From NCBI GenBank assembly GCA_965637545.1, contig OZ281495.1, positions 20,274,001 to 20,338,000 of the forward strand: a stretch of 64,000 bases of DNA, read 5' to 3'. Within the stretch, counting starts at the first letter, position 1. Every line of letters starts with the position of its first letter. The notes under the pieces were generated by a model, which had not been told where the DNA came from, searched no databases, and saw only the letters and a list, made by a program, of their open reading frames with translations. This DNA is from Phallusia mammillata. Lineage: Eukaryota. The position numbers were made by a program, and so were the translations under genes. This document shows, piece by piece, positions 1 through 64,000 of the stretch.

Positions 1-334
1 TATTCCTGCATGACATTGGAGTAGAAGATGTTTTGTCCCATACTTTCAAAAATCTTTTTAATTCAGTTATTTATTATAAAGGTTAATTGTGACTTTTAAA
101 GGTGTTAGATGACCTTTTTTTTCTTTTTCAAGGTGTTAGATACACTTATTTAATTCAATGATAACTGTAAAAACTAAAACCCACTTGCAGTCATCTTAAA
201 AAGTCACGACTAACAGTCAAACAATAAATTTAATGATAGCAAAATAATTATTTAACTACACTCACTGTCGAACTTAAAAACACAGCACACGGGTTTGGCT
301 TTGGAGCTCACTGACGCGAAGCAGACAACACAAC

Positions 335-714
335 CAGCGCTACGTCACGGGAGGGGCTGCGCGAGCCACAGCCCCCTCTCGCCTATTTCGCCCGGCATGT
401 AGCTTTTCCAAGTGCGCATGCGCACAACTGAAAACGTCATGAAACGTCACGAAACTGGAGCTGCAGCTCCGCCATAGATAACTTATTATTATTATTATTA
501 TTATTTTAAATTTCTTTTAAATAATACAATTTTTTTATTAATTTTATTTTAATAAAAGGCCGATTAATGCCATAAAAGTTATTCTTAGTATACACTGATC
601 AAACATAAAAACTATATGTAAAGATTGTTTTGTGTAACAACTTGGAATAGGAATGTCAAGTAAAAATACTGGGGGTGCTGCAGCTCCGCAGCCCCCTCGC
701 ACGAGCCGCCCCTG
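335..714. mobile_element. Old MITE with imperfect GC-rich terminal inverted repeats
   Basis: The left end CAGCGCTACGTCACGGGAGGGGCTGCGCGAGCCACAGCCCCC resembles the reverse complement of the right end (CAGGGGCGGCTCGTGCGAGGGGGCTGCGGAGCTGCAGCACCCC). The interior is AT-rich and no TSD is recognisable. Confidence 0.5.
483..504. repeat. (TTA)n microsatellite
   Basis: Directly visible ttattattattattattattat. Confidence 0.9.
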
Positions 715-1064
715 ACTGTAGTGCTGGCATCTGACGTTATGATGCGTATAGTCAGCAATAAAAACTGGGATTTTTACCGTTTCCCGCGGGAATATCCACC
801 TCCGTCCTGGGTCACTAACGACAACACAGCATATCAGTACGGAATATTTAAATAAAGAACTAATTTGAAACCTTCGGAGTTTGGAGTTTATTACTACTGT
901 ATATTGCGACGATGAAGAAGCGCAGTTTCGCTCGGAGCAAAGACGATAAAATTTTATGCGACTAGTGTACTAAAATATATTTGTGTGGCAGGGAAACAAC
1001 CACAAAGGAAAATACTGAGTCGTACGACAAACACAAGGGGAACTTTCCCCAACTTCATACACGC

Positions 1065-1523
1065 CTATAGTTCACTGACATGAAATGATTTGGTTGGTGC
1101 AAAAATCAAGTTGAAACTTTGTGGTCTACGTTCAGGGAGAACAAGGGCTAAGTGCCGATATGTTACACCAAGTGTTAGTCGTACATGGTTTTGTTCCATG
1201 ACATTTTCAACATGAGTTTTCAACACAGTTTGCGATGGATTAAATGTCAGTTCAATTGTAACCAATAGGAACTTGTATTTCAGTGCATACAATTTGGATT
1301 GGATGAGTCCTGACCCGAAAATCCCGCCACACAAAGTATTGGCGTTTAAATCGCCTATTGAACTAATAAAGGGATTCCCCGAGATTTTTATCGATAACAG
1401 GTGTCCGTACTTGGTCCGTAATTCATAACTGTGCACACGGTTTGGCCGGCCGACAACTTTATGATGAGATGATTTTATAGCAGGGCTAAACTCGTGGTAG
1501 CCCAGGGCACTTTTCTCATTCAA
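1065..1523 (-). CDS. Unassigned open reading frame, possible terminal exon of an unknown gene
   Basis: 152 codons without a stop. It begins at TTG directly after a possible acceptor (tgacatcag) and has no early ATG. No family was recognised. Confidence 0.25.
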   Translation of the reverse strand: MNEKSALGYHEFSPAIKSSHHKVVGRPNRVHSYELRTKYGHLLSIKISGNPFISSIGDLNANTLCGGIFGSGLIQSKLYALKYKFLLVTIELTFNPSQTVLKTHVENVMEQNHVRLTLGVTYRHLALVLPERRPQSFNLIFAPTKSFHVSEL

Positions 1524-2383
1524 CTGATGTCACGTAAATACTTTGGGGAAGAGCCTATAGGAGCAGAGCAAGGTCGAAGGCGCAATCCCAGGTCAGCGGT
1601 AATCGCCGCCTAGAAGGGTATTTGAAGCCCTGTTTCACACCTGAAAATACATGCGTGACGTCGGAATGTCCCAGACAAACGAAACAAACAAGCACTCAGT
1701 GAGTTCGACGCGGCCAATGAATATAAACCAGTCCCGTCGCGTCTGGCTTCGGCTGCGAGAATGGACAGGAAATTGCAATTACCTTGCGCTGTTTGGTCGC
1801 GGGAGAAGCGAAGGTGGGAAAGAGAAAGGAATGTCAAAAGCTCGTTGTTGGCCAATCACGTCTTGACACGTATCGTGGTTTAGGTTTCAATCACAACAAT
1901 TAATTTAACCGATTTTGACACACACAGCCAAGCATCAGTCAATAATAGGAAAACATGGCGATCGGGCAAACACACCTTACGTTAACGACTCGACTCTCGT
2001 ACAAGAAAAAACGTTATGCAAACGCGCGCGTGTCTTTATGATTTTTGAAGCAGGGCAACAATAAATGCGAAGGAACGTGTAGAGCTACATAAGAAGCAAA
2101 CGCGTGTATTTGTGTGTGCATAAAGTCATGACATCACGAAGCAAAAAGGGGAATCCCGGCCAGCGGGAAACATAAAAAGAGTGGAACAAGCGACTTGCAC
2201 CAGCGGTTGAGCACCGACACGCGCTTCAATCAGTGTGAACTTCGTACCGTAGCGTAGTTTTGCTGGGAAGTGTGACCATTTGGTCGATCGTCGATGCACG
2301 ATATTGTAATAAACTTTCGAAGTGCCGTTTTTGCATATAAGTCCGAAGTGCTCATGATGAGATTTTTGGTTCACTGTTTTTGG

Positions 2384-5300
2384 TCAAAGAATCTGATGGG
2401 GGTGCGCGGGGGGACTTTGTGGGGGCGTGGGGAAATCTGCAAACTCTTTTTGGGAAAGGTGAGGCTGCGAACCACCCCCAGTGTTCCGTGTAAGCAGGCT
2501 TGTTCTGAATGTAACGTGACCCTTGTTGCCACCAGAAGCATGTCTCGATGATCGGCCACCTGAGGGCGCGGATGTGGAGAGCGATGATTGTGAGGGAGGC
2601 GGAGGAAGCAGTGAGGAGGAGGTGGAAATAAAGTGAGAGGCCGGAGGAGCAATTCTTTGCCCAGAAGGTTTTGGTGCTTGACTTGTCGGGAAAGCGTCAG
2701 TGGGTGCCTGCGTCCCTTCAACTTGAATAGCATCTGTGAAACAAGTTTGTGTTCTACTTAACATGTCGTATACGCATTGTTGTCACATGATGAATACCAT
2801 AATCTTGCATCGCTTAAAATGGATGAGATTTTACGAAAAAACCACAAGAATATTTACCTGATGGCAAAAATTGAAATAACGTTGACGAAGTTTGAGAATC
2901 ATTAGATCGATTCTCAGTGCTGTTATTCCCATTCGTATTGGCAGGTTCCGGCGTGGGGGCGGCCACCGATGTTCGGTTCGGCCGAGGAGGGGCCGGGGCT
3001 GCTGCTTTTGTGGCGTCTGAACGCGCCCCGCGGGTCTGGGGCACAGGACAAAACAAATGAGCGCTATAATCCTCGAACGTTGTGTCGTCTTTGAACTGTT
3101 CAATTATTAGCCGGAGATATCGAGTTCGTTCCTCGTAGCTGATGCAGAGGTTAGGTTAAGGAATAAATAAGTAGTTTATTTGGAAAAAACAGTAAAAGCA
3201 TTTGGAAGAAATAAGTATATCTCCTGGAATTAATGAAGGATTAAGATTCAAATTATCATATATTGTTCATCACCCTTTTTACTACTTTGTTGCAGTAGTA
3301 CCTACAACGTTGTTGGGAGTTCATTAAAGAATCATACAAATTACCACCTGTTACTGGTTTTATGAAAAAAACAAACAACAGTCCAAGTATAATGGATATA
3401 CATAACGCAAAGCATATTTTTCGGAAATATCAAATAACTGAGATAGAAAAACTATTTTACAAATTTATTTTTTTCTATTTTATGATTATATCTTTAATAA
3501 TTTGTTACAGTAGTAGTTACAACGTTATTCGAATTTAATATGGCAACAACAAAAATCAAAATCCTCAGTATCATGTAGAAAGGATACTATGGCTGATAAA
3601 GGGAAATTTGTGATCGCTTGGCTCGTCCTGCGTTGATGGCAGTTTCTCTTACAAGCACCGGAAGAACACGAGCATTCACTATCGCACCATCGAACAATGG
3701 ACCGAAGTAGGGAACCTAAAAAAATCAATGTCACAAATGATAGTTGGTAAAACTGCCAATACGAAACGATTTATATCACCATTCCGGAATTGAACATTTT
3801 TAACCTTAAATTTCCAAATAGACACACTGATACACAGATTTATTAAAAATAATTTTGGTAAATCGTGTTAATTTCCTCTAAACTGATTAAGACTAACATG
3901 TTCATAATTTCATTGTTTAAGACAGTTTGTTTTTCCACTAAACAATAGTCAGTTTTTTTGTCATTTATTTGCCTTCTTTGCTGCTTAAAATGCGCGCAAT
4001 TTTTCATGTTTTTCATTCTGGGTACTTTGGCTCAAAATTTCCAGTCCAGGAGACCAGTATTTTAAAGGGGTCGATAGTAATGAAGACACAAAAGCAGAAC
4101 AATAAAAATGGTTTTCATCAAGTAATGACTTGGTTAAATAACGATTGCATTTCGGCCGCACATTTTTATTCAGTCAACGCCTTATTTAAATCCCAACATG
4201 TTTTATTCTTCGTGACTTTTCCCTTTGGAGACATTGTGGTCCTCCTTGAGGGAAATGTGATGGAAATAGTGCGTCTTCAATCGAATTTAATCCGATGTTA
4301 GCCAAAAACTAGGTTTTGAATCTGAGTTTAGAGAGATTAGAGTTTTTGTGCCATCTGGCTTTAGTACGGATATCATCTAGTACTTTAATGTTGTTTTGAA
4401 GAAAATCTATTCAATAACGCCCAATTCATTAATGAAAGTTTTGCCAAAACGGACACAAACGAGACAAAAACGTATTTACTAAAACTAAATTAATCACATC
4501 TATAATGACGTCAATCCTGCCACAGTCACGCCCACCAACGAAAACAACATAGTCATGTACTATCAATATATCACTGGAGATGAGTGAAGCCGAATCACGG
4601 CGGTCTTAACCAGAATTCCGGTGTAGCTATTAGGGATGGGCCAAAACTGCAAATGTTCTGTTTGGTCGAGCACCGAGCATCTCACTTTAATGCTCGGTGC
4701 TCGGCCGAGCACGCTCGGTGCATTATGACGTCACAAAAAAATCCGTTTCAGCTCTACAAGGTCTCTTACGTCACCGGTGGTGTTTTATTAAGCTGTACAT
4801 GCCCATAAAGTACGCGTTATTCCACCATCTAATACATTTAAAAAATCATTCGTTTTTGTTCATAGACACCTTTTAGAACACTAGTTACGTATGTTAGCAG
4901 GGCATGGATATGCAAATGTAACGCTCGGGTCAGTTTGTGCAACTGCTCGGCCGAGTACCGAGCATTAAAAACAGCGATGCTCGGTACCGAGTACTCGGGT
5001 TCTGGCTCGGCTCGGCCCATCCCTAGTAGCTATATCAAGCACACAGTGAAATTTAAACCCAAAGTTTCAGTCCATAAGAAACTGACACTTCACTAACTGT
5101 GCGACAGTTTACTGAAATATACAGACAATTAACGTTTGAAGTACTTCAATCTACCCACCTCAGCTTTTTTGATGATTTGGATTCGATATAGGCCGTGACG
5201 TATTGGGTAGATAATGATCAATACGTCACCGAATTCGGTTGGAATAATTCCACGTCGATAATCGCGATGATGTTCAGACCAAACGATGTGAACTTCATCG

Positions 5301-8300
5301 TTGCCCAGATGTTTCAACTGTAACACAGAACATTTACTCAACTTAAAACATAGATTTGTTATGGAAGCGCCATTAAGTTTCATAAGCAAAGAAAACGGAA
5401 AGTCAAAATTTTATTTGTGGCATGGTAATTGTTTCATGTGCATCATCAACAATTGTATAATATGCACAAATTATACTATTTCACCTTTCGATTTCTTGCC
5501 ACATCGTCGTTGGATGGAAACCGAGTGGAAACGTGAAATACAACTTCTATACTTGAGGTTGCGTAGTAAGGTGACGTTCTGCCTGTACTTCCATCCGTTT
5601 GCAGTTTGCCACTGAAGCCCGTATGAACGCTCAAATCCACCTGTTCAATCACAATTTCCGCTTATTAGGGGGTGTGTTTGGGGTTGATTAAACCACTGAA
5701 TCAACCAAAGTCAACATCCACTTTTGTGCGTAAATATGAGTGAGTTTCAATCACTCAAAAGCATCCCGCAAAAAATAACAAAGGGGGGAAAGGGGAATGG
5801 AACCCCAAAATAAACCATTAAATTTGATCATAGGTGTTTGTTTTTCAACGTCACGACAAGCCACACTCGTTGAATAAAAGGAAATATACATTGTCGCTGA
5901 AAAATTATCAGTTTATATGTCAACAAAGAGAATTTTAATAAAATGCTTTGGGTTAGGCACTTTCCTCAATCGATCACAGATTAATCCATGAGTATCAATT
6001 TATTTGCAGAAATGTCACCACACAAAGTTCAAACATGTTCGTATAAGTCGCTTCATCGCAATTGAAGTGCAGTGCGTAGTTATTGCAACTAACAAATGCG
6101 TTTAAACAAACTACGACACTTTACGATGAAAAGGGACATCTATTATGTATGCAAGCGTGCGTAAACACAACTAGTGACCATTCCGATGATTTACGGTGTC
6201 ATAAAGTGGCAAAAAGATTGGGGCAATTATTCCTAAAGCAAATCAACTGGGCAATGAAATGGTTGGTACCTTTCAAATGGTTTCCCTTTTCTCCAGTTAA
6301 ACAAACTTATAGAATTGCATATCTTACCTCCCAACCGAGACCCGACACAAAATCCTCGTATTCTTTGCTGCCTCCAGTGTTGGATAGCACCGACAGCTTG
6401 TCCTCTTGACCTTGCGCAATGTAAAACACCGCAACTTTGTGAGTCTCTCGGCTGAAAAGTATCAGAAAAGTTCAGTTTGCCATTACAGTAATTGCCAAAT
6501 GCACAAATTCGAGAAAATGTTCGAAGAAAATCCCTACAATTCAACATAAATGTGAACCAAGCATTATCAACGCTTACCAGTGTCGGGAGTCAAGATTTTT
6601 CAGTTCTCGAAGCAGACGTTCGTTTTTCTTTAACAAACTGACACGATCCCGGTTGTCACGTGATAGGAACCCCATCTCAATGCATAGAAGTCGTGCGTGG
6701 TAGAAGGGGGAGTGGGCGGGGACAGTGGGGCGTGGTTTGACTGCACCGCACTGCCAACTACAAGAATAAAGACGTTGTAGCAGTGAAACGGTAAAAGGCT
6801 TATCGGTTGTGTTGTGAAAATACCGACAAACATTCTAATGCAGTGGTTATTAAGTTTTTTGACGTGGCAAGATGAATGACATTACACCCGTAAGTAAGGC
6901 AAGCTTGTTTGGTTTTTGTGGTACTAAGTCAAAGGATAAACTGGAACAATCGACACGGTGTTTTTAACAACAAATGCAACTTGATTTGAATGCCTACGTT
7001 AGTAGAAACAGGCTGTGTAGGGTAGGTAACGAATATTGTTGTGAAGAAACAGTAGATGATTACGAACTAACCAAAATCTTTTAACGTCAGTCACTGCAGT
7101 TAACAAAGCCCATTTGAACAGAGCACTTTTTTGTGCGTTTAATTTAAGAAAATTAAAATTTCAGAATAATTCTCGCGACCGCTTTTTCTCCCAAGTTGAA
7201 ACAAATTTCGTCCCTTGAGGAGCCAATGGCACCTCTTTGAGAACCACTGGTCTAATGCTAAGTATATTTGAGTTTATTGAAACAAATTTCTATACATTTG
7301 TGTTTTCTAGCCTAACCTTGTGACACAGGCACTTTCGGCGTAACTTCCTCCCAATTCTTCGTGGTGGCCAAGCAGACACTTGGTGGCTCTCAACTGCACG
7401 TCATCGGACACGCATGAGGGAGTAGGTGAAGGAATGTTCAACGGCAAACCGATTCTTGACTGGCATTCGGGACTGGTCCAACCAACATATTGTAACAACT
7501 ACACACAAACATACGTACGTGGACTGTGGTGAAGTTAATTTCAGTTTTGGGGACCAAACGCTGCATTAACAACTTTTCATTATCGCAAATATAAAGAAAT
7601 TTAAACGACTAGTTTTGACCAAAAATAAAATATGCCAATATAAGACACTAAAAACAAATCACACTAGATTATTAACATGTACAGTATAGCATAAACATAA
7701 GACACTTAGGAAAATCTGCATAGTATTAATCGGTAAATGTTGTTTGTATCTGAAACACATGTGGTTAGTTTCAGGTACCTGGTCTAATTGGTCAGAAGCG
7801 TCGTTGACAGGTGATTCCCCGTACAAGGGAATGGGTGTTGGCACCACCTTGCGTTGTCGTTTATCTTCTTCCTGTGAATAGTTAAGATAGGATTGGCAAG
7901 ATTCCTTTGCCGCCCGACTGATCTCAGCGTCCAGCGTTGAGATCGGCTCGCAGTGCACTAAAAAAGATATTAGATTCGGTTAAAAGTTTCGAAGATGTTT
8001 ACACCAAATCAGATAAGGATTTTGAAAAGGAATTGCAGGAATAGTAATAAAGTATACATAACCCACTCAACATTCAAAATCATGAAAGGTTTTCACAAGA
8101 TTTTTTCCATAGTCTTACATGAGAGTGAAAAACGTTAATTAAAAACATAACTGCCAGGGAACTGCATGTAGAATACATCTTAGTGCAGTAAATTAAATAC
8201 ATCTGATAGGTATGTTTTTAATTAAATCACTTAAGAAACGTTTTGAAACAAATCTGATGTATTTTATACCTTCATATTTAACCAATGGCCCCAACCATGC

Positions 8301-11300
8301 ATGCCAATAGAAGAGAAAGCAATATTGTGATTGTAACCTACCTGGTCGAGTGATATTAGCGACATCAGGTGGTCCGTACAACACTGACGAATCCCAACAA
8401 TACTTTCCACCTGCGTCACGCACAATAAATCGCACACAACGATTCGAGCTGCTCATACCAGCTGTCGGGTCGCCACAAGGAGCGCTGCTTTCCTGTGCAG
8501 AAACAAATAACAAAAAAAATCAGTTGAAGAGAAAATCAAACATACGAGGATTTCATGAAATAAACTTACTTCTGATGGTAGTTCGACAACAGACATGAGA
8601 CAACTGTCGTTGAATATAAGAAACTGCAAAGCAGAAAAAAGGTTTCACACACAAAAAACTTGTAATAAAGGCAATTCCCAAAAAGAGATCTAACAGATTC
8701 GACAAAATGTTGCAAATCGAAACCCGTGCACAAAATGTTGCAAATCGAAACCGTGCACAAAATGTTGCAAATCGAAACCCGTGCACAACGTTTTAAAAGT
8801 TCCCCCAAATATTAGCTATTTTACCTTGTTGACAAATAACGAACAAACCAGATAAGCAAGTCCAAAAGTCCAACGTGCATGGAAAAGACTACCTTATCTT
8901 CTTTAAGTTTATACCTGGACGTTGGGAGAGTCGAAGAGTTTCGCCGACAGTTCACCAGGTGAGTCATCGACATCATGATGTTCGCTCACTCTACATGTGA
9001 ACACTGATGTTCCACGGGCGAGTGGAAAGTGACCGAGATGATTGTTCAGGTGGGAAAGTACCGTATGTGCAACCAGACTCACTGCACCATTTTTACCTTG
9101 CACCAAAAATAAGGGATTAGTTACTTTACAAACACCCATTGTTAGCATTTAGGTTAAAACTGCCCAAAACGGGTAGTAACACAATAGTTTTCGGCGTTTA
9201 GTTTGGAAATTATATAGATTTATCATATAATTCTTATTCTTATAAAATCCTTTAAAAAATGTAGGACACTGTTATGCTTAACCAAAACATCACGGCTAAA
9301 TTACACTACAAAACATGACGATTAAAAAACTTACCAAGTTTTGCGGTGTTACTTCGTGCCATCGACTTTGGTCTTGCATTTGCAAATATCGATGTTGGTG
9401 GATCTTGAACTTTATCAAGTTGCAAGTAAGGATCAAAATCCTTTGAAGCGAGATCTGATAAACTGTAGCTGTGTTTCGCACTGTGTCCCGGTTTACCGAG
9501 AGCTGCTGTTTGCATCGCCTGAAAGTATTACGATTTTGCATCAGTGTATTCTAACCCGCCAAAACACTCCCCAAAGTGTGTAGCTGATTTTTCTTTTTCT
9601 CTAGGAGCGAGTCAAAAGTGTTTTGTTTGGCTAATAAAACCTGATGTTAATACTATGGACTCAACCAATGTGTAGCGAAACTACAGTTAATGTCGGGTTA
9701 AGCGTAAAAATATTTTTTCACAAACAAAACTTAAAAGTCGTCAATGCTCGTTGCAGTAAATGGGTGACATACCTTGAAAACAGTCCTTATCAAACGTTTG
9801 TCGGTATTTGCTCCGTACGTGTTGATGAGCAATTCCAATGGAACGCACATACACCAATCCAAGATACATTGCAGCAAAGCCACTAGCAACTGGGCAGTAA
9901 AAAGCATAATGTTAGATTTACTGCAAAATCGATTGGAGCAGCTCGCAAACAACCACGTTTCAATTTTCAATCACGCAAATTACATTCGAACCCACCTGTC
10001 GCCCAGAGTCGGTGTTTTTCGCCTCAGTATCGTTCAGTAATGCCGACACACTGAGAGACATCACCTGTAAAAACATCGTTAGTTGAACTGGTGCACAAAA
10101 GGTAAGGAGAAATAAATTAGATCTTGGTCGTTGAATGGCTTAGCAGGCAACTTACCTCAATAATACGTGGAGGCATGTCTGGCATGGTCTTAAGAAGCTC
10201 TTCGCTACAGTGAGTTAACAGATGAAGTTGAGTGCAGGCCACGCACGCCACCACGCGGTTGTTGAACTAGAAATATATTTGTTACTCAAGAATTAGGAAT
10301 TGTTTTTTTTATTACGTTTGACGAGAATTGAAACAACATTTCTGAAATATCGAAGCAGTCAAAAATGCCCAGCATGTCAATACAATATTGGCAAATGCCC
10401 CCTTTTTGGCATTTCTCGACAAAAACATATGTCCCAACTCCCACGATTTACTCGTGCCGTGACAAAGTTTTGAACATTAGCAAAGTGCATTCCTTAATTA
10501 CAACAACACTCTAATCGAAGAAATTTACTTGCGTTGAAGTCAATGAAATAACCTGAAGTAAGTTTAGGCATAATCAAGTCACATATTTTTAAAATTGATA
10601 TTAGATCTGCCCACCTTGAGGGATACAAGAAGGACGTTGATGGCTTCTTTGAGTCTACTATGGCGAGGTTGGTCGGTAGTAAGTTCCTCATACAACCACA
10701 GACCAGTGCTCGACAGCGCCACACAGCGAGCAGAAGATGACGGCTCCTTTTTGCCAGAGGTAAGTAAAGCATCGACAACATAATCCTGATAAAATAGATT
10801 GTTTGAATAAAAACTATAATTCAAAATGAGAAGTTAAATAAACAGCGAATTGTCTCAATGAAACCATAGTGCAGTTTAACAAATTTTAAATGATTATCAC
10901 CGAGATAAGTGACTATTTTCACCTAGATAAGTCAATGAAAAGTATTGCACAAAAGCTACAAGAACATTGGGGGTTGTACAGGTATTTCTAGACATTTACC
11001 ACAATGGACATCAAAAATACAATATATAACGGTCACTGCAAATTCATGATCAAGCCAAATTGTGTATAAAAATTATGCACATATACTATGTCTTACCTTA
11101 ATATTATTGCACACAGTAGCAGTGGGATCCACTGAATCGGGTTTTAACACGGGAATGTCATGATAAAGATTCGCAAAACATAATGTTGAACCAAGTATAG
11201 TTTGGGCTTCCACACGAGGAGCCTGTGAAAAGTACTTTTAATTATGCAAGACAATTTCACAAATATGGACTTTAAAAACACTTACATTGCAACATTTTCA

Positions 11301-14300
11301 AGATTGTAATTCGAACACCAAATTTAGGCATAAAATTTACTATTTCTTCTCACCTTGAGGTTTTGAGAAGCAGCAACAGCATGACAAGCATAAATAAAAT
11401 CAAGCAAAAGCAAAGTTGAAGCAGGAAGACAACAAGAAAAATACTGGCTACAGCTTCCAACTATCTCATTCACAATGTCCTGAAAAACAAAACAAAAAAC
11501 ATTTACTTAAGCATAAGTTCAATTAAATACATGAAGTTTCATATCAAGAACTACCACTGAATGAACTTACAGAGTCAGCGGAATGAAGTCCATCATGTAA
11601 TATTGCATAAAACTGTGCAAGGTGGTCTGGTTCAAGTGGAGTGTCATGTTCTCTCTGCACGGTCATCTTGCATAGGAGTTGGTAAGCATGAAGTTTGCCA
11701 CCTTTGTGACTGTCTGGCAAGGCCATGGTTGCCTAGCAACAAGCAAACATGTTTACTGATGAAAACTAAATTGTATCACGAAAGCGTTTTTTTTTTAAAT
11801 TATAAATCAATGTAAGAATTCAGACGGAAATGATTTACATGTATTGTTGCGTACAGGAAATGCTTATAGAGTAATAAACCCTTTAATGCAACAAAAACCA
11901 TTGTGCACAAAAATTTTTGTCAGAGCTATCTATAACCTCTGAGATTGCAAAAGTAAACTAGACAGCACTTTGTCTATCAACCCCTTTCTGAAATGCTGCT
12001 ATGAAAATATGTTTTTCCTTCTGATTGCACATGTTATTATTATTTTATGCAAGTTATGTTAAACTACCTTTTTATGATACTAAAAATTAAAAAAGCACTG
12101 TTCTAATGTGAATCTCTTTGATATTTTTAAATCTTTGATATTTCTTACTCCATGGCTGAAAATAACAAATACAAATCTTTTTGTATCTGATTTTCAACAC
12201 TTCATTCACAATTCTTTAAAAAACAAACAAACTTGCTTGCTTGCTAACCGCTGTTACCCTTCCACACTGTTTCAACCAAACCAAATGCTCTTACTCATCT
12301 ATTGTATAGTATACACAGCAAAATGTCAGGACAGTCACAACTTTTGCTGAAATACAGGATATACTGTCACCAACATAAACGGGTACTTCCCTATTAAACT
12401 TACCCAAGTGAACCAGGCCTTCAAGGCATGCAATGCTTCCATTGCCAATAAATTCAAATTTTACAGAAACCAATTTTTTATGCATGTTCGGCTGCAAAGA
12501 ATGCTGTCCAAAGCTGTGTAGATATGCCTACATCTTGCTAAATGCCAGGTCATAACCACAAGAAGCAGATGACCGCTACCACAAAATAATCAATATATTG
12601 ATCTATACATGTGCAAGGGCATATTATTACCTATTAGGTCGTAGTTTAGCCTACCAAACTTGAGTTTGTTTCTTCAAGATGTAAACATCAAATAAAAATT
12701 TGTAACAAAGGAGAATATGTAACAAACTTTTCATATTTTTGTTAAAGACAGGAGTAATTTACTCACCTTAAATCCCCATGGAGCTAATATTCGTAAAGGT
12801 GGCACAAGTTCAGATGATTCAGCTGCTGCTGGGCTGTTGTCACCATTGAGGCCAAGATTTTGACGCATCTGCATATAAATACAAGCATCCTGTCACTCTA
12901 TGTATATCACAGACCTAGTCAAATCAGTGCAGAATACAGGTGGAGATATGAAAAACAATACAACCACATTTAAATTTTTCAAAAAGGTTTACTTTACAAT
13001 GTTACATTTTATTTCAGGCAGTATAACAAAAACGAGTTAATTTTTGATAGTTTAGGTTTCAATTTTTTTATGTATCAAATTGTTCAAAACTGGTTGTACA
13101 TTTTCCAAAATGTCATTGGCTTCTCTTCTTGCGATAGACGTTCGACTTTGCCTACTAAACCAGGAAGGAAAGGAACCAACAGGAGACGCAGGTGATTTCA
13201 AATCACTTGAAAGAACATCATCATCAACAACTGTGTCACGCTCTTCATAATCATCCTCAAAAACGTCAGATTCAATATCAGTCACATAAGAAGTAGTGTC
13301 AGCAGCATACTTTCGTCGAATGTTATCATGCTTGCTTCGGGACTCAGAATAAATGTCAGAAGAGCTGACTGAAATACTTTTTTTCTCATAATCGTAAGAT
13401 GGGCTCTGAATTTTTGAGCTTGAAACACTGCTTGTTATTGTGGAAGTACTCGAGCTAACACTGCTTTGCTTTGAAGCACCTTCATCCTCAGAAAATAGAG
13501 AGGGAATATTGGGATTGCTAAACAGAGATCGAAGTTTACGTTTCATATTCATACCTACAAACACACAAAAAAGCTGCAAATGCTTTCAAACAATGTACTC
13601 TACTAGGAATAGCAAAACAACTATCTACATCAAGGACATTCCCTCTGCATTCAATCCAGCTGTAGCATGTATATGCCATGCTTGTTTACTTTTCTGACTT
13701 GTCAGCCTTCAACCCACACAGACAGAGCAAGTACCAGAGAGGAAATGGAGGACAGATTGCATTTACATGAAAACTATCTAAGCCTATTTTGAATTCCAAG
13801 GATTCGTTCTACTGTCACTTGCAACTATGAAATGCTCCTACCTACTGTTGTTAAGCATAAGGTCTGTAAATGATTGTACCGTGCCACTGCTCACCTGGCA
13901 CGATACAGACAAGGCCCCTACACAAAATGCTAAGTAAATACAATCACCAATGAATAAAAGCGTGCTACCACAAGCTGTTTTGTTGATCTACACAAGGTGC
14001 AAATGGATATTTTCCTCTATACACACAAGTCTCTGTCTTCACAAAGCTTCAAACACACAATTCCTTATTATCAGACAACCCTGCTATCAACTGTCACAAC
14101 TGATACTTAAAGGCAGTGATTAAATACATATAATTTGCCTGGATTACCATTGACTGGAAACCCATGCATTATTTAACACTAGTATGCCACCACATCACAA
14201 TGCAAGATAATACAATAGACATATACATGTTACAACTGGAATATATCTGCTTCTGAAAGCACACTACACTAACACACTGCTGATGTGACCTGGTTGTGCT

Positions 14301-17300
14301 GTTCAACAAACCATAGAGTAATGTGCTAGTTTCATGCCATTAAAAACTCTACCCATAAAGTAACTGTGAATGACTCTTCCGACACACATAACAATGGAAG
14401 CACAAGAACTGGCAAAACGTCATAAACCTACTGTCATTTTCTACCATGATTACAATAAAAGTTGAATATACCAACCAATACATTAACTGAATGATCACAA
14501 TAATTTTTGTTTCGCAATAGATCAATTCAATCACCTTAGAAAGGAACTTTTTACAAATTATGTACATTAACCAAAAGCCAGACTAGCACATAAATTCAAC
14601 AAAAGGAGTTTCACCTTGAAAAGAATTCCCCATAGTTCAAGAAGATAGCTGAAAACCAGTTGGTGTATTTGAGGGTTGCTAATTTCATTTACATCACCCA
14701 GAATACCCAGGAGGCGGCGCCACAGAGCAACAGCTACATCAGCAAACCATCCAGTCCTGTTTCCTCCAGCCAGAATACTGCAATCACTCATGTTGGTATC
14801 TGGAAGAATGCAAGCAGTTTTTGTGTATTTGGCAATTTGAAAATTTGGTCTGTGCCTTCCATTAAGATAAACTGACAGTGGAATATTAGGTACCAACTAG
14901 AAGAGTGGCTTTCTGATATACTTCCATTTTATATATTCTATACGATATTTACCAATTAACTATACACATCATTTGATCTACACATATGATTGTTTTTGTA
15001 AACAAAAACTGATGGGTCCCCACACGCGCGTTTGTGCGGATTTACAGTAAACAAATGTTGCGGTGATTTTTACATTCTTAAGGACAAATTTTTAGAAAGC
15101 ATTAACGCAACAATAAAAAAAAATTGTTCGTATTCTTTTTGCACTATTATTGTCATGTAATTACAAAATTAAAAAAACGTAACAAAGACTTAAATCTAAT
15201 CTCTTGCTTTGACCCAGATATAGTCCTCCAAGGTCGGGTTTTGAACAAAATTTTTTTAGAAAGCTGTAATAGTTGTGTTACAGACACTTTAAATTAAAAA
15301 GCAATTTGCTACAAGTGTATACATAACAAATTGTTTTTCATTTAACTTTGTTTCGCAAAACGAGTACCATTGACCAGTAGTAACCTCTCAGGGTGCACAC
15401 GCCAAACGACTGTTTGACCTTTTGACACCGTTTTTAATAGCACGCCGTCATTCGTGTTCAACAATACTGTTAAGCCTAATTTATACATGCCTTGAGTATT
15501 GACTCCTTAATTGATTGTCAAAAAAACGCTACGTTATGAAGAAAGTTCTGAGCTGTGTTTGTAATACCGACTAGTTGACGTTAAGTAACCCGTGATCATG
15601 CGGCAGCCAACCTGACAACGAGCATTTAAAAAAACATTTATTTGGCAAAACTCAAGTTAATTTTTTCATCTTAACTTTTATTAACAAAGTTTTTCTTGAC
15701 ATATACAAAACCGAAGCACGGTTATTAGGTTTAAATCACGTCATAGGTGTAAAACCTTCGCCAAAACTGAAAATGTGAGTGACCACTTAATAAAACGACA
15801 TAGCATTGCTGTGCAAAACAGCTGATTTCTAATCACTGAAACGACGTCTCGTAAAACGTCTGTCCGACGTCAAGCTGAGCCCTCCCGCTATCGTAAACCA
15901 GTGAGTTACTCTCTTGGTACTTCTGCCTACAGTGTCTTTCTTGACCAAACGGGCGTTAGACACATTTATGTTTTGGGGGCCTATGGGTGAACCTCTGGGT
16001 CATACGGGGTCAAAATTCACATGGACCATCTTTAGACCAATATCTGCAATGTGTGTAAATTTGAAAAAGTTTGAACCATTCTTTCTTGACCAAAACGTGG
16101 GAACAATAGCCGCGCTACAAATTTCACGTTTTGGGGTGCTGTGGGTGAACCGGGGGATCAAACGGGGTCAAAATTTACATGGACCATCTTTAGACCAATA
16201 TCTTTAATGTGTGTAAATTTGAAAAAGTTTGAACCATTCTTTCTTGACCAAAACAAGGGAACAAATCTGCGTTAGAAAGAAAAAAAGAAAAAAGAAAAAA
16301 AGAAAAAAAGAAAAAAAGAAAAAAAGAAAAAAGAAAAAAAAAATACGGACAAAAACAATATGTGTCCCCTTCAGGGAAGGGGACCCATAACTATCACTGT
16401 TGTAGATGCTGCACGACTGAGTTAGTGATGGTCACTGCATAAGCAATATATGATCAATGTAGCATAATAACAAAACAGATTTAAAGCAGTTTGATATCCA
16501 ATATAAAAATCAAAGCCACTACGACATTGTTAGGCGAGCATATATATGCAAAAGTCAATAATGCCCCCAGCATTGTCAACCTTTGTTTTCTTTTGCTTTT
16601 TTGTGTGCAATATATATCTGTGTGCATGTGACAAGATATAGATCAATATTTTAGATTGGAATGAACGATAAGGTTAATCTAACTAAAACAGAAAAAGGTT
16701 ACATACAAAAAATGTCACCTTTTCCAGTGTTCAAAATATCTCCTTCAAAACTTGTGTCGTCAAGTCTTTCAGCAAATGCAGCCTCAGTAGCTGAAACCAA
16801 AGTTCACACATAATAAGTTTAGTAAGTTACAACTCATTTTCAACATGAAATCATCTTACCTGGTTGGGGTGTACTGCAATTTTGAAGCAAAATATTTTCA
16901 GTGGAGTTTGCAATTAAGCTAGGCTCTTCATCCTCAGCTACATCCACTGCAACATCTGCATCACAAGTTTCAACAGATGCAGAGTCATCAACTGTTGAAA
17001 TTGTGACAACAACACTTTCTTTGGAAGGAGATGTAGATTGGCTGTCACTGGAATGTCCTTTGTTGAGTTCACCAGTACTGTTGCTCAAACTGCTAGTTGC
17101 AATATTTGCTGGAGAACTTCGCATGTTAGTTTGATCAACAGGAGTTGAATTTGCAGTCACTGATTCAGGTCTATAAATTCCAATTTACCATATTTCAAAA
17201 TTTGCAAATAGTATACTATATTCTGTTTATAAAAATTTTTCGAATACATTGTTGAAAAAACTATGACCAGAGGCAAAAAGGTTCGCAAATACTAGACAAT

Positions 17301-20300
17301 GAAGGCTTAGCCCGAAATGCAAAGGCAAGGCCAATCACACCTGTAAATGGCCTGTAGCAAAGTTATGTTGAAATTTGATGTAACTACATCCAGTTAAAAT
17401 AATCAAAGACTATAAGCAATCACTTATCATAGCCCCACTATGCAACAAAATAATATTGTAAAAAATAAATGTGCTGTATTGATCTTACTCCGGTAGTGAA
17501 TGGTTGGAATGTGAAGGACTTGGGCTCAAGGCATCATCAATTGAAGTTGTTGCTGTTAAACCTTCTTCAACTAAACTTTCTAAGATGAAAAGCAACATTA
17601 GTTCTTTGTTCAAAATCCTAGTAAGTGAAAGCAAGTAACAAAACACCACTGCAAAGTTTGTTTTAATGCCTTGTTAAGCAATACATTATTGGCAATGACT
17701 AAATTAAAAACGAAAGCACAACTTTTGTTGATTTCAAGTGCAATTAATGCACAGCACAACAAATCAAAGAGCAACATCTATCAACAACCAAAATTATTTA
17801 TTTTAGCCGCAGTGAGTAATTATAGGTGAATTCTAAAAACACCACTCATGCATGTTAGATTTACAAAGTAACTTTTTCAGTTAATGTATTTTTTATTAGT
17901 CAATTTGTTTCAAAACTGTAAAAATACTAGTGTCAATACTCAGCTAAATAATAAAAAAACCTGTGTTGGAACAAGATGTGTTAGGAATCCTAGGATATCA
18001 CACCAGTAAACCACAAAACCAGATAATCTCAATTTATACATACACATGCCAACTACAAATAAATCAAAAAAAGTTCATTTTTTGTAGTCCATGCTTTGAT
18101 CCTTGTTAATTACCTGTTCCATACATAACATATGGAACAGAATGTGCAAACCACCAACTAAGTGTCCAAAACTAAAAAAGAAACAACGCCATGGCATGGA
18201 ATTAAATTAAACCAAGTTGTAAATCACACACATGCTGTCAGTTGCCATTCCCATGCACTCACAGCCAGCAAATAAACCTCTGCACACGAGCACACACTCA
18301 CCGTGTAATTCAGAGTTATTTTGTGTCAAGTTAGTATCGTGGTAATGGGGCTGGGGTTGGGGGTTTGGGGCATGATTGTCTGATGTGTTGCCATCAACAA
18401 CTGAGGTTGTATCAGAATGGGAGATTAGGTCATGATTTAATGATGTGGGGGTTGTGATTTCTGATGAGTCACTGTGTGTGGAGAGATAGTCAATTTCGAA
18501 CAGGCTGAGTTGTTTTGCGGGAAGGGCAACCCTTGCAGGGATTGCGGGGGGTGTAAGGGAGAGGGGGATTGTGGGTAAGCGTGGGGACATGGAGGATATG
18601 ATACTGGATGAAAGGGCTGAAGCCAGTGAGTTGCTGAAGCTTTTGTCTTCTGTGCACATTTCCTGCCTTGATACCGGAATCGACATGGCTGATGAGAGAT
18701 TTTCACAGGAAGAAATTAAAGTGTGCAGCATACCATACCGTACATCCACACTTTCTCCAGCACATTCCACTTTAACACACTTCAAAACTCAAACCATACC
18801 ATCAAATGTCTGTTTTATCCAAATCATATAAAAAACGAACCCAAAGTAAAACAACATGCATCATTCACATATGTCATTACTTAGATTTAAACATACAATT
18901 AAAAAGTTAGCAATCAATGTAGCAATCAACTACCTGCAGAGGCAGTGTCAGTTAAACTGTTTGGTTGATCAACTTGGTCAAATATGGCAATTTCCATTGA
19001 AAGCTTGTCTTGCACATCATTGCTATCACTGCTAATGCTGGATTCTACAGCACAACAATCAAAGTAGTTTTGATTGCATTTGTAATTAAACATACATAAA
19101 CAGTTGCAAACTCAGATGTGAATGATCACATAACCTACTTTGCAATGCCTGGTTATCAGCCCATGGGTTCCATTGTGGATCAATTGTGGCTGAATCTTGA
19201 CTGTGAATGCTTGTCACCTCTCCTGGCCAAACCTGCATAAGATGGCATGTTAGTATTTATAAAATGTGACAGGTGATTGCCAAACAAATACTAGTTTAGA
19301 ACTAACAGCTTTTACAAAAGCTGATTATAAACTATTTTATGGCATTCAGCTAAAACACAGTACAAGAAAGACCAGGTGAAAAGAAGCTTGCTGGTTGCGA
19401 AAGGTTAGTGTCAGTATTACTGGTTTTGGCAATGCTGCTTTTGGATGAGATAAGGTTTTTTCAATTTTTTTCTCCACATTCATACATTCTTTTAAAGATG
19501 ATGAGAAACCTTTGCCAACAAGCATAGTTCATACCGGCTACCGCTATTGCTAAGGTTGAGAAACCCTAGTTTAGATACTGTTTATGATTGCACCTCATCA
19601 GAAACTGTGTCCTTTTCAGCATGCAGCCTCTCATGAATTAGTTCATCAAACATATCATCTGCTTCAAGGCTCTGCACACTCACTGATGTGCTGTCACCGT
19701 CTGTTGTGCCTGCGTACTGGTGAACTTCATGAGTTGGTTCCTGCCAAGCTGAATAAGCACAAAGTATGCAATCGGTTTAGTTATATAACATTAACAGAAT
19801 TTGGAGATTTATAAATTTGCATAGTAATGACCATCATTATCACTATTAGTGTTGCTTAACAGAACAGTAAAAAATTTTTCAAGCTTTTATATGCAACTAA
19901 CTAGACAATTTTATTTTTATGCAATTAATCTGAAAAAGCAATGGCTTCATTTTGGGATGACAATTCCATTTATTAACCAAATCCGTCTGCACTAAAGTAT
20001 ATGAGTTACCTAGTATTCTGCATATTCACCTTAAATGCCCAAAAGACACTTGTTGTTTAGCCACCCTAATGTAAATCCATAAACTAAGTATTCAGCATTT
20101 TTTTCTTACCAACATGATGACCATTAGTGAGGGCTGTTGGTTGTATTTCACTGCTGTCATTGCTGTTAATTCCTTCTGAGTCACATCGGTTTCGAATCAG
20201 GGACAAGGAGTGTTCTTTGCCTGCCATCAAATCGAAACATGTAAAAAAAATTAAAGTTACTTTAAACTTGTGGTATAAAGTTTTTAACAGGTAAAGACAA

Positions 20301-23300
20301 ACAAATTAGCTAAAATCAAGACCACTTCAAAAAAAAAGAAAAAGTCAAAAAAGTTTAATATCGTAAAGTAGTCACAAATTTACCTATAGTTGATATATCA
20401 GATGCACTGCTTCTTCTTTTCGGCTGAATAATGGAGTCAGAGGATTCACTTTGTGTGGTCGGAAGTTCAATAGCAGACGCCCCTCGCTGTGCAGAAGATT
20501 CAACAACTTGTCCTGTGTCCTCAGAATCAGCTAATATGCGAGCAGCTAAAACAAATGAAATGTAACTGTAGTAAACATTTTTTACAAGCCTTTGCAGTGT
20601 GGTGTTGAACAAATCGGACGCACACACTAAAAAGAAGTATATGTAGCTTACTAGTGGATGATCGGGATTTGTTGGCAGGTTTGTCAGTTACTTCTGCCTT
20701 GGAATTGAATTTTGATTCTGCTTTATCAGCTGGTGTCCTTGGGACAAGTGCAGATTGGCTTCGTGACCTTGTGTCAGTGTCTGGAAGGTTTGTGTTAATC
20801 AGTGAATTTGAATCTCTACTCCAACCTCGACTAAACGATCTTTCAGACAACATCCCACCAAACTGTTTTGTACCTTTGTTTCTGCAAGATATGCAAAGAA
20901 TTTTATTCACTTTTTTGTGTGATTACATAATTTTATGTAAATATTTCTGCATCATCTGTAATGACAAAGTTACATTGAAGTAAATGAATATTCATCAAGC
21001 CATCAACTTTACATTTTGATGACAATATTTAAAATGTAACTTTAATGTGTATTTTTGTATCATAGAGTAGTTTACACCCATGTAGGCAAACATAGCAAAG
21101 GAAGCTACTACCAATACATACCCTGGTCCTTTCTTTTGCTTTTTATGTTTCTGCTCAGTAAGTCTGTCCAAAGGCAAGTCTTGTAGTTCAAGTTTGTAAA
21201 CATGGCGTGCCAAAACACGAGTCATGGTTTCCATGTTTTTCTGCCATGTAAAAGGGAGTTTATTTACTATTACATCAGTTAAACTGATGAAACAAGCAAA
21301 AGTTAACTTACAGCCCATTCTGTAATGAGTTCTTCCCATTGGGTAAGAGAAGAAAGAACCTCAACCAATTCATCCCATAGATCTCGTGACACATGAACAA
21401 ACAGGTTAGCTTTGATCCAAGATACAATCAATGTCTGTAAAACACAAGTCTTTTTAAACAACAGTCAGTTTTTCATGTTAAAAAGTATTGGCTTCCACTC
21501 AAATGAAAAAAAAATCTACGGGTGACAAAATCCTTCTGACCTGGAATACTGGGCCTGCCAGTCTGCTGGCAACAGTGTGAAATTTGCCCATTTCTATTTC
21601 CTCATCTGAAACATCTTGTAACATACTACGAGTGACATGCAACAAAACCCGAAGTAGTTGTCTCCAGGTGATGTCAGATAGAGGAACGTTCATTACCATG
21701 AACCGATACAGATTCAACACTCTCTTGCATACATCAACCTGTAAAGCAAATAATTTGTGTATCAATGTATACCAAGCAATTGGTTTCAGGATTGCCCTAT
21801 TTTAAATTGTTGTATACATACAAAATGTAAATTTGACATGAAAATTAATCACTGGGCAAAGAGAAAAGTGTAGAAGAGACAAATCAGAATCTTTACCAAT
21901 CACTTTCTCTCTTTTACCAACTAAAAAACTAAAAAAATGACATTCCTTATCAGAAGTTAAATTAATGCTTTGTACACTAGGGTCTGACTGATAGTTACTT
22001 GTGTTTCAAGCAGTTTTGTTGCATTTGGAGGAGGTTCAACAAGGAAAACATGGGCTGAGTTTGTCACAAACAACTGCAGAGTGCTTTGATTTCCTCCACG
22101 GACCTGTGAAGAGGCAAAGCACACAATATATCAATGGACAGTGTTGACCTGGGACTATTGACAGATCCACATTAAGACCAAGTAAACAAACAAAGCCGAA
22201 GGTTCCTCATGTGTAAATGGAGCTTGATGTAACCAATGTATATGGCTGAGCTGGCCATCTGCCATATTGGAGACTGTTTGATTTAAACATCAATCTCAAG
22301 AAAATATTTAACTAGATAATTTGGGGAAAACATACATAAAATAAAATGACATTTACATATTTTTAGCCAAAATATACTGGCCCACAAAATTTATGGAATT
22401 TCAATTTCATAAATTAGAAGACAAGAATGCAGAGTAGTTAAAATTAATAATGTGGATCATGTTTATGTAAAAAGAGATTTCCATTAGGCAAAAATTCTTC
22501 CTTTGCGGGGTGTAAGGTGGTGGTGAATCTATACCTGCACTGAATGAGCCTCATCAATGACAGGATTTAGTTGACCTCGAATGTAGGAAACATTACGAAG
22601 GGAATTGCTGGAAACTTGTGTTGACAAATGATTGGATTTCGATTCTGCCCCATTATCCTGCAAAGAAAACACATATACATAAACCTGCTTCTTTTATGTT
22701 GAAAAACAAATGTTCGTTACTCACTTCTGATGAAACAGCTTCTTCATCATCTTCATCTTCCATAAAAACTGGAATTTCTCCATCCTGTGTAAATGATATA
22801 GTTACAAACTAATTTTTGTCCCAAGTTCCATACTCTGTGTGGAATTTTAATATTGCAGCAGTGTTTAGTATAGTGAAGCACTGAGTATCGATAATAAAAA
22901 ATGTGAATATGCCTACACAACGGTTAGCCTTGAAAGAACTTTACACATTAATGGTATTAAGTACTTTTTAACCATACCCACAAAGACTGCGAAACACATT
23001 ACTACATTTTTTATTTATTTCATGCATTTAAGCTGCCATCAAAAAGGCAATTAATTGAAAACACTTTAAACTACAGTTATTATATGAATATAAAATGTTT
23101 ATGAGTCGCTGAATGAAATATATGGTAATTTAGAAACGTTCATTTTGCATTTAATTACCTGGATCCATTCTTGATAAACTTTTACAACTCGCCGCATGGT
23201 TGGCACTTCAGTGAGGGGAAGCATAAAAGCCTAAAATAGAAAGTCAATCACATATGGTGAGGCTCATTTTAATGGTAATGGGATGAAAGCAAATTATACT

Positions 23301-26300
23301 ATAGTCGAAAACAATAGGTCAGCTATACCTAAATTAGATGCATTATGCAAAAAGCAATTTCCACATTATACACTACAGCATTTAGGTATAAAATAGTCTG
23401 ACAACTTTAATTTCAGTGTTTGAAAAATTATTCAAGATTTAGTTAGAATTGTGAATTGAGTTTAGGAAAAAAAACTGTAATAAAAAATGTGGACTGCTTT
23501 GATGTTTGAGCAAAACGACCCAAGAGCAATAAAATAATAAAACTGTCACATATTTGGCATTAAAAATATTCCGACATAAAATCGAAATACGTTTTTTGAA
23601 GCTATAAATCAGAAATAGCCAATATCTGATGTGTCATTTGCATAGCAGTTAATAGTTAACATTGAAAGGTTGGCAACTGACTTGACGAAACATTTCATGA
23701 ACAATGTTGACATTTTCCCTTGTAGAATATAATACGCCACGGACAAGAGTTTCTTCTACAGAAGCACTGGAACGAAGTTTATCATCAAGACTTGATAGAC
23801 TGGAAATGCTTGGCTCCTAAATTTAAGAGAAACATTATAAATAGCATGAAGTACAAAATTGCCTCTGGAATGTGAGGGACAAAGCCTATGTTGATATATG
23901 TAACAATCTCAAGCCATGATCTTATTGCTGCTGCTTGTCAAACAAGGTGATCTTATGTTTGTGTTGAAATTTGATGCGGCAAACACAACATTATAGTTCA
24001 AAGAGGTAAATTAGGTTTTTAAGAAGCATTGTACAATTTAGGTATTCAATCTCAACACACCTCAACTCTAAAAACGTAAAAAACAAAGATTTTAGTAAAG
24101 GCTGATGCATACAGCCCACATATCAGTACACATGTATTAGTACAACATACTTTTTCGGTAAGGGTGCTGGTGTTAGAATTTGATGCATCAGTATCATGTT
24201 GTTGAACAGCTGAAATGTTGATGTGCTGTGGCGGGGCTGATGAGGAGTTTGATGCATTCGGTCTGATCTCAGATGGATCTGATGGCTTTTCATTGTTGCT
24301 ACATTGCACATCCAATATGTTAACAACTGCACATCCATAAACTTACTGACAAAATATGTATGAAACAAACCACATCACTTGGTGTCACATATTTCAATCA
24401 AAATGAAATAAATGCTTTATGTGGAAAAACAATTTTAGCTGCACTGTAATCAAAAGAGCTGATTGGTAAAGGAGTTAAATTAAAAAATGCAATATAGGCT
24501 ATTGCTAATTGTTAGTCAACGGTTAGCAAGACTAATCAGTATAGAAAATCATTTCATGCTTGCTAAATGGCTAATTACAACCACTAGCATTAAAAGCCAG
24601 ACAACAGCAAAAGTAAGACAAAAGTGGATCTAAAGAAATTAAAAAATGGCAAGGTGCCAACAGGTGTGAGCAAATTAGTACTGTTGGCAAGATGTTTACA
24701 TTCTACAAAGATGTCACTTGCAAACTATGCTGTTATTAAAACACATGTATCCACACAGACAAGTCATCAACATTGCTACGTTCCAAAAACATGCTTTGTT
24801 GTGGCTTCATAATACCTACACCTTTTATAGAAGCCTAATTATACCTATTGAATGATAAAATTTCTTGCAACAGTATGAGGTTAGTGTGAGGTAAGGCTTC
24901 TGTCGTTATTTTAAGGAAACAACCAATTACATAAACACAAAATTTTGTTTCAAACGATGGCATATGATTTTTGATCATCATCATTACAAAGTGTATTGGT
25001 AAGGTTACAGTCAAAATGCATTATAACATCTTTTATTACACCCATTTCAGCACCTTGCCATTTCAGACTCCCAAATATAATACACCCATTCTACTGGTTT
25101 ACAAAACATTGTGTGATAATATAAACTACCTGACATGAATTTCTTGCAGCTGCTTTAAAACCTGGCGATGCAGGGCCTCCACAGTTGCATCAGGCCTTGA
25201 AACATTTTGCAAGTGACAAAAAGGTTTTACTTTGAAACTATGCTGATAGGTTGCAAAACAGATGCCCTCGAGCTTACAGTTTAGACATGCATATCTGGAT
25301 TCTCTAAAGTGTACAAAGAACTAAGACATGCACAATCAATATCTACTACTATAAATTTGTTTGGCATGCACATAGATTTAACTACCAAAATTATGAGTGA
25401 TTGACAAGTAAAAATTAAACCAAATTTTGCAACGTTTTCAATCTCAGACCTTTTGACAAGAGTTTCGCTTTTGTCAAGTTGAGTGGTGAAACTGACAATC
25501 CACTTTATAATGCTGACGCGTGACGACAGCATTGAACAACCAGAAGCAACTTCAATCCTTGGGTCAATAGATCCAGAGTCAGAAACATTCAGGACATAAT
25601 TTACTGAATCACGAGGCTCAGGTAGTGCTGAAAATTAAGGGATTGGTGTAATAATATTTCAGCAACTTAGGTAGACAATGGCAGACTCCACTGACTTAAG
25701 ACAGGATTGTAAATGCTTGTGCTGTGGTCGAAATCAGGAAATGCATGGGGAAGATAGTTCTCCTTGAATAGGTTCCATAAAAAACTGAAGCACTGTTTTG
25801 CCATTTTATGCTCTTGTTTCCATTGCAAAGCATGTGACTGGAGAAAAATACAAAACAAATATTTTACAGCAAAGGTTAAAGTCAATGAAGCCTTATAAGT
25901 CTGAAATTTAATACCTTTGAAAATTAAGTCAAGCCAATTGCCTAATTCGTCTTTTAATAGGTAACAGATAGTATGTTGAAAAATCATTTTGTCTTTAGGC
26001 CAAGTTTTTTTTATTCTACTTTTTTACAGAGACTGATAAAGACCATGTGGTGATCTATATCAGGGGTGTCAAACTTGCGGCCCGCGGGCCGCATGCGGCC
26101 CACAAAGCCCTCCAATGCGGCCCACGAACACTCAACAACAACTGTATTATTTTGTCAGATATATGTGCGGCTGTAAACTTGTTCATTAAAATATTTGTAC
26201 TGGCGGTCGTGACACAATCAAAACTCTTTTGAAACAGCATTACTATATATGCGTCAGATTTTTTGTACGCCTATTGTGTGCAAACAATGCGGACAAACAG

Positions 26301-29300
26301 GAACCACTGGCATCACAATATAGATTATGACGTAATAAACAATTAAAACTGATGTTAACACTGTGCAGCTTAATTTGTGCATCAAGTTGGAAATTAATCT
26401 TGGCTTTTGATGCGCCAATAGTTGGTATATATGTGATTTCAACCTATTTCTTTACACCTGTAATTTTAAAATAAAAACCAGCAGGTAGTTGGCGACTGTT
26501 GGTAAAATAAGGGTCTGCGATGCGGCCATAGTAGCGAAAAGGTTGTTTAGGTGTACAAAACTAGATCAAAAATCACATGCGGCCCTCAGGATAATTTCAA
26601 AACTGCGATGTGGCCCACAAACCCCACGAGTTTGACACCCCTGATCTATATTATCCCTTATAATTTGTTAAATTGTTGATATTGGGTCAGGATTGCTACT
26701 TAATCGATATTATTCCAAATGTGTGATGATTAAACCTTCAGTAACTATTAAAGCTAGGTTGTAGATAAGGAAGCTGCCTTTTTCTACAGCAGAACAACCA
26801 CAACATAACAGGAAGCCCAGAATACCAGCAATCAATTGTTATACAACCCATGAAATCAGAAGGCACAGCAACAAATATGTGCCCAGAGGTAAGAATGTAA
26901 TTGCAAGTGATGGTAAACTAATTTACAAAGACACCACTGACCTTTAGTACCATAAACTCCAGCAAGGCATCAAGGAAAAACTTTGTAACATCGCTTGGTG
27001 TTTTTTCACCGGATGATGGTGGTACAAGGCTTGCAATTTCAACTTGATGCACACCATCTGGAAAGTTTATATATTTTTGAAACTTAAATTGCGGCCTAAG
27101 TTCATAAATTGTGCAGAGTTACATGCAGACCATTTGGGTAGATATACATATACTTATTGCTATACGATACTCTGCCTGTTTAATATTTAATAACAAATTT
27201 CAAAACACACTCACATTCCTCATTGATGGGCACATTAACTAGCCATTCCAGACTATAAGGTTTTCCATCGCTAAAAGTTGGTGGCGGAAATCCGGGCACA
27301 AGACATGCATATAGAAGCAAAGTTTGGGGCAAAGCATTTTCCTGTAATGTGCGAAGCCAAAGAAGGAAAAAGTGCATTCCCTCCTTCCTTACCTACAACA
27401 CAATCAAAGAATCAGCAAAGTGGATATAAAACATGTTTAGGGTTTTAAGTTGATGACAAGTATTGTTGTCAGTTATGTTACATGCTACTTTTTTTGTTTT
27501 GAATCAAATGGTTTACAGAAAGAAAGGAGCATACAAATACAGATAACAACACATTAAAAATGCATGAAGAGGACAAATTTGGGGCAAAAAAATGAAATTA
27601 GTGCCGCATATCTACCCTGCCACTAAAAAAAATAAATTCATTTACCTTGTAACAAATTATATAAATATTATGTACTTATTATATTCTAAAATGGGTACCA
27701 TATTTTCCTATGTATAAAAAATAACAGAAAAAAATAAGTTTGTGTTGTCTAACATAGCTACCTTCAACGAATTTTGAGTGTGAAGCAATCTTTTGATGAC
27801 CATATCTGCAAAATAATTATTGTAAACTTTTTTTGCAGTGAGACTTAAACTTAATGATATTCTTCCTGAAACATTGAGCTAAAGGACTCAGACAAAGGAC
27901 AGGAAATTAGTATTTTAATGAAAACAAATGGTAAACATAAAGTAATTTACAAACAAATACCTAAGGCAAAGTTAGTGTAAGAACCGCTGTTTTGTGTATA
28001 ATTTGTGTATCAATAAGGTTTGCATATATTTTGTGAAGTATCAAACCAGAAGCAGTTTGGCTAACAAATTTACATACCGATGCTGTGGTACTGCCATCTT
28101 TGGTGGATCAACTCAGGAAGGTTGATAAGAATTTGCTGCAAAACACATTGAAAATGTTTAACATACTTTTTAATTGAGTTTTTAATTAACACACTTTTTT
28201 TCAAATTTTATCACCATAAACAAAAAATGTTCAAAGGCAGTAATGAAACAAACCTCAAAAATTTCAAGGATTGCATCCAGCTCTTCACGTTGTGCTCTGT
28301 GTGCTATAATAAGACTGCCAATTATTGGTTATAATAAATAGAGAATACTTTTTAAACTGGGTGTCTTGGGATGAAAGTAAGAATTTATCTTACAGTCAAC
28401 AATGAAATGGATGGGCACATGTTAATCCCTGAAACATGTTCATTAACTAAATTAAATTCTGAGCAAAAGCAACTCAAGTTACATCCCAAACTAATTACTT
28501 TAATTGACAATACAAGCTACATATCATTGTTCAATGGTTGCCAGCTTTTGGTTCATTGTTTACAAACCTCCTTTTAAACGTAGATTTGATTCCGTGAGAA
28601 GAAAATTTTCCAAAAATATGTAGTAGATATGTGAGTAATGAAGCTCGAATAAAGGTTGAATTTCTGCCTCTGAGCTGTTTGCTGCAATATTTATGATTTG
28701 ATTAAACTTAATTATTACTGTCGAAAGGTAGCATTATTATGTGCCATTTATAAGTACATACTACATTATATTTAATTTAATTTTTATGCATTTTTGGGCT
28801 GTTTCGGTAGTAAAGAATAACAAACAATTCTCAAAAATTTCTTGAGAAATGGCGAAAAAATTGAGTCTCGATTCTAGAGAAATAAATAACAATTTCTCGA
28901 GAAAGTTATGTCACATACCATAAAAAAAGTAAATGCTGATACCTCCTATTACGTGTATTTTTCGTTTTAACTTGCCCCTAGAGGGCACTGGACACATAAC
29001 TTTTTTCTTTCGCTCCCGAAACAACGATTTTTAACATGTGTTGCCACTAAACTTTCACCTTTTCCAGGCAGTAGTCACACCTGGATGCAGTAGATCTACA
29101 ACAGTCGTGTCGTTTTTTGCTGGTTTGCTAGCGAATCACTACGTGCGATCGCTACTGGTAGCGAAAAAGCGGACAAACGGATGTTTTTTTTTTTTTAAAT
29201 CAGCTTAAATAAAAAAGTTAAGACTCTCGAGATTCTTGAGAAATGAAATTTTGATTTTAATTTTTTAATTTCTTGTTTCTCAAGAAACGAAAAGGTCGAG

Positions 29301-29753
29301 AAATAGAGGAACCCTATCAACAGACAGCCAGAACATCAGGCATTGTCATGTGTACAGCAGAGTGCATTCCGAGTATGAAACCTATAAAGTACTCCAATTG
29401 AAAATGCTTCAAAAAACTAATGCACCAACCAACAAAGTAATAGCTATCTCTAAACAAGTTTTGGGGATGGATTAAAGAGACAATATTTCCCAAAGTGGGG
29501 TAAATACCTGTTACATAAAAAAATGAAAAACAAAAAACGATGTGCACCATTCAAGTAAGAAACCCAAAACTGAACCTTTCAAAGCTACATTGTAAATATA
29601 AACTAATACACACTTACAAATAACATTTTTAAGATGTTTCAGTCTTGCTACGGCATCTTTTTTGGGATCCAAAAGTTTTTGGATAGATTTTTTCACAGCA
29701 CCTTCACCTTGAGGTTGTCTGTGAATTTTAAACATCCTCAAAGCATCAGACAT
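2384..29753 (-). CDS. RALGAPA: Ral GTPase-activating protein catalytic alpha subunit (RALGAPA1/RALGAPA2 ortholog), about 50 coding exons, about 2479 aa
   Basis: Hand-spliced exons (high to low): 29618-29753, 28568-28681, 28254-28303, 28078-28135, 27762-27805, 27215-27392, 26942-27057, 25696-25837, 25421-25627, 24151-24326, 23682-23816, 23159-23230, 22725-22784, 22535-22657, 21999-22103, 21541-21738, 21312-21434, 21122-21240, 20652-20881, 20384-20545, 20110-20220, 19594-19748, 19139-19232, 18934-19044, 18302-18769, 17489-17579, 16860-17170, 16719-16790, 14615-14799, 12767-12868, 11571-11732, 11354-11479, 11097-11222, 10615-10785, 10156-10266, 9996-10064, 9773-9889, 9335-9518, 8915-9096, 8570-8623, 8342-8492, 7779-7957, 7317-7498, 6578-6757, 6328-6451, 5485-5640, 5159-5317, 3588-3715, 2858-3138, 2384-2733. 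All introns are GT-AG, phases are consistent and the total is 7440 nt. Peptides match recalled vertebrate RALGAPA: [103 protein letters not shown] (Asn thumb), [14 protein letters not shown]. The start may be the second ATG at 29735. Boundaries in the Ser-rich middle (exons 19-28) are less certain. Confidence 0.96.
4631..5025. mobile_element. Non-autonomous hAT (Ac-like TIR) MITE
   Basis: TIRs TAGGGATGGGCC ... GGCCCATCCCTA, a perfect 8-bp TSD GTAGCTAT (4623-4630 and 5026-5033), and internal (C)TCGG/CCGAG subterminal motifs. Confidence 0.92.
7170..7249. mobile_element. Solo end of a Charlie-type element
   Basis: Ends in TTTGAGAACCACTG, the same TIR as at 31689 and 35589. The partner end was not found. 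Confidence 0.55.
8703..8785. repeat. Intronic minisatellite, 3 copies of a 27-28-bp unit
   Basis: CAAAATGTTGCAAATCGAAAC(C)CGTGCA at 8703, 8731 and 8758, head-to-tail with no spacers. Confidence 0.95.
12404..12489 (-). other. Candidate alternative RALGAPA exon (poison cassette or short alternative start [13 protein letters not shown])
   Basis: Acceptor ttctttgcag lies just above 12489 and a consensus donor TGG|GTAAGT at 12404/12403. The 86-nt length shifts the frame if included. An internal ATG at 12442 gives 13 codons in phase with the next exon. Confidence 0.4.
13100..13554 (-). CDS. Candidate alternative RALGAPA coding exon (Ser/Asp/Glu-rich, 151 codons)
   Basis: A 175-codon open frame (13052-13579) lies inside the intron between exons 14615-14799 and 12767-12868. 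It has a strong acceptor (ttttgtgtgtttgtag|GT ATG) and a candidate donor AAT|GTACAA at 13100/13099. Phases are 1 to 0. Confidence 0.6.
15936..16254. repeat. Tandem core repeat (about 145-158 bp, about 2.1 copies) inside the Helentron-like element
   Basis: The anchor CTTTCTTGACCAAA(A)C recurs at 15936, 16081 and 16239, and the block catggaccatctttagaccaatatct...gtgtgtaaatttgaaaaagtttgaaccatt is duplicated. Confidence 0.9.
16274..16343. repeat. (A6-7G)n microsatellite
   Basis: Directly visible run agaaagaaaaaaagaaaaaagaaaaaaag... Confidence 0.95.
26061..26643. mobile_element. Non-autonomous hAT-Charlie-type MITE
   Basis: TIRs CAGGGGTGTCAAACT ... AGTTTGACACCCCTG, a perfect 8-bp TSD ATCTATAT with central TA, and subterminal GCGGCCC motifs. 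Confidence 0.93.
28790..29315. mobile_element. One-ended hAT-like MITE remnant rich in TCTCGAGA/TTCTCAAGAA motifs
   Basis: The right end GAAATAGAGGAACCCTA (reverse complement TAGGGTTCC...) and repeated ttctcgag/cttgagaaat motifs are visible. The left TIR and a TSD were not found. Confidence 0.45.
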
Positions 29754-30173
29754 ACTTTACCAGTAGTGTCATTGTACACAGATTTTACAGTGGCATTGTA
29801 CACAATTTTTAAACAATCATACATCTACAGTTGCCTGAAAAATTGGGAAATGTTTTGTTGTTTGATGCTTTAAAAACATTTAACATATTTATCTGAAACC
29901 CCCCTAAGAATACCTTTATCCGATAAAGCATATCAAAAGTATTAAGGTCGGTATCAGAGTACATCGCACAATTATTTTTACAGCTACTACATTCCCATGC
30001 CCAATGAAACTTCGTAAATTACTCAAAAAAAACGTAACTTACTCAACAACAAATTCAACAATCCACAACACTCCCAAACAGCAATCGTAGATTTACAGAA
30101 ATCTAATTGGAAATGTAACCAAAACTTTCGTGTAAATACGTACCGCTGATGCGAACATTTTTTTACAATGTAA

Positions 30174-30477
30174 CAGAGGTGTACACGAGCCGAGGTTCCG
30201 GAGTGTCCGGAGCCGGATTTTGCCAAAATTTGCCGGAGTCTAAAAGGAGTCGGAGTTTACGTTTTATTATGCCTGCCGGAGCAGGAGCCGGATCCGGAGT
30301 TAATTTTGCGTTTATTGTTGCGTCGTTGAAACAACAATTGTCTGTTATACCGGAGTATTATCAGGAGTCGGAGTCTGATTTTGCGCTATTTATCAGGAGC
30401 CGGAGTGGAGTCGGAGTCAATTTTTTCGGACCCGGAGTGGAGTCGGAGTCTAAAAAAACAGACTCTGTACACCTCTG
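30174..30477. mobile_element. Non-autonomous hAT-type MITE with GGAGTC/GGAGCC internal repeats
   Basis: TIRs CAGAGGTGTAC ... GTACACCTCTG and a perfect 8-bp TSD CAATGTAA (30166-30173 and 30478-30485). Confidence 0.92.
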
Positions 30478-30626
30478 CAATGTAATGCACAAATTCTAAA
30501 CTTACTTGCAAAATACCCTCATAACAAACACAGATAGCCTATGACATGGGTTGTAAACGTGTTGTTAACTATGAATGTTTTCATTTTTTTACAGTCTATT
30601 TTAGAGATGCACCGAATCGGCTTAAT

Positions 30627-32421
30627 CTGCAACAGGGCTCGCAGTGAATATTTGCACAATGTGCAAACGTAAATGCGCGCACTGTTTTCGCAAAAGTGCG
30701 TACATTTTTCGAAAATGTGCAAGTGCCAAAATGTGCGCACAATTTTTTGTGTGCAGATACCGAAATGTGCAGATCAAAATGTGCGCACTTTTTTCAAAAA
30801 ACTCCTATTTATCCAAATTGTTTAGCCTTCTTTAAGTTATGTTTTGCGCAAAGTGCACAAATATGTGTTAAAACGGCATATCTCGAAAATGCTAATGGTC
30901 AGGGGGTTGGGGTTGGGGTGAGGTAATATCTTAAAAATTCAAAAAAACTACATTCAATAAAACTGCGAACATTTTGATCTGCATAACTTGACATTTATGC
31001 GAACATTGTGCTAACAACGCTCGTTCCCCGTCTTTTAATTTCGGTTCGGCCGAACCGAATAGTTTTACCGAATAAATTCAACCGAAACAACCCAATCATT
31101 TCAGACGTCGTAAAGTTTCGCGTTTGACATGAAAACATAAGCTTTTTTGACATGAAAACATAAGACGGCGCTAGGCATGTAAACTATATGCGACCCGCGC
31201 GAATTATTATTAAACTTATCCGGCCCGCAGTGAAAAAAAGTTTGGTAACCGCTGGTTTAAAAAAACTATAGTTCTGTGAACTTTAAGCTTTGCCAGCCTG
31301 CCAATAAAAAAATGACTTTTTGTCTGGAGTGGGAAAAAACGATTGTTTTAAAATCATGGCGTATAGTTTTGTAATAGATTGCGTGGTGCATTATTAAGCA
31401 AAAAAGGCACGTAGGCCTGTACGTATTAAATTTTTGTTTGCACAAAAATGATCAGTTTCACAAAAGGCATTTGTTTTAAAAAAAACAGTATGCATGCAAT
31501 GCATATAGGCTACCGTTTTTTTTGCAAATGGGTAGCCTATTTTTTAAATTTTTTTAAAAGTAAGTTTAATTCGTGCTGTTTTTCTACACTTCGCCAAATT
31601 GGGTGAAATGTAAAATTTTTATCGTGTTGGGGACGCACTGATTAATGGTTGAACACTGAAAAACAACTTGCCTTCTATTGTTATTAGTCAGTGGTTCTCA
31701 AACTTTCATTATTTTTTCAAAACGGTCCCTTGGCCATTATTTTAAAGGCTCGCGATCCTTAAGCCTAAATGTGTATTTCAGGAAAACGAAAGTTGATTGC
31801 AGGATTTTAGCTGTTTATGCAAAATTACGCATAACAAAGATCCAAAGACAGCATGTGACATCACAGACAAGACAAAAAACATTACTATTATGCGCGAACA
31901 ATCAGGTTTTTGTTAATGGTAATGCAATAGAATAGACTATAAAGAGGCTATTGTTTAGCAATGGATACAGTCGATTTTCAAATCTACTTTGATTTAAACT
32001 TATTTAGTGGCACAAACTGACGCCAAATAAGATAGAATTACTTCAACCTTTTCGCGGTCCCTCCAAAATTGGCTCACGGACCCCAAAAGGACCGCGGACC
32101 CCAGTTTGAGAACCGCTGTTATAAGTATAAGTATTGGGTTATTATTCTAGTGCAGTGATTTCCAAACAGTTGTCCGCAATCTTCTTTTAGTGGCGGGCGT
32201 AGAGAAGAATAAACTAAGCAAGGGATACAAATCGAAACGTATCAAAAGAAGCATATGCATTTGTGAAACAGTATCAACAGGTTATGCGGTAATAGTACAC
32301 GATGAAAGATTGTTCCTCTTTGGAAAATGTGCGCATGTCTTGATCTGCACATTTTCGCGTCTGGAAATTTTAAAAAAATGTGCGTACTTTGTGCAAATAT
32401 TCACTATGAGGGCTGTTGCAG
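30627..32421. mobile_element. About 1.8-kb element with long imperfect inverted arms and nested MITE insertions
   Basis: The left arm CTGCAACAGGGCTCGCAGTGAATATTTGCACAA... matches the reverse complement of the right arm ...TTTGTGCAAATATTCACTATGAGGGCTGTTGCAG, and both share AATGTGCAGATCAA and GTGCGCAC motifs. No TSD was found. It could instead be two truncated copies in opposite orientation. Confidence 0.6.
31689..32118. mobile_element. hAT-Charlie-type MITE
   Basis: TIRs CAGTGGTTCTCAAACT ... AGTTTGAGAACCGCTG and an 8-bp TSD with one mismatch (TTATTAGT / TTATAAGT). Confidence 0.88.
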
Positions 32422-32429
32422 GACTGTAT

Positions 32430-32976
32430 TAAACAACAGGCAATTCAAGTAACCGCGCTTACAGGCATAGATAAAATAAGTGCACCACAGAAACTTTTAC
32501 AGCGATATTCTTAGTTGTATCGTTGTTTTTTGTGAATGGTAATATCGCAAAACAAACCGAACAGCCACGCACTCATCTTGCAGAGGCGAGTCACCGCTGT
32601 ATTGGGCATGCAGCATACGTAAATTTTGCGTTGAAGTTTTTTCACCAAACGAAATTAAATCAAAACTGACATCATCATCGCAACGTTCACTTGTATACGG
32701 TTTTTATACGTTTTTTGCAAATGTATATTTTTGGATAGTAATTTTTTATTATAATACGAAAGAAGGTAATGTAATGGTATTTGGTAACAAACACTTTTTC
32801 AGTTGCTAAAACTATTCTGCTGACTAATTTGTTCATATTGATGAGTCAGCAAGTTTGTTGCTTTCCACATGTATGTTGTTTTGTTTCGGTGGAACCACAA
32901 GCCACCAGCGACAGCAAAAATTACTTGGCTCTCTTGGCCGTTGGCCCTTAAATCTTTGCTATCATTACATTAAGAA
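32430..32976. promoter_or_regulatory. Probable bidirectional promoter region between RALGAPA (minus) and bHLH/THADA (plus)
   Basis: Divergent gene arrangement, locally CpG-containing sequence by eye, AP-1-like TGAGTCA at 32842-32848. A minus-strand donor CCT|GTAAGC at 32463/32462 could end a non-coding RALGAPA exon that splices to the acceptor tttttcag at 29835/29834. The TSS positions are not determined. Confidence 0.5.
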
Positions 32977-33806
32977 ATGGCTGAAAAATTGTCTCCCGGT
33001 CGGACCAAATCGAGAAAAGCATTGTATGCAAGGCACAGGTAGGCAAAGCTTATACGTCGTCTTTAACGTAGTTTGTTCCGAGTTTCCGACCTATAGACAG
33101 TAATGAAGAAATTGACGTATTGTGTATCGAATTTAATTGTCATATTTTTATTTGGCTCAGGAGCAATGTTGTTGCAAGTTACAATCGTTTGAGGGCAGTA
33201 TTACCAGAACAAAATCTTGACCTTGCAGATGGAAGTTATATGCAGGTTGATCACAATATACAAGAGGTCCTTTCTGCAAGCGGAAGTAAATATAACAGAG
33301 TAACTTTAGTCAATCGTGCTAAGTTATACATTATGCACTTGGAAGATGTTGCAAACAGCTTAATACAAGAGGCTAGTAGCAACAAAGCAGAGAAACAAGG
33401 ACAAGAGAGTGGTCAAACCGGTCCCAAAAATACTTTCAAAAACATGACAGATGTGCATCAGAATTTTCTTCGAAACTTTCAGCTGGGTAAACAGATTCAA
33501 AAGTTTGATTTTGATTGTTTGGAATCTCACCAGTTTTCACCAATGTCTCGTGTAAGAAGTGAATTTCATTCTACTAAAAAACAGGCACCACGGAATTCCA
33601 CAAAGAGCTTGCATGGAAATAGCTCACTTTCTGTCTTAGGTTCAGCAGTCCATCCAGCTATATTGATTCCAATAAATGTCACATCAGGAAATGCATTTCC
33701 ATTTATTGTTGAGGCTTATCCAACATCTCCTACAAGTCACAGTGTTGATTTAGGCTTTGTTTCAGCTGGAAATGCAAGCCAAGATACAGTTTCCAGTGAC
33801 AAGTGA
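32977..33806 (+). CDS. Two-exon atypical bHLH protein, STRA8-like, 235 aa
   Basis: Exon 1 is 32977-33038: ATG preceded by an in-frame TAA, encoding MAEKLSPGRTKSRKALYARH plus AG, donor GTAGGC. The intron is 33039-33160 and ends tttttatttggctcag. Exon 2 is 33161-33806, stop TGA. The spliced protein reads RKALYARHRSNVVASYNRLRAVLP (basic/helix 1) and SKYNRVTLVNRAKLYIMHLEDVANSLI (helix 2). AATAAA lies at 33863-33868. The gene model is well supported; the STRA8 assignment comes from a manual alignment only. Confidence 0.8.
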
Positions 33807-33862
33807 TTTCTAAGAATTGTTTTCTGTAAATGTGTTGCAGTTATTGATATTGTGAGTTGTTG

Positions 33863-33881
33863 AATAAAAGTTGTGTTGTAG
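33863..33881 (+). promoter_or_regulatory. Polyadenylation signal of the bHLH gene abutting the splice (probably SL trans-splice) acceptor of THADA
   Basis: AATAAA at 33863-33868, then agttgtgttgtAG (AG at 33880-33881), then aatttggc ATG (33890). Confidence 0.65.
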
Positions 33882-33889
33882 AATTTGGC

Positions 33890-36800
33890 ATGGCACCCCA
33901 TAGTAAAACTAAACTAGTTGCAAGTTTTTCAAAAGATGTAAAAATATATTTACACAACTTGTTTGCCGCAACTGATGTTTGGAAGCACTACAGTATTCTG
34001 GATGAATGTCTTAATGATAAAGCATCAAATTGGAAAACAAAATTTAATGAGGTTTGGTACATCAAAATAAGATTTAATTGATTGTTATTTCGTCACCTTG
34101 TATTTGTGAGTTAAAATATTATATATAGTGTACATATAAAAGAGTGTGATGTATTGTTGCTTAGATATGCACAATATCTTTTACTGACAACCACTGTGAT
34201 GATGAGTTGGTACAAATACTCTCAAATTTGTTTGTTTTCTGCATGGTCAAACATCCTTGCAAAAGTATTTTAAAAAGGTACCTTCACTTTGGCAAGATCA
34301 AATTGAAAAATTCTTTCTTTTTAATACCCATTGTTTTTTCAGCATTTTAAAGGATTGTTCAGACAAGAAACCAGCAGTTTTTATCCATGTGACCAAAGCA
34401 TTTACTGATCTTTGTCAGTCCTGCACAACCCTTGGTGTATCTGCTTGTCAAATCATTCAAACCTATGAACTAAGCATTTCTTCAAATTTTTTGAATGAAG
34501 AGCTGCAGTATGATACAATAATTGGTAAGCAAACATTTTATCACAATTTTTTGATAGCTATAAATTTTGCTGACATGTTTTTGTTGCAGGGGCAGTTGAT
34601 TGTATTAAGCAGCACATCAAAGTTTTGCAACAGAATGAAACTAAGTTGCCTGTAGAAACTTCTGTTTTAAACCTTTTAAGTGATGATCTCAAATGTTTGA
34701 ATTCATTTTTGAACAAACATGAATTTTTTTGCAATAAAAAAGCAATTGAATTGTCACTGTGTTACTTGCAAGATGCATGTGTTTATCTGCTCAAACAAGG
34801 TTAGTTAAAAATCATTTATGATAAGTTACTAAAAGTGACATGTAATGTTTTTAGAGCAATATGAAGGTGCTTGTTGGAATGCTGCTGCACTACTTTTGCC
34901 AAATCTTGTTTTAACTGTTTCAACATTGTCTTTTTATGAAATGGTGGGTATATTTATTTATGGACATTGCACTGAACAAAAAAGTTCATGCTTTTTATTT
35001 ATTTCGTACTGAATTTCAGGTTTACACTGTTTTTTCTATGGAAAAAAGTTTTACTTTGTTAAATGATACCAACAGCAACTTATGCCAATCTGCAAAACTT
35101 GCTGTATGTAATGGGATTTTAGTATTTTTATCGCATGAACATACTAACTTGTATGAGGAGCAATGTGAAACACAGCAAGCAAAACCTAATGCAACCAAAC
35201 TTTGTACAATAATGATGAAAGCCTTTGACTGGGTAAAGCTGATGTCTAAATGGTATGGTCAAGTTTACTGACTTTTTAATGTATAACTTACTTTTCATAT
35301 TAAATGCAGCATCATTGGAATCCCAGATGAAATAGCATTTGGGAGATGCATTCTTCAGTGGTGCATTACTTTGAGGTTTGTAGGATCAAATAAAATGTTT
35401 TGTTAAACAGTATTTGGTAAATAATGAAACACAGTCATTTATTAACACATTTCAATACAAAATACGTTCTTTAGCCTGTTTGTCTTACACTCTTTTGCAG
35501 ACCGGCTGTTATCTTTGCTTTCATACATGTTTATTACCATAACCATTGGAAAGATAAACTTAAAATGTTTTGTGGTTTGGTTCTATGGCAGTGGTTCTCA
35601 AACTCAAATCTGGGCTTTAAGAACATCTTGCGACCCAAGCCTTAAACAACAAAAATGTATTTTTTATTTTTGTATGAATAGGTATCATCCTTAAATGCTA
35701 ACTGTTACTTTCCAAGTTCAGGTTCGTATGATTAACCTCCTATCATTCCCCGTGCTAACGTGTTACAATCGCCGTGTGCATAATAGAAAATTGGAAGGCT
35801 ATTGTATGTATGTTATAATGATTGGTTCATTTTGCTGTATAGCGTTGTCGAGTGAGGCTGTATTTGGCTACGGTGCTATCAAAACTCTCAGAAAACCACT
35901 TACTTATGCTGCAATACTCCAAGGTTACCAAGATAAAGCCACATGAAATGCCTATGATACAATAATTCAGTTATGTCTGAGAATTGAAAATACTTGAAAA
36001 TTGAAATGAAAAAAGTTCGTTTGGGCAGAATTGAATCACCACAGCGCGACCCATTTTGTAACCCTGCGCGACCCATGTTTGGGTCTCGATCCATACTTTG
36101 AGAACCACTGTTCTATGGGGTCATCTTTTTAACAGTGAGGATATCACTAACAGAATCAAAAATGACCCCAGTCTCTGCAAGTTGTGACATTTGTCCACAA
36201 CAACACTTTTTTGAATCAAACAAATGTGATATTCCATGTAATGTTTAGGGGCATAAGAAATTATACGAAGCAATACATACTTTTATTTTTAGAGTACATG
36301 TGAAAAAAGTGAATCTCACAAATGAAGATTTTTCTCATGTTCTTAAATGGATTATGCCTCAGATATGCATGGGGTTGGATCATGCCACTGATCTTGTTCG
36401 TCATCAAACCAGAGATGCACTGGAAAACATTCTCAAAGTAGCTTATTGGCTCTCTCAGAATGGTAAACATGTGTTTTTAGGGATAAATTTATTGATTCTC
36501 AACAAAATATTTTTAGAATTAGCAAATTGTGATTTTGTACGAGGCATGTTAGTTGATGTTCTGAAGTGGAGCTGGCACAAGAGAGCATTGTATGTTGCCA
36601 TAAATTGCATTCTACAACATGTATCACCCTCCAATGTAACAAATCATCAGCCTGATATTGTGTCAAAAATTCTTTCTGGTAAAGTAATAATTTCCTGTTT
36701 TTTATTGATTCCTTGTCAACCAAGCACATATCACATAAACAAAATTGGTTTTAGCTATATGTGACCAGTCACTTGCTCCTTATGCATCCAACCTGTTTTG

Positions 36801-39800
36801 TACACTTGCACAAACCACCCTGGATTTGTGTTCGGATGAACAATCTGCTCATTTTGATTTTATCATGCCAATATTAGAAGCATTGCAAAAATACGATGAA
36901 CATCATTCTCGATTGCTCCTGGATGTATGACAGCAGTACTGCAATATTTTGTAATGTTAAACTTATACGCTGTGCATATTTTTCAGTATTGCTTAAAGAA
37001 GATCCTAAAATTGTTTGGAACAAAGGGCTTAAACTATATCATCTCTAACTTTGCAATTGAAAAAGATAGACGATTAAACATTTTAATTATGTGTCTTAGC
37101 ACTGCCCAACAGTTGGGGTTACTCCAGGTTTGATAATTCATATAAATTTTTATCTATATGTATTATAACAATCTTTAAACAACAGTTTGGTCTTTTTTTG
37201 TTTCTAGAAGAGAGAAAAAACCTTGGAAAATGATGACTGGAGACCTGGTGTGAAGTTTCTTGTTATAAAACAGGCACTGGTGCATCCATCTTCTCAGGTT
37301 AAATACAATTAAAGATAAAATTGTCAAGTGAAATTTGATTGGTTTGTGGTTGGATGGTTATACGTTTAAGCCATTTCTCTTACTTTTCAAATATTTTTTG
37401 CAAAATCATGACCCACTTGAATTTGATATCATGTTTTTTATTTTTCTGATTGTCATTTTTATGGAGACATTATATTTGATCTTATTTTTGGCTTTTAGAT
37501 TCGAATTGATGCTTTTTCACTGATCTGTAATTGCTGGAAACCTTCAGAATTGCTACAAGCTGTTGATTTAGATCTCATTGTCTGTTCTATCCCATACAAT
37601 TTGACTGTTCAATGCCCAGCTTTTCGCCAGCAGTTACTTTGTTTGTTAAAGAAAGTAGGTGACTAAACCATTTTAAAAATACCCAAACCTATTTTTGATT
37701 TTTTTATTAGTTGCTGTCTCGAATAAAACTTAACCACCAGAAGGTATGCAAAGAATTGTTGAAAAAAAATTCTCCGATTTCATGCGATGAGCTAACAGCA
37801 TTCAAGAATCGCTATGAGGTATTTTACTATAATTTATGATTTGGAGTTGTGAAATGCTTCAGTGCAATAAAACTTGAACATGTTTTGACAGAGTTTTATG
37901 AAATGGTTGATTGATTTTTTATTTGATCAATTGTTTGAGGGTGCCTGTTTCTCCAGACGCTATGTTTGTCTTATTTTGTTAACTACCCTTTTTGAAATCA
38001 GTGGACAAGGGCAAGGTATTAACAGTTACTGTTCTCCAAAATCTAAACAGTTTTAAAACCAAGAAAAAAATATTTCATGTCTGTTTTTTCGCAGGCCTGT
38101 GCCCAAATATGAAAACTATTTTGTCAAAAGACAGAATTGATACACTATACAGAACGATGCATGATAATTATGAAGAAAACCGAGAACTCGCTCTTAAGTT
38201 GATGACTTCTTATGGTGCCAATGCTCTTGTAAAGAACCATGTATGTGTAATGATAAAACACAAAACATAGAAAAAAACAAGGAGTTGTTTTAAAATGATA
38301 CAGAATGTAAAAACACAATATAAACCACATTTTACTTGCTTTCGCTGCTTTTGTTTTAAGTGGGATAATGTGTATGTGAAACAATGCATTTTGCTCAAAA
38401 AAATAAAGAAATTTGATTACCTTTTTTTTATTGTATTTTTCGACAATCAGGCGACAGTCCGAAAACTGAAAATTGCACTTTCAATTTGATTACTTGCAAC
38501 ACGAACATAAAAATATGTTTTATTCTTTTGTATTGGCTGTTTAGTTTGAAAAGAATCACCTTCAAGAACAGGAAGATTGTGCAATAAAGCAATGCAGGAA
38601 AACGTACAAGCCAGAAGAATGCAAAGATGCAGCCTTTCAACTTCGGTTGATTGTTGAATTGTCAAATGATTGTTTAACTACGGTTTTAAGGTTAGTTGAA
38701 AAATACTGCTTTAAACCGAACTTAATTTTAAAAGCTTACATTGCTTAAACATGATTTTTTTTTAGAATTTGTCAAAGTATTTTGGCGCAACTTAACACAG
38801 ATCTACAAATGGCAGAAACAAACCTCTTGCAAGCATTATCATCAAGTCCGTTGTATGCAAGCCTTTATTGCATTCGAATGTTGTTGCTGAACACCCAATT
38901 ATGGTAATATATGAGCTCATGCATGCCTTTTTTGTTAAATTTCTTTTTAAGAAGCTTTGCAAATACACGCATTATATTTTCTGTTCTTGCAGCAAAATAT
39001 ATGGCAATACGGGATGGCGGGAATTGATACAGAAGTGCACAAAAGCTTGCTTTGCAGTTTTCGAAGCTGTTTTTCCTGTAGTTGGAAGTGTAAGTCCTGA
39101 AGGACACCTGCCGCAAATGATGGATAACACTGAAAATGATGACAAAAACTCTTACGACAATTTACCTGATCTTTTGCGACCCCTTGTGGATAGTGACACA
39201 CAATCAACACACGGTATTTTGTTTTAAAAAAAGTAATACCTAAATTTGGATATTTGCATACCTTGACAGTTAGATTCATCGTCTGTTTTTGCTTGAGGTG
39301 TATTATAAAACGGAGACGAACATGGGATTGTTTTCTGGATAGGTGATTTCGACGAACGACTTGCAGCCCAACGTGTGTTAGTTTCGTGCTGGAGAAGCGC
39401 CAAGGAATCATCGTTGCTACTGGAGACTATTGCTAAAAACTGTCCATGTGATTCCACACCAGATTCATGCGATGGCCTGCTTTTGCGGCAACAGGTTTGT
39501 ATAAATATGATGTAGCTATTATCCACCCTTCAGCGCTCAACCAAGTAAAAAAATACTCAACTCTTAAGTACATAAATGACATACCACCGCATTGAAAAAC
39601 GAGGTTGGCAGTACTTTCAATTTATAGCCTGCTTGTCGTTTTTTCTACTGTAAATAACAGAAAAAACAATTCACAATTTCCTTCGTATATTGTCTCTTTT
39701 GTTGCATACCGTCTTTTTTGTCGTTCATGCTCAAATTGAAATGAGTATATTTCTTTTGATTTTCCAGCTTTTAGACATAGGATTACATCTTCGGCGCCAG

Positions 39801-42800
39801 CTGATGAATGCTCGCCACCGGGGAGCTTTTGAAATCGCCTATTCTGCATTTAAAGCTTACTGCCCTATTCTGTGGAGGTAAAAGTCAAACATAAACATAA
39901 CGTTGCGGTAATGGCTACCCACGCATAGTTTTCATCCCCGGGTATCTAAACAACTAACACCAAACATCGAATTGAAAAAACTGACTGATAAATTGTAACA
40001 GGCGAATCTTCTTACCTGTTTTTTTTTCTGACAATTACTTTTATGCAGGAATGAAAATCATGAAATGAGTAGTTATGTGGAAAAATGGGCCAACGAGATT
40101 GTGGATAACATTTGCGACCCTGTCAAATCAAAAGCTTTATGTTCCACGCGCAGAAGTGCCGGTTTGCCGTTTTTGGCGCAAGTAAGTCAAAATCTGAACA
40201 GTATTTTTCAAAACGTTTACGTAAAGTGCGAACCTAAAAGCTTGTTATACATTCTTAGGCCCTACTTGGTAGCGAGAAGAACAGTAAATCACGTGCTTGC
40301 TTACGTCACGCGATGTCGTCATTACTGGCAATTCTAGAAGATGATGAGAAAAGTAGCACCAGTTTCGACGTTGTTTCCAAGGTAAATATAAAAAAAGTGA
40401 TTATCTGGTGCCGGTATTCGACAACTCCGTCAGGAGAGTTGCCGTATTTAATCTGCATATCTACATATACATCAAAATCTCGTAACACACGGTGTAACTA
40501 CGAAAAAAGTTTAAAACGGCCTTAGTTGTTCGAGAATGGTCACACCTTTGCTTCAGGAGTTGGTGAGCCTAACAATGCTGTGCGAATGTTTTTACAAGTG
40601 GCTCAAATTGGGGACTTTTAGTTTTAAAATAATACTAGCGAACACTGATGCAGAACACAGATGATCCTCTGAGGTCATTTTGTTTGTTTATTTCAGGTTC
40701 ACGCTCTTAATGTTATTCGTGGTCTAATACGTGACGCTTCTTTGGGGGAGGAAGTTCAACCTTTTCTGTCACATTGCGTAATAGTTGCTATAAAAGGTAT
40801 GTACGTCACCGAAAAAAAACGCTTGTGGTTCCACAAAAATTTCTATGTATGTAAGTAATACATCTTAAAAGTAATGTATGTGTGTCCAAGTGCGTGAAGA
40901 CTTTTGACATACTTTTTCAGGTGAAATGTTCGAATTTTTTTTTGTAGAACGACTTGCATACGGCCGTGTTGCCAAGTCCAATTATATAACTTATAAAAAC
41001 TGCAATAAAAATAATTTTCTAAGATTTGCTGGTTTTTGTTGGCCGGTTCGCGATAAAATTTCAATTTTGAAGCGGTCCGCAATGCAAAAAAATATTGCCG
41101 ACCCCTTAAGTATTGGACCCAGTACTGTATATCCAAAATAAATTAAATCTTTCCAATGCTCAGGTATCGCCTGTAGAACGTGGTCTGTTCGCAACTCCTC
41201 CACCCTGCTCTTTTCCGCTCTCGTCACCCGAATATTTGGCGTAAAAAGAGAAAAAGACTTGGAAAACTCTGCCAAAAATAGGTGATGTCAGGTTTACACA
41301 AACTCGATGACGTTTTTACGTTATTTTTTGCGCCACCAAACGTCATTTATTTGTTTTTGGTTTCAGGATGTCGAGTCACGAATTTTTTACACGTTTGCCA
41401 AATCTTCGGGAATTTCTCTTAAATCAGTTGAAGCAAGACACTGATGACAAAACCATAGTTGGCGTTTCATGTAAATTACGAATTAAAAATAGTTGATTCT
41501 TCTACTACAGTCAGTATATTGCAATTAGATGTCGGTGTGATTTTGTTGAAACGTGTAAGATTTTTTTTTCATTTAAAACACATAACTTTTTTAAATTTTA
41601 TTGTGTGTTAATGAAGGTCAAAAAACCTTTTAAATACTTTTTACAAAAAACTGACTTGCAGATTCTTTAGCTGTTCAAAAAATCGAAAAGCACTCACGAA
41701 CCTACCCAATTCTACTTCTCTTATCCCGACTTTATCCATCTCCATCCAGCAACGATTCATCCACATCTTGTTTAAACAAATTTGTGCCTTATTTAAAAAG
41801 GTATCCTTCTTATAATGTGAATATTGATTCGGAGTTGGGTGGACTAAGACGAATGGACTTTTTAGGTCGAGTTTAAGTGACATATACTTCACTGTAGATT
41901 TGGATTCGCATTGTCGCAGTGACATACTTGGTCGTATAATTTCACTTTATTTACGCTAATGCGCATGCGCACAGGGGGTGTGTAGTGATTTGATGCGTAC
42001 ATTCTATACGGGCCTTAACGTAGACCAGTCCGCCAAAGTTCACAGGATAAATTTGACATTAAAGCCTAGTTGGTGGATTAAGTAACTTTTATGTCTACAT
42101 TATTATAGGATCCAAGTCTTTTCCTGGTTTGTCATTTAAAACTTATTTTCCAAAAAAGGAGGGAAGCATTTAAATTATTAAATTTGAAACGTGTGCTTCA
42201 GACATTTAGACTGACTTGAATACGATTATAATCGTAATCGTTGCACGATATGGCATAAGTCTTTATCAAAAGTAAAACATTTTGATCCACAATCCATTAT
42301 CCTTATCCGTTTTCAACTCAATCCTCAAATTACAAAACCTTATGTTTTAGATGTTTGGAAAGTCCGATACTGAAGATACGAGCAATGGCCGCAACAGCTA
42401 TTTCGTGCGTCGTTCCAAACTCGGAACTCACGTCTACAATTCACTCCTTGTGCGTTTCCACGAAACATGGCTCGTCACAAAACCATTTCCATGGTTGTTT
42501 GTTAGCGGTGAGCCTTTCCTCTGTGCAGAAAACGTGACAGACATTAGATAGAGCGTGCTGCCTCCGAAGCGATTTGTGGCTCCTTAACTTACGGTTTAAT
42601 GGGCAAACTTGATAAAATCTGGTCATGATTTGATTTGGCCGGCCGCAATTTGATTACAGTGCGGTTTTTGAGGTTTCGCGCGTACTCGGAAGATGCTTAA
42701 CGTTCGTTAAAAGTCGATGCTCAAAAACTGATATAGAATCTTCAGGCAGATATAACTAAATGACTTGTTCAGATTCTCAAAAACCATAATAAACTTAAAG

Positions 42801-45800
42801 ATGACTTTTTTTCTTGGAAATTTGTTGTCGTTTTCTTGGCCTTTAGGCAACTATCTACAGAACACATTTTTATTTTCACGTTATCTTCTATTGGCCATAC
42901 AACTCATCAGCAATCAATAATCATTTCATTTGTAAATGTCTGAGACTGTGAAACTTTTGTTTCGTAGGTGAATGAAAGCTATCGTTTAGTTAAAATAATT
43001 TGTTGATCTCATTTACATGAAACCTGGGGTTGTTTGTGTATCCTTTGTGTACAGCCCTACGCTATATTTCACCTTGTAGATTAAACAGTTTATGCTTGGT
43101 CGCTAGTGGGCGATAAAGTTTTTTAAGATTTGTTCAGTAGTCACTCGAAATGATTTTAAATCCAACGCCGATAAACGATCAATGTATAAGCTAGATAGAC
43201 CAGAGTTATCAGGATCACCCTTTTCAACGTTTTATGGGATATTTTTGAAATGAACGTACTTCTGGAAACCAATTGGTGCTTCGTTCAATCAAGCTCCCTA
43301 ATACTTGCCAAGCAGTTGACATGTCATTTGTTCTTGCAGCTGATGCGACTCCAGGCCAAGTGCGCTTTGGCATCGTGCAAGAATTCGTCGAAACTTAACT
43401 CGCCTGATGACGTCACTATCATTCTTTCCTATCTCTCCTCCAATTACTGGATTGGTTCAAGGTAAATGGCATCACGACGTTCGATCACGATTTATCCCTA
43501 AATCCGCAGAAAAAAGGTCAATTAAAGCCCGCTACCCCCTATCGTCTTGACCTCTGGGTGCGGCGTAAAAGTGACATAAACACTAGCCTTAGTGTAGATG
43601 TTGTTGAGGGCGTTTCGTGTATAGTTTGGCTTTGGGAGTTATTCTCAGCGTTTCCAGTTGGGCGAGTTGTGGATGTGTTTTGATGTTGTGAAGGGAGAGT
43701 GGTGTAACTCAGCGAGCTCGCGGTTTTCCTTTCATGTCGAACACTGCACGCTACAACGTTTTCGTTCCAACTCCTTTATGTAACTATCGATCATTGCACG
43801 TCCTAGTTTTAGTGTTGCAATAATAACTTCTTAATTGGAAGGCAGTTAACCGGGATTTTCCGTGGGGAGATACTGCTTTTTATTCAATTACATTATAATT
43901 CTTGTATTTATTACTAGGTTGTGGTAAATGTCCTAAGTAAATTAATGCATGTTGCATTTAGTTTATGTCGCAATAATAATGTGCAAAATGCATTATAGGT
44001 GCAACCGTTGTCCGATGAGCCGAGCTTTGTATCTGGACCTGCTAATACAAGTGATAAGTGACGACGAAAACAAAGTCATTGGTATGTTGTTTGTGAAATG
44101 TAACCCGTTACATAAAAGCCAAAAACCAAAACAGGCATAAAAATAGAGGCAAATATACAGCTGTATTTATTTCTCATCTTAACGTGCGTTGTTACAAACG
44201 ACCACTCGCATTTGTTAACGAAGACCACCACCTAAGCCTCAGACCAAGGCAGCGAACACTTAAAGCTAAGCATATCACTCAACCTCACCCAATAATCACT
44301 GCAGTGTTTACTCAAGCGTGTCACGCACGTGTTCAACAACATATTCACTACCCAATAAGGACAGATCCGCCCGGACTAGGGTGTGTCGATGACATGTGTA
44401 TTTCTGGCTCACAGAAAATGACGACAAACGTGTGACGTCATTGCTGATGAGTTTGCACAAGGATGCGATGATCGATGTTTCGGCAGCAAATGGGAGATGC
44501 ACACCTGGACAGAGTTTTCTTGACGCGGCTTTTGGGAAGTTCCTTGTCTGCTTGTATTTATGGTTGGTGCTTTAAGCCGAGTTTTGTGCAAATTTTCATT
44601 TTTAAACTTTGAAACGATTAATATCTGGTTAAAAGTGGATTTATCAGGAAAATATGATCTTAAGTAGAGTGTAAGTTGTTCTCAAAGTTTGTTATACTAA
44701 CGACACGCTTTTAAGTGGCAAAGAAAAAGCATCGACAGAAAAAAATGTTTCCTCATTAACAATTGACCAACATACTTGTTAAATGGATAAATAGATCACT
44801 ACATAAAAGCCGCTCACACTATTCTAGCAGAACAATACGCCAGCATTACGTTGACTAAATGTTGTGATATATCACAGGCAAGTGTCTACAACCAGCAGTA
44901 TTGGTGACGTGTTGTCATGTGATCGTGTCGATATACGAGTATCAGCTCTCACAACGTTCGAAAATAAGTTCCAACAGGGTTACATGATAGGTATGACCGC
45001 GATTCTTGTTTATCTGCTATCTGTCTTGTGTTAACTGGCAACTTTGTTTACCTCTTGTATGCTTTTAGCCTCAAAGGACCGTGAACCGCTTTTCAATATC
45101 ATGGCAACGCTTGTTGAGCAGGAAAAAGACGAACGTGTTTTGAGATTAGTAAGTGCCGATTTTGTTTTCGTCAGTGTAGAAGGGGTTGGTCAAAGCTGAT
45201 GTGATCGAGTGGAGTTAGCCAATTCAATAGATGATTTATAAATTTGACAAATTTAATACATGTAAAAAATAAACAAACAAAAGAAATATCAATCGAAATT
45301 CTATGTCGCTTTGTGATATCAAATTCAACCAAAATTTATGCCTGTCGAATGTTATTCCCCCTGCCAAAAATATGTTCTGTCCTCATTGTCAGTTTGGATT
45401 TATTCCCCCAGTGCGCGATTTCGATTTTCGAGTCACCTCAATCCGTTTTAATAATTAATACCTTTACAAATTTGCATTCGACTTTCGCTCGGATTTTCCC
45501 TGTTTAATAATTCTCTGTTTCTTTACCAACCAGGTGTATGGAATTTTTCCAGACCTAACAAGCGCGCCAAATTATGAGATGATAATCCGCCGAGGGCTCC
45601 ACCACGCGGAGCAACTGTCGTCATACAGCTCTCTTCTCAAAGCGATTGTCATTTGTCTTGCAGACTTGGTTGGACGAGCCCTTGCCACTATTGTACGTAC
45701 GACATATTTTTCCTTCAAACCATTACCCATTATGCAAATTGAGATCATTGGAATTCAATCCGTAACCGAATTTCACGCTTTTACTTTATGTAAATTCCCG

Positions 45801-48800
45801 CCCATTTAAAATGGCATGGGTGTTATCGGTAATTTGTCTGATGTATGTAACATTTTCCACGCGTTTTTTAAGCGTTGTTTCACGGTTACCGAATTAGATA
45901 AGGGTTGGACTGCTAGAGGTTTTGTGTGAGGTATATGTTTAACGCTGTTAATTTCCACTGCTAGATGTATATGTTTGACGCTGTTAAGCACCATACACTG
46001 ACACCTACGATAACGGTATTTTTCTGTGTTGCAGTGTTGATATTGTTTCATAGCGAATGAAATAGACATATTGCAATATGTGCAAGCAAAACTTTTACAT
46101 ACATTTAACATAGATACTAGGTCCGTCATAAACCACCCCTGCTTTTCGCGCTTAATTTGTCAGTTGGTTTGCTTCAGTTGTAAAACGAGCGAAACGGATC
46201 GATGTAGTCCCAACCATAGCAAACGAATCGCAGCGTCAACGTGACAGGATCTGACAAATTTGTCGATAACTAACACGCCAACATGCATGTTTTCAGCAGA
46301 ACTCGCATCACATTACGGACGCACAACACCGTTGGCTGCAATTATCATTAGCACTCTTTGCTCCCGGGGTGGAGGATTGCACGGAAGTTCGACGGGCCTT
46401 CGCTGAAAGCCTGGCTGTGGTCGCGTTTCAGCTACTCGTCAAACAGCCAGCAGGTGAGTAGAAGCACACCTTGAAGCAATCCACCACCAGGTATCGCATT
46501 TACCGCACTCGCGTGTTGTGTTTCCTCCCTGTCCTTTGTACGACCTCAAGTGGCAAATCGATAGCCCTTTTGTCTCTATACGTCACAGTTTTACCACTGC
46601 CCAGGTGTTCTCCTTATACAGCTTTATGTGTTACTGTTGCGAAAAAAAGGTCGATTTGAAAGCCTTGGGACAGCTTCCAAAGGGACGACTTATTCAACTT
46701 GGCCATCTCCCGAACACTGCGTAAGTTTGCGGGCGCGAAGGGCAGCAATTCCAGCAAACAATGGGCGCTGGAGGCTAGATTGCAAACCGAGCTGCGTCAC
46801 GATCTGTTTACGGCTCATGTGGTGTATCGCGGATCCGAGTGATCGATGCCCTTTAAATGTTACGCGCCCACGATTGTCGACTTTATTGCATTGATGCTCT
46901 ATATTACGAAGCCGCAACACATGGCGCAATTTCTGGTGCTGAAAAGTACCTCAAAATGAATACCCGCAACACGTACGTGTTTTGTATAAAATTTAATAAC
47001 ATGAAGCTTACTCCAAATGCACTAGGTAACCTTTGGTAAGGTTAACGGTTTATCGTAAATGCAGTGACACAGCGCAAACCGACCTTACGTTTTTTATTGT
47101 AGCTTTGTAAGCACGCTTTATGTCCCGATATTAAAATTTCGTATGTAAGTGAAGAAACGTTTTTTCTAGACAAATCTGGTGAAAAAGTTTTGCTGTGTTT
47201 TTGCTTTAAACTTCGACTGAGTTTCGACGAAAACCCAAAATCAACAACAAACAGCAGTTTTAGTAGCGCCTGGTCGCACACGCGAAAAGATTAAGCCACG
47301 ATAGAACAATGTGGCCTTGCTCCAGCGGCGCCAGAGGCAATGAAGCTCTTCTTGTTGTTCGCCTAAATTTGGGGCCAATGTAAAGGAAGCGCAAAACGAG
47401 CTTTAATCCGAAACCTGTGGTTCGCTGGTGAAGCGAAACGAGTTTCTTTCTATTTAATCCCTCTTTGGGGTCACGAAACCTTATGAGTTCAAAGATTTGT
47501 CACTAAGACAGATCCACTTGAAGGCCACAGTTATCTGTTATGTTGTTACCAATTGGAATGAATATCACAAGAATGCATGATGTCACACGTAGTAAAAAAT
47601 GTTCGGTAATTTAATGCATTGAACCGGCAATATGACACTTCATACAATAATGCGTAAATCCAGAGTGTATGCGTGCGAATGTTCGGTGTGACGTGATCGA
47701 CCCTTGTGTTCATACATACTTCCGACCACATATCATGCGTGCATTGAGCCACGTAGATCATCTATTGTGTTAAAGTGCTCCATAGCCTCTTGTCCAAAGC
47801 GGCAACGTGATCGTACAGTGGATATACACACGTGAGCAGTGGAGGCATCGATTGAGCTAAGTGGTCGACAACGATCGACTTATGGCGATTCCGTGGTCAT
47901 CGTGATTTGCGATTTCGCTGCGAGGGATTACAGCTTGTCAGCTGCATCCACTCGATCTGCCAACCCTCAACCAAATCCCCTCTAGTGATGTTATTTCTCG
48001 ACACGTGTGCCTTAAAGATGAATTGTCAAACAAACCATTGGCTTTAAACACAAGTAGCGAAATGTATTGTGTTTACCCGTGTGTTATGTTAAACCTGCTT
48101 TTATATCCTGAGCTTTTTACTTCTGTGTAAAACGATTTCCAAGAAAGTCACGCCTTGGCTATAAAGCTCGTTTAGGAAACCAGTTAAAATCCACAACTGG
48201 TATCTGACATATTTTTCAATCAATCGGTATGTTTGTTGATTGATTTCACGCCGGGTGTCGAGCAAAAAGTGGCTCAAAATAGCTCCACCACTGAGCCACG
48301 ATCAATTGGACGTCAATTTATCTTTTAATTTTCAAGCTTGCCGTGAGCTTGGCAAACAAAATGATGAATGGATTCCCGCCATTGTCTGACGACGTTACAG
48401 TTCACTTTCGTTTTTTTTTTCTGTTTAAATTCGCGCCGCGTCGTTTCGTGCAAAATATTTTGGTCCTGTTACCGGGATTTTCAAGCTTGACATTTGCTTT
48501 AGGGAGACTCGGTATCGCGTAATATCGATTTCAACTTGCCTTTTTCTCGAACAAGAGCGACTTTTTCTAGAAAGTTCGCGCCGAATTCGTGCGCCCCGGT
48601 CTTTCACCAGGTTTTCTGGCTCTCGTGTTTATGTTTACGTTCCGGGTCTAGGACGTGTGTAATCCCGTTAATAAACAATCGCTCGCCGTGCGCTGTTCTG
48701 TGAATCAGGAAAGCCGACATTCATCAGTTCCGCCACCGTAGCCGAACTCTGCCACCACCAGCTATCTCACCACACAACCGTGGCAGGTGATTTAACTGAA

Positions 48801-51800
48801 TAACGTGCTCTTTGCACATTAATTGTGGCTTTGTGTGTCGACAAACGTTCCACCTCAATTTTTTCGTCAATTTTTCAAACTCCGCCATCTATCTAGAAGA
48901 CGTCACGTAATTCAACGTTTTGGGCGTGTATCATTTTTCCCCTTCATCTCGTGTTTTAAACTGCTAATCTTGTTTGTTCTGGGATTATATTCTTGGTAAA
49001 GGCCACAATGTTCCAGTTGTAGACGGTTAACGATGATTTTATGTCGATAATAAAAAGAGTGTGTAATCTAACCTTAAATCATCCAGTCAATTACATACAC
49101 GTGTAGTGGCATTGAACGAAACAAAATTGAAGTATTTTCCACAAACTAAAAGGTTTCAGTATAAAACGCTACTCATTCTTTCTTACAAAACTACATTTGA
49201 TTGCCATTCGTTGTTGCGCCTGTTGTTAAGCTTACCGCATAACCTGAAGATGGTCGTCCTCGTACATCTTCAGCTGAGCTGGATTAGAAAGGCGGGTTTC
49301 ATAAAACATTCGTCTGGCGTTAACCCGTCCTGGTGTAATACATGGATTCTGACACACACCCGCACTGTTATTGCACCGTCCACACTCCCAGCCTGATGAG
49401 CAGCGTCTTTGTAGTGCAGTCAGACCAAAGCGGTGATGGCATGCGACTGACATCCCGATCAGTTTTACTGAGCATATGCCTCCGTCGGCATGCCAACCTC
49501 CACTCCCGTCTTGTTTATTGGCCCCGGCAAGATCGCCAGGAAACCGCGGATACGACGCCTCCTTTGTGCGCCACTGCCTGCCAAATTCATCACAATAAGA
49601 GCCAAATTCCTGGAATACAAAATCACTGAGTGTTCTGACACCCCGACTAACGATGATCGGGTGACTGTTTGGTTGAGGGTTTGAAATTGCACTATTGTTA
49701 ATATCATTAAAAAATACGGATTATGCGATGCTGATCGTATGCTCATTTGTTCACGCCAATAGCTTTGACACTCGTGACAGAAAGCTCTCATTTTCGAGGA
49801 TATGCCTTTAGTTCTTGCCGTTTAAAACTTGTTGTGACCAAATTTGATGCTATTGTTCGTGTGACATGCTTTGGCTTTAAAACCAAAAACACTGCAATTT
49901 GCGGATCTTGTTAACTACCCAGGCTTGTACAGCTTTGGTTTTTTCTGTGAAAACCTACCATGATTTGTGCCAAGAAATATTGGCGCTTGTGAAAGTTCGG
50001 TTCCATGTTCGTGTACATCATGGTTCAAGAAGTTAATCCGAACGATCTTTCCTCGGAAATTTTCTACGTCGTGTGGTTGCGTTCAGGCGTTTGTGAGATC
50101 ACGAAGAGCAAAGGTTTTTGGCTGCGAGCCAACCTTCTCGAGCCTGGAACGGTTTTCGTTCCATCACATGACCGGGATCTGCGCCTCATTTAGTTTTAGC
50201 GACACGGATCTTGCGACGCAATTCGAAACATTTTACTGTCGCGTTTTGTTTGTGTTTCACTCAGCAGCACGCCAACCAAATTAAACTGACCCCATATTCG
50301 CAATCAATTCAGTGAATGTCTTAAGAAAGCTTTTGTTATAAATACAGTACTTCCCGTCAACATAGATTCCTACTTAATGGACGTGTTCGACGATCTTTTG
50401 TTTCATGCTGGGTCATTTATAACATTCATTTTCATTTATTTACTTGTCAACAAAACGAGCATCCGTCAAATAACCGTGTCAAACAAGGCAGGCTCTCTGC
50501 GATTGTCGGCCAGCTTATAGTCACTAAAACTTTCTTCATAGTGCTGTCGCTTGTTGTTTTAGCCATAACAACACTTGGTTGCACTAAACTTGTATTACCG
50601 CGTTATGTGTGCAAAGTTATTCATGTAAATATCTGTTGCGTTATTTTGTCCGAATCGTGACTCGTCTTGTGTGTCTCAACTCGCTTTTGCGGTTGAACCA
50701 CTCTCGAATTACGTAACTTAAGACCTTTTGTTTCGCAGAATCACTGGTGTTTACGGCATGGCGGGTTCTGCTGGCAATGTTAATTGACGAAGACGAATCT
50801 GTCCGCCTACACGCGTCTCTGCTTGTGCACAAGGTGGCGCTCCAGTGCGGCGTTAGAGAAGGTAAGGCACCATTTTTAGTCCGTACTATTGCATGTTTGA
50901 TGGGTGGGTTTTAGGACAAGTAAAATGCCGAAATGTTTGCGAACCCTTACAGTTTTTTCTAGGCTTCAAACAGTCGAATCAAATTCGCATCTTGGTGGCC
51001 ATGTAATACTGATATCGTGTGAGTCATGAAACTCCTCAATGTGTACGGGTCAAAAATATTTTTTAAACTTTAAAGCTACTCAGAAAATCCGTGTATATTT
51101 ATTATCAGACTAGATTCTAGGAATCGGTGTAGTAAAATATCGAGCCTTGTAATACGTTTGCATGGTATTTTGAGTGTGGGCTTTTTTAGTCTCGTTCTGT
51201 GTGCACCTTCAATTCGGCCCAAACGATTTTGGCCCGGCATCTGTTTTGCCAACATTGGTTGCTTGTGTGTAGGTGCCCCGTTTATAGACGCACTCGCGTT
51301 GGAAGTGGCGATGGACTGCCTTTTTGAATTGCACGGCACCAGTCATGCGGAACAGTGCCGCAACATCCTGCGTGACGTCACAGCTCCGTCGTCAGTCAAT
51401 GGAAAAAGCAAGGTAAGCTGCTTTATTTCGGTCCCGTCAACACCGGTTTGGAAGCTGTGTCTTTTTGCTTTTTTCCGTCGTGCTTGTTTTCCTCGACACG
51501 ACCAAGCAGTGGCGCAATCTGTATCAGTAGCATTACGCCACCGAAAATTAAGTTTTGCACGGCTTAACGCGAAATTCTCCCGAACGCAAATGTAGCTGAT
51601 GCGGTTTGGGTGCTTTATCATAAGACGAACTGAAGGTGCAACTCATGTGACTTGAACCGCACTGCAAATAGTCACATTTCATTTAACCAGTCAGCGGTGA
51701 GACCCGAAAGATTCCTATTACCAAAACGGCATTACACATGACCCACATCGAGTAAATTACAACCTAAATCTAATTGCAGTCTCATGACAAAAATGTGGAT

Positions 51801-54800
51801 GTGACCTATTGTCTGCATGGGCGAAATCAATTCTTTCCGTTCTACGCCGTATTTTCACAATTGGAGTCTTTGTCCGTGAACAGCCAATGTTATTACGTGG
51901 GCGTTATATGGTTTGGGAGCAAAATTACACGCACTGGTGGTTAAGCTCATTTATAATAGGGCATTTTCAAGCCGCAAGCGCTAGCTATTTGTTTATTTAT
52001 TGATCTGCGGCCTACGTGACGTATCCTAATATGTCATGATATGGCCTCTGAAATTATGACGAAATGTCTGCTAATCGAACTGGCCAAGACCTTAAATCTC
52101 TTCACACTGAACAATTATGACCATAAGTTTGCGGCACTTGCCACAAATGCCGTGATATGAGTATAAATGTAACATCCCAAGTTCGTTTGTTTGATTGAAA
52201 TGCCGTGTAAGGTCGCCTTGTCATTATTGCAGAATATTAGGAACTAAACATGGCGTTATAAGCTGTTATCTCGACAAGAAAAGGTCAAGCAAAGAATGGC
52301 TTTAGACCAAATGTCTTAACATAACGTGGTTTGTTACACCAAGCGTGCGGCAAATGTTCGTGCATCTGGAAAGTCCCACCACATTATACAAACGTTTTCC
52401 TTGAATTTGACATAGAACAGACATATCACGATCTTTACAAACTCAGGCGCACTCGCATCGCATTGATTCTGCGTTGTAACGTCCAGCCTCCACCGCCACT
52501 GAGTTTGCGGAAAACAGTCAAGCCGCTCCGAAATTTGAGCCAAGTGTTGTATTTTGCAAACCTGGCGCGCGGTCGTAGGTCAGTGCGATGACTTATCAAC
52601 AAAGCCGCTTTGCTCGAACACTCGAGTGCTTGTGGGAGCTTGCCTGTATCGCACACGACCGCTGAGCCAATCTACCTAGCTTGTTTTTTGACTGTTGAGG
52701 CAATTGGAGCAAAATATCAATTGTCGGCAGACGGATATGTCGCGTCTAGTTTGCAGTGATGCGCTAATTTTCCGCACTGGCACGTAGCGACAACACGACC
52801 GTTGCTATGTCTTACAGAGCCCGACATTTCTGTCGTGTTTCCGTCCCTTGTGTTTAACACTTTAGGCATTTCACCACACGCCTTGTTTTTGTCAGGAAGC
52901 AAAGCATGATGATGTAAAACTGTCGAGGGTTTTTGACCGCGGAGAAACGAGCACTTACGTCGAAGCGCACGTGATGTCGCGTCTTGTCGGGCGATTCATG
53001 ACCTATGACCCTGCACGCCGTCATCATCAAAATAGTAAAGGAGGATACTTGGAAACCCATTCCGCTACTCGGTAATGCTGACTTGGGCTGTTGTGAACAC
53101 GCGGCATCGATCATGTGTTATCTGACCGATAACGCGCAGGGTTGGGCGAGTCGTCTTGAAAAGGAGCGGTCGTTCATGAAATGCTGAATCGCTTTTAAGC
53201 CACCAACGTCCGGTCGGTGGTGGTGTAACTCGTTGCACAACGTGACAAATCCCCTCCCCCTCCGAGTGTGTGTTCGCTGCCAATTGAAGCAAACTGAGGC
53301 TATTTTTGCGTGTCGATTATACCGGGAAATACCAGGAATAAACGAGGTGACTGTCTTGCGACTGCCTTGTTTTTTCGGCGAGGTCATTGGTGGGAGAATG
53401 CATGCTCAATAAGGTTAGGAGCATTTCTCTTCATTCAGCCTCTTGCAAGAAGCGTTTGCGGCACAAGATACTATCTAGTTGGAAGATGATTCGCGCGATT
53501 CAGCTATCATAGAGAAGTCTCACATGGGTCGAGCGCTGGCGTAAAACAAAGCAATAGTTTGTCAAAAAATCGAACGTTACATTCAGGTCCGTTCGTTTTG
53601 TCCTTTTCAATTTTGATTTTTAACCGAATTTTCTTTCAATAAACAAAACATATTTATTTTAAATTTTTCTCAGTTTACGGTCGTAACATTTTAATGCATC
53701 GGTTGTGAATCACAGTACGTGTGATCTGTGATGCAATACAGGTCGCCTACTTGTGTGAGATTTTTCACACGCAACATACATAGCCTGTGGCATTACATGT
53801 TATAGTGGTTCAATACCACTGTTCCTATCGACATATGGCAAGCAAAGAAAGGAAATTAAATGAGAAAAAGGTGAAAGTGAAATACAGCACGAAGGCTATG
53901 TTGTTGGTCGTGCTTAAACAACCCAAAACCATTAGATGGTGTTCATTTAAATGGGTTAATTGAATTGTCCAATCAAGGTGTATTCGAAATTTCGAATGTC
54001 TAAAACAGCTCGCTGTTACGTAAAGTCGTAAACAGTCGTTGCGTAACAACCTTCACATTAATTCATATCGAACGCGACCCGAGCTCTATCCGATTGATGC
54101 AATAGGCTTGGACAGCTGGGAAGCGAATAAAGGCACGCAAAAAAATCGCGTGCCTCGTTTTTTCGACTCTTCATGGTTTGTTGACGACGCGCAATCACCG
54201 TCCGGTCTACTTTGCCGGTTCCTCGTTGGCCGACCGCGGCGCGCCCACAAATTAAATATGGAAATAAGATTACGGATAGGGCCTCTTGATTGCACAGCCA
54301 CAGGCCTTTTTCGTACAGTTTTTTCTGTCTAATAAAACACTAGGCCTGTCACATTATGAACGTTCAAAACATGTGTGCGGCGCTGCCGAAAAACCCTACA
54401 GTGTTCAGCTATACGCGCTTGTTTGACCTTGTCGTTTGTAGCAAGGTCACAACATTCGCCTGGGTTTATTTTTTGCTGAGGACAAGACCATATTTCACTA
54501 TCGCCGCTGTATGTCATAATTCGAGACGGTATAATAAATTGTCCGTCATCTCTTGGCGCAATAAGACAGAGCGGATAGGCCTGTCGAATGTGCAGCGCGG
54601 ATCCAGTTTCACGGCTTAAATCGTTCATAACCCTACAGTAAACCCGTATGAACTGAAGTAGGCTGCTGAAAACAACACTTATGTGACTAGCGCAATTGTA
54701 AACGCGATGCTGACACGGTGATTTATGAATCGCTGTGATGGGCCTTCAACCGATATACGCTGACCGCAATGTGCGTTGTTGTGGTCAGAAATGTGAGATA

Positions 54801-55228
54801 GGTCAGCAGGATTGTTTACTGCCGACTCATCTCTGGGCACCAACGACAGCGGAAAAAACACCCAATTGCTGCGCTTATGACTTATTCATGCAGCGACAGT
54901 GGATGCAGGTTTATTCGCATTTGTCCCTCGGCATAAACACGTCCCCTGGCGTACAACGGGTTATCTGTCATCAGGGGGCAGGCAGAACACCAGCGATCAA
55001 ATCGGGTCAGTTAATTTCACGCCAGAAGCGACTTTCCCCCAACTCAGGGTAACGAGCCTCGCGCAAAATCAAATTGACGGTTTTATCTCTGTGGGCGCAA
55101 ATCACCGCGCGATTCAATCGAACATCGTCCGAACTCTGCTGCAAACCTTTCTGAATCGCGCCGATCTCTACCAACAAACAACCGCGTCTGCATTGTGCCC
55201 GTCGGCGCAAAGCGATCGCAATCGGTAG
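33890..55228 (+). CDS. THADA: THADA (thyroid adenoma-associated, Trm732-like ARM/HEAT-repeat protein, DUF2428), about 40 exons, about 1826 aa
   Basis: Hand-spliced exons: 33890-34051, 34165-34277, 34343-34524, 34590-34799, 34855-34943, 35020-35252, 35310-35375, 36136-36180, 36293-36462, 36517-36678, 36755-36924, 36987-37127, 37208-37297, 37499-37654, 37711-37818, 37892-38015, 38095-38240, 38545-38690, 38766-38903, 38993-39213, 39343-39494, 39768-39877, 40049-40181, 40259-40381, 40697-40796, 41164-41281, 41367-41470, 41671-41800, 42351-42507, 43340-43461, 43999-44081, 44415-44562, 44878-44990, 45069-45148, 45534-45692, 46297-46453, 50739-50861, 51273-51412, 52896-53071, 55048-55228. The total is 5481 nt and phase-consistent. 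Motifs match recalled human THADA: DLVRHQT, DQSLAPYAS, VSPEGHLP, VLVSCWRSAKE, ARHRGAFEIAY, LCSTRRSAGLPF, VHALNVIRGL, WSVRNSSTLLFSALVTRIFGVKR, QNHFHGCLL, LIDEDESVR, RVFDRGETSTYVE. The last exon is the least certain. Confidence 0.94.
35589..36110. mobile_element. hAT-Charlie-type MITE in THADA intron 7
   Basis: TIRs CAGTGGTTCTCAAA ... TTTGAGAACCACTG, a perfect 8-bp TSD TTCTATGG, and subterminal GCGACCC motifs. Confidence 0.93.
41030..41106. mobile_element. Solo right end of a hAT-Charlie-like element
   Basis: GCGGTCCGC...AAAAAATATTGCCGACCCCT resembles the reverse complement of a CAGGGGTCGGCAA-type TIR. No partner end. Confidence 0.45.
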
Positions 55229-58200
55229 TCGTGCACTATTAGCGCGTCCCAAAACTCGGGATTAAGATGCGAGAGCCACGCTGTACGTGAAAATAACATC
55301 TGCTCGGGATGCTCATCAGCGTGCACTAAGTTTCCGGGAAATCTCCACTTTGGCAGCGTGCTGTGGTGCGATGTCTAAACGTGAACTTTGGATATTTCGG
55401 GGCATCCGCGCAGCATGCCATTGTTATGTAAGTAGCGAGCTTATCACTGTGCGACGCCGGTCGAATCTGACTAAAAATAAGGTAATGGAAGTTTTATCAA
55501 ACGCCCCTTTGTCGCGAGGAATAATGGGAAGTAAATGACCGTCAAACACCCCCCTCCCTTCTTGTGCACTTTTGATAGACATCTTTCCAACCGCTGAACA
55601 TGCAGTAAAATGCCATTTACAGTTTACACCCAAGTGGATGGTTATATTAAACGTCTTACAGCTCTTTAAGCTTAAGCATATAGAACGCATGTAAGAGCAC
55701 AAAAATTAAATGTAAAATCACGTTGAAAATGTAATGCGCCTTTTAATCGGTGCGCATCCTTTGCAGTTCACTTTCACAAGAGGAAGTTTTTTATGCAACA
55801 GATGTAACTTCCTTCGATTTTCTATCGCATGCCGAAGATTTTTACATAGATGTAGATATGGCTCAGTTACGTCAGCTGCGGCATAAAGTAATCACGTTTC
55901 ACAACTACAAACAATAGTGACCTACTTGGTATCATCAACCAAAACATAACGACTATCACGTTCACGTTTACGTGACTCTGGTAAAAGGTTATGTGCCGTG
56001 TGTGACTGTACGTGTAGGTGGCGTAAATGTCCGAGTGGTTAACATGTGGGAATGACAAGCGGAAGATTGATCGCGTTGAAGCTTGTTCACTTATCAACAG
56101 CGATCGACAATCGGTCGTGTTTATCGCGTGGCCTGCACCTCGATTTAGCGCCCAGTTGCAGATCCTTTACCGCAACTCTGACAGGCTTCTGTTTTCGCAC
56201 TTTTTTAATACCGCCTCGGGGCATGGAGAAAACATCCAATGTTCCAATAAGCTAAACTGGCCGAAACGGCAAATCTCTCTAGCCAAATGGTCCGTAAACC
56301 AGGGGTAAATACTATTCGCCCAAATGTATTTCTGTAAACTTGGTTAGTTGCTAATTCCAAGTTTGTCATCCCTGCCCAACGGGAGTGCAGCGTTAGTTCA
56401 GAAACTCAAATGGAAAAATACGACTGTGTCAATAGTTTTCGTCGCGACAAGTTTTATGGTGAACCAGTTCGTTTGCCTGGTTTGCTCGGTTTGTTCGTTT
56501 TTTTAGAGCGCAGAATTTTATCATCCTGATCGCCTGCAATAAACAGGTTCTGTTTATTTACCGAGTGCACGATCCTCGACTCTTTAACACCACAGTAATC
56601 AAGCGCCTGAGTAACAGCATGACTATCCGCTTTTGTAAGCCACAGCAAGGCAAATAGGATTACCCAAGTTTAGATAATCTAAACATTTTCCGTTCGCTAT
56701 TTTACAACGCCCACTTACGCTGTGTTGGTAATTAAGTTGATAAATTACAAACGTTGATAAGGCAAGAGTCAAAGTAAGTAACAAAAACAGTGGTTTAAAT
56801 TAGTAAAGCCGATGGTCGCCCACCAGTTTTGGACGATTACTCACTAATAGTTCAATGGTGTAATTCACATCGACCGACCACAAACCTTATCTCTCCCTAT
56901 TTCTTAAACCTTGTAAGGAATCACTGTGATCCGCGGAACGCTTATTTATACTCCCAAATAAGTCAGGCGCGGCCATGTGTCACATACAAGGCACTATGCA
57001 GCTGATTCATATTCTAGGGTCGATATTTGACACAGTCAACAAGTATTCCAAAGAAGGTGGCCATTGCCTCGTTTACTTTTAAAGGTCAATTTTCATACAC
57101 ATGACTTTACGAAGACTGTTTAAAGGCCTTGCAAGAAGGACTTTTTAATGAACAGCGATAGCCGAATCGTTTGTAACAAAACGTACACTGCGCGCAAACA
57201 CTCTTACAAATCCATCCTAATTCTTCTATCGACAAAACGACGTCTTGACAGTGTAGTGTAGAAATTTGTACAAGGCGCAAATTTGACCAGATTTACGTGA
57301 GCACACCTCAAAGGTCGTACATGAATTTGGAAAGTTGTCAAGCCGGCTATAAACAGTGAAAGCCTGTGTGTTGCTTTAAGTGCGACACGTTGTACCGAGT
57401 CATTGCAGCGCATGTTTAACGCGGGACGGGGCTACGACGCGTTCCTGATGAAGCTGCGACTGCTTCCTGTTTTTCTCGCCTGTGACTATTAATAATGTAT
57501 ACGACGAAGAGATTGTTGCGTGGTAGATGCAGGCTTCATTCGCGAGTCGACGTTATACATGTAACCTGCTGTTGTTACGCCTTTGAAGCTGCGGCGGATC
57601 CTATTAGGTTGTTTTGATTGCCGAAACAAATTGATTATACATTTGTAAGTCTGAATCAAATAATAAAATTTACACAAGAAAAAATGGTTTTGTATTCCAC
57701 TATACAAGGTTACAAAACCGGACGACACGAGTGCATCGCTAATGCTGACGTCATTTAAAGTGTCTGATATCTTATACACCATGAGACTGTCATTACAGTA
57801 GGTTGAATCGTTTAAATCGCGGGGCTCGAGGTCAGACCGCTTCCTAATCGAGCACTTACGTCTCACGTGACCATTACCACCAATGACGTTCACCAAATCC
57901 GTCTAATTCTGCAGAGTTTGCGCGAGCATTAGGCCCCTATCCGGTTGAAAAAAATTGGCCTCGCATATGGTGAAAGCTGACCCGGGTATCGCCCCAGGTG
58001 CTCAGAGATTGTTTTAATTCTTCTTGCGGGCTGTGTTTTGTCAGGCTGCTCTATGTAAATGTACGGCTGTGGTGCAAAAAGTGCTTCATAGGACCTAAGG
58101 AAACGTTCAAAACATGCCCTGAGTATTTCTTCAGCTAATTATTTCTGTAAAAAACAAGTATGAAGGCCGGTGTTGTAATGAAGGGTTTCGAAATGCTTTG

Positions 58201-61200
58201 GTAATTTGGTGAATCTTACAAATCTGCCACACATCATTAAATTCCACTTAAATTTAATTTGAAAGGTATGTTCCATGTCAATTCAATTTAAAATCCAAAA
58301 AAGGCGAGGTCATTAAAAGGTATATAGCTTGGCGGTCACATAAGCTAGAAAGAATGCCCCAAAAGTAAGTTAAATAATCTATCGTGCGTGACTATTTTGC
58401 TACCTATAACTGGAATTTTTACCGCTAAATTAGTTTCTAAAATTGAATTGAATTTTAATGTACCTGCTACTGGGTAATTAATATTAAGTTGTTTAACGCT
58501 TGCCCTCGATCATCCGTATTTTGTGTTTGTAATGTTTGTCACCGGACAGAGTTAGCGGGCAACAAGACTTGCGAACATGTCGCAGATATCGCTGTTTTGC
58601 ATACATCAGCCGCTGCTCCGCAATCTTTCATTAAATTGGAGGAGAAAATCGCAACACAACCGAGGTTAATTCGATATATTGTTCACCATACGTCCAAGTT
58701 GCAGATTATGTCAATCACTCTTATTTTTTTGCGTTGTGATGTTATAAGTTCAGGGTCCGGCTAGGCCCAGGTTTTGCAGTGTTCCTATTGCTACCACATC
58801 ATGACTAGATAAATCGAAGTGACGGTCGTACGACATACACATTGACACGCGTTCCATGTCGTTTAGTCCAATAACTCTATTTATGAAAAAAAAATTCAGC
58901 CAACATTACATGCTTCGGTTTTTGTAACTCTCTTCCGGCAATTTAATGCAAACTGCGCAGAAGATAGAAAGCCTAGTGTAGCCAATTTTTTTATTTTTCA
59001 GCGTTATAGAGTTAAACTTTTGCATGAGATTAATTAGCGGCAGATTTGTTGCGAAATTCCCTTTTTTCTTCAAATCACACGCAGAAAAGCGAATGCGAAA
59101 TGTATGAACGACGTTTTGTCGTCGCATTCAGTGGTGTGCTATTTTCAGGTGTAATTATGTATCTTGAACCACAAAGTTTAAAACGCATGTTTCCCAGTCC
59201 AAAACATCTATATTGCAAAGAACCTTGTGGTTTAACTGCATTTTGTAGGAGCATTAGTTCAGTCTCATACCACAATAACCAAGCATTCCGGGAAAAATGT
59301 GAGTGCCTAAATCGGAATCATCAATACAAATATCAATGTAAAAACATGTTGATGGTACGAAACCCCGCCGTGCGGACACACCAGTTTGACCTTATAATCA
59401 AATATGCTGTCACACTGCAAAAAAATGTTCATAAGTTGGCGCGACTTAACCTTGTTACAATACGTCTTACTCGAGGCTCCATCCATTTTGTGATATTTGC
59501 ATATAAACTGGCGGGTCAAATAACATGCACATGTTCATTAATTATTAAACTAACGGTGAAAATTCTGTGTGGCTCATTTTGTCCTGATTAAAGCACACAA
59601 AACATTACAACATGCCAAAATGCACGTCAAGTTTTAGAAATTAACGACCGGCCAATTTAACCTTTTACGACCTTCACCAGAAACTGCTCAAATATTTTTT
59701 CCAAAGTAGTGTTTTTTATGGCCGGATTGTGTTTGTGTCGGAAGTTTCACCATGGATAAACGTGATTAAGACATCTCCACATCTATTTTTAGCCTCAGGA
59801 CAGTTTTTAGTGTTTTGGTCATGTGAACTTTCTGTTGCGTTGTGCAAAGTATGTACACAGTCAGCGGCAAACTTCGTCGAGACCTTATCGTGGGTCACCG
59901 CAGCCATGTGACTTCGAAATGAATCACACCCACGTTCTGATGCGTGGGCGCTGTCACGTGATATGCGGGAATTTTATTACCAAACGACAGAATTACGTAA
60001 TTGAAACTTCCTGTGGCCAAATTTTGCCGGGAATCTTACCCCTACCCCAGTGGAAAGTTCGCTAAACGGTTCTTTGTACCTACGATTCGATTTATTTAAT
60101 TGTCTGTGATCTTCCGGGAACCTTGCACGGTCAATGCGAAAGGCCCCGCATGCTGCACTGGCCTTTGACTCGTTTTGTGTCAGCCGAAACGACGAGGACA
60201 TGCCCCACTGGCTTTTGCTATTTGTTATTTAAACTCGGCGGCCACTGAAAGCCGAGCTGCCGTCAGCAACGGATCAGTGCACATAATCCCGCCGCGGTTT
60301 TGTCGAGCTCCAGCTCTAAGCCCGCTGAAGCTTGCTGAGCTGCGGAAAAAGGCAACTTGGACGACGTTGAGAGGTTTCCAAAATCGGCTCTGACGTCAAC
60401 CTTGTTATCGTACGCCGCTCCCTGCTTGGGCTGAATGAGGAAAATACAACAGCCTTGACTTGTGGGAGATGAAGCAGAACCAGACGCTTTCGTATGCTGC
60501 GCCTGAAGTGCTTTGAGCGCAACCGCCCTTCTCCTTTGGATAGGGTATGTTGTGCGGAGTTCTGCCAATTTTCTTTCGCACGCGCTTCTACCGCTTTGGA
60601 CGGAAACGAAGAAGGTCAACACGGTTGACTGAATCCGTGAGCGCAATGCAAAGAAGCAGTCCGCGGCTGGGACTTAGTTCTTTAATAAAACATTTTTTAT
60701 TCTTGGTTCACGAACACAGTGTACGAAAACTTAAAGGCGGTTTAAGTAGTGTTTAATCGACTCTGTGTGCAGGTGTGTATGTTTTTATCGTCAATTTGGT
60801 AGCATTCTCGCCGTAGTTTAACAAATTACGCAATCATTGAAGTTACAATAACATCGTTTGCGAAATATAAGCCGGTCTCTTCGCTGCCTCTTCCATGTTG
60901 TTTACTATATTTTATCTCGGCGGCGCGTAACGGCCGGTTGGTGATTGTTTGTCTATTCAGGAAACAAGCGCGCGCTGAGCTGGAGTGTGTGAATGTGTTA
61001 AACCTTTAAGCTCAAGCGTACGCGTTACGCACACACACAACACGAGGCGCCTTTTGCACGTCGTGCCTAATGGTGGCGGGATGACGGCTTATCTTGGCCT
61101 GGCTGTGCAAAGCTGGTTGAACGCTTTTCTGCTTTTTACTGGATGCAATAAAAATACATACATACTATGCTGAGTTTTGTACATCGAAAAATATAGGAAG

Positions 61201-64000
61201 CAATGCTGAACGGCCGACTTCTATTTATTGTGACGCAAACCACGAAGCAAGTCGCCAAAGAATAATATAATAGGAATAGTAATAAAATTATAATAAGAAT
61301 AGATGTAATAATAATGGAAACGAATAGTAACGAACAACTTGAGCAACGTCCTCGTACAAAAGCGCGAAATAAATAAAAAAGGCTTTTATGAATGCCAGGA
61401 TTCTTGCCTGCGCCGTAAACCAACGGCATCCGCCCAAAGGCAAACGTCAGCGAAATAAAACATTCGTGCACCTGAGCTGTGGTGGAGGTTGTACAGTCAA
61501 ACTGTATTTAAAAGGGGCGCCACACACTGGGTCAGCAGCACGGAAAACAAAGCCAGGGATGGTAGGTCCACTCTCCCTGGCACGCACAAACACACACACG
61601 ATACGCCGGCACTTGCAAACACGTGCTTTTCGATTGTTTAATGTAACAGCGGGCGCAACATGGTATACAGTGGATTTGGCAAACGGGGGACACGCCCCGA
61701 AACTTTGTCGCAATTAGGCGGAAACAATTCGAACCGGTGAAGTCGATACGGGCGCAGATGTGAAGCGGGCAACGGGACGGGAAATGTTCCTGACGAGCCA
61801 CAGCTGACGTGTAGTGTCACAAGATTATCGATATCAGACCAAAGTGCCACAACAATAACTCCACAGTCACTTTTAGTCGGGTAATCATTACACAAATGCA
61901 CGCAATTTTGGGGAGAGGGCGCAGAATCGCAAGTAATTTGCACGCGAAAGCTACGACAGAGCGACATGGTTCCCACGCCAGTGAGCGGCCATATGAGCGC
62001 GGGCAGGGTTCACGACCGGATGTCTTTTGCACAGCGAAGAGCAGGCCGACTGCTTAAACGGTTCGAGGGAGCACGCGCGGACAAACTATGGCTTATGGCT
62101 TCCTGAGCTCCCATATCACAGCGTGCAAAATCTCAGCACAAGGGCGGATGACAACTGCCAGCAAGGTTCAGCGTGAACCCCGCCAAAGTACATGAATCAC
62201 ACAAGTCGGGTCGTCCGCGCTGCCTTTGCAACGCATCGGGCAACAAAAACGGTTTCTCTTGCGACAATCAGCTGCATTCCGAGTCAGGACAGCAGCTGGG
62301 CCTGCGTACTTGCATACATTGCCAAAATTAACGCACACGCGGGATGTGGAATATCCGATGCTGGCAGTGGCGGTGAACAAAAACACAAGGTGCAAAATGT
62401 ACACAATATTAAGTCGCACATATAACGCATTTCGCTCGACCACGTGGGGCTAGGGGTTACCTAGAAGCGACATGGTCCCAAATTTGGGCGCAAGCGTTAA
62501 TCCTCATGGGGGTTAATTTGCATTGCTGTCAGTTAAAGCACAAGCTTTTAGGACATAAAGTGCGTTGTGACAAGTTTTCTTGAATTAAAGCAATTCCTGA
62601 TTGGTGCAGAGCAAAGAGGCCACGACGCAACATTAACAAAACACAACCAGTGGTGGAAATTGGTCGAAGGAAGCATTGCTGGCGTGGGTGGAAGAATGAA
62701 TTAAGTTGTGAGCGCGGATGTTTTGGCTATCAATTTTTCGCCTGGCGAATATCGAGTGTGCGTTAAATGATTTCCTCGCAGAGCAGAGACTTCGCTTTGG
62801 CGCGCGTGAAGTGACTGATTTCATACACCCGCCTTGGGCGTCAAACGCCGCGCTTCGGAGGAGCCGCATGTACTTGTTTGTGGATTAAGCGAACAGTCGT
62901 CAACAATTTTGGTTCGACATCGGATTGAGTTGGTGTGTGCGGCCTAATCTTGCTAAGACGATTTGTCGCCATTGCCAAACTTGGCTTAGACATTGAACTG
63001 TACGTCATGTGCTGCAGCAAATGCGACAACCATGAGTTTATCGATCGAGGTTAGCCTCACTTTTAAACCAATTTAACTTCGCGCAACTAAACAACACATA
63101 ATGGTAGGTTTGTGTTTATGTGCGTCAAGGGCTGAAAACACTTGAATGTCACTGTTTCAATCCGTCAGCGGCGAGCGCTATTAACCGATCTTTATCTATC
63201 TGTAACGGCAAACAGCGGCGATCCTCGGCGGGATAAAGCCAAGCGCCAAATATAGCGAACACACGCACGGAGCGCGCAGCACACACAAGTCCGGGTCAAA
63301 GCAAATATTTGAGCGAAGGTGGTTTCAATTCGCTGACGGCGATGCGACTGCGACGGTTACATTGGAAGGGTTTTTATGTGGGTCGCAATTCTTACTGTTT
63401 ACTGCCTTAGTCTGGACACGTTCTTCCTAATGACGCTTATTCATCGCAGATGTCACAGTGCAATTTAGTGCGACAAGCCCTATCACGATGTCGTTTGGAA
63501 ACTGACCATACTGGGAAGTTTAAACAGACCACGCATCGCACTCGCCAGACTTACGGGTAAACTGAAGGGTAAAGGGACGCACTGAGTTTGCCAACAGAAA
63601 CCCCCTATCCGCGCACATGTACCGCGCAGTTGTCTAACCACTCCTACAGCAACAGACCGCTATACAAAAACCAGTGAACTTGCCGCAATGCGCGCGCTCA
63701 TGTAGTGACAAAAAGTGTAATAAAGTGGAGAAAAAATTAAACGAAAAAAACGAGAACTGCACGAAGAACGTCGCACAAGAAAAACAACAAACAGAAAAAA
63801 ACGAACGTAATAAATTATTGAAACAAATATGCCTGAGTGCAATTCCGCTTAAACGTGCCGAGTTTCGCCGTTCGCGGCCACGTTGTGCTGAAATAACTTA
63901 TGCAAAAAGACACCTGGGCTCACCAAACGTTAAAAAGCCGAGTCCCACACGTGGTGCAGTGACCAAACAGCCGCCAGCAGTTTCTGGATATCATCGTTAC

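What the first reader, a model, noticed from the sequence alone, without database searches (positions are those of the whole stretch)
32977..33806. Hidden two-exon STRA8-like bHLH gene: a candidate invertebrate-chordate counterpart of the vertebrate meiosis initiator
Seen in sequence: splicing 32977-33038 to 33161-33806 joins a basic segment to the 228-codon ORF and gives KSRKALYARHRSNVVASYNRLRAVLPEQ ... NRVTLVNRAKLYIMHLEDVANSLI. Established knowledge, recalled: human STRA8 reads VARRRLSQARHRATLAALFNNLRKTVYSQ ... SKWQVLNKAKSHIPELEQTLDNLL. Both align without gaps across each helix. They share ARHR, exactly six residues, an aromatic, N.LR, and then N[RK]AK..I..LE......L. Both also lack the ERxR glutamate of canonical E-box-binding bHLH proteins. 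STRA8 works with MEIOSIN to trigger meiotic entry and is usually described as vertebrate-restricted. Differences: the loop here is much longer (roughly 20 extra residues), and I cannot recognise STRA8's C-terminal conserved blocks. Inference: this may be a pre-vertebrate STRA8-family member, easily missed or merged with THADA by annotation because the basic region sits in a 62-nt exon.
Basis: partly seen in the sequence, partly recalled or inferred. Interest (0 to 1): 0.9.

Follow-up and report, generated by a model that had tools for sequence, protein, structure and literature searches.

The report
Tunicate STRA8-like bHLH gene beside THADA
A small, conserved two-exon gene just upstream of THADA in this sea-squirt-type genome encodes a divergent helix-loop-helix protein whose closest relative among the families I could test is vertebrate STRA8, the meiosis trigger thought to be vertebrate-only; whether it acts in meiosis is untested.

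Summary
ATG 32977, donor CACAG|GTAGGC at 33038/33039, acceptor CAG|G at 33160/33161 and stop 33804-33806 give a 235-aa protein.

The gene is real. Exon 1, the phase-2 intron and exon 2 are conserved in three other genomic loci, with intron lengths from 94 to about 2,200 nt. dN/dS against the closest relative is about 0.2.

It belongs to a small family: an annotated Clavelina bHLH protein plus unnamed marine sequences. Members share a basic region (RR.SQARHR), helix 2, a post-bHLH helix and a C-terminal DLGFVS motif.

At family level the nearest family I could test is STRA8.
- hhalign gives 98% probability (P 2e-13) over 94 columns, against P 8e-5 for MAX.
- The family profile scores STRA8s at 18-37 bits, against 17.8 bits or less for every solved bHLH.
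- Pfam's STRA8 bHLH model scores a short-loop member at 24.9 bits (cut-off 25).

The window's own protein is too diverged to link directly (13.8 bits). STRA8's C-terminal blocks, LxCxE motif and intron positions are absent.

RNA contigs cover the gene at low depth but keep the intron, and none shows the junction.

Not tested: MEIOSIN, SOHLH, TCFL5, FIGLA, and expression.

The parts
32880..32976 (+). 5' untranslated stretch; RNA-type contigs begin at 32880 (X2) and 32895 (X1)
   Evidence: table 8; word depth is zero at 32168-32835
32977..33038 (+). Exon 1 coding part: MAEKLSPGRTKSRKALYARH plus 2 nt of the Arg21 codon. It holds the basic region with the ARHR signature and no E-box glutamate.
   Evidence: conserved peptide and phase-2 donor in L001, L002 and L005; exon-1 dN/dS about 0.14
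33039..33160 (+). Intron, GT..AG, 122 nt, phase 2; an in-frame TAG at 33040-33042 if it is retained
   Evidence: retained in RNA-type contigs
33161..33206 (+). Start of exon 2: last base of the Arg21 codon, then helix 1 (SNVVASYNRLRAVLP)
   Evidence: model helix 2-13 of the exon-2 product
33207..33296 (+). Long loop, about 20 residues longer than in STRA8 and about 17 longer than in short-loop family members; contains a short predicted helix (IQEVLSAS)
33297..33401 (+). Helix 2 and its extension (RVTLVNRAKLYIMHLEDVANSLIQE...)
   Evidence: helix 46-80 of the exon-2 product; family block NKT.LL.RA..Y..HLE
33444..33476 (+). Post-bHLH helix (TDVHQNFLRNF), conserved across the family. It aligns to STRA8's SLEEVKEEYxxMY block.
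   Evidence: block alone P 0.0019; helix 95-105, pLDDT about 80
33738..33791 (+). C-terminal conserved motif HSVDLGFVSAGNASQDTV in a region predicted to be disordered
33804..33806 (+). Stop codon TGA
33863..33868 (+). AATAAA poly(A) signal of the bHLH gene
   Evidence: the RNA contig over the gene ends at 33856
33880..33892 (+). AG acceptor (33880-33881) where the downstream THADA-like mRNA contig begins, and its ATG (33890-33892): an operon-like junction
   Evidence: X1 record 4, 5,843 nt, depth 72, spliced 34049/34163 and onward; PF10350 THADA/TRM732 hit on ORF 38868-39224; same gene order in L001

Best explanation
This is a real protein-coding gene of two coding exons. It encodes a 235-aa transcription-factor-like protein with four parts: a non-canonical basic region (ARHR, no E-box glutamate), a helix-loop-helix with an unusually long loop, one further conserved helix, and a disordered tail carrying a conserved DLGFVS motif. 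It is the fast-evolving local member of a small family found in ascidians and in unnamed marine sequences. The nearest relative of that family among those tested is vertebrate STRA8, most likely by common descent of the bHLH plus the adjoining helix. The rest of the protein is not shared. Inferred, not shown: it works as a dimerising bHLH regulator, alone or with a partner, with DNA contacts unlike E-box binders, as STRA8 does. Its position directly upstream of THADA, with a poly(A) signal 12 nt before THADA's acceptor, suggests co-transcription as a tunicate-type operon. A role in meiotic entry is a hypothesis only.
For: Gene reality:
- Exon-1 peptide, phase-2 GT donor and AG acceptor are conserved in L001, L002 and L005 despite intron lengths of 94 to about 2,200 nt.
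- pN 0.28 against pS 0.67 versus L001; exon 1 pN 0.13 against pS 0.55.
- An exhaustive HMMER search found only family members: P0001 at 8e-120 and Clavelina P0002 at 4e-25.
- mRNA-type contigs and the RefSeq Clavelina model read straight across the basic/helix-1 junction.
- RNA-type cover runs from 32880 to 33856, with none upstream.

bHLH fold:
- PF00010 gives 26.1 bits on P0002, above the cut-off of 20.7.
- 71-81 of the 100 nearest ESM Atlas clusters are HLH.
- AF2 models show helix-loop-helix plus one extra helix.
- All 30 best Swiss-Prot fold matches are bHLH proteins.

Link to STRA8:
- PF23175 bHLH_STRA8 is the only or the best specific family hit: P0016 24.9 bits over profile positions 15-77 of 80, P0131-3 19.6-22.0, P0002 18.6, L002 peptide 18.4, window peptide 13.8, P0004 13.8.
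- MAX, SREBP1 and MyoD controls gave no PF23175 hit.
- Family profile A4 scores STRA8s at maximum 37.0, median 27.6 and minimum 17.8 bits, against a best solved bHLH of 17.8 bits.
- STRA8 profile A7 scores P0016 31.0, P0132 30.5, P0131 29.6 and L002 28.1 bits, against MAX 21.3.
- hhalign of family against STRA8 gives 98.0% probability and P 2e-13 over 94 columns. The long-loop group alone gives 97.6% and P 4e-12. Family against MAX gives P 8e-5.
- The post-bHLH block alone aligns in the same register at P 0.0019.
Against: - The window's own protein is not detectable against STRA8 models: 3.9 bits with the local STRA8 HMM and 13.8 bits (E 0.065) on PF23175. L001 scores 14.8 bits and Clavelina 21.0 bits, at or below MAX's 21.3 in the reverse direction.
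- No family member formally passes Pfam's STRA8 cut-off.
- The C-terminal halves show no significant similarity (hhalign P 0.63).
- STRA8's conserved LxCxE motif is absent.
- STRA8's first coding intron lies after the loop, not after ARHR (python STRA8 gene).
- No synteny argument is available.
- RNA contigs keep the intron and show no 33038/33161 joint. The low cover could be THADA's polycistronic precursor rather than mature mRNA.
- MEIOSIN, SOHLH1/2, TCFL5 and FIGLA were not compared.
- The fold search does not discriminate (human STRA8 is rank 8, E 0.2).
Confidence: 0.68

Rival explanations
1. An orphan, tunicate-lineage bHLH (of the 'Bhlh-tun' kind) with no special relationship to STRA8. 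On this view the shared ARHR basic region and the helix-2 pattern are convergent, or are leftovers of generic bHLH ancestry in two fast-evolving families that both lost the E-box glutamate.
For: Ciona catalogues list four bHLH genes without counterparts outside tunicates (PMC7693978). All PF23175 hits are below the curated cut-off. Specialised bHLH models cross-hit unrelated bHLH proteins at 15-17 bits, for example MAX on INO4, INO2 and SAC51. Nothing outside the first 130 or so residues is shared. Intron positions differ.
Against: STRA8 stands 10-19 bits above every solved bHLH with the family profile, and the best members stand 7-10 bits above MAX with the STRA8 profile. hhalign is 4-8 orders of magnitude better for STRA8 than for MAX. 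The alignment continues past the bHLH into a separate helix. Short-loop members carry the exact RRRLSQARHR string of STRA8.
Confidence: 0.2
2. A relative of another germ-line or atypical bHLH family that could not be fetched here (MEIOSIN/BHMG1, SOHLH1/2, TCFL5, FIGLA), or a pro-orthologue of a STRA8+MEIOSIN ancestor rather than of STRA8 itself.
For: These families were not in my comparison set. The literature describes STRA8 and MEIOSIN as sharing a bHLH plus an HMG-type architecture and as pairing through their bHLH domains (PMC13637641).
Against: None of these proteins appears among the 30 best Swiss-Prot fold matches, whereas STRA8 does. Pfam lists only generic HLH and bHLH_STRA8 for the family. 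No HMG box was found in any member.
Confidence: 0.09
3. Not a functional gene here: a decaying ORF lying in the 5' outron or precursor of THADA. The RNA cover would then be unprocessed THADA transcript.
For: RNA contigs keep the intron, sit at a tenth of THADA's depth, and end just before THADA's acceptor.
Against: An intact 235-codon frame, intact splice signals, purifying selection including on exon 1, and conservation of the same gene and gene order in other species.
Confidence: 0.03

Closest known systems
Vertebrate STRA8 (Pfam PF23175 bHLH_STRA8)
   Same: Basic region without the E-box glutamate and with the ARHR core; the full RRRLSQARHR string is present in short-loop relatives. Helix 1 follows ..[VL]A..[FY]..LR and helix 2 follows K..[VL]L.[KR]A[KR].[YH]I..LE......L[LI]K. 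A further helix shortly after the bHLH ([SI]LEEV[KR]..[FY]AR.[FY]) is shared. Generic-HLH scores are similarly weak (15-26 bits) in both groups.
   Different: The loop is about 20 residues longer in the window's group. None of STRA8's C-terminal blocks is present (YLNFYKQTMDLL, SAAISHLWQ, STPEEILFEDAFDVA), nor its LxCxE motif. The family has its own tail motifs (AILIPI, S[IV]DLGFVS). Intron positions differ. The protein is shorter (235 aa against 300-400 aa). Expression and partners are unknown.
Ciona 'tunicate bHLH' orphans (Bhlh-tun1-4) and bHLH-like1 (PMC7693978)
   Same: bHLH genes of ascidians without an assigned vertebrate counterpart. Bhlh-tun3 has no expression data and only a recent gene model.
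   Different: I could not obtain their sequences, so identity with any of them is untested. None has been linked to STRA8 in the papers I could search.
Group B bHLH-zipper proteins with long loops (yeast HMS1, TYE7; SREBP; MAX)
   Same: These are the best solved-structure matches of the family profile. HMS1 also has a long loop.
   Different: They score only 14-18 bits. They keep the E-box glutamate and arginine contacts. They have no post-bHLH block.

Membership tests
STRA8 (PF23175) | bHLH domain reaches Pfam's curated cut-off (25 bits) on the STRA8-specific model | tested here: not met
   The window's basic+helix-1 peptide scores 13.8 bits (E 0.065) and the exon-2 product gives no hit. The best family member, P0016, scores 24.9 bits over profile positions 15-77 of 80. 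True STRA8s score 109-167 bits.
STRA8 (PF23175) | Basic region lacks the E-box glutamate and carries ARHR six residues before the aromatic of helix 1 | tested here: met
   The window reads LYARHRSNVVASY and STRA8 reads SQARHRATLAGLF. The fuller RRRLSQARHR string is absent from the window but present in P0016 and P0131-3, and nearly so in L002 and Clavelina.
STRA8 (PF23175) | Profile-level similarity to STRA8 exceeds that to other bHLH families | tested here: met
   At family level only. Family profile A4 scores STRA8s at 17.8-37.0 bits against 17.8 bits or less for solved bHLH proteins. hhalign gives P 2e-13 against 8e-5 for MAX. In the reverse direction P0016 scores 31.0 bits against MAX 21.3, but the window gives no hit. 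MEIOSIN, SOHLH, TCFL5 and FIGLA were not in the panel.
STRA8 (PF23175) | Conserved block after the bHLH (SLEEVKEEYxxMY) | tested here: inconclusive
   It aligns in register to the family block sl.dVR..F.RNF. Taken alone, P is 0.0019 and probability 14%. A helix is predicted there in both models.
STRA8 (PF23175) | C-terminal conserved blocks and the RB-binding LxCxE motif | tested here: not met
   hhalign of the C-terminal halves gives P 0.63. LxCxE is conserved in STRA8s and is not conserved in the family.
STRA8 (PF23175) | Shared intron positions | tested here: not met
   The python STRA8 gene has basic region and helix 1 in one exon, with its first intron after the loop. The family's intron splits the Arg codon that ends ARHR.
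STRA8 (PF23175) | Germ-cell expression at meiotic entry, retinoic-acid induction, pairing with MEIOSIN | not testable with these tools
   Run and tissue names are coded, and only contigs were available.
Generic bHLH (PF00010) | Helix-loop-helix domain recognised by the general model or by fold | tested here: met
   P0002 scores 26.1 bits against a cut-off of 20.7, and P0004 scores 20.0. The window's exon-2 product alone gives no hit, but it is homologous to these proteins at 32-77 bits and its model shows the fold. All fold matches are bHLH proteins.

The most novel reading that the evidence does not exclude
The family is the true pre-vertebrate orthologue of STRA8. That would place the origin of the STRA8 bHLH module before the tunicate-vertebrate split. 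On this reading the gene acts at meiotic entry in tunicate germ cells, with the vertebrate C-terminal half (RB binding, HMG-like region) added later, and its output is controlled by how the shared bHLH-THADA transcript is processed.
Probability: 0.27. Interest if true: 0.85.

Novelty: new variant of a known kind. Interest (0 to 1): 0.72.

Why it matters
STRA8 and MEIOSIN are treated as the vertebrate switch for entering meiosis. A 2026 study states that when this axis arose is unknown, and that no species outside vertebrates had been examined (PMC13637641). A Ciona testis single-cell study states that STRA8 has no homologue in that genome (PMC9776925). A tunicate family that shares STRA8's unusual basic region, helix 2 and the helix after the bHLH gives a concrete candidate to test in a tractable chordate, by expression in gonad, knockout and partner search. 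It would also show which half of STRA8 is ancient and which is a vertebrate addition. If the link proves wrong, the gene is still a conserved orphan bHLH, of which no product of comparable length (118-374 aa) was in the protein collection searched, in an operon with THADA.

Tried and rejected
- Pfam on the exon-2 product and on the exon-1 peptide separately found nothing.
- The word-indexed protein search with the exon-2 product found only P0001. With P0016 it found only P0131-3. These searches cannot see STRA8 for lack of shared 5-residue words.
The E-values are biased by the bait and are not used as evidence. All statistics were recomputed with bait-free profiles.
- ESM Atlas searches returned generic HLH clusters only, at weak scores of 0.79-0.81.
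- The Foldseek Swiss-Prot search does not discriminate between bHLH families.
- Exon 1 of the L004 relative was not found within 6 kb upstream.
- P0005's contig gave no DNA.
- A spliced-leader search on the mRNA contigs gave nothing usable.
- Paper searches for run accessions, for Bhlh-tun3 and for STRA8 peptide strings found nothing further.
- The bacterial promoter and terminator scan is irrelevant to this eukaryotic locus.
- My intron 'identity' figure comes from a cheap-gap global alignment and means nothing.
- Steps left out: the whole spliced 235-aa protein has no reference, so it was not sent to Pfam, structure prediction, or the exact-sequence contig look-up. Only a 37-residue junction peptide and the referenced exon-2 product were used. 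Whole-protein work was done in scripts from the window file.
Each matched PF00010 at 60-68 bits.

Full report
**1. The observation**

Reading 32500-34300 and rebuilding the coding sequence by script confirms every coordinate.
- ATG is at 32977.
- Exon 1 ends CAC AG at 33038 and is followed by GTAGGC.
- The intron ends TTTGGCTCAG at 33160.
- Exon 2 runs from 33161 to TGA at 33804-33806.

Without splicing the frame stops at TAG 33040-33042. The 228-codon ORF listed mechanically then has no ATG before helix 1.

**2. Is it a gene?**

The word-indexed protein search with the exon-2 product found one relative, P0001, at 52% identity. Its 2.1-kb genomic contig L001 has these features:
- an upstream exon encoding DKFSPRRTSRRAMYARH;
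- the same CAC AG|GTAAGC donor;
- a 255-nt intron and an AATAG|G acceptor;
- a THADA-like gene directly downstream (tblastx).

An exhaustive HMMER search of 1.8 billion representatives, using a profile of the two exon-2 products, found six proteins and nothing else. They include P0002, annotated by NCBI and UniProt as a bHLH-domain protein of the ascidian Clavelina lepadiformis.

In the genomic loci of two further relatives I found the first exon by scanning for phase-2 donors after basic peptides. L002 reads EKRRASQARH-R|GTATGC and L005 reads RESVQKH-R|GTATGA. Their introns are 94 nt and about 2,200 nt.

The same split Arg codon in four species, with unrelated intron lengths, is strong comparative evidence for the splice. 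Against L001, pN is 0.28 and pS 0.67 overall. In the exon-1 part they are 0.13 and 0.55. That is purifying selection, and it includes the small exon.

**3. RNA**

Two RNA-type runs hold contigs over 32880-33856 at word depth about 5-7, with none at 32168-32835. So the stretch is transcribed. However, the contigs run through the intron (X1 32895-33165; X2 32880-33109), and no 33038/33161 joint is listed.

One X2 contig starts exactly at 33158. That is the first base shared by the spliced and unspliced forms, which is what a branch in the assembly graph would give. This is only a hint.

The downstream gene's 5,843-nt contig has these features:
- it starts at 33881, right after AG 33880-33881;
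- its depth is about 72;
- it is properly spliced;
- an ORF of it (38868-39224) matches PF10350 THADA/TRM732.

AATAAA lies at 33863-33868. The low, unspliced cover over the bHLH gene may therefore be a polycistronic precursor of THADA in these samples.

Indirect support comes from relatives. Their mRNA-type contigs (L006, L008, L009) and the RefSeq Clavelina model read continuously across the basic/helix-1 junction.

**4. The family**

While fishing for STRA8 sequences (see section 5), a 370-aa protein from an RNA contig, P0016, turned up. A search with it found P0131-3, which are 545-552 aa and come from plankton metatranscriptomes.

An alignment of all members shows six shared blocks:
- the basic region R[RK].[SL]SQA[RK]HR;
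- helix 1, ..[VI]A..Y..LR.[VL]LP;
- helix 2, NK[TR].LL.[RK]A[RK].Y[VI].HLE;
- a post-bHLH block, [ST][LI].[DE][VI]R..F.RNF.L.K.I..Y;
- a hydrophobic AILIPI-type block;
- a C-terminal S[IV]DLGFVS block.

P0016 and P0131-3 have a loop about 17 residues shorter than the window's group. The two groups are clearly homologous. The HMM of one group scores members of the other at 32-77 bits, including 32.1 bits for the window protein.

AF2 models give the following:
- basic region plus helix 1;
- loop;
- a long helix 2;
- one more helix on the post-bHLH block (pLDDT about 80 in the window model);
- a disordered remainder.

**5. Which bHLH?**

*Pfam.* The 2025 copy of Pfam holds a STRA8-specific model, PF23175.

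| Query | PF23175 (cut-off 25 bits) | Generic HLH PF00010 |
|---|---|---|
| P0016 | 24.9 bits, E 2e-5, profile positions 15-77 of 80 | 15.2 bits |
| P0131-3 | 19.6-22.0 bits | 17.4-18.4 bits |
| P0002 (Clavelina) | 18.6 bits | 26.1 bits |
| P0004 | 13.8 bits, on helix 2 | 20.0 bits |
| L002 junction peptide | 18.4 bits, the only family listed | none |
| Window junction peptide (37 aa) | 13.8 bits, the only family listed | none |
| Real STRA8s | 109-167 bits | 15-25 bits |

On the generic model, real STRA8s fall in the same weak range as this family. The MAX and SREBP1 controls cross-hit other specialised bHLH models at 15-17 bits. Hits of that size are therefore not proof in themselves. What is informative is which model is hit.

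Those E-values are biased and are not used.

*Bait-free profiles.* Both directions were scored against the same 177,635-sequence frame.

| Profile | Target | Score |
|---|---|---|
| Family A4 | STRA8s | max 37.0, median 27.6, min 17.8 bits |
| Family A4 | HMS1 (best solved bHLH) | 17.8 bits |
| Family A4 | SREBP-2 | 15.2 bits |
| Family A4 | TYE7 | 14.3 bits |
| Family A4 | MAX | 14.0 bits |
| STRA8 A7 | P0016 | 31.0 bits |
| STRA8 A7 | P0132 | 30.5 bits |
| STRA8 A7 | P0131 | 29.6 bits |
| STRA8 A7 | L002 | 28.1 bits |
| STRA8 A7 | Clavelina | 21.0 bits |
| STRA8 A7 | L001 | 14.8 bits |
| STRA8 A7 | Window | nothing |
| STRA8 A7 | MAX | 21.3 bits |
| STRA8 A7 | NeuroD1 | 18.5 bits |

*Profile-profile comparison (hhalign).*
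- Family against STRA8: 98.0% probability, P 2e-13, 94 columns.
- The window's long-loop group alone against STRA8: 97.6%, P 4e-12, 98 columns.
- Family against single STRA8 sequences: P 2e-9 to 6e-12.
- Family against MAX: P 8e-5. STRA8 against MAX: P 9e-6.

The alignment runs beyond helix 2 into the post-bHLH block. For example, IEEVRKDFARNF in P0016 lies against LEEVKEEYARMY in STRA8. Taken alone, that block aligns in the same register at P 0.0019.

**6. What is not shared**
- The C-terminal halves give P 0.63. The best local match is SiDLGFvSq against kDSGVdSQ, which is curious but unsupported.
- STRA8's conserved LxCxE motif is missing from the family.
- In a python STRA8 gene the basic region and helix 1 share an exon, and the first intron follows the loop. 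The family's intron position is therefore not ancestral to both, or one lineage moved it.
- The fold search only says 'bHLH'. Human STRA8 is rank 8 of 30 at E 0.2.

**7. Reading**

The gene is real and encodes a bHLH protein. Its family is closer to STRA8 than to any bHLH I could put beside it, over the bHLH and one adjoining helix.

The window's copy (LYARHR, long loop) is one of the most diverged members. Its link to STRA8 is therefore transitive: window to family is solid, and family to STRA8 is good but not overwhelming.

I put 0.68 on this statement. Full orthology with a meiotic role gets about 0.27. How it works is inferred from family knowledge. bHLH proteins dimerise through helices 1 and 2. 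A basic region without the glutamate will not read a canonical E-box. STRA8 uses its bHLH to pair with MEIOSIN (PMC13637641).

**8. Literature**
- The origin of the STRA8-MEIOSIN axis is an open question, and non-vertebrates were not examined (PMC13637641).
- A Ciona testis single-cell paper lists STRA8 among markers with no homologue in the genome (PMC9776925).
- Ciona bHLH catalogues contain four orphan 'tunicate bHLH' genes and a SOHLH-like gene, some without expression data (PMC7693978). This gene may be one of them if the window is Ciona. I could not check that.
- I found no paper linking a tunicate gene to STRA8.

**9. Limits**
- Tissues of the runs are coded.
- The whole spliced protein has no reference, so it could not be sent to the remote tools.

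Noticed in passing
window 33804-33892: Operon-like junction. The bHLH stop is at 33804-33806 and AATAAA at 33863-33868. The THADA-like mRNA contig starts at 33881, right after an AG, and its ATG is at 33890. The same bHLH-then-THADA order is seen in L001 and weakly in L002. THADA depth is about ten times that of the bHLH gene.
   Followed up: partly
window 31667-32167 and 35508-36175: Very high-copy repeats. Word depth in DNA-type runs is 1e4 to 5e5 against a baseline of about 115-370, with many internal joints and loose ends.
   Followed up: no
window 33738-33791; STRA8 proteins P0012 and others: The family's conserved C-terminal DLGF[VN]S[AQ] resembles STRA8's near-invariant DSGV[DE]SQG, which has the form of a DSGxxS phosphodegron. 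hhalign picks this register but without significance (P 0.63).
   Followed up: partly
L008, L009 (P0131); L006 (P0016): Short-loop family members carrying the exact STRA8 string RRRLSQARHR come from plankton metatranscriptome-type samples (ERR1719466, JGI 3300018712) and from an RNA run (SRR27980872) of unknown organism. If these organisms are not tunicates, the family is older than the tunicate-vertebrate split.
   Followed up: partly
window 33039-33160: The intron is retained in the RNA-type contigs of two runs, which puts an in-frame stop at 33040-33042. This could be unprocessed precursor or regulated intron retention.
   Followed up: partly
L004 6001-6615 (P0010): This relative has no detectable basic-region exon within 6 kb upstream. 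An in-frame stop lies just before its ATG, so it may be an HLH protein without a basic region, or its first exon lies further away.
   Followed up: partly
It could be a paralogue or a partner candidate. I did not see the sequence.
   Followed up: no

What the first reader, a model, noticed from the sequence alone, without database searches (positions are those of the whole stretch)
33806..33892. Operon-style junction: bHLH poly(A) signal fused to the THADA splice acceptor
Seen in sequence: the bHLH stop is at 33806, AATAAA at 33863-33868, an acceptor-like tgttgtAG at 33881 and the THADA ATG at 33890. There is no room for a separate promoter. Established knowledge: ascidian operons are resolved by SL trans-splicing and typically have the upstream 3' end directly adjacent to the downstream trans-splice acceptor. 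Inference: a putative germline regulator and the housekeeping tRNA 2'-O-methylation cofactor THADA share one primary transcript. The bHLH gene would then need post-transcriptional control, or THADA would need an additional upstream exon.
Basis: partly seen in the sequence, partly recalled or inferred. Interest (0 to 1): 0.7.

Follow-up and report, generated by a model that had tools for sequence, protein, structure and literature searches.

The report
Sea-squirt bHLH–THADA operon junction

Summary

Shown:
- One RNA assembly carries the complete 16-nt ascidian spliced leader (SL) joined to base 33882. THADA contigs of two other studies begin at 33880/33881. No run shows a cis-spliced upstream exon.
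- The genome holds 3179 SL+GT copies, some in tandem arrays.
- The downstream gene is THADA by Pfam.
- The upstream two-exon gene is real. It is single copy and has homologues in other ascidians. A Clavelina homologue passes Pfam HLH.
- The same bHLH gene lies directly upstream of a probable THADA gene in another tunicate contig.

This meets the published working definition of a Ciona-type operon.

Not shown:
- The upstream poly(A) site.
- A dicistronic precursor; no contig bridges 33857-33880.
- Absence of an internal promoter.

Canonical AATAAA is the minority pattern in Ciona operons (2 of 18). The upstream RNA seen keeps its own intron, so it is non-productive, and it appears in only some studies, whereas THADA appears in all 20 runs.

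"Germline regulator" is untested. Other follow-ups in this scan found many operons in this genome. Verdict: a new member of a known kind, of low to moderate interest.

The parts
32870..32894 (+). G+T-rich tract (85-90% G+T) just upstream of the first transcribed base seen; possible region immediately downstream of the start site of the unit
   Evidence: sliding G+T content; X1 contig begins at 32895. Yokomori 2016 reports high G+T at +1..+20 of promoters of trans-spliced and operon genes. Inference only.
32895..33856 (+). Transcribed region of the upstream gene as seen in RNA contigs, at low depth and colinear with the genome
   Evidence: X1 contigs 32895-33165, 33135-33533 and 33510-33856, depth 5.6-6.9 against 71.8 for THADA. 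Fragments also in X17 and X5. Zero depth at 32200-32800 and in the THADA intron at 35400-35600, so this is RNA and not DNA carry-over.
32977..33038 (+). bHLH gene exon 1 (ATG 32977; basic region ...KSRKALYARH, last codon split AG|G)
   Evidence: The same ...A(R/K)HR motif and the same split Arg codon occur in the Clavelina homologue P0002 and in L010.
33039..33160 (+). 122-nt GT..AG intron of the bHLH gene, retained in the RNA contigs seen
   Evidence: X1 contig 32895-33165 runs through it, X17 contig 33133-33336 crosses the acceptor, and no 33038>33161 joint is listed. Protein conservation with P0001 begins at the acceptor.
33161..33806 (+). bHLH gene exon 2 (helix 1, loop, helix 2 and a conserved tail ...SVDLGFVSAGNASQDTVSSDK, stop TGA 33804-33806)
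   Evidence: The homologue P0002 passes Pfam HLH. Single copy in the genome.
33807..33881 (+). 75-nt 3' UTR and junction between the upstream stop codon and the trans-splice acceptor
33863..33868 (+). Canonical AATAAA, 11 nt before the acceptor AG; presumed poly(A) signal of the bHLH mRNA (use not shown)
   Evidence: The X1 contig of the upstream RNA ends at 33856 and nothing covers 33857-33880.
33870..33881 (+). G/T-rich tract GTTGTGTTGT plus acceptor AG (33880-33881): the SL trans-splice acceptor of THADA
   Evidence: the X5 loose end carries the full SL. X1 and X6 contigs start at 33881 and 33880.
33882..34051 (+). THADA exon 1. The mRNA body starts at 33882 after the 16-nt SL and the ATG is at 33890, giving a 5' UTR of SL plus 8 nt
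34165..35375 (+). THADA exons 2-7: 34165-34277, 34343-34524, 34590-34799, 34855-34943, 35020-35252, 35310-35375. The next exon starts at 36293
   Evidence: GT..AG joints are identical in four runs from four studies. Boundaries checked.
38868..42534 (+). THADA exons carrying the family domains (DUF2428 THADA/TRM732; Trm732 C-terminal TPR)
   Evidence: PF10350 at 37.3 and 28.9 bits, above its cut-off of 27. PF25151 at 43.7 bits, above its cut-off of 27.

Best explanation
This is a Ciona-type, SL-resolved two-gene operon. A promoter just upstream of about 32895 drives one primary transcript through the small two-exon bHLH gene and on into THADA.

The THADA mRNA is made by trans-splicing the 16-nt spliced leader onto the unpaired acceptor AG at 33880-33881, so the mRNA body starts at 33882 and the AUG lies 8 nt later. 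The bHLH mRNA is made from the same precursor by cleavage and polyadenylation directed by AAUAAA (33863), which should cut at or next to that same AG.

The two reactions use overlapping sequence. A given precursor molecule therefore probably yields either a bHLH mRNA or a THADA mRNA, not both. In the samples seen, trans-splicing wins about ten to one.

Shown: the SL junction, the THADA exon structure, transcription of the upstream gene, and its conservation as a coding gene. Inferred: the common promoter, the position of the poly(A) site, and the competition between the two reactions.
For: -: the X5 contig reads template-switch tail, then ATTCTATTTGAATA(AG), then 33882 onwards. X1 and X6 THADA contigs begin at 33881 and 33880. 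Six GT..AG introns are identical in four studies. No joint links any upstream exon to 33882.
- that leader is the major Ciona SL.
- 3179 SL+GT copies in this genome (0 for the control pattern), in 553-bp tandem arrays with an SL|GTAAG donor.
- the downstream gene is THADA.
- the upstream ORF has five homologous clusters in tunicate-derived data. Conservation runs from the acceptor to the same stop, and the Clavelina homologue passes Pfam HLH.
- upstream RNA covers 32895-33856, which is just the predicted gene, at 5.6-6.9x, while THADA introns are at zero. It is therefore more stable than discarded precursor. It stops before the junction, as expected for a 3' end near 33880.
- in another tunicate contig (L010) the same two-exon bHLH is followed 165 nt later, on the same strand, by a gene matching THADA exons 2 and 4.
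- same strand, under 100 nt apart and a trans-spliced downstream gene is the published operon criterion. About 10-20% of Ciona genes are in such units.
- Mechanistic argument: trans-splicing needs an outron, taken as at least 51 nt. THADA transcription must therefore start upstream of about 33830, which is at most 24 nt past the bHLH stop codon.
Against: - No contig bridges 33857-33880 in any of the four runs. In X1 the depth of bin 33800-33999 is fully explained by the two flanking contigs, so the dicistronic precursor is unseen.
- No poly(A) end was seen. All runs were contigs, which cannot show ends.
- THADA is held in all 20 runs, but the upstream RNA is clearly held only in studies P1 and P6. 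THADA is about 10 times deeper. This fits separate regulation as well as it fits competition.
- The upstream RNA seen is unspliced at its own intron.
- The THADA identity of the L010 neighbour rests on two weak colinear matches (E 1e-3 and 3e-4).
Confidence: 0.6

Rival explanations
1. There are two overlapping transcription units rather than one. THADA has its own promoter inside the bHLH gene (intron or exon 2), giving an outron of roughly 50-850 nt that overlaps the 3' part of the bHLH gene. The bHLH gene is transcribed separately from about 32895 and ends at the AATAAA. The close junction then reflects genome compaction, not co-transcription.
For: - THADA is present in all 20 runs, while the upstream RNA is clear in only two studies.
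- There is a ten-fold depth difference.
- No bridging contig was found.
- Outrons of non-operon Ciona genes peak near 100 nt, with a mean of 438 nt and a median of 458 nt, which would fit inside the bHLH gene.
- A canonical AATAAA, rare in Ciona operons, would suit an efficiently terminated independent gene.
Against: - A core promoter would have to sit inside a conserved coding exon.
- The conserved bHLH-then-THADA order in a distant tunicate, again with only 165 nt between stop and ATG, suggests the pair cannot easily be separated.
- In Ciona, gene pairs of this geometry behave as operons, with promoters at the 5' end of the unit (Rpl21 example).
- Upstream depth is flat (5.6, 6.9, 6.6) with no step inside the gene.
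Confidence: 0.27
2. The upstream stretch is in practice only the THADA outron in most tissues. The RNA seen at 32895-33856 is unprocessed or by-product precursor, and no separate bHLH mRNA is made in these samples. The bHLH protein would be produced only in a restricted cell type, or not at all.
For: All upstream contigs are colinear with the genome. They retain the 122-nt intron in X1 and cross its acceptor in X17. The unspliced form stops after 21 codons. No spliced joint is listed. No protein of this species was found in the assemblies searched.
Against: - The ORF, its acceptor position, the split Arg codon and the C-terminal block are conserved across at least five clusters, so a protein is made somewhere.
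- Upstream depth is at least three times any THADA intron signal, which is zero in X1, so this RNA is more stable than discarded precursor.
- Its coverage ends before the junction instead of running into THADA.
Confidence: 0.08

Closest known systems
Ciona intestinalis/robusta SL-resolved operons without intercistronic DNA (Satou et al. 2006, PMC1488885; Satou et al. 2008, PMC2760879)
   Same: Both genes are on the same strand. The upstream gene ends under 100 nt from the downstream 5' end. The downstream gene receives the identical 16-nt SL at an unpaired AG. The upstream (5'-most) gene is small with few exons. The two genes are functionally unrelated.
   Different: A canonical AATAAA lies 11 nt before the acceptor, whereas 16 of 18 characterised Ciona operons lack it. 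The poly(A) site abutting the AG, and a dicistronic cDNA, are not shown here. The species is not C. robusta: the genome is 240 Mb with chromosomes over 30 Mb. Other follow-ups in this scan name it Phallusia mammillata; I did not check that.
Caenorhabditis elegans SL1-type operons, as described in PMC1488885 (its references 42, 43)
   Same: There is no intercistronic spacer. A canonical AAUAAA of the upstream gene lies just before the trans-splice site. The general-purpose leader is used for resolution. 3'-end formation and trans-splicing are expected to be mutually exclusive on a given molecule.
   Different: The phylum and the leader differ, and nematodes mostly use SL2 for operons. The competition has not been tested here.
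Non-operon SL trans-spliced ascidian genes with an outron (Yokomori et al. 2016, PMC4691747; PMC11155486)
   Same: The leader is added at the first unpaired acceptor, a few bases before the AUG. A G+T-rich stretch lies near the presumed start site.
   Different: Here the 'outron' would contain a complete, conserved protein-coding gene with its own poly(A) signal.
Oikopleura dioica operons, as summarised in PMC1488885
   Same: They are tunicate operons resolved by a single leader.
   Different: Oikopleura has 23-30 nt intercistronic spacers, a different leader, and no AATAAA in its upstream cistrons.

Membership tests
Ciona-type SL-resolved operon | Neighbouring genes on the same strand | tested here: met
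   Both genes are on the + strand: the ORF and its splice sites and the GT..AG joints of THADA.
Ciona-type SL-resolved operon | Under 100 nt between the upstream gene's end and the downstream mRNA's 5' end (working definition, PMC2760879) | tested here: met
   The stop codon at 33806 is 75 nt from the mRNA start at 33882. This bound holds wherever the poly(A) site lies.
Ciona-type SL-resolved operon | Downstream cistron is SL trans-spliced at the junction | tested here: met
   The X5 contig carries the full 16-nt SL joined at 33882. X1 and X6 contigs start at 33881 and 33880. The SL sequence was checked against PMC1488885 Table 1.
Ciona-type SL-resolved operon | The organism has SL RNA genes | tested here: met
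   3179 exact SL+GT sites against 0 for the control pattern. Tandem 553-bp arrays show SL|GTAAG, a hairpin and a U run.
Ciona-type SL-resolved operon | The upstream member is a real protein-coding gene, not merely an outron | tested here: met
   Five homologous clusters share the exon boundary and the stop. P0002 (Clavelina) passes Pfam HLH. The gene is single copy and transcribed. Caveat: the RNA seen retains the intron.
Ciona-type SL-resolved operon | The upstream mRNA's poly(A) site directly abuts the acceptor AG (no intercistronic DNA) | tested here: inconclusive
   Only contigs were available. The upstream contig ends at 33856 with no poly(A) tail and nothing covers 33857-33880. This is compatible with the feature but does not show it.
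Ciona-type SL-resolved operon | An unresolved dicistronic precursor exists | tested here: inconclusive
   No bridging contig in X1, X5, X6 or X17. Contigs drop rare forms, so absence proves nothing.
Ciona-type SL-resolved operon | A single promoter at the 5' end and no internal start site | not testable with these tools
   This needs TSS-seq or CAGE, or a promoter deletion. The only hints are the first contig base at 32895 and the G+T-rich tract at 32870-32894.
bHLH transcription factors (Pfam PF00010) | The protein matches the HLH profile above the gathering score | tested here: inconclusive
Exon 2 alone gives no Pfam hit. Its homologue P0002 (E 4e-16 to exon 2) scores 26.1 bits against a cut-off of 20.7, and P0004 scores 20.0, just below. 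The Atlas lead is HLH at only 0.81.
STRA8-type bHLH (Pfam PF23175) | The protein matches the bHLH_STRA8 profile above the gathering score (25 bits) | tested here: not met
   Only sub-threshold hits were found, and only in homologues: P0002 at 18.6 bits and P0004 at 13.8 bits. The window's exon 2 gave none.
THADA/Trm732 | DUF2428 core and Trm732 C-terminal TPR domains | tested here: met
   PF10350 scores 37.3 and 28.9 bits and PF25151 scores 43.7 bits, all above the cut-off of 27.

The most novel reading that the evidence does not exclude
An evolutionarily conserved tunicate operon ties an orphan, atypical bHLH factor to the widely expressed THADA gene. Output of the bHLH protein would be gated after transcription by two switches on the shared precursor. 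One is retention of its own 122-nt intron, which stops translation after 21 codons. The other is a direct contest between AAUAAA-directed cleavage and SL trans-splicing, 11 nt apart. A tissue-restricted regulator could then ride on a constitutive promoter.
Probability: 0.15. Interest if true: 0.5.

Novelty: new member of a known kind. Interest (0 to 1): 0.25.

Why it matters
The result gives an RNA-verified 5' end for THADA in this species: spliced leader, 8 nt, then AUG. This shows that gene finders must split the bHLH and THADA models at 33881/33882. It adds one more validated junction to the roughly 10-20% of ascidian genes that sit in operons.

The pair may also serve as a small test case for an open question raised by Satou et al. 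2006: how upstream 3'-end formation and downstream trans-splicing share one site. This junction carries a canonical AAUAAA right at the acceptor, the two RNAs differ about ten-fold in level, and the upstream RNA is intron-retaining. Otherwise it is an ordinary ascidian operon.

Tried and rejected
- Pfam on bHLH exon 2, THADA exon 1 and the 36300-36761 ORF gave nothing.
- The word search found a single homologue. The full HMMER search was then used because the protein was left open.
The contigs of P0001, the Clavelina gene and the ENA homologues therefore could not be inspected for a THADA neighbour.
- tblastn of all later THADA open stretches (36.2-46 kb) against L009 and L010 found nothing at E 1e-3. 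L010 has much longer introns and the locus ends before the conserved domains, so the THADA identity there rests on exons 2 and 4 only.
- A whole-window versus L010 comparison found only the bHLH exon shared, so no wider synteny is visible upstream.
- A paper search for THADA plus Ciona gave nothing relevant, as did Phallusia plus operon.
- A cis-spliced upstream THADA exon is rejected: no such joint appears in four runs.
- DNA contamination as the source of the upstream coverage is rejected: depth is zero in flanking intergenic DNA and in introns.
- A paralogue as the source is rejected: the locus is single copy.
- The joined (spliced) bHLH and THADA proteins were never searched. Exons were searched one at a time by reference.
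Full report
**Observation.** An open frame ends with TGA at 33804-33806. AATAAA lies at 33863-33868. The tract GTTGTGTTGTAG ends at 33881, and an ATG begins at 33890. As bare motifs these are weak. AATAAA occurs 156 times on both strands of the window, so a 75-nt gap contains one by chance roughly one time in ten.

**The two genes.** Downstream exons match the THADA/TRM732 core (PF10350, 37.3 and 28.9 bits) and the Trm732 C-terminal TPR domain (PF25151, 43.7 bits), all above their cut-offs. The downstream gene is therefore THADA.

The upstream gene has two exons: 32977-33038 and 33161-33806. They are separated by a 122-nt GT..AG intron that splits an Arg codon.
- Exon 2 alone has no Pfam hit.
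- It has one close homologue (P0001, 52-54% identity) and four more distant ones.
- One of these is annotated as a BHLH domain-containing protein of the ascidian Clavelina lepadiformis. It passes Pfam HLH at 26.1 bits against a cut-off of 20.7.
- Conservation with P0001 starts at the acceptor and ends at the same ...SDK stop.
- The ...A(R/K)HR basic-region end and the split codon recur in Clavelina and in a metagenomic tunicate contig.

The gene is therefore real and belongs to a small ascidian bHLH family. The STRA8-type bHLH model scores only below its cut-off (18.6 and 13.8 bits against 25), and only in homologues. "STRA8-like" and "germline" remain leads.

**RNA evidence.** I laid contigs from four RNA-like runs, each from a different study, on 30200-36199. 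The runs behave as RNA. THADA contigs are spliced at six identical GT..AG introns. Depth is zero in flanking intergenic DNA (32200-32800) and in the long THADA intron.
- The X5 THADA contig carries, directly before 33880, the letters AGTACGGG followed by ATTCTATTTGAATA. With the AG that follows, this is the 16-nt leader ATTCTATTTGAATAAG, the major Ciona SL (PMC1488885 Table 1).
- From my own knowledge, the eight letters before it look like the end of a template-switch oligo. That would place the leader at the very 5' end of the captured mRNA.
- The THADA contigs of X1 and X6 begin at 33881 and 33880.
- No run shows a joint from any upstream exon to 33882.

THADA mRNA therefore starts with the SL joined to 33882, and the AUG lies 8 nt later. 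The genome itself holds 3179 exact SL+GT sites against 0 for the control pattern. These include 553-bp tandem arrays with SL|GTAAG, a hairpin and a U run.

**The upstream RNA.**
- In X1, three overlapping contigs cover 32895-33856 at depth 5.6-6.9, against 71.8 for THADA. Fragments also occur in X17 and X5.
- The locus is single copy.
- Coverage begins 82 nt before the ATG, just after a tract that is 85-90% G+T. Yokomori et al. link that property to promoters of trans-spliced and operon genes.
- Coverage ends 7 nt before AATAAA.
- Nothing covers 33857-33880. The depth of that bin in X1 is fully accounted for by the two flanking contigs.
- The RNA is more abundant than any THADA intron (zero depth). 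It is therefore not simply discarded precursor, and it does not run on into THADA at comparable depth.
- It is colinear with the genome through its own intron in X1 and across the acceptor in X17, and no spliced joint is listed. Unspliced, the frame stops after 21 codons.
- From the word shares and the model (THADA exons alone 0.31, with the upstream gene 0.69), THADA is held in all 20 runs. The upstream RNA is clear only in studies P1 and P6.

**Comparison with published operons.** Satou et al. define Ciona operons as same-strand pairs less than 100 nt apart whose downstream gene is SL trans-spliced. Where mapped, the upstream poly(A) site abuts the acceptor AG. About 10-20% of genes qualify. 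The stop codon here is only 75 nt from the SL junction, so the pair meets the working definition wherever the poly(A) site lies.

Trans-splicing needs an outron, taken as at least 51 nt. THADA transcription must therefore begin no later than about 33830, which is inside or upstream of the bHLH gene. This junction resembles the minority pattern and the SL1-type operons of C. elegans described in the same paper.

**Conservation.** A JGI metagenome contig from another tunicate (L010) carries the same two-exon bHLH gene: ATG 7691, intron 7774-7867, stop 8556-8558. On the same strand, 165 nt later, an ATG at 8723 opens a gene whose second exon and a later exon match THADA exons 2 and 4. The matches are colinear, with E values of 1e-3 and 3e-4. 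Nothing else in the 64-kb window matches that locus. The bHLH-then-THADA order is thus probably conserved between distant tunicates, as expected if the downstream gene depends on the upstream promoter. The gap in L010 has no AATAAA.

**Conclusion.** The operon reading is the best explanation (about 0.6), but co-transcription, the poly(A) site and the lack of an internal promoter are inferred. The main rival (about 0.27) is an internal THADA promoter inside the bHLH gene. It is favoured by the unequal and uncoupled RNA levels and by the missing precursor. A minor rival is that the upstream RNA seen is only precursor.

Other follow-ups in this scan report many operons, and the same leader, elsewhere in this genome, and they name the species Phallusia mammillata.

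Noticed in passing
window 33039-33160: The bHLH gene's own 122-nt intron is retained in the only contigs that cover it: X1 32895-33165, and X17 33133-33336 across the acceptor. The unspliced RNA would stop after 21 codons (CAC AGG TAG). This could be regulated intron retention or precursor RNA.
   Followed up: partly
L010 7691-9085 (JGI metagenome contig Ga0210059_1000941) and L009: Another tunicate carries the same two-exon bHLH gene directly upstream of a probable THADA gene, with 165 nt from stop to ATG. Candidate acceptors are AG 8613-8614 and 8688-8689. There is no AATAAA in the gap. Its THADA introns are far longer than here.
   Followed up: partly
G000:C3:11108338-11147465 (L007 shows one unit): Tandem array of 553-bp units, each with the 16-nt SL followed by a GTAAG donor, a short hairpin and a U run. 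These are presumably the SL RNA genes. There are 3179 SL+GT sites genome-wide, many of them dispersed.
   Followed up: partly
window 31600-32200 and 30200-30480: Very deep RNA contigs (up to 236x) carry several different loose ends at 32117-32119 and at 30477. These look like dispersed repeats expressed from many loci, lying in the intergenic region between RALGAPA and the bHLH gene.
   Followed up: no
window 29511-29753 (- strand): The first coding exon of RALGAPA (MSDALRMFK...[22 protein letters not shown]) lies on the minus strand. RALGAPA and the bHLH-THADA unit are therefore divergent, with about 3.2 kb between their start codons.
   Followed up: no
window 30519-30926 and 32282-32452: Short ORFs on both strands have similar peptide wording (..CAHF..). 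This suggests copies of a small inverted-repeat element in the intergenic region.
   Followed up: no
window 32841-32850: TGATGAGTCAGC, an AP-1-like TGAGTCA site, lies about 45 nt upstream of the first transcribed base seen (32895). It may be chance.
   Followed up: no
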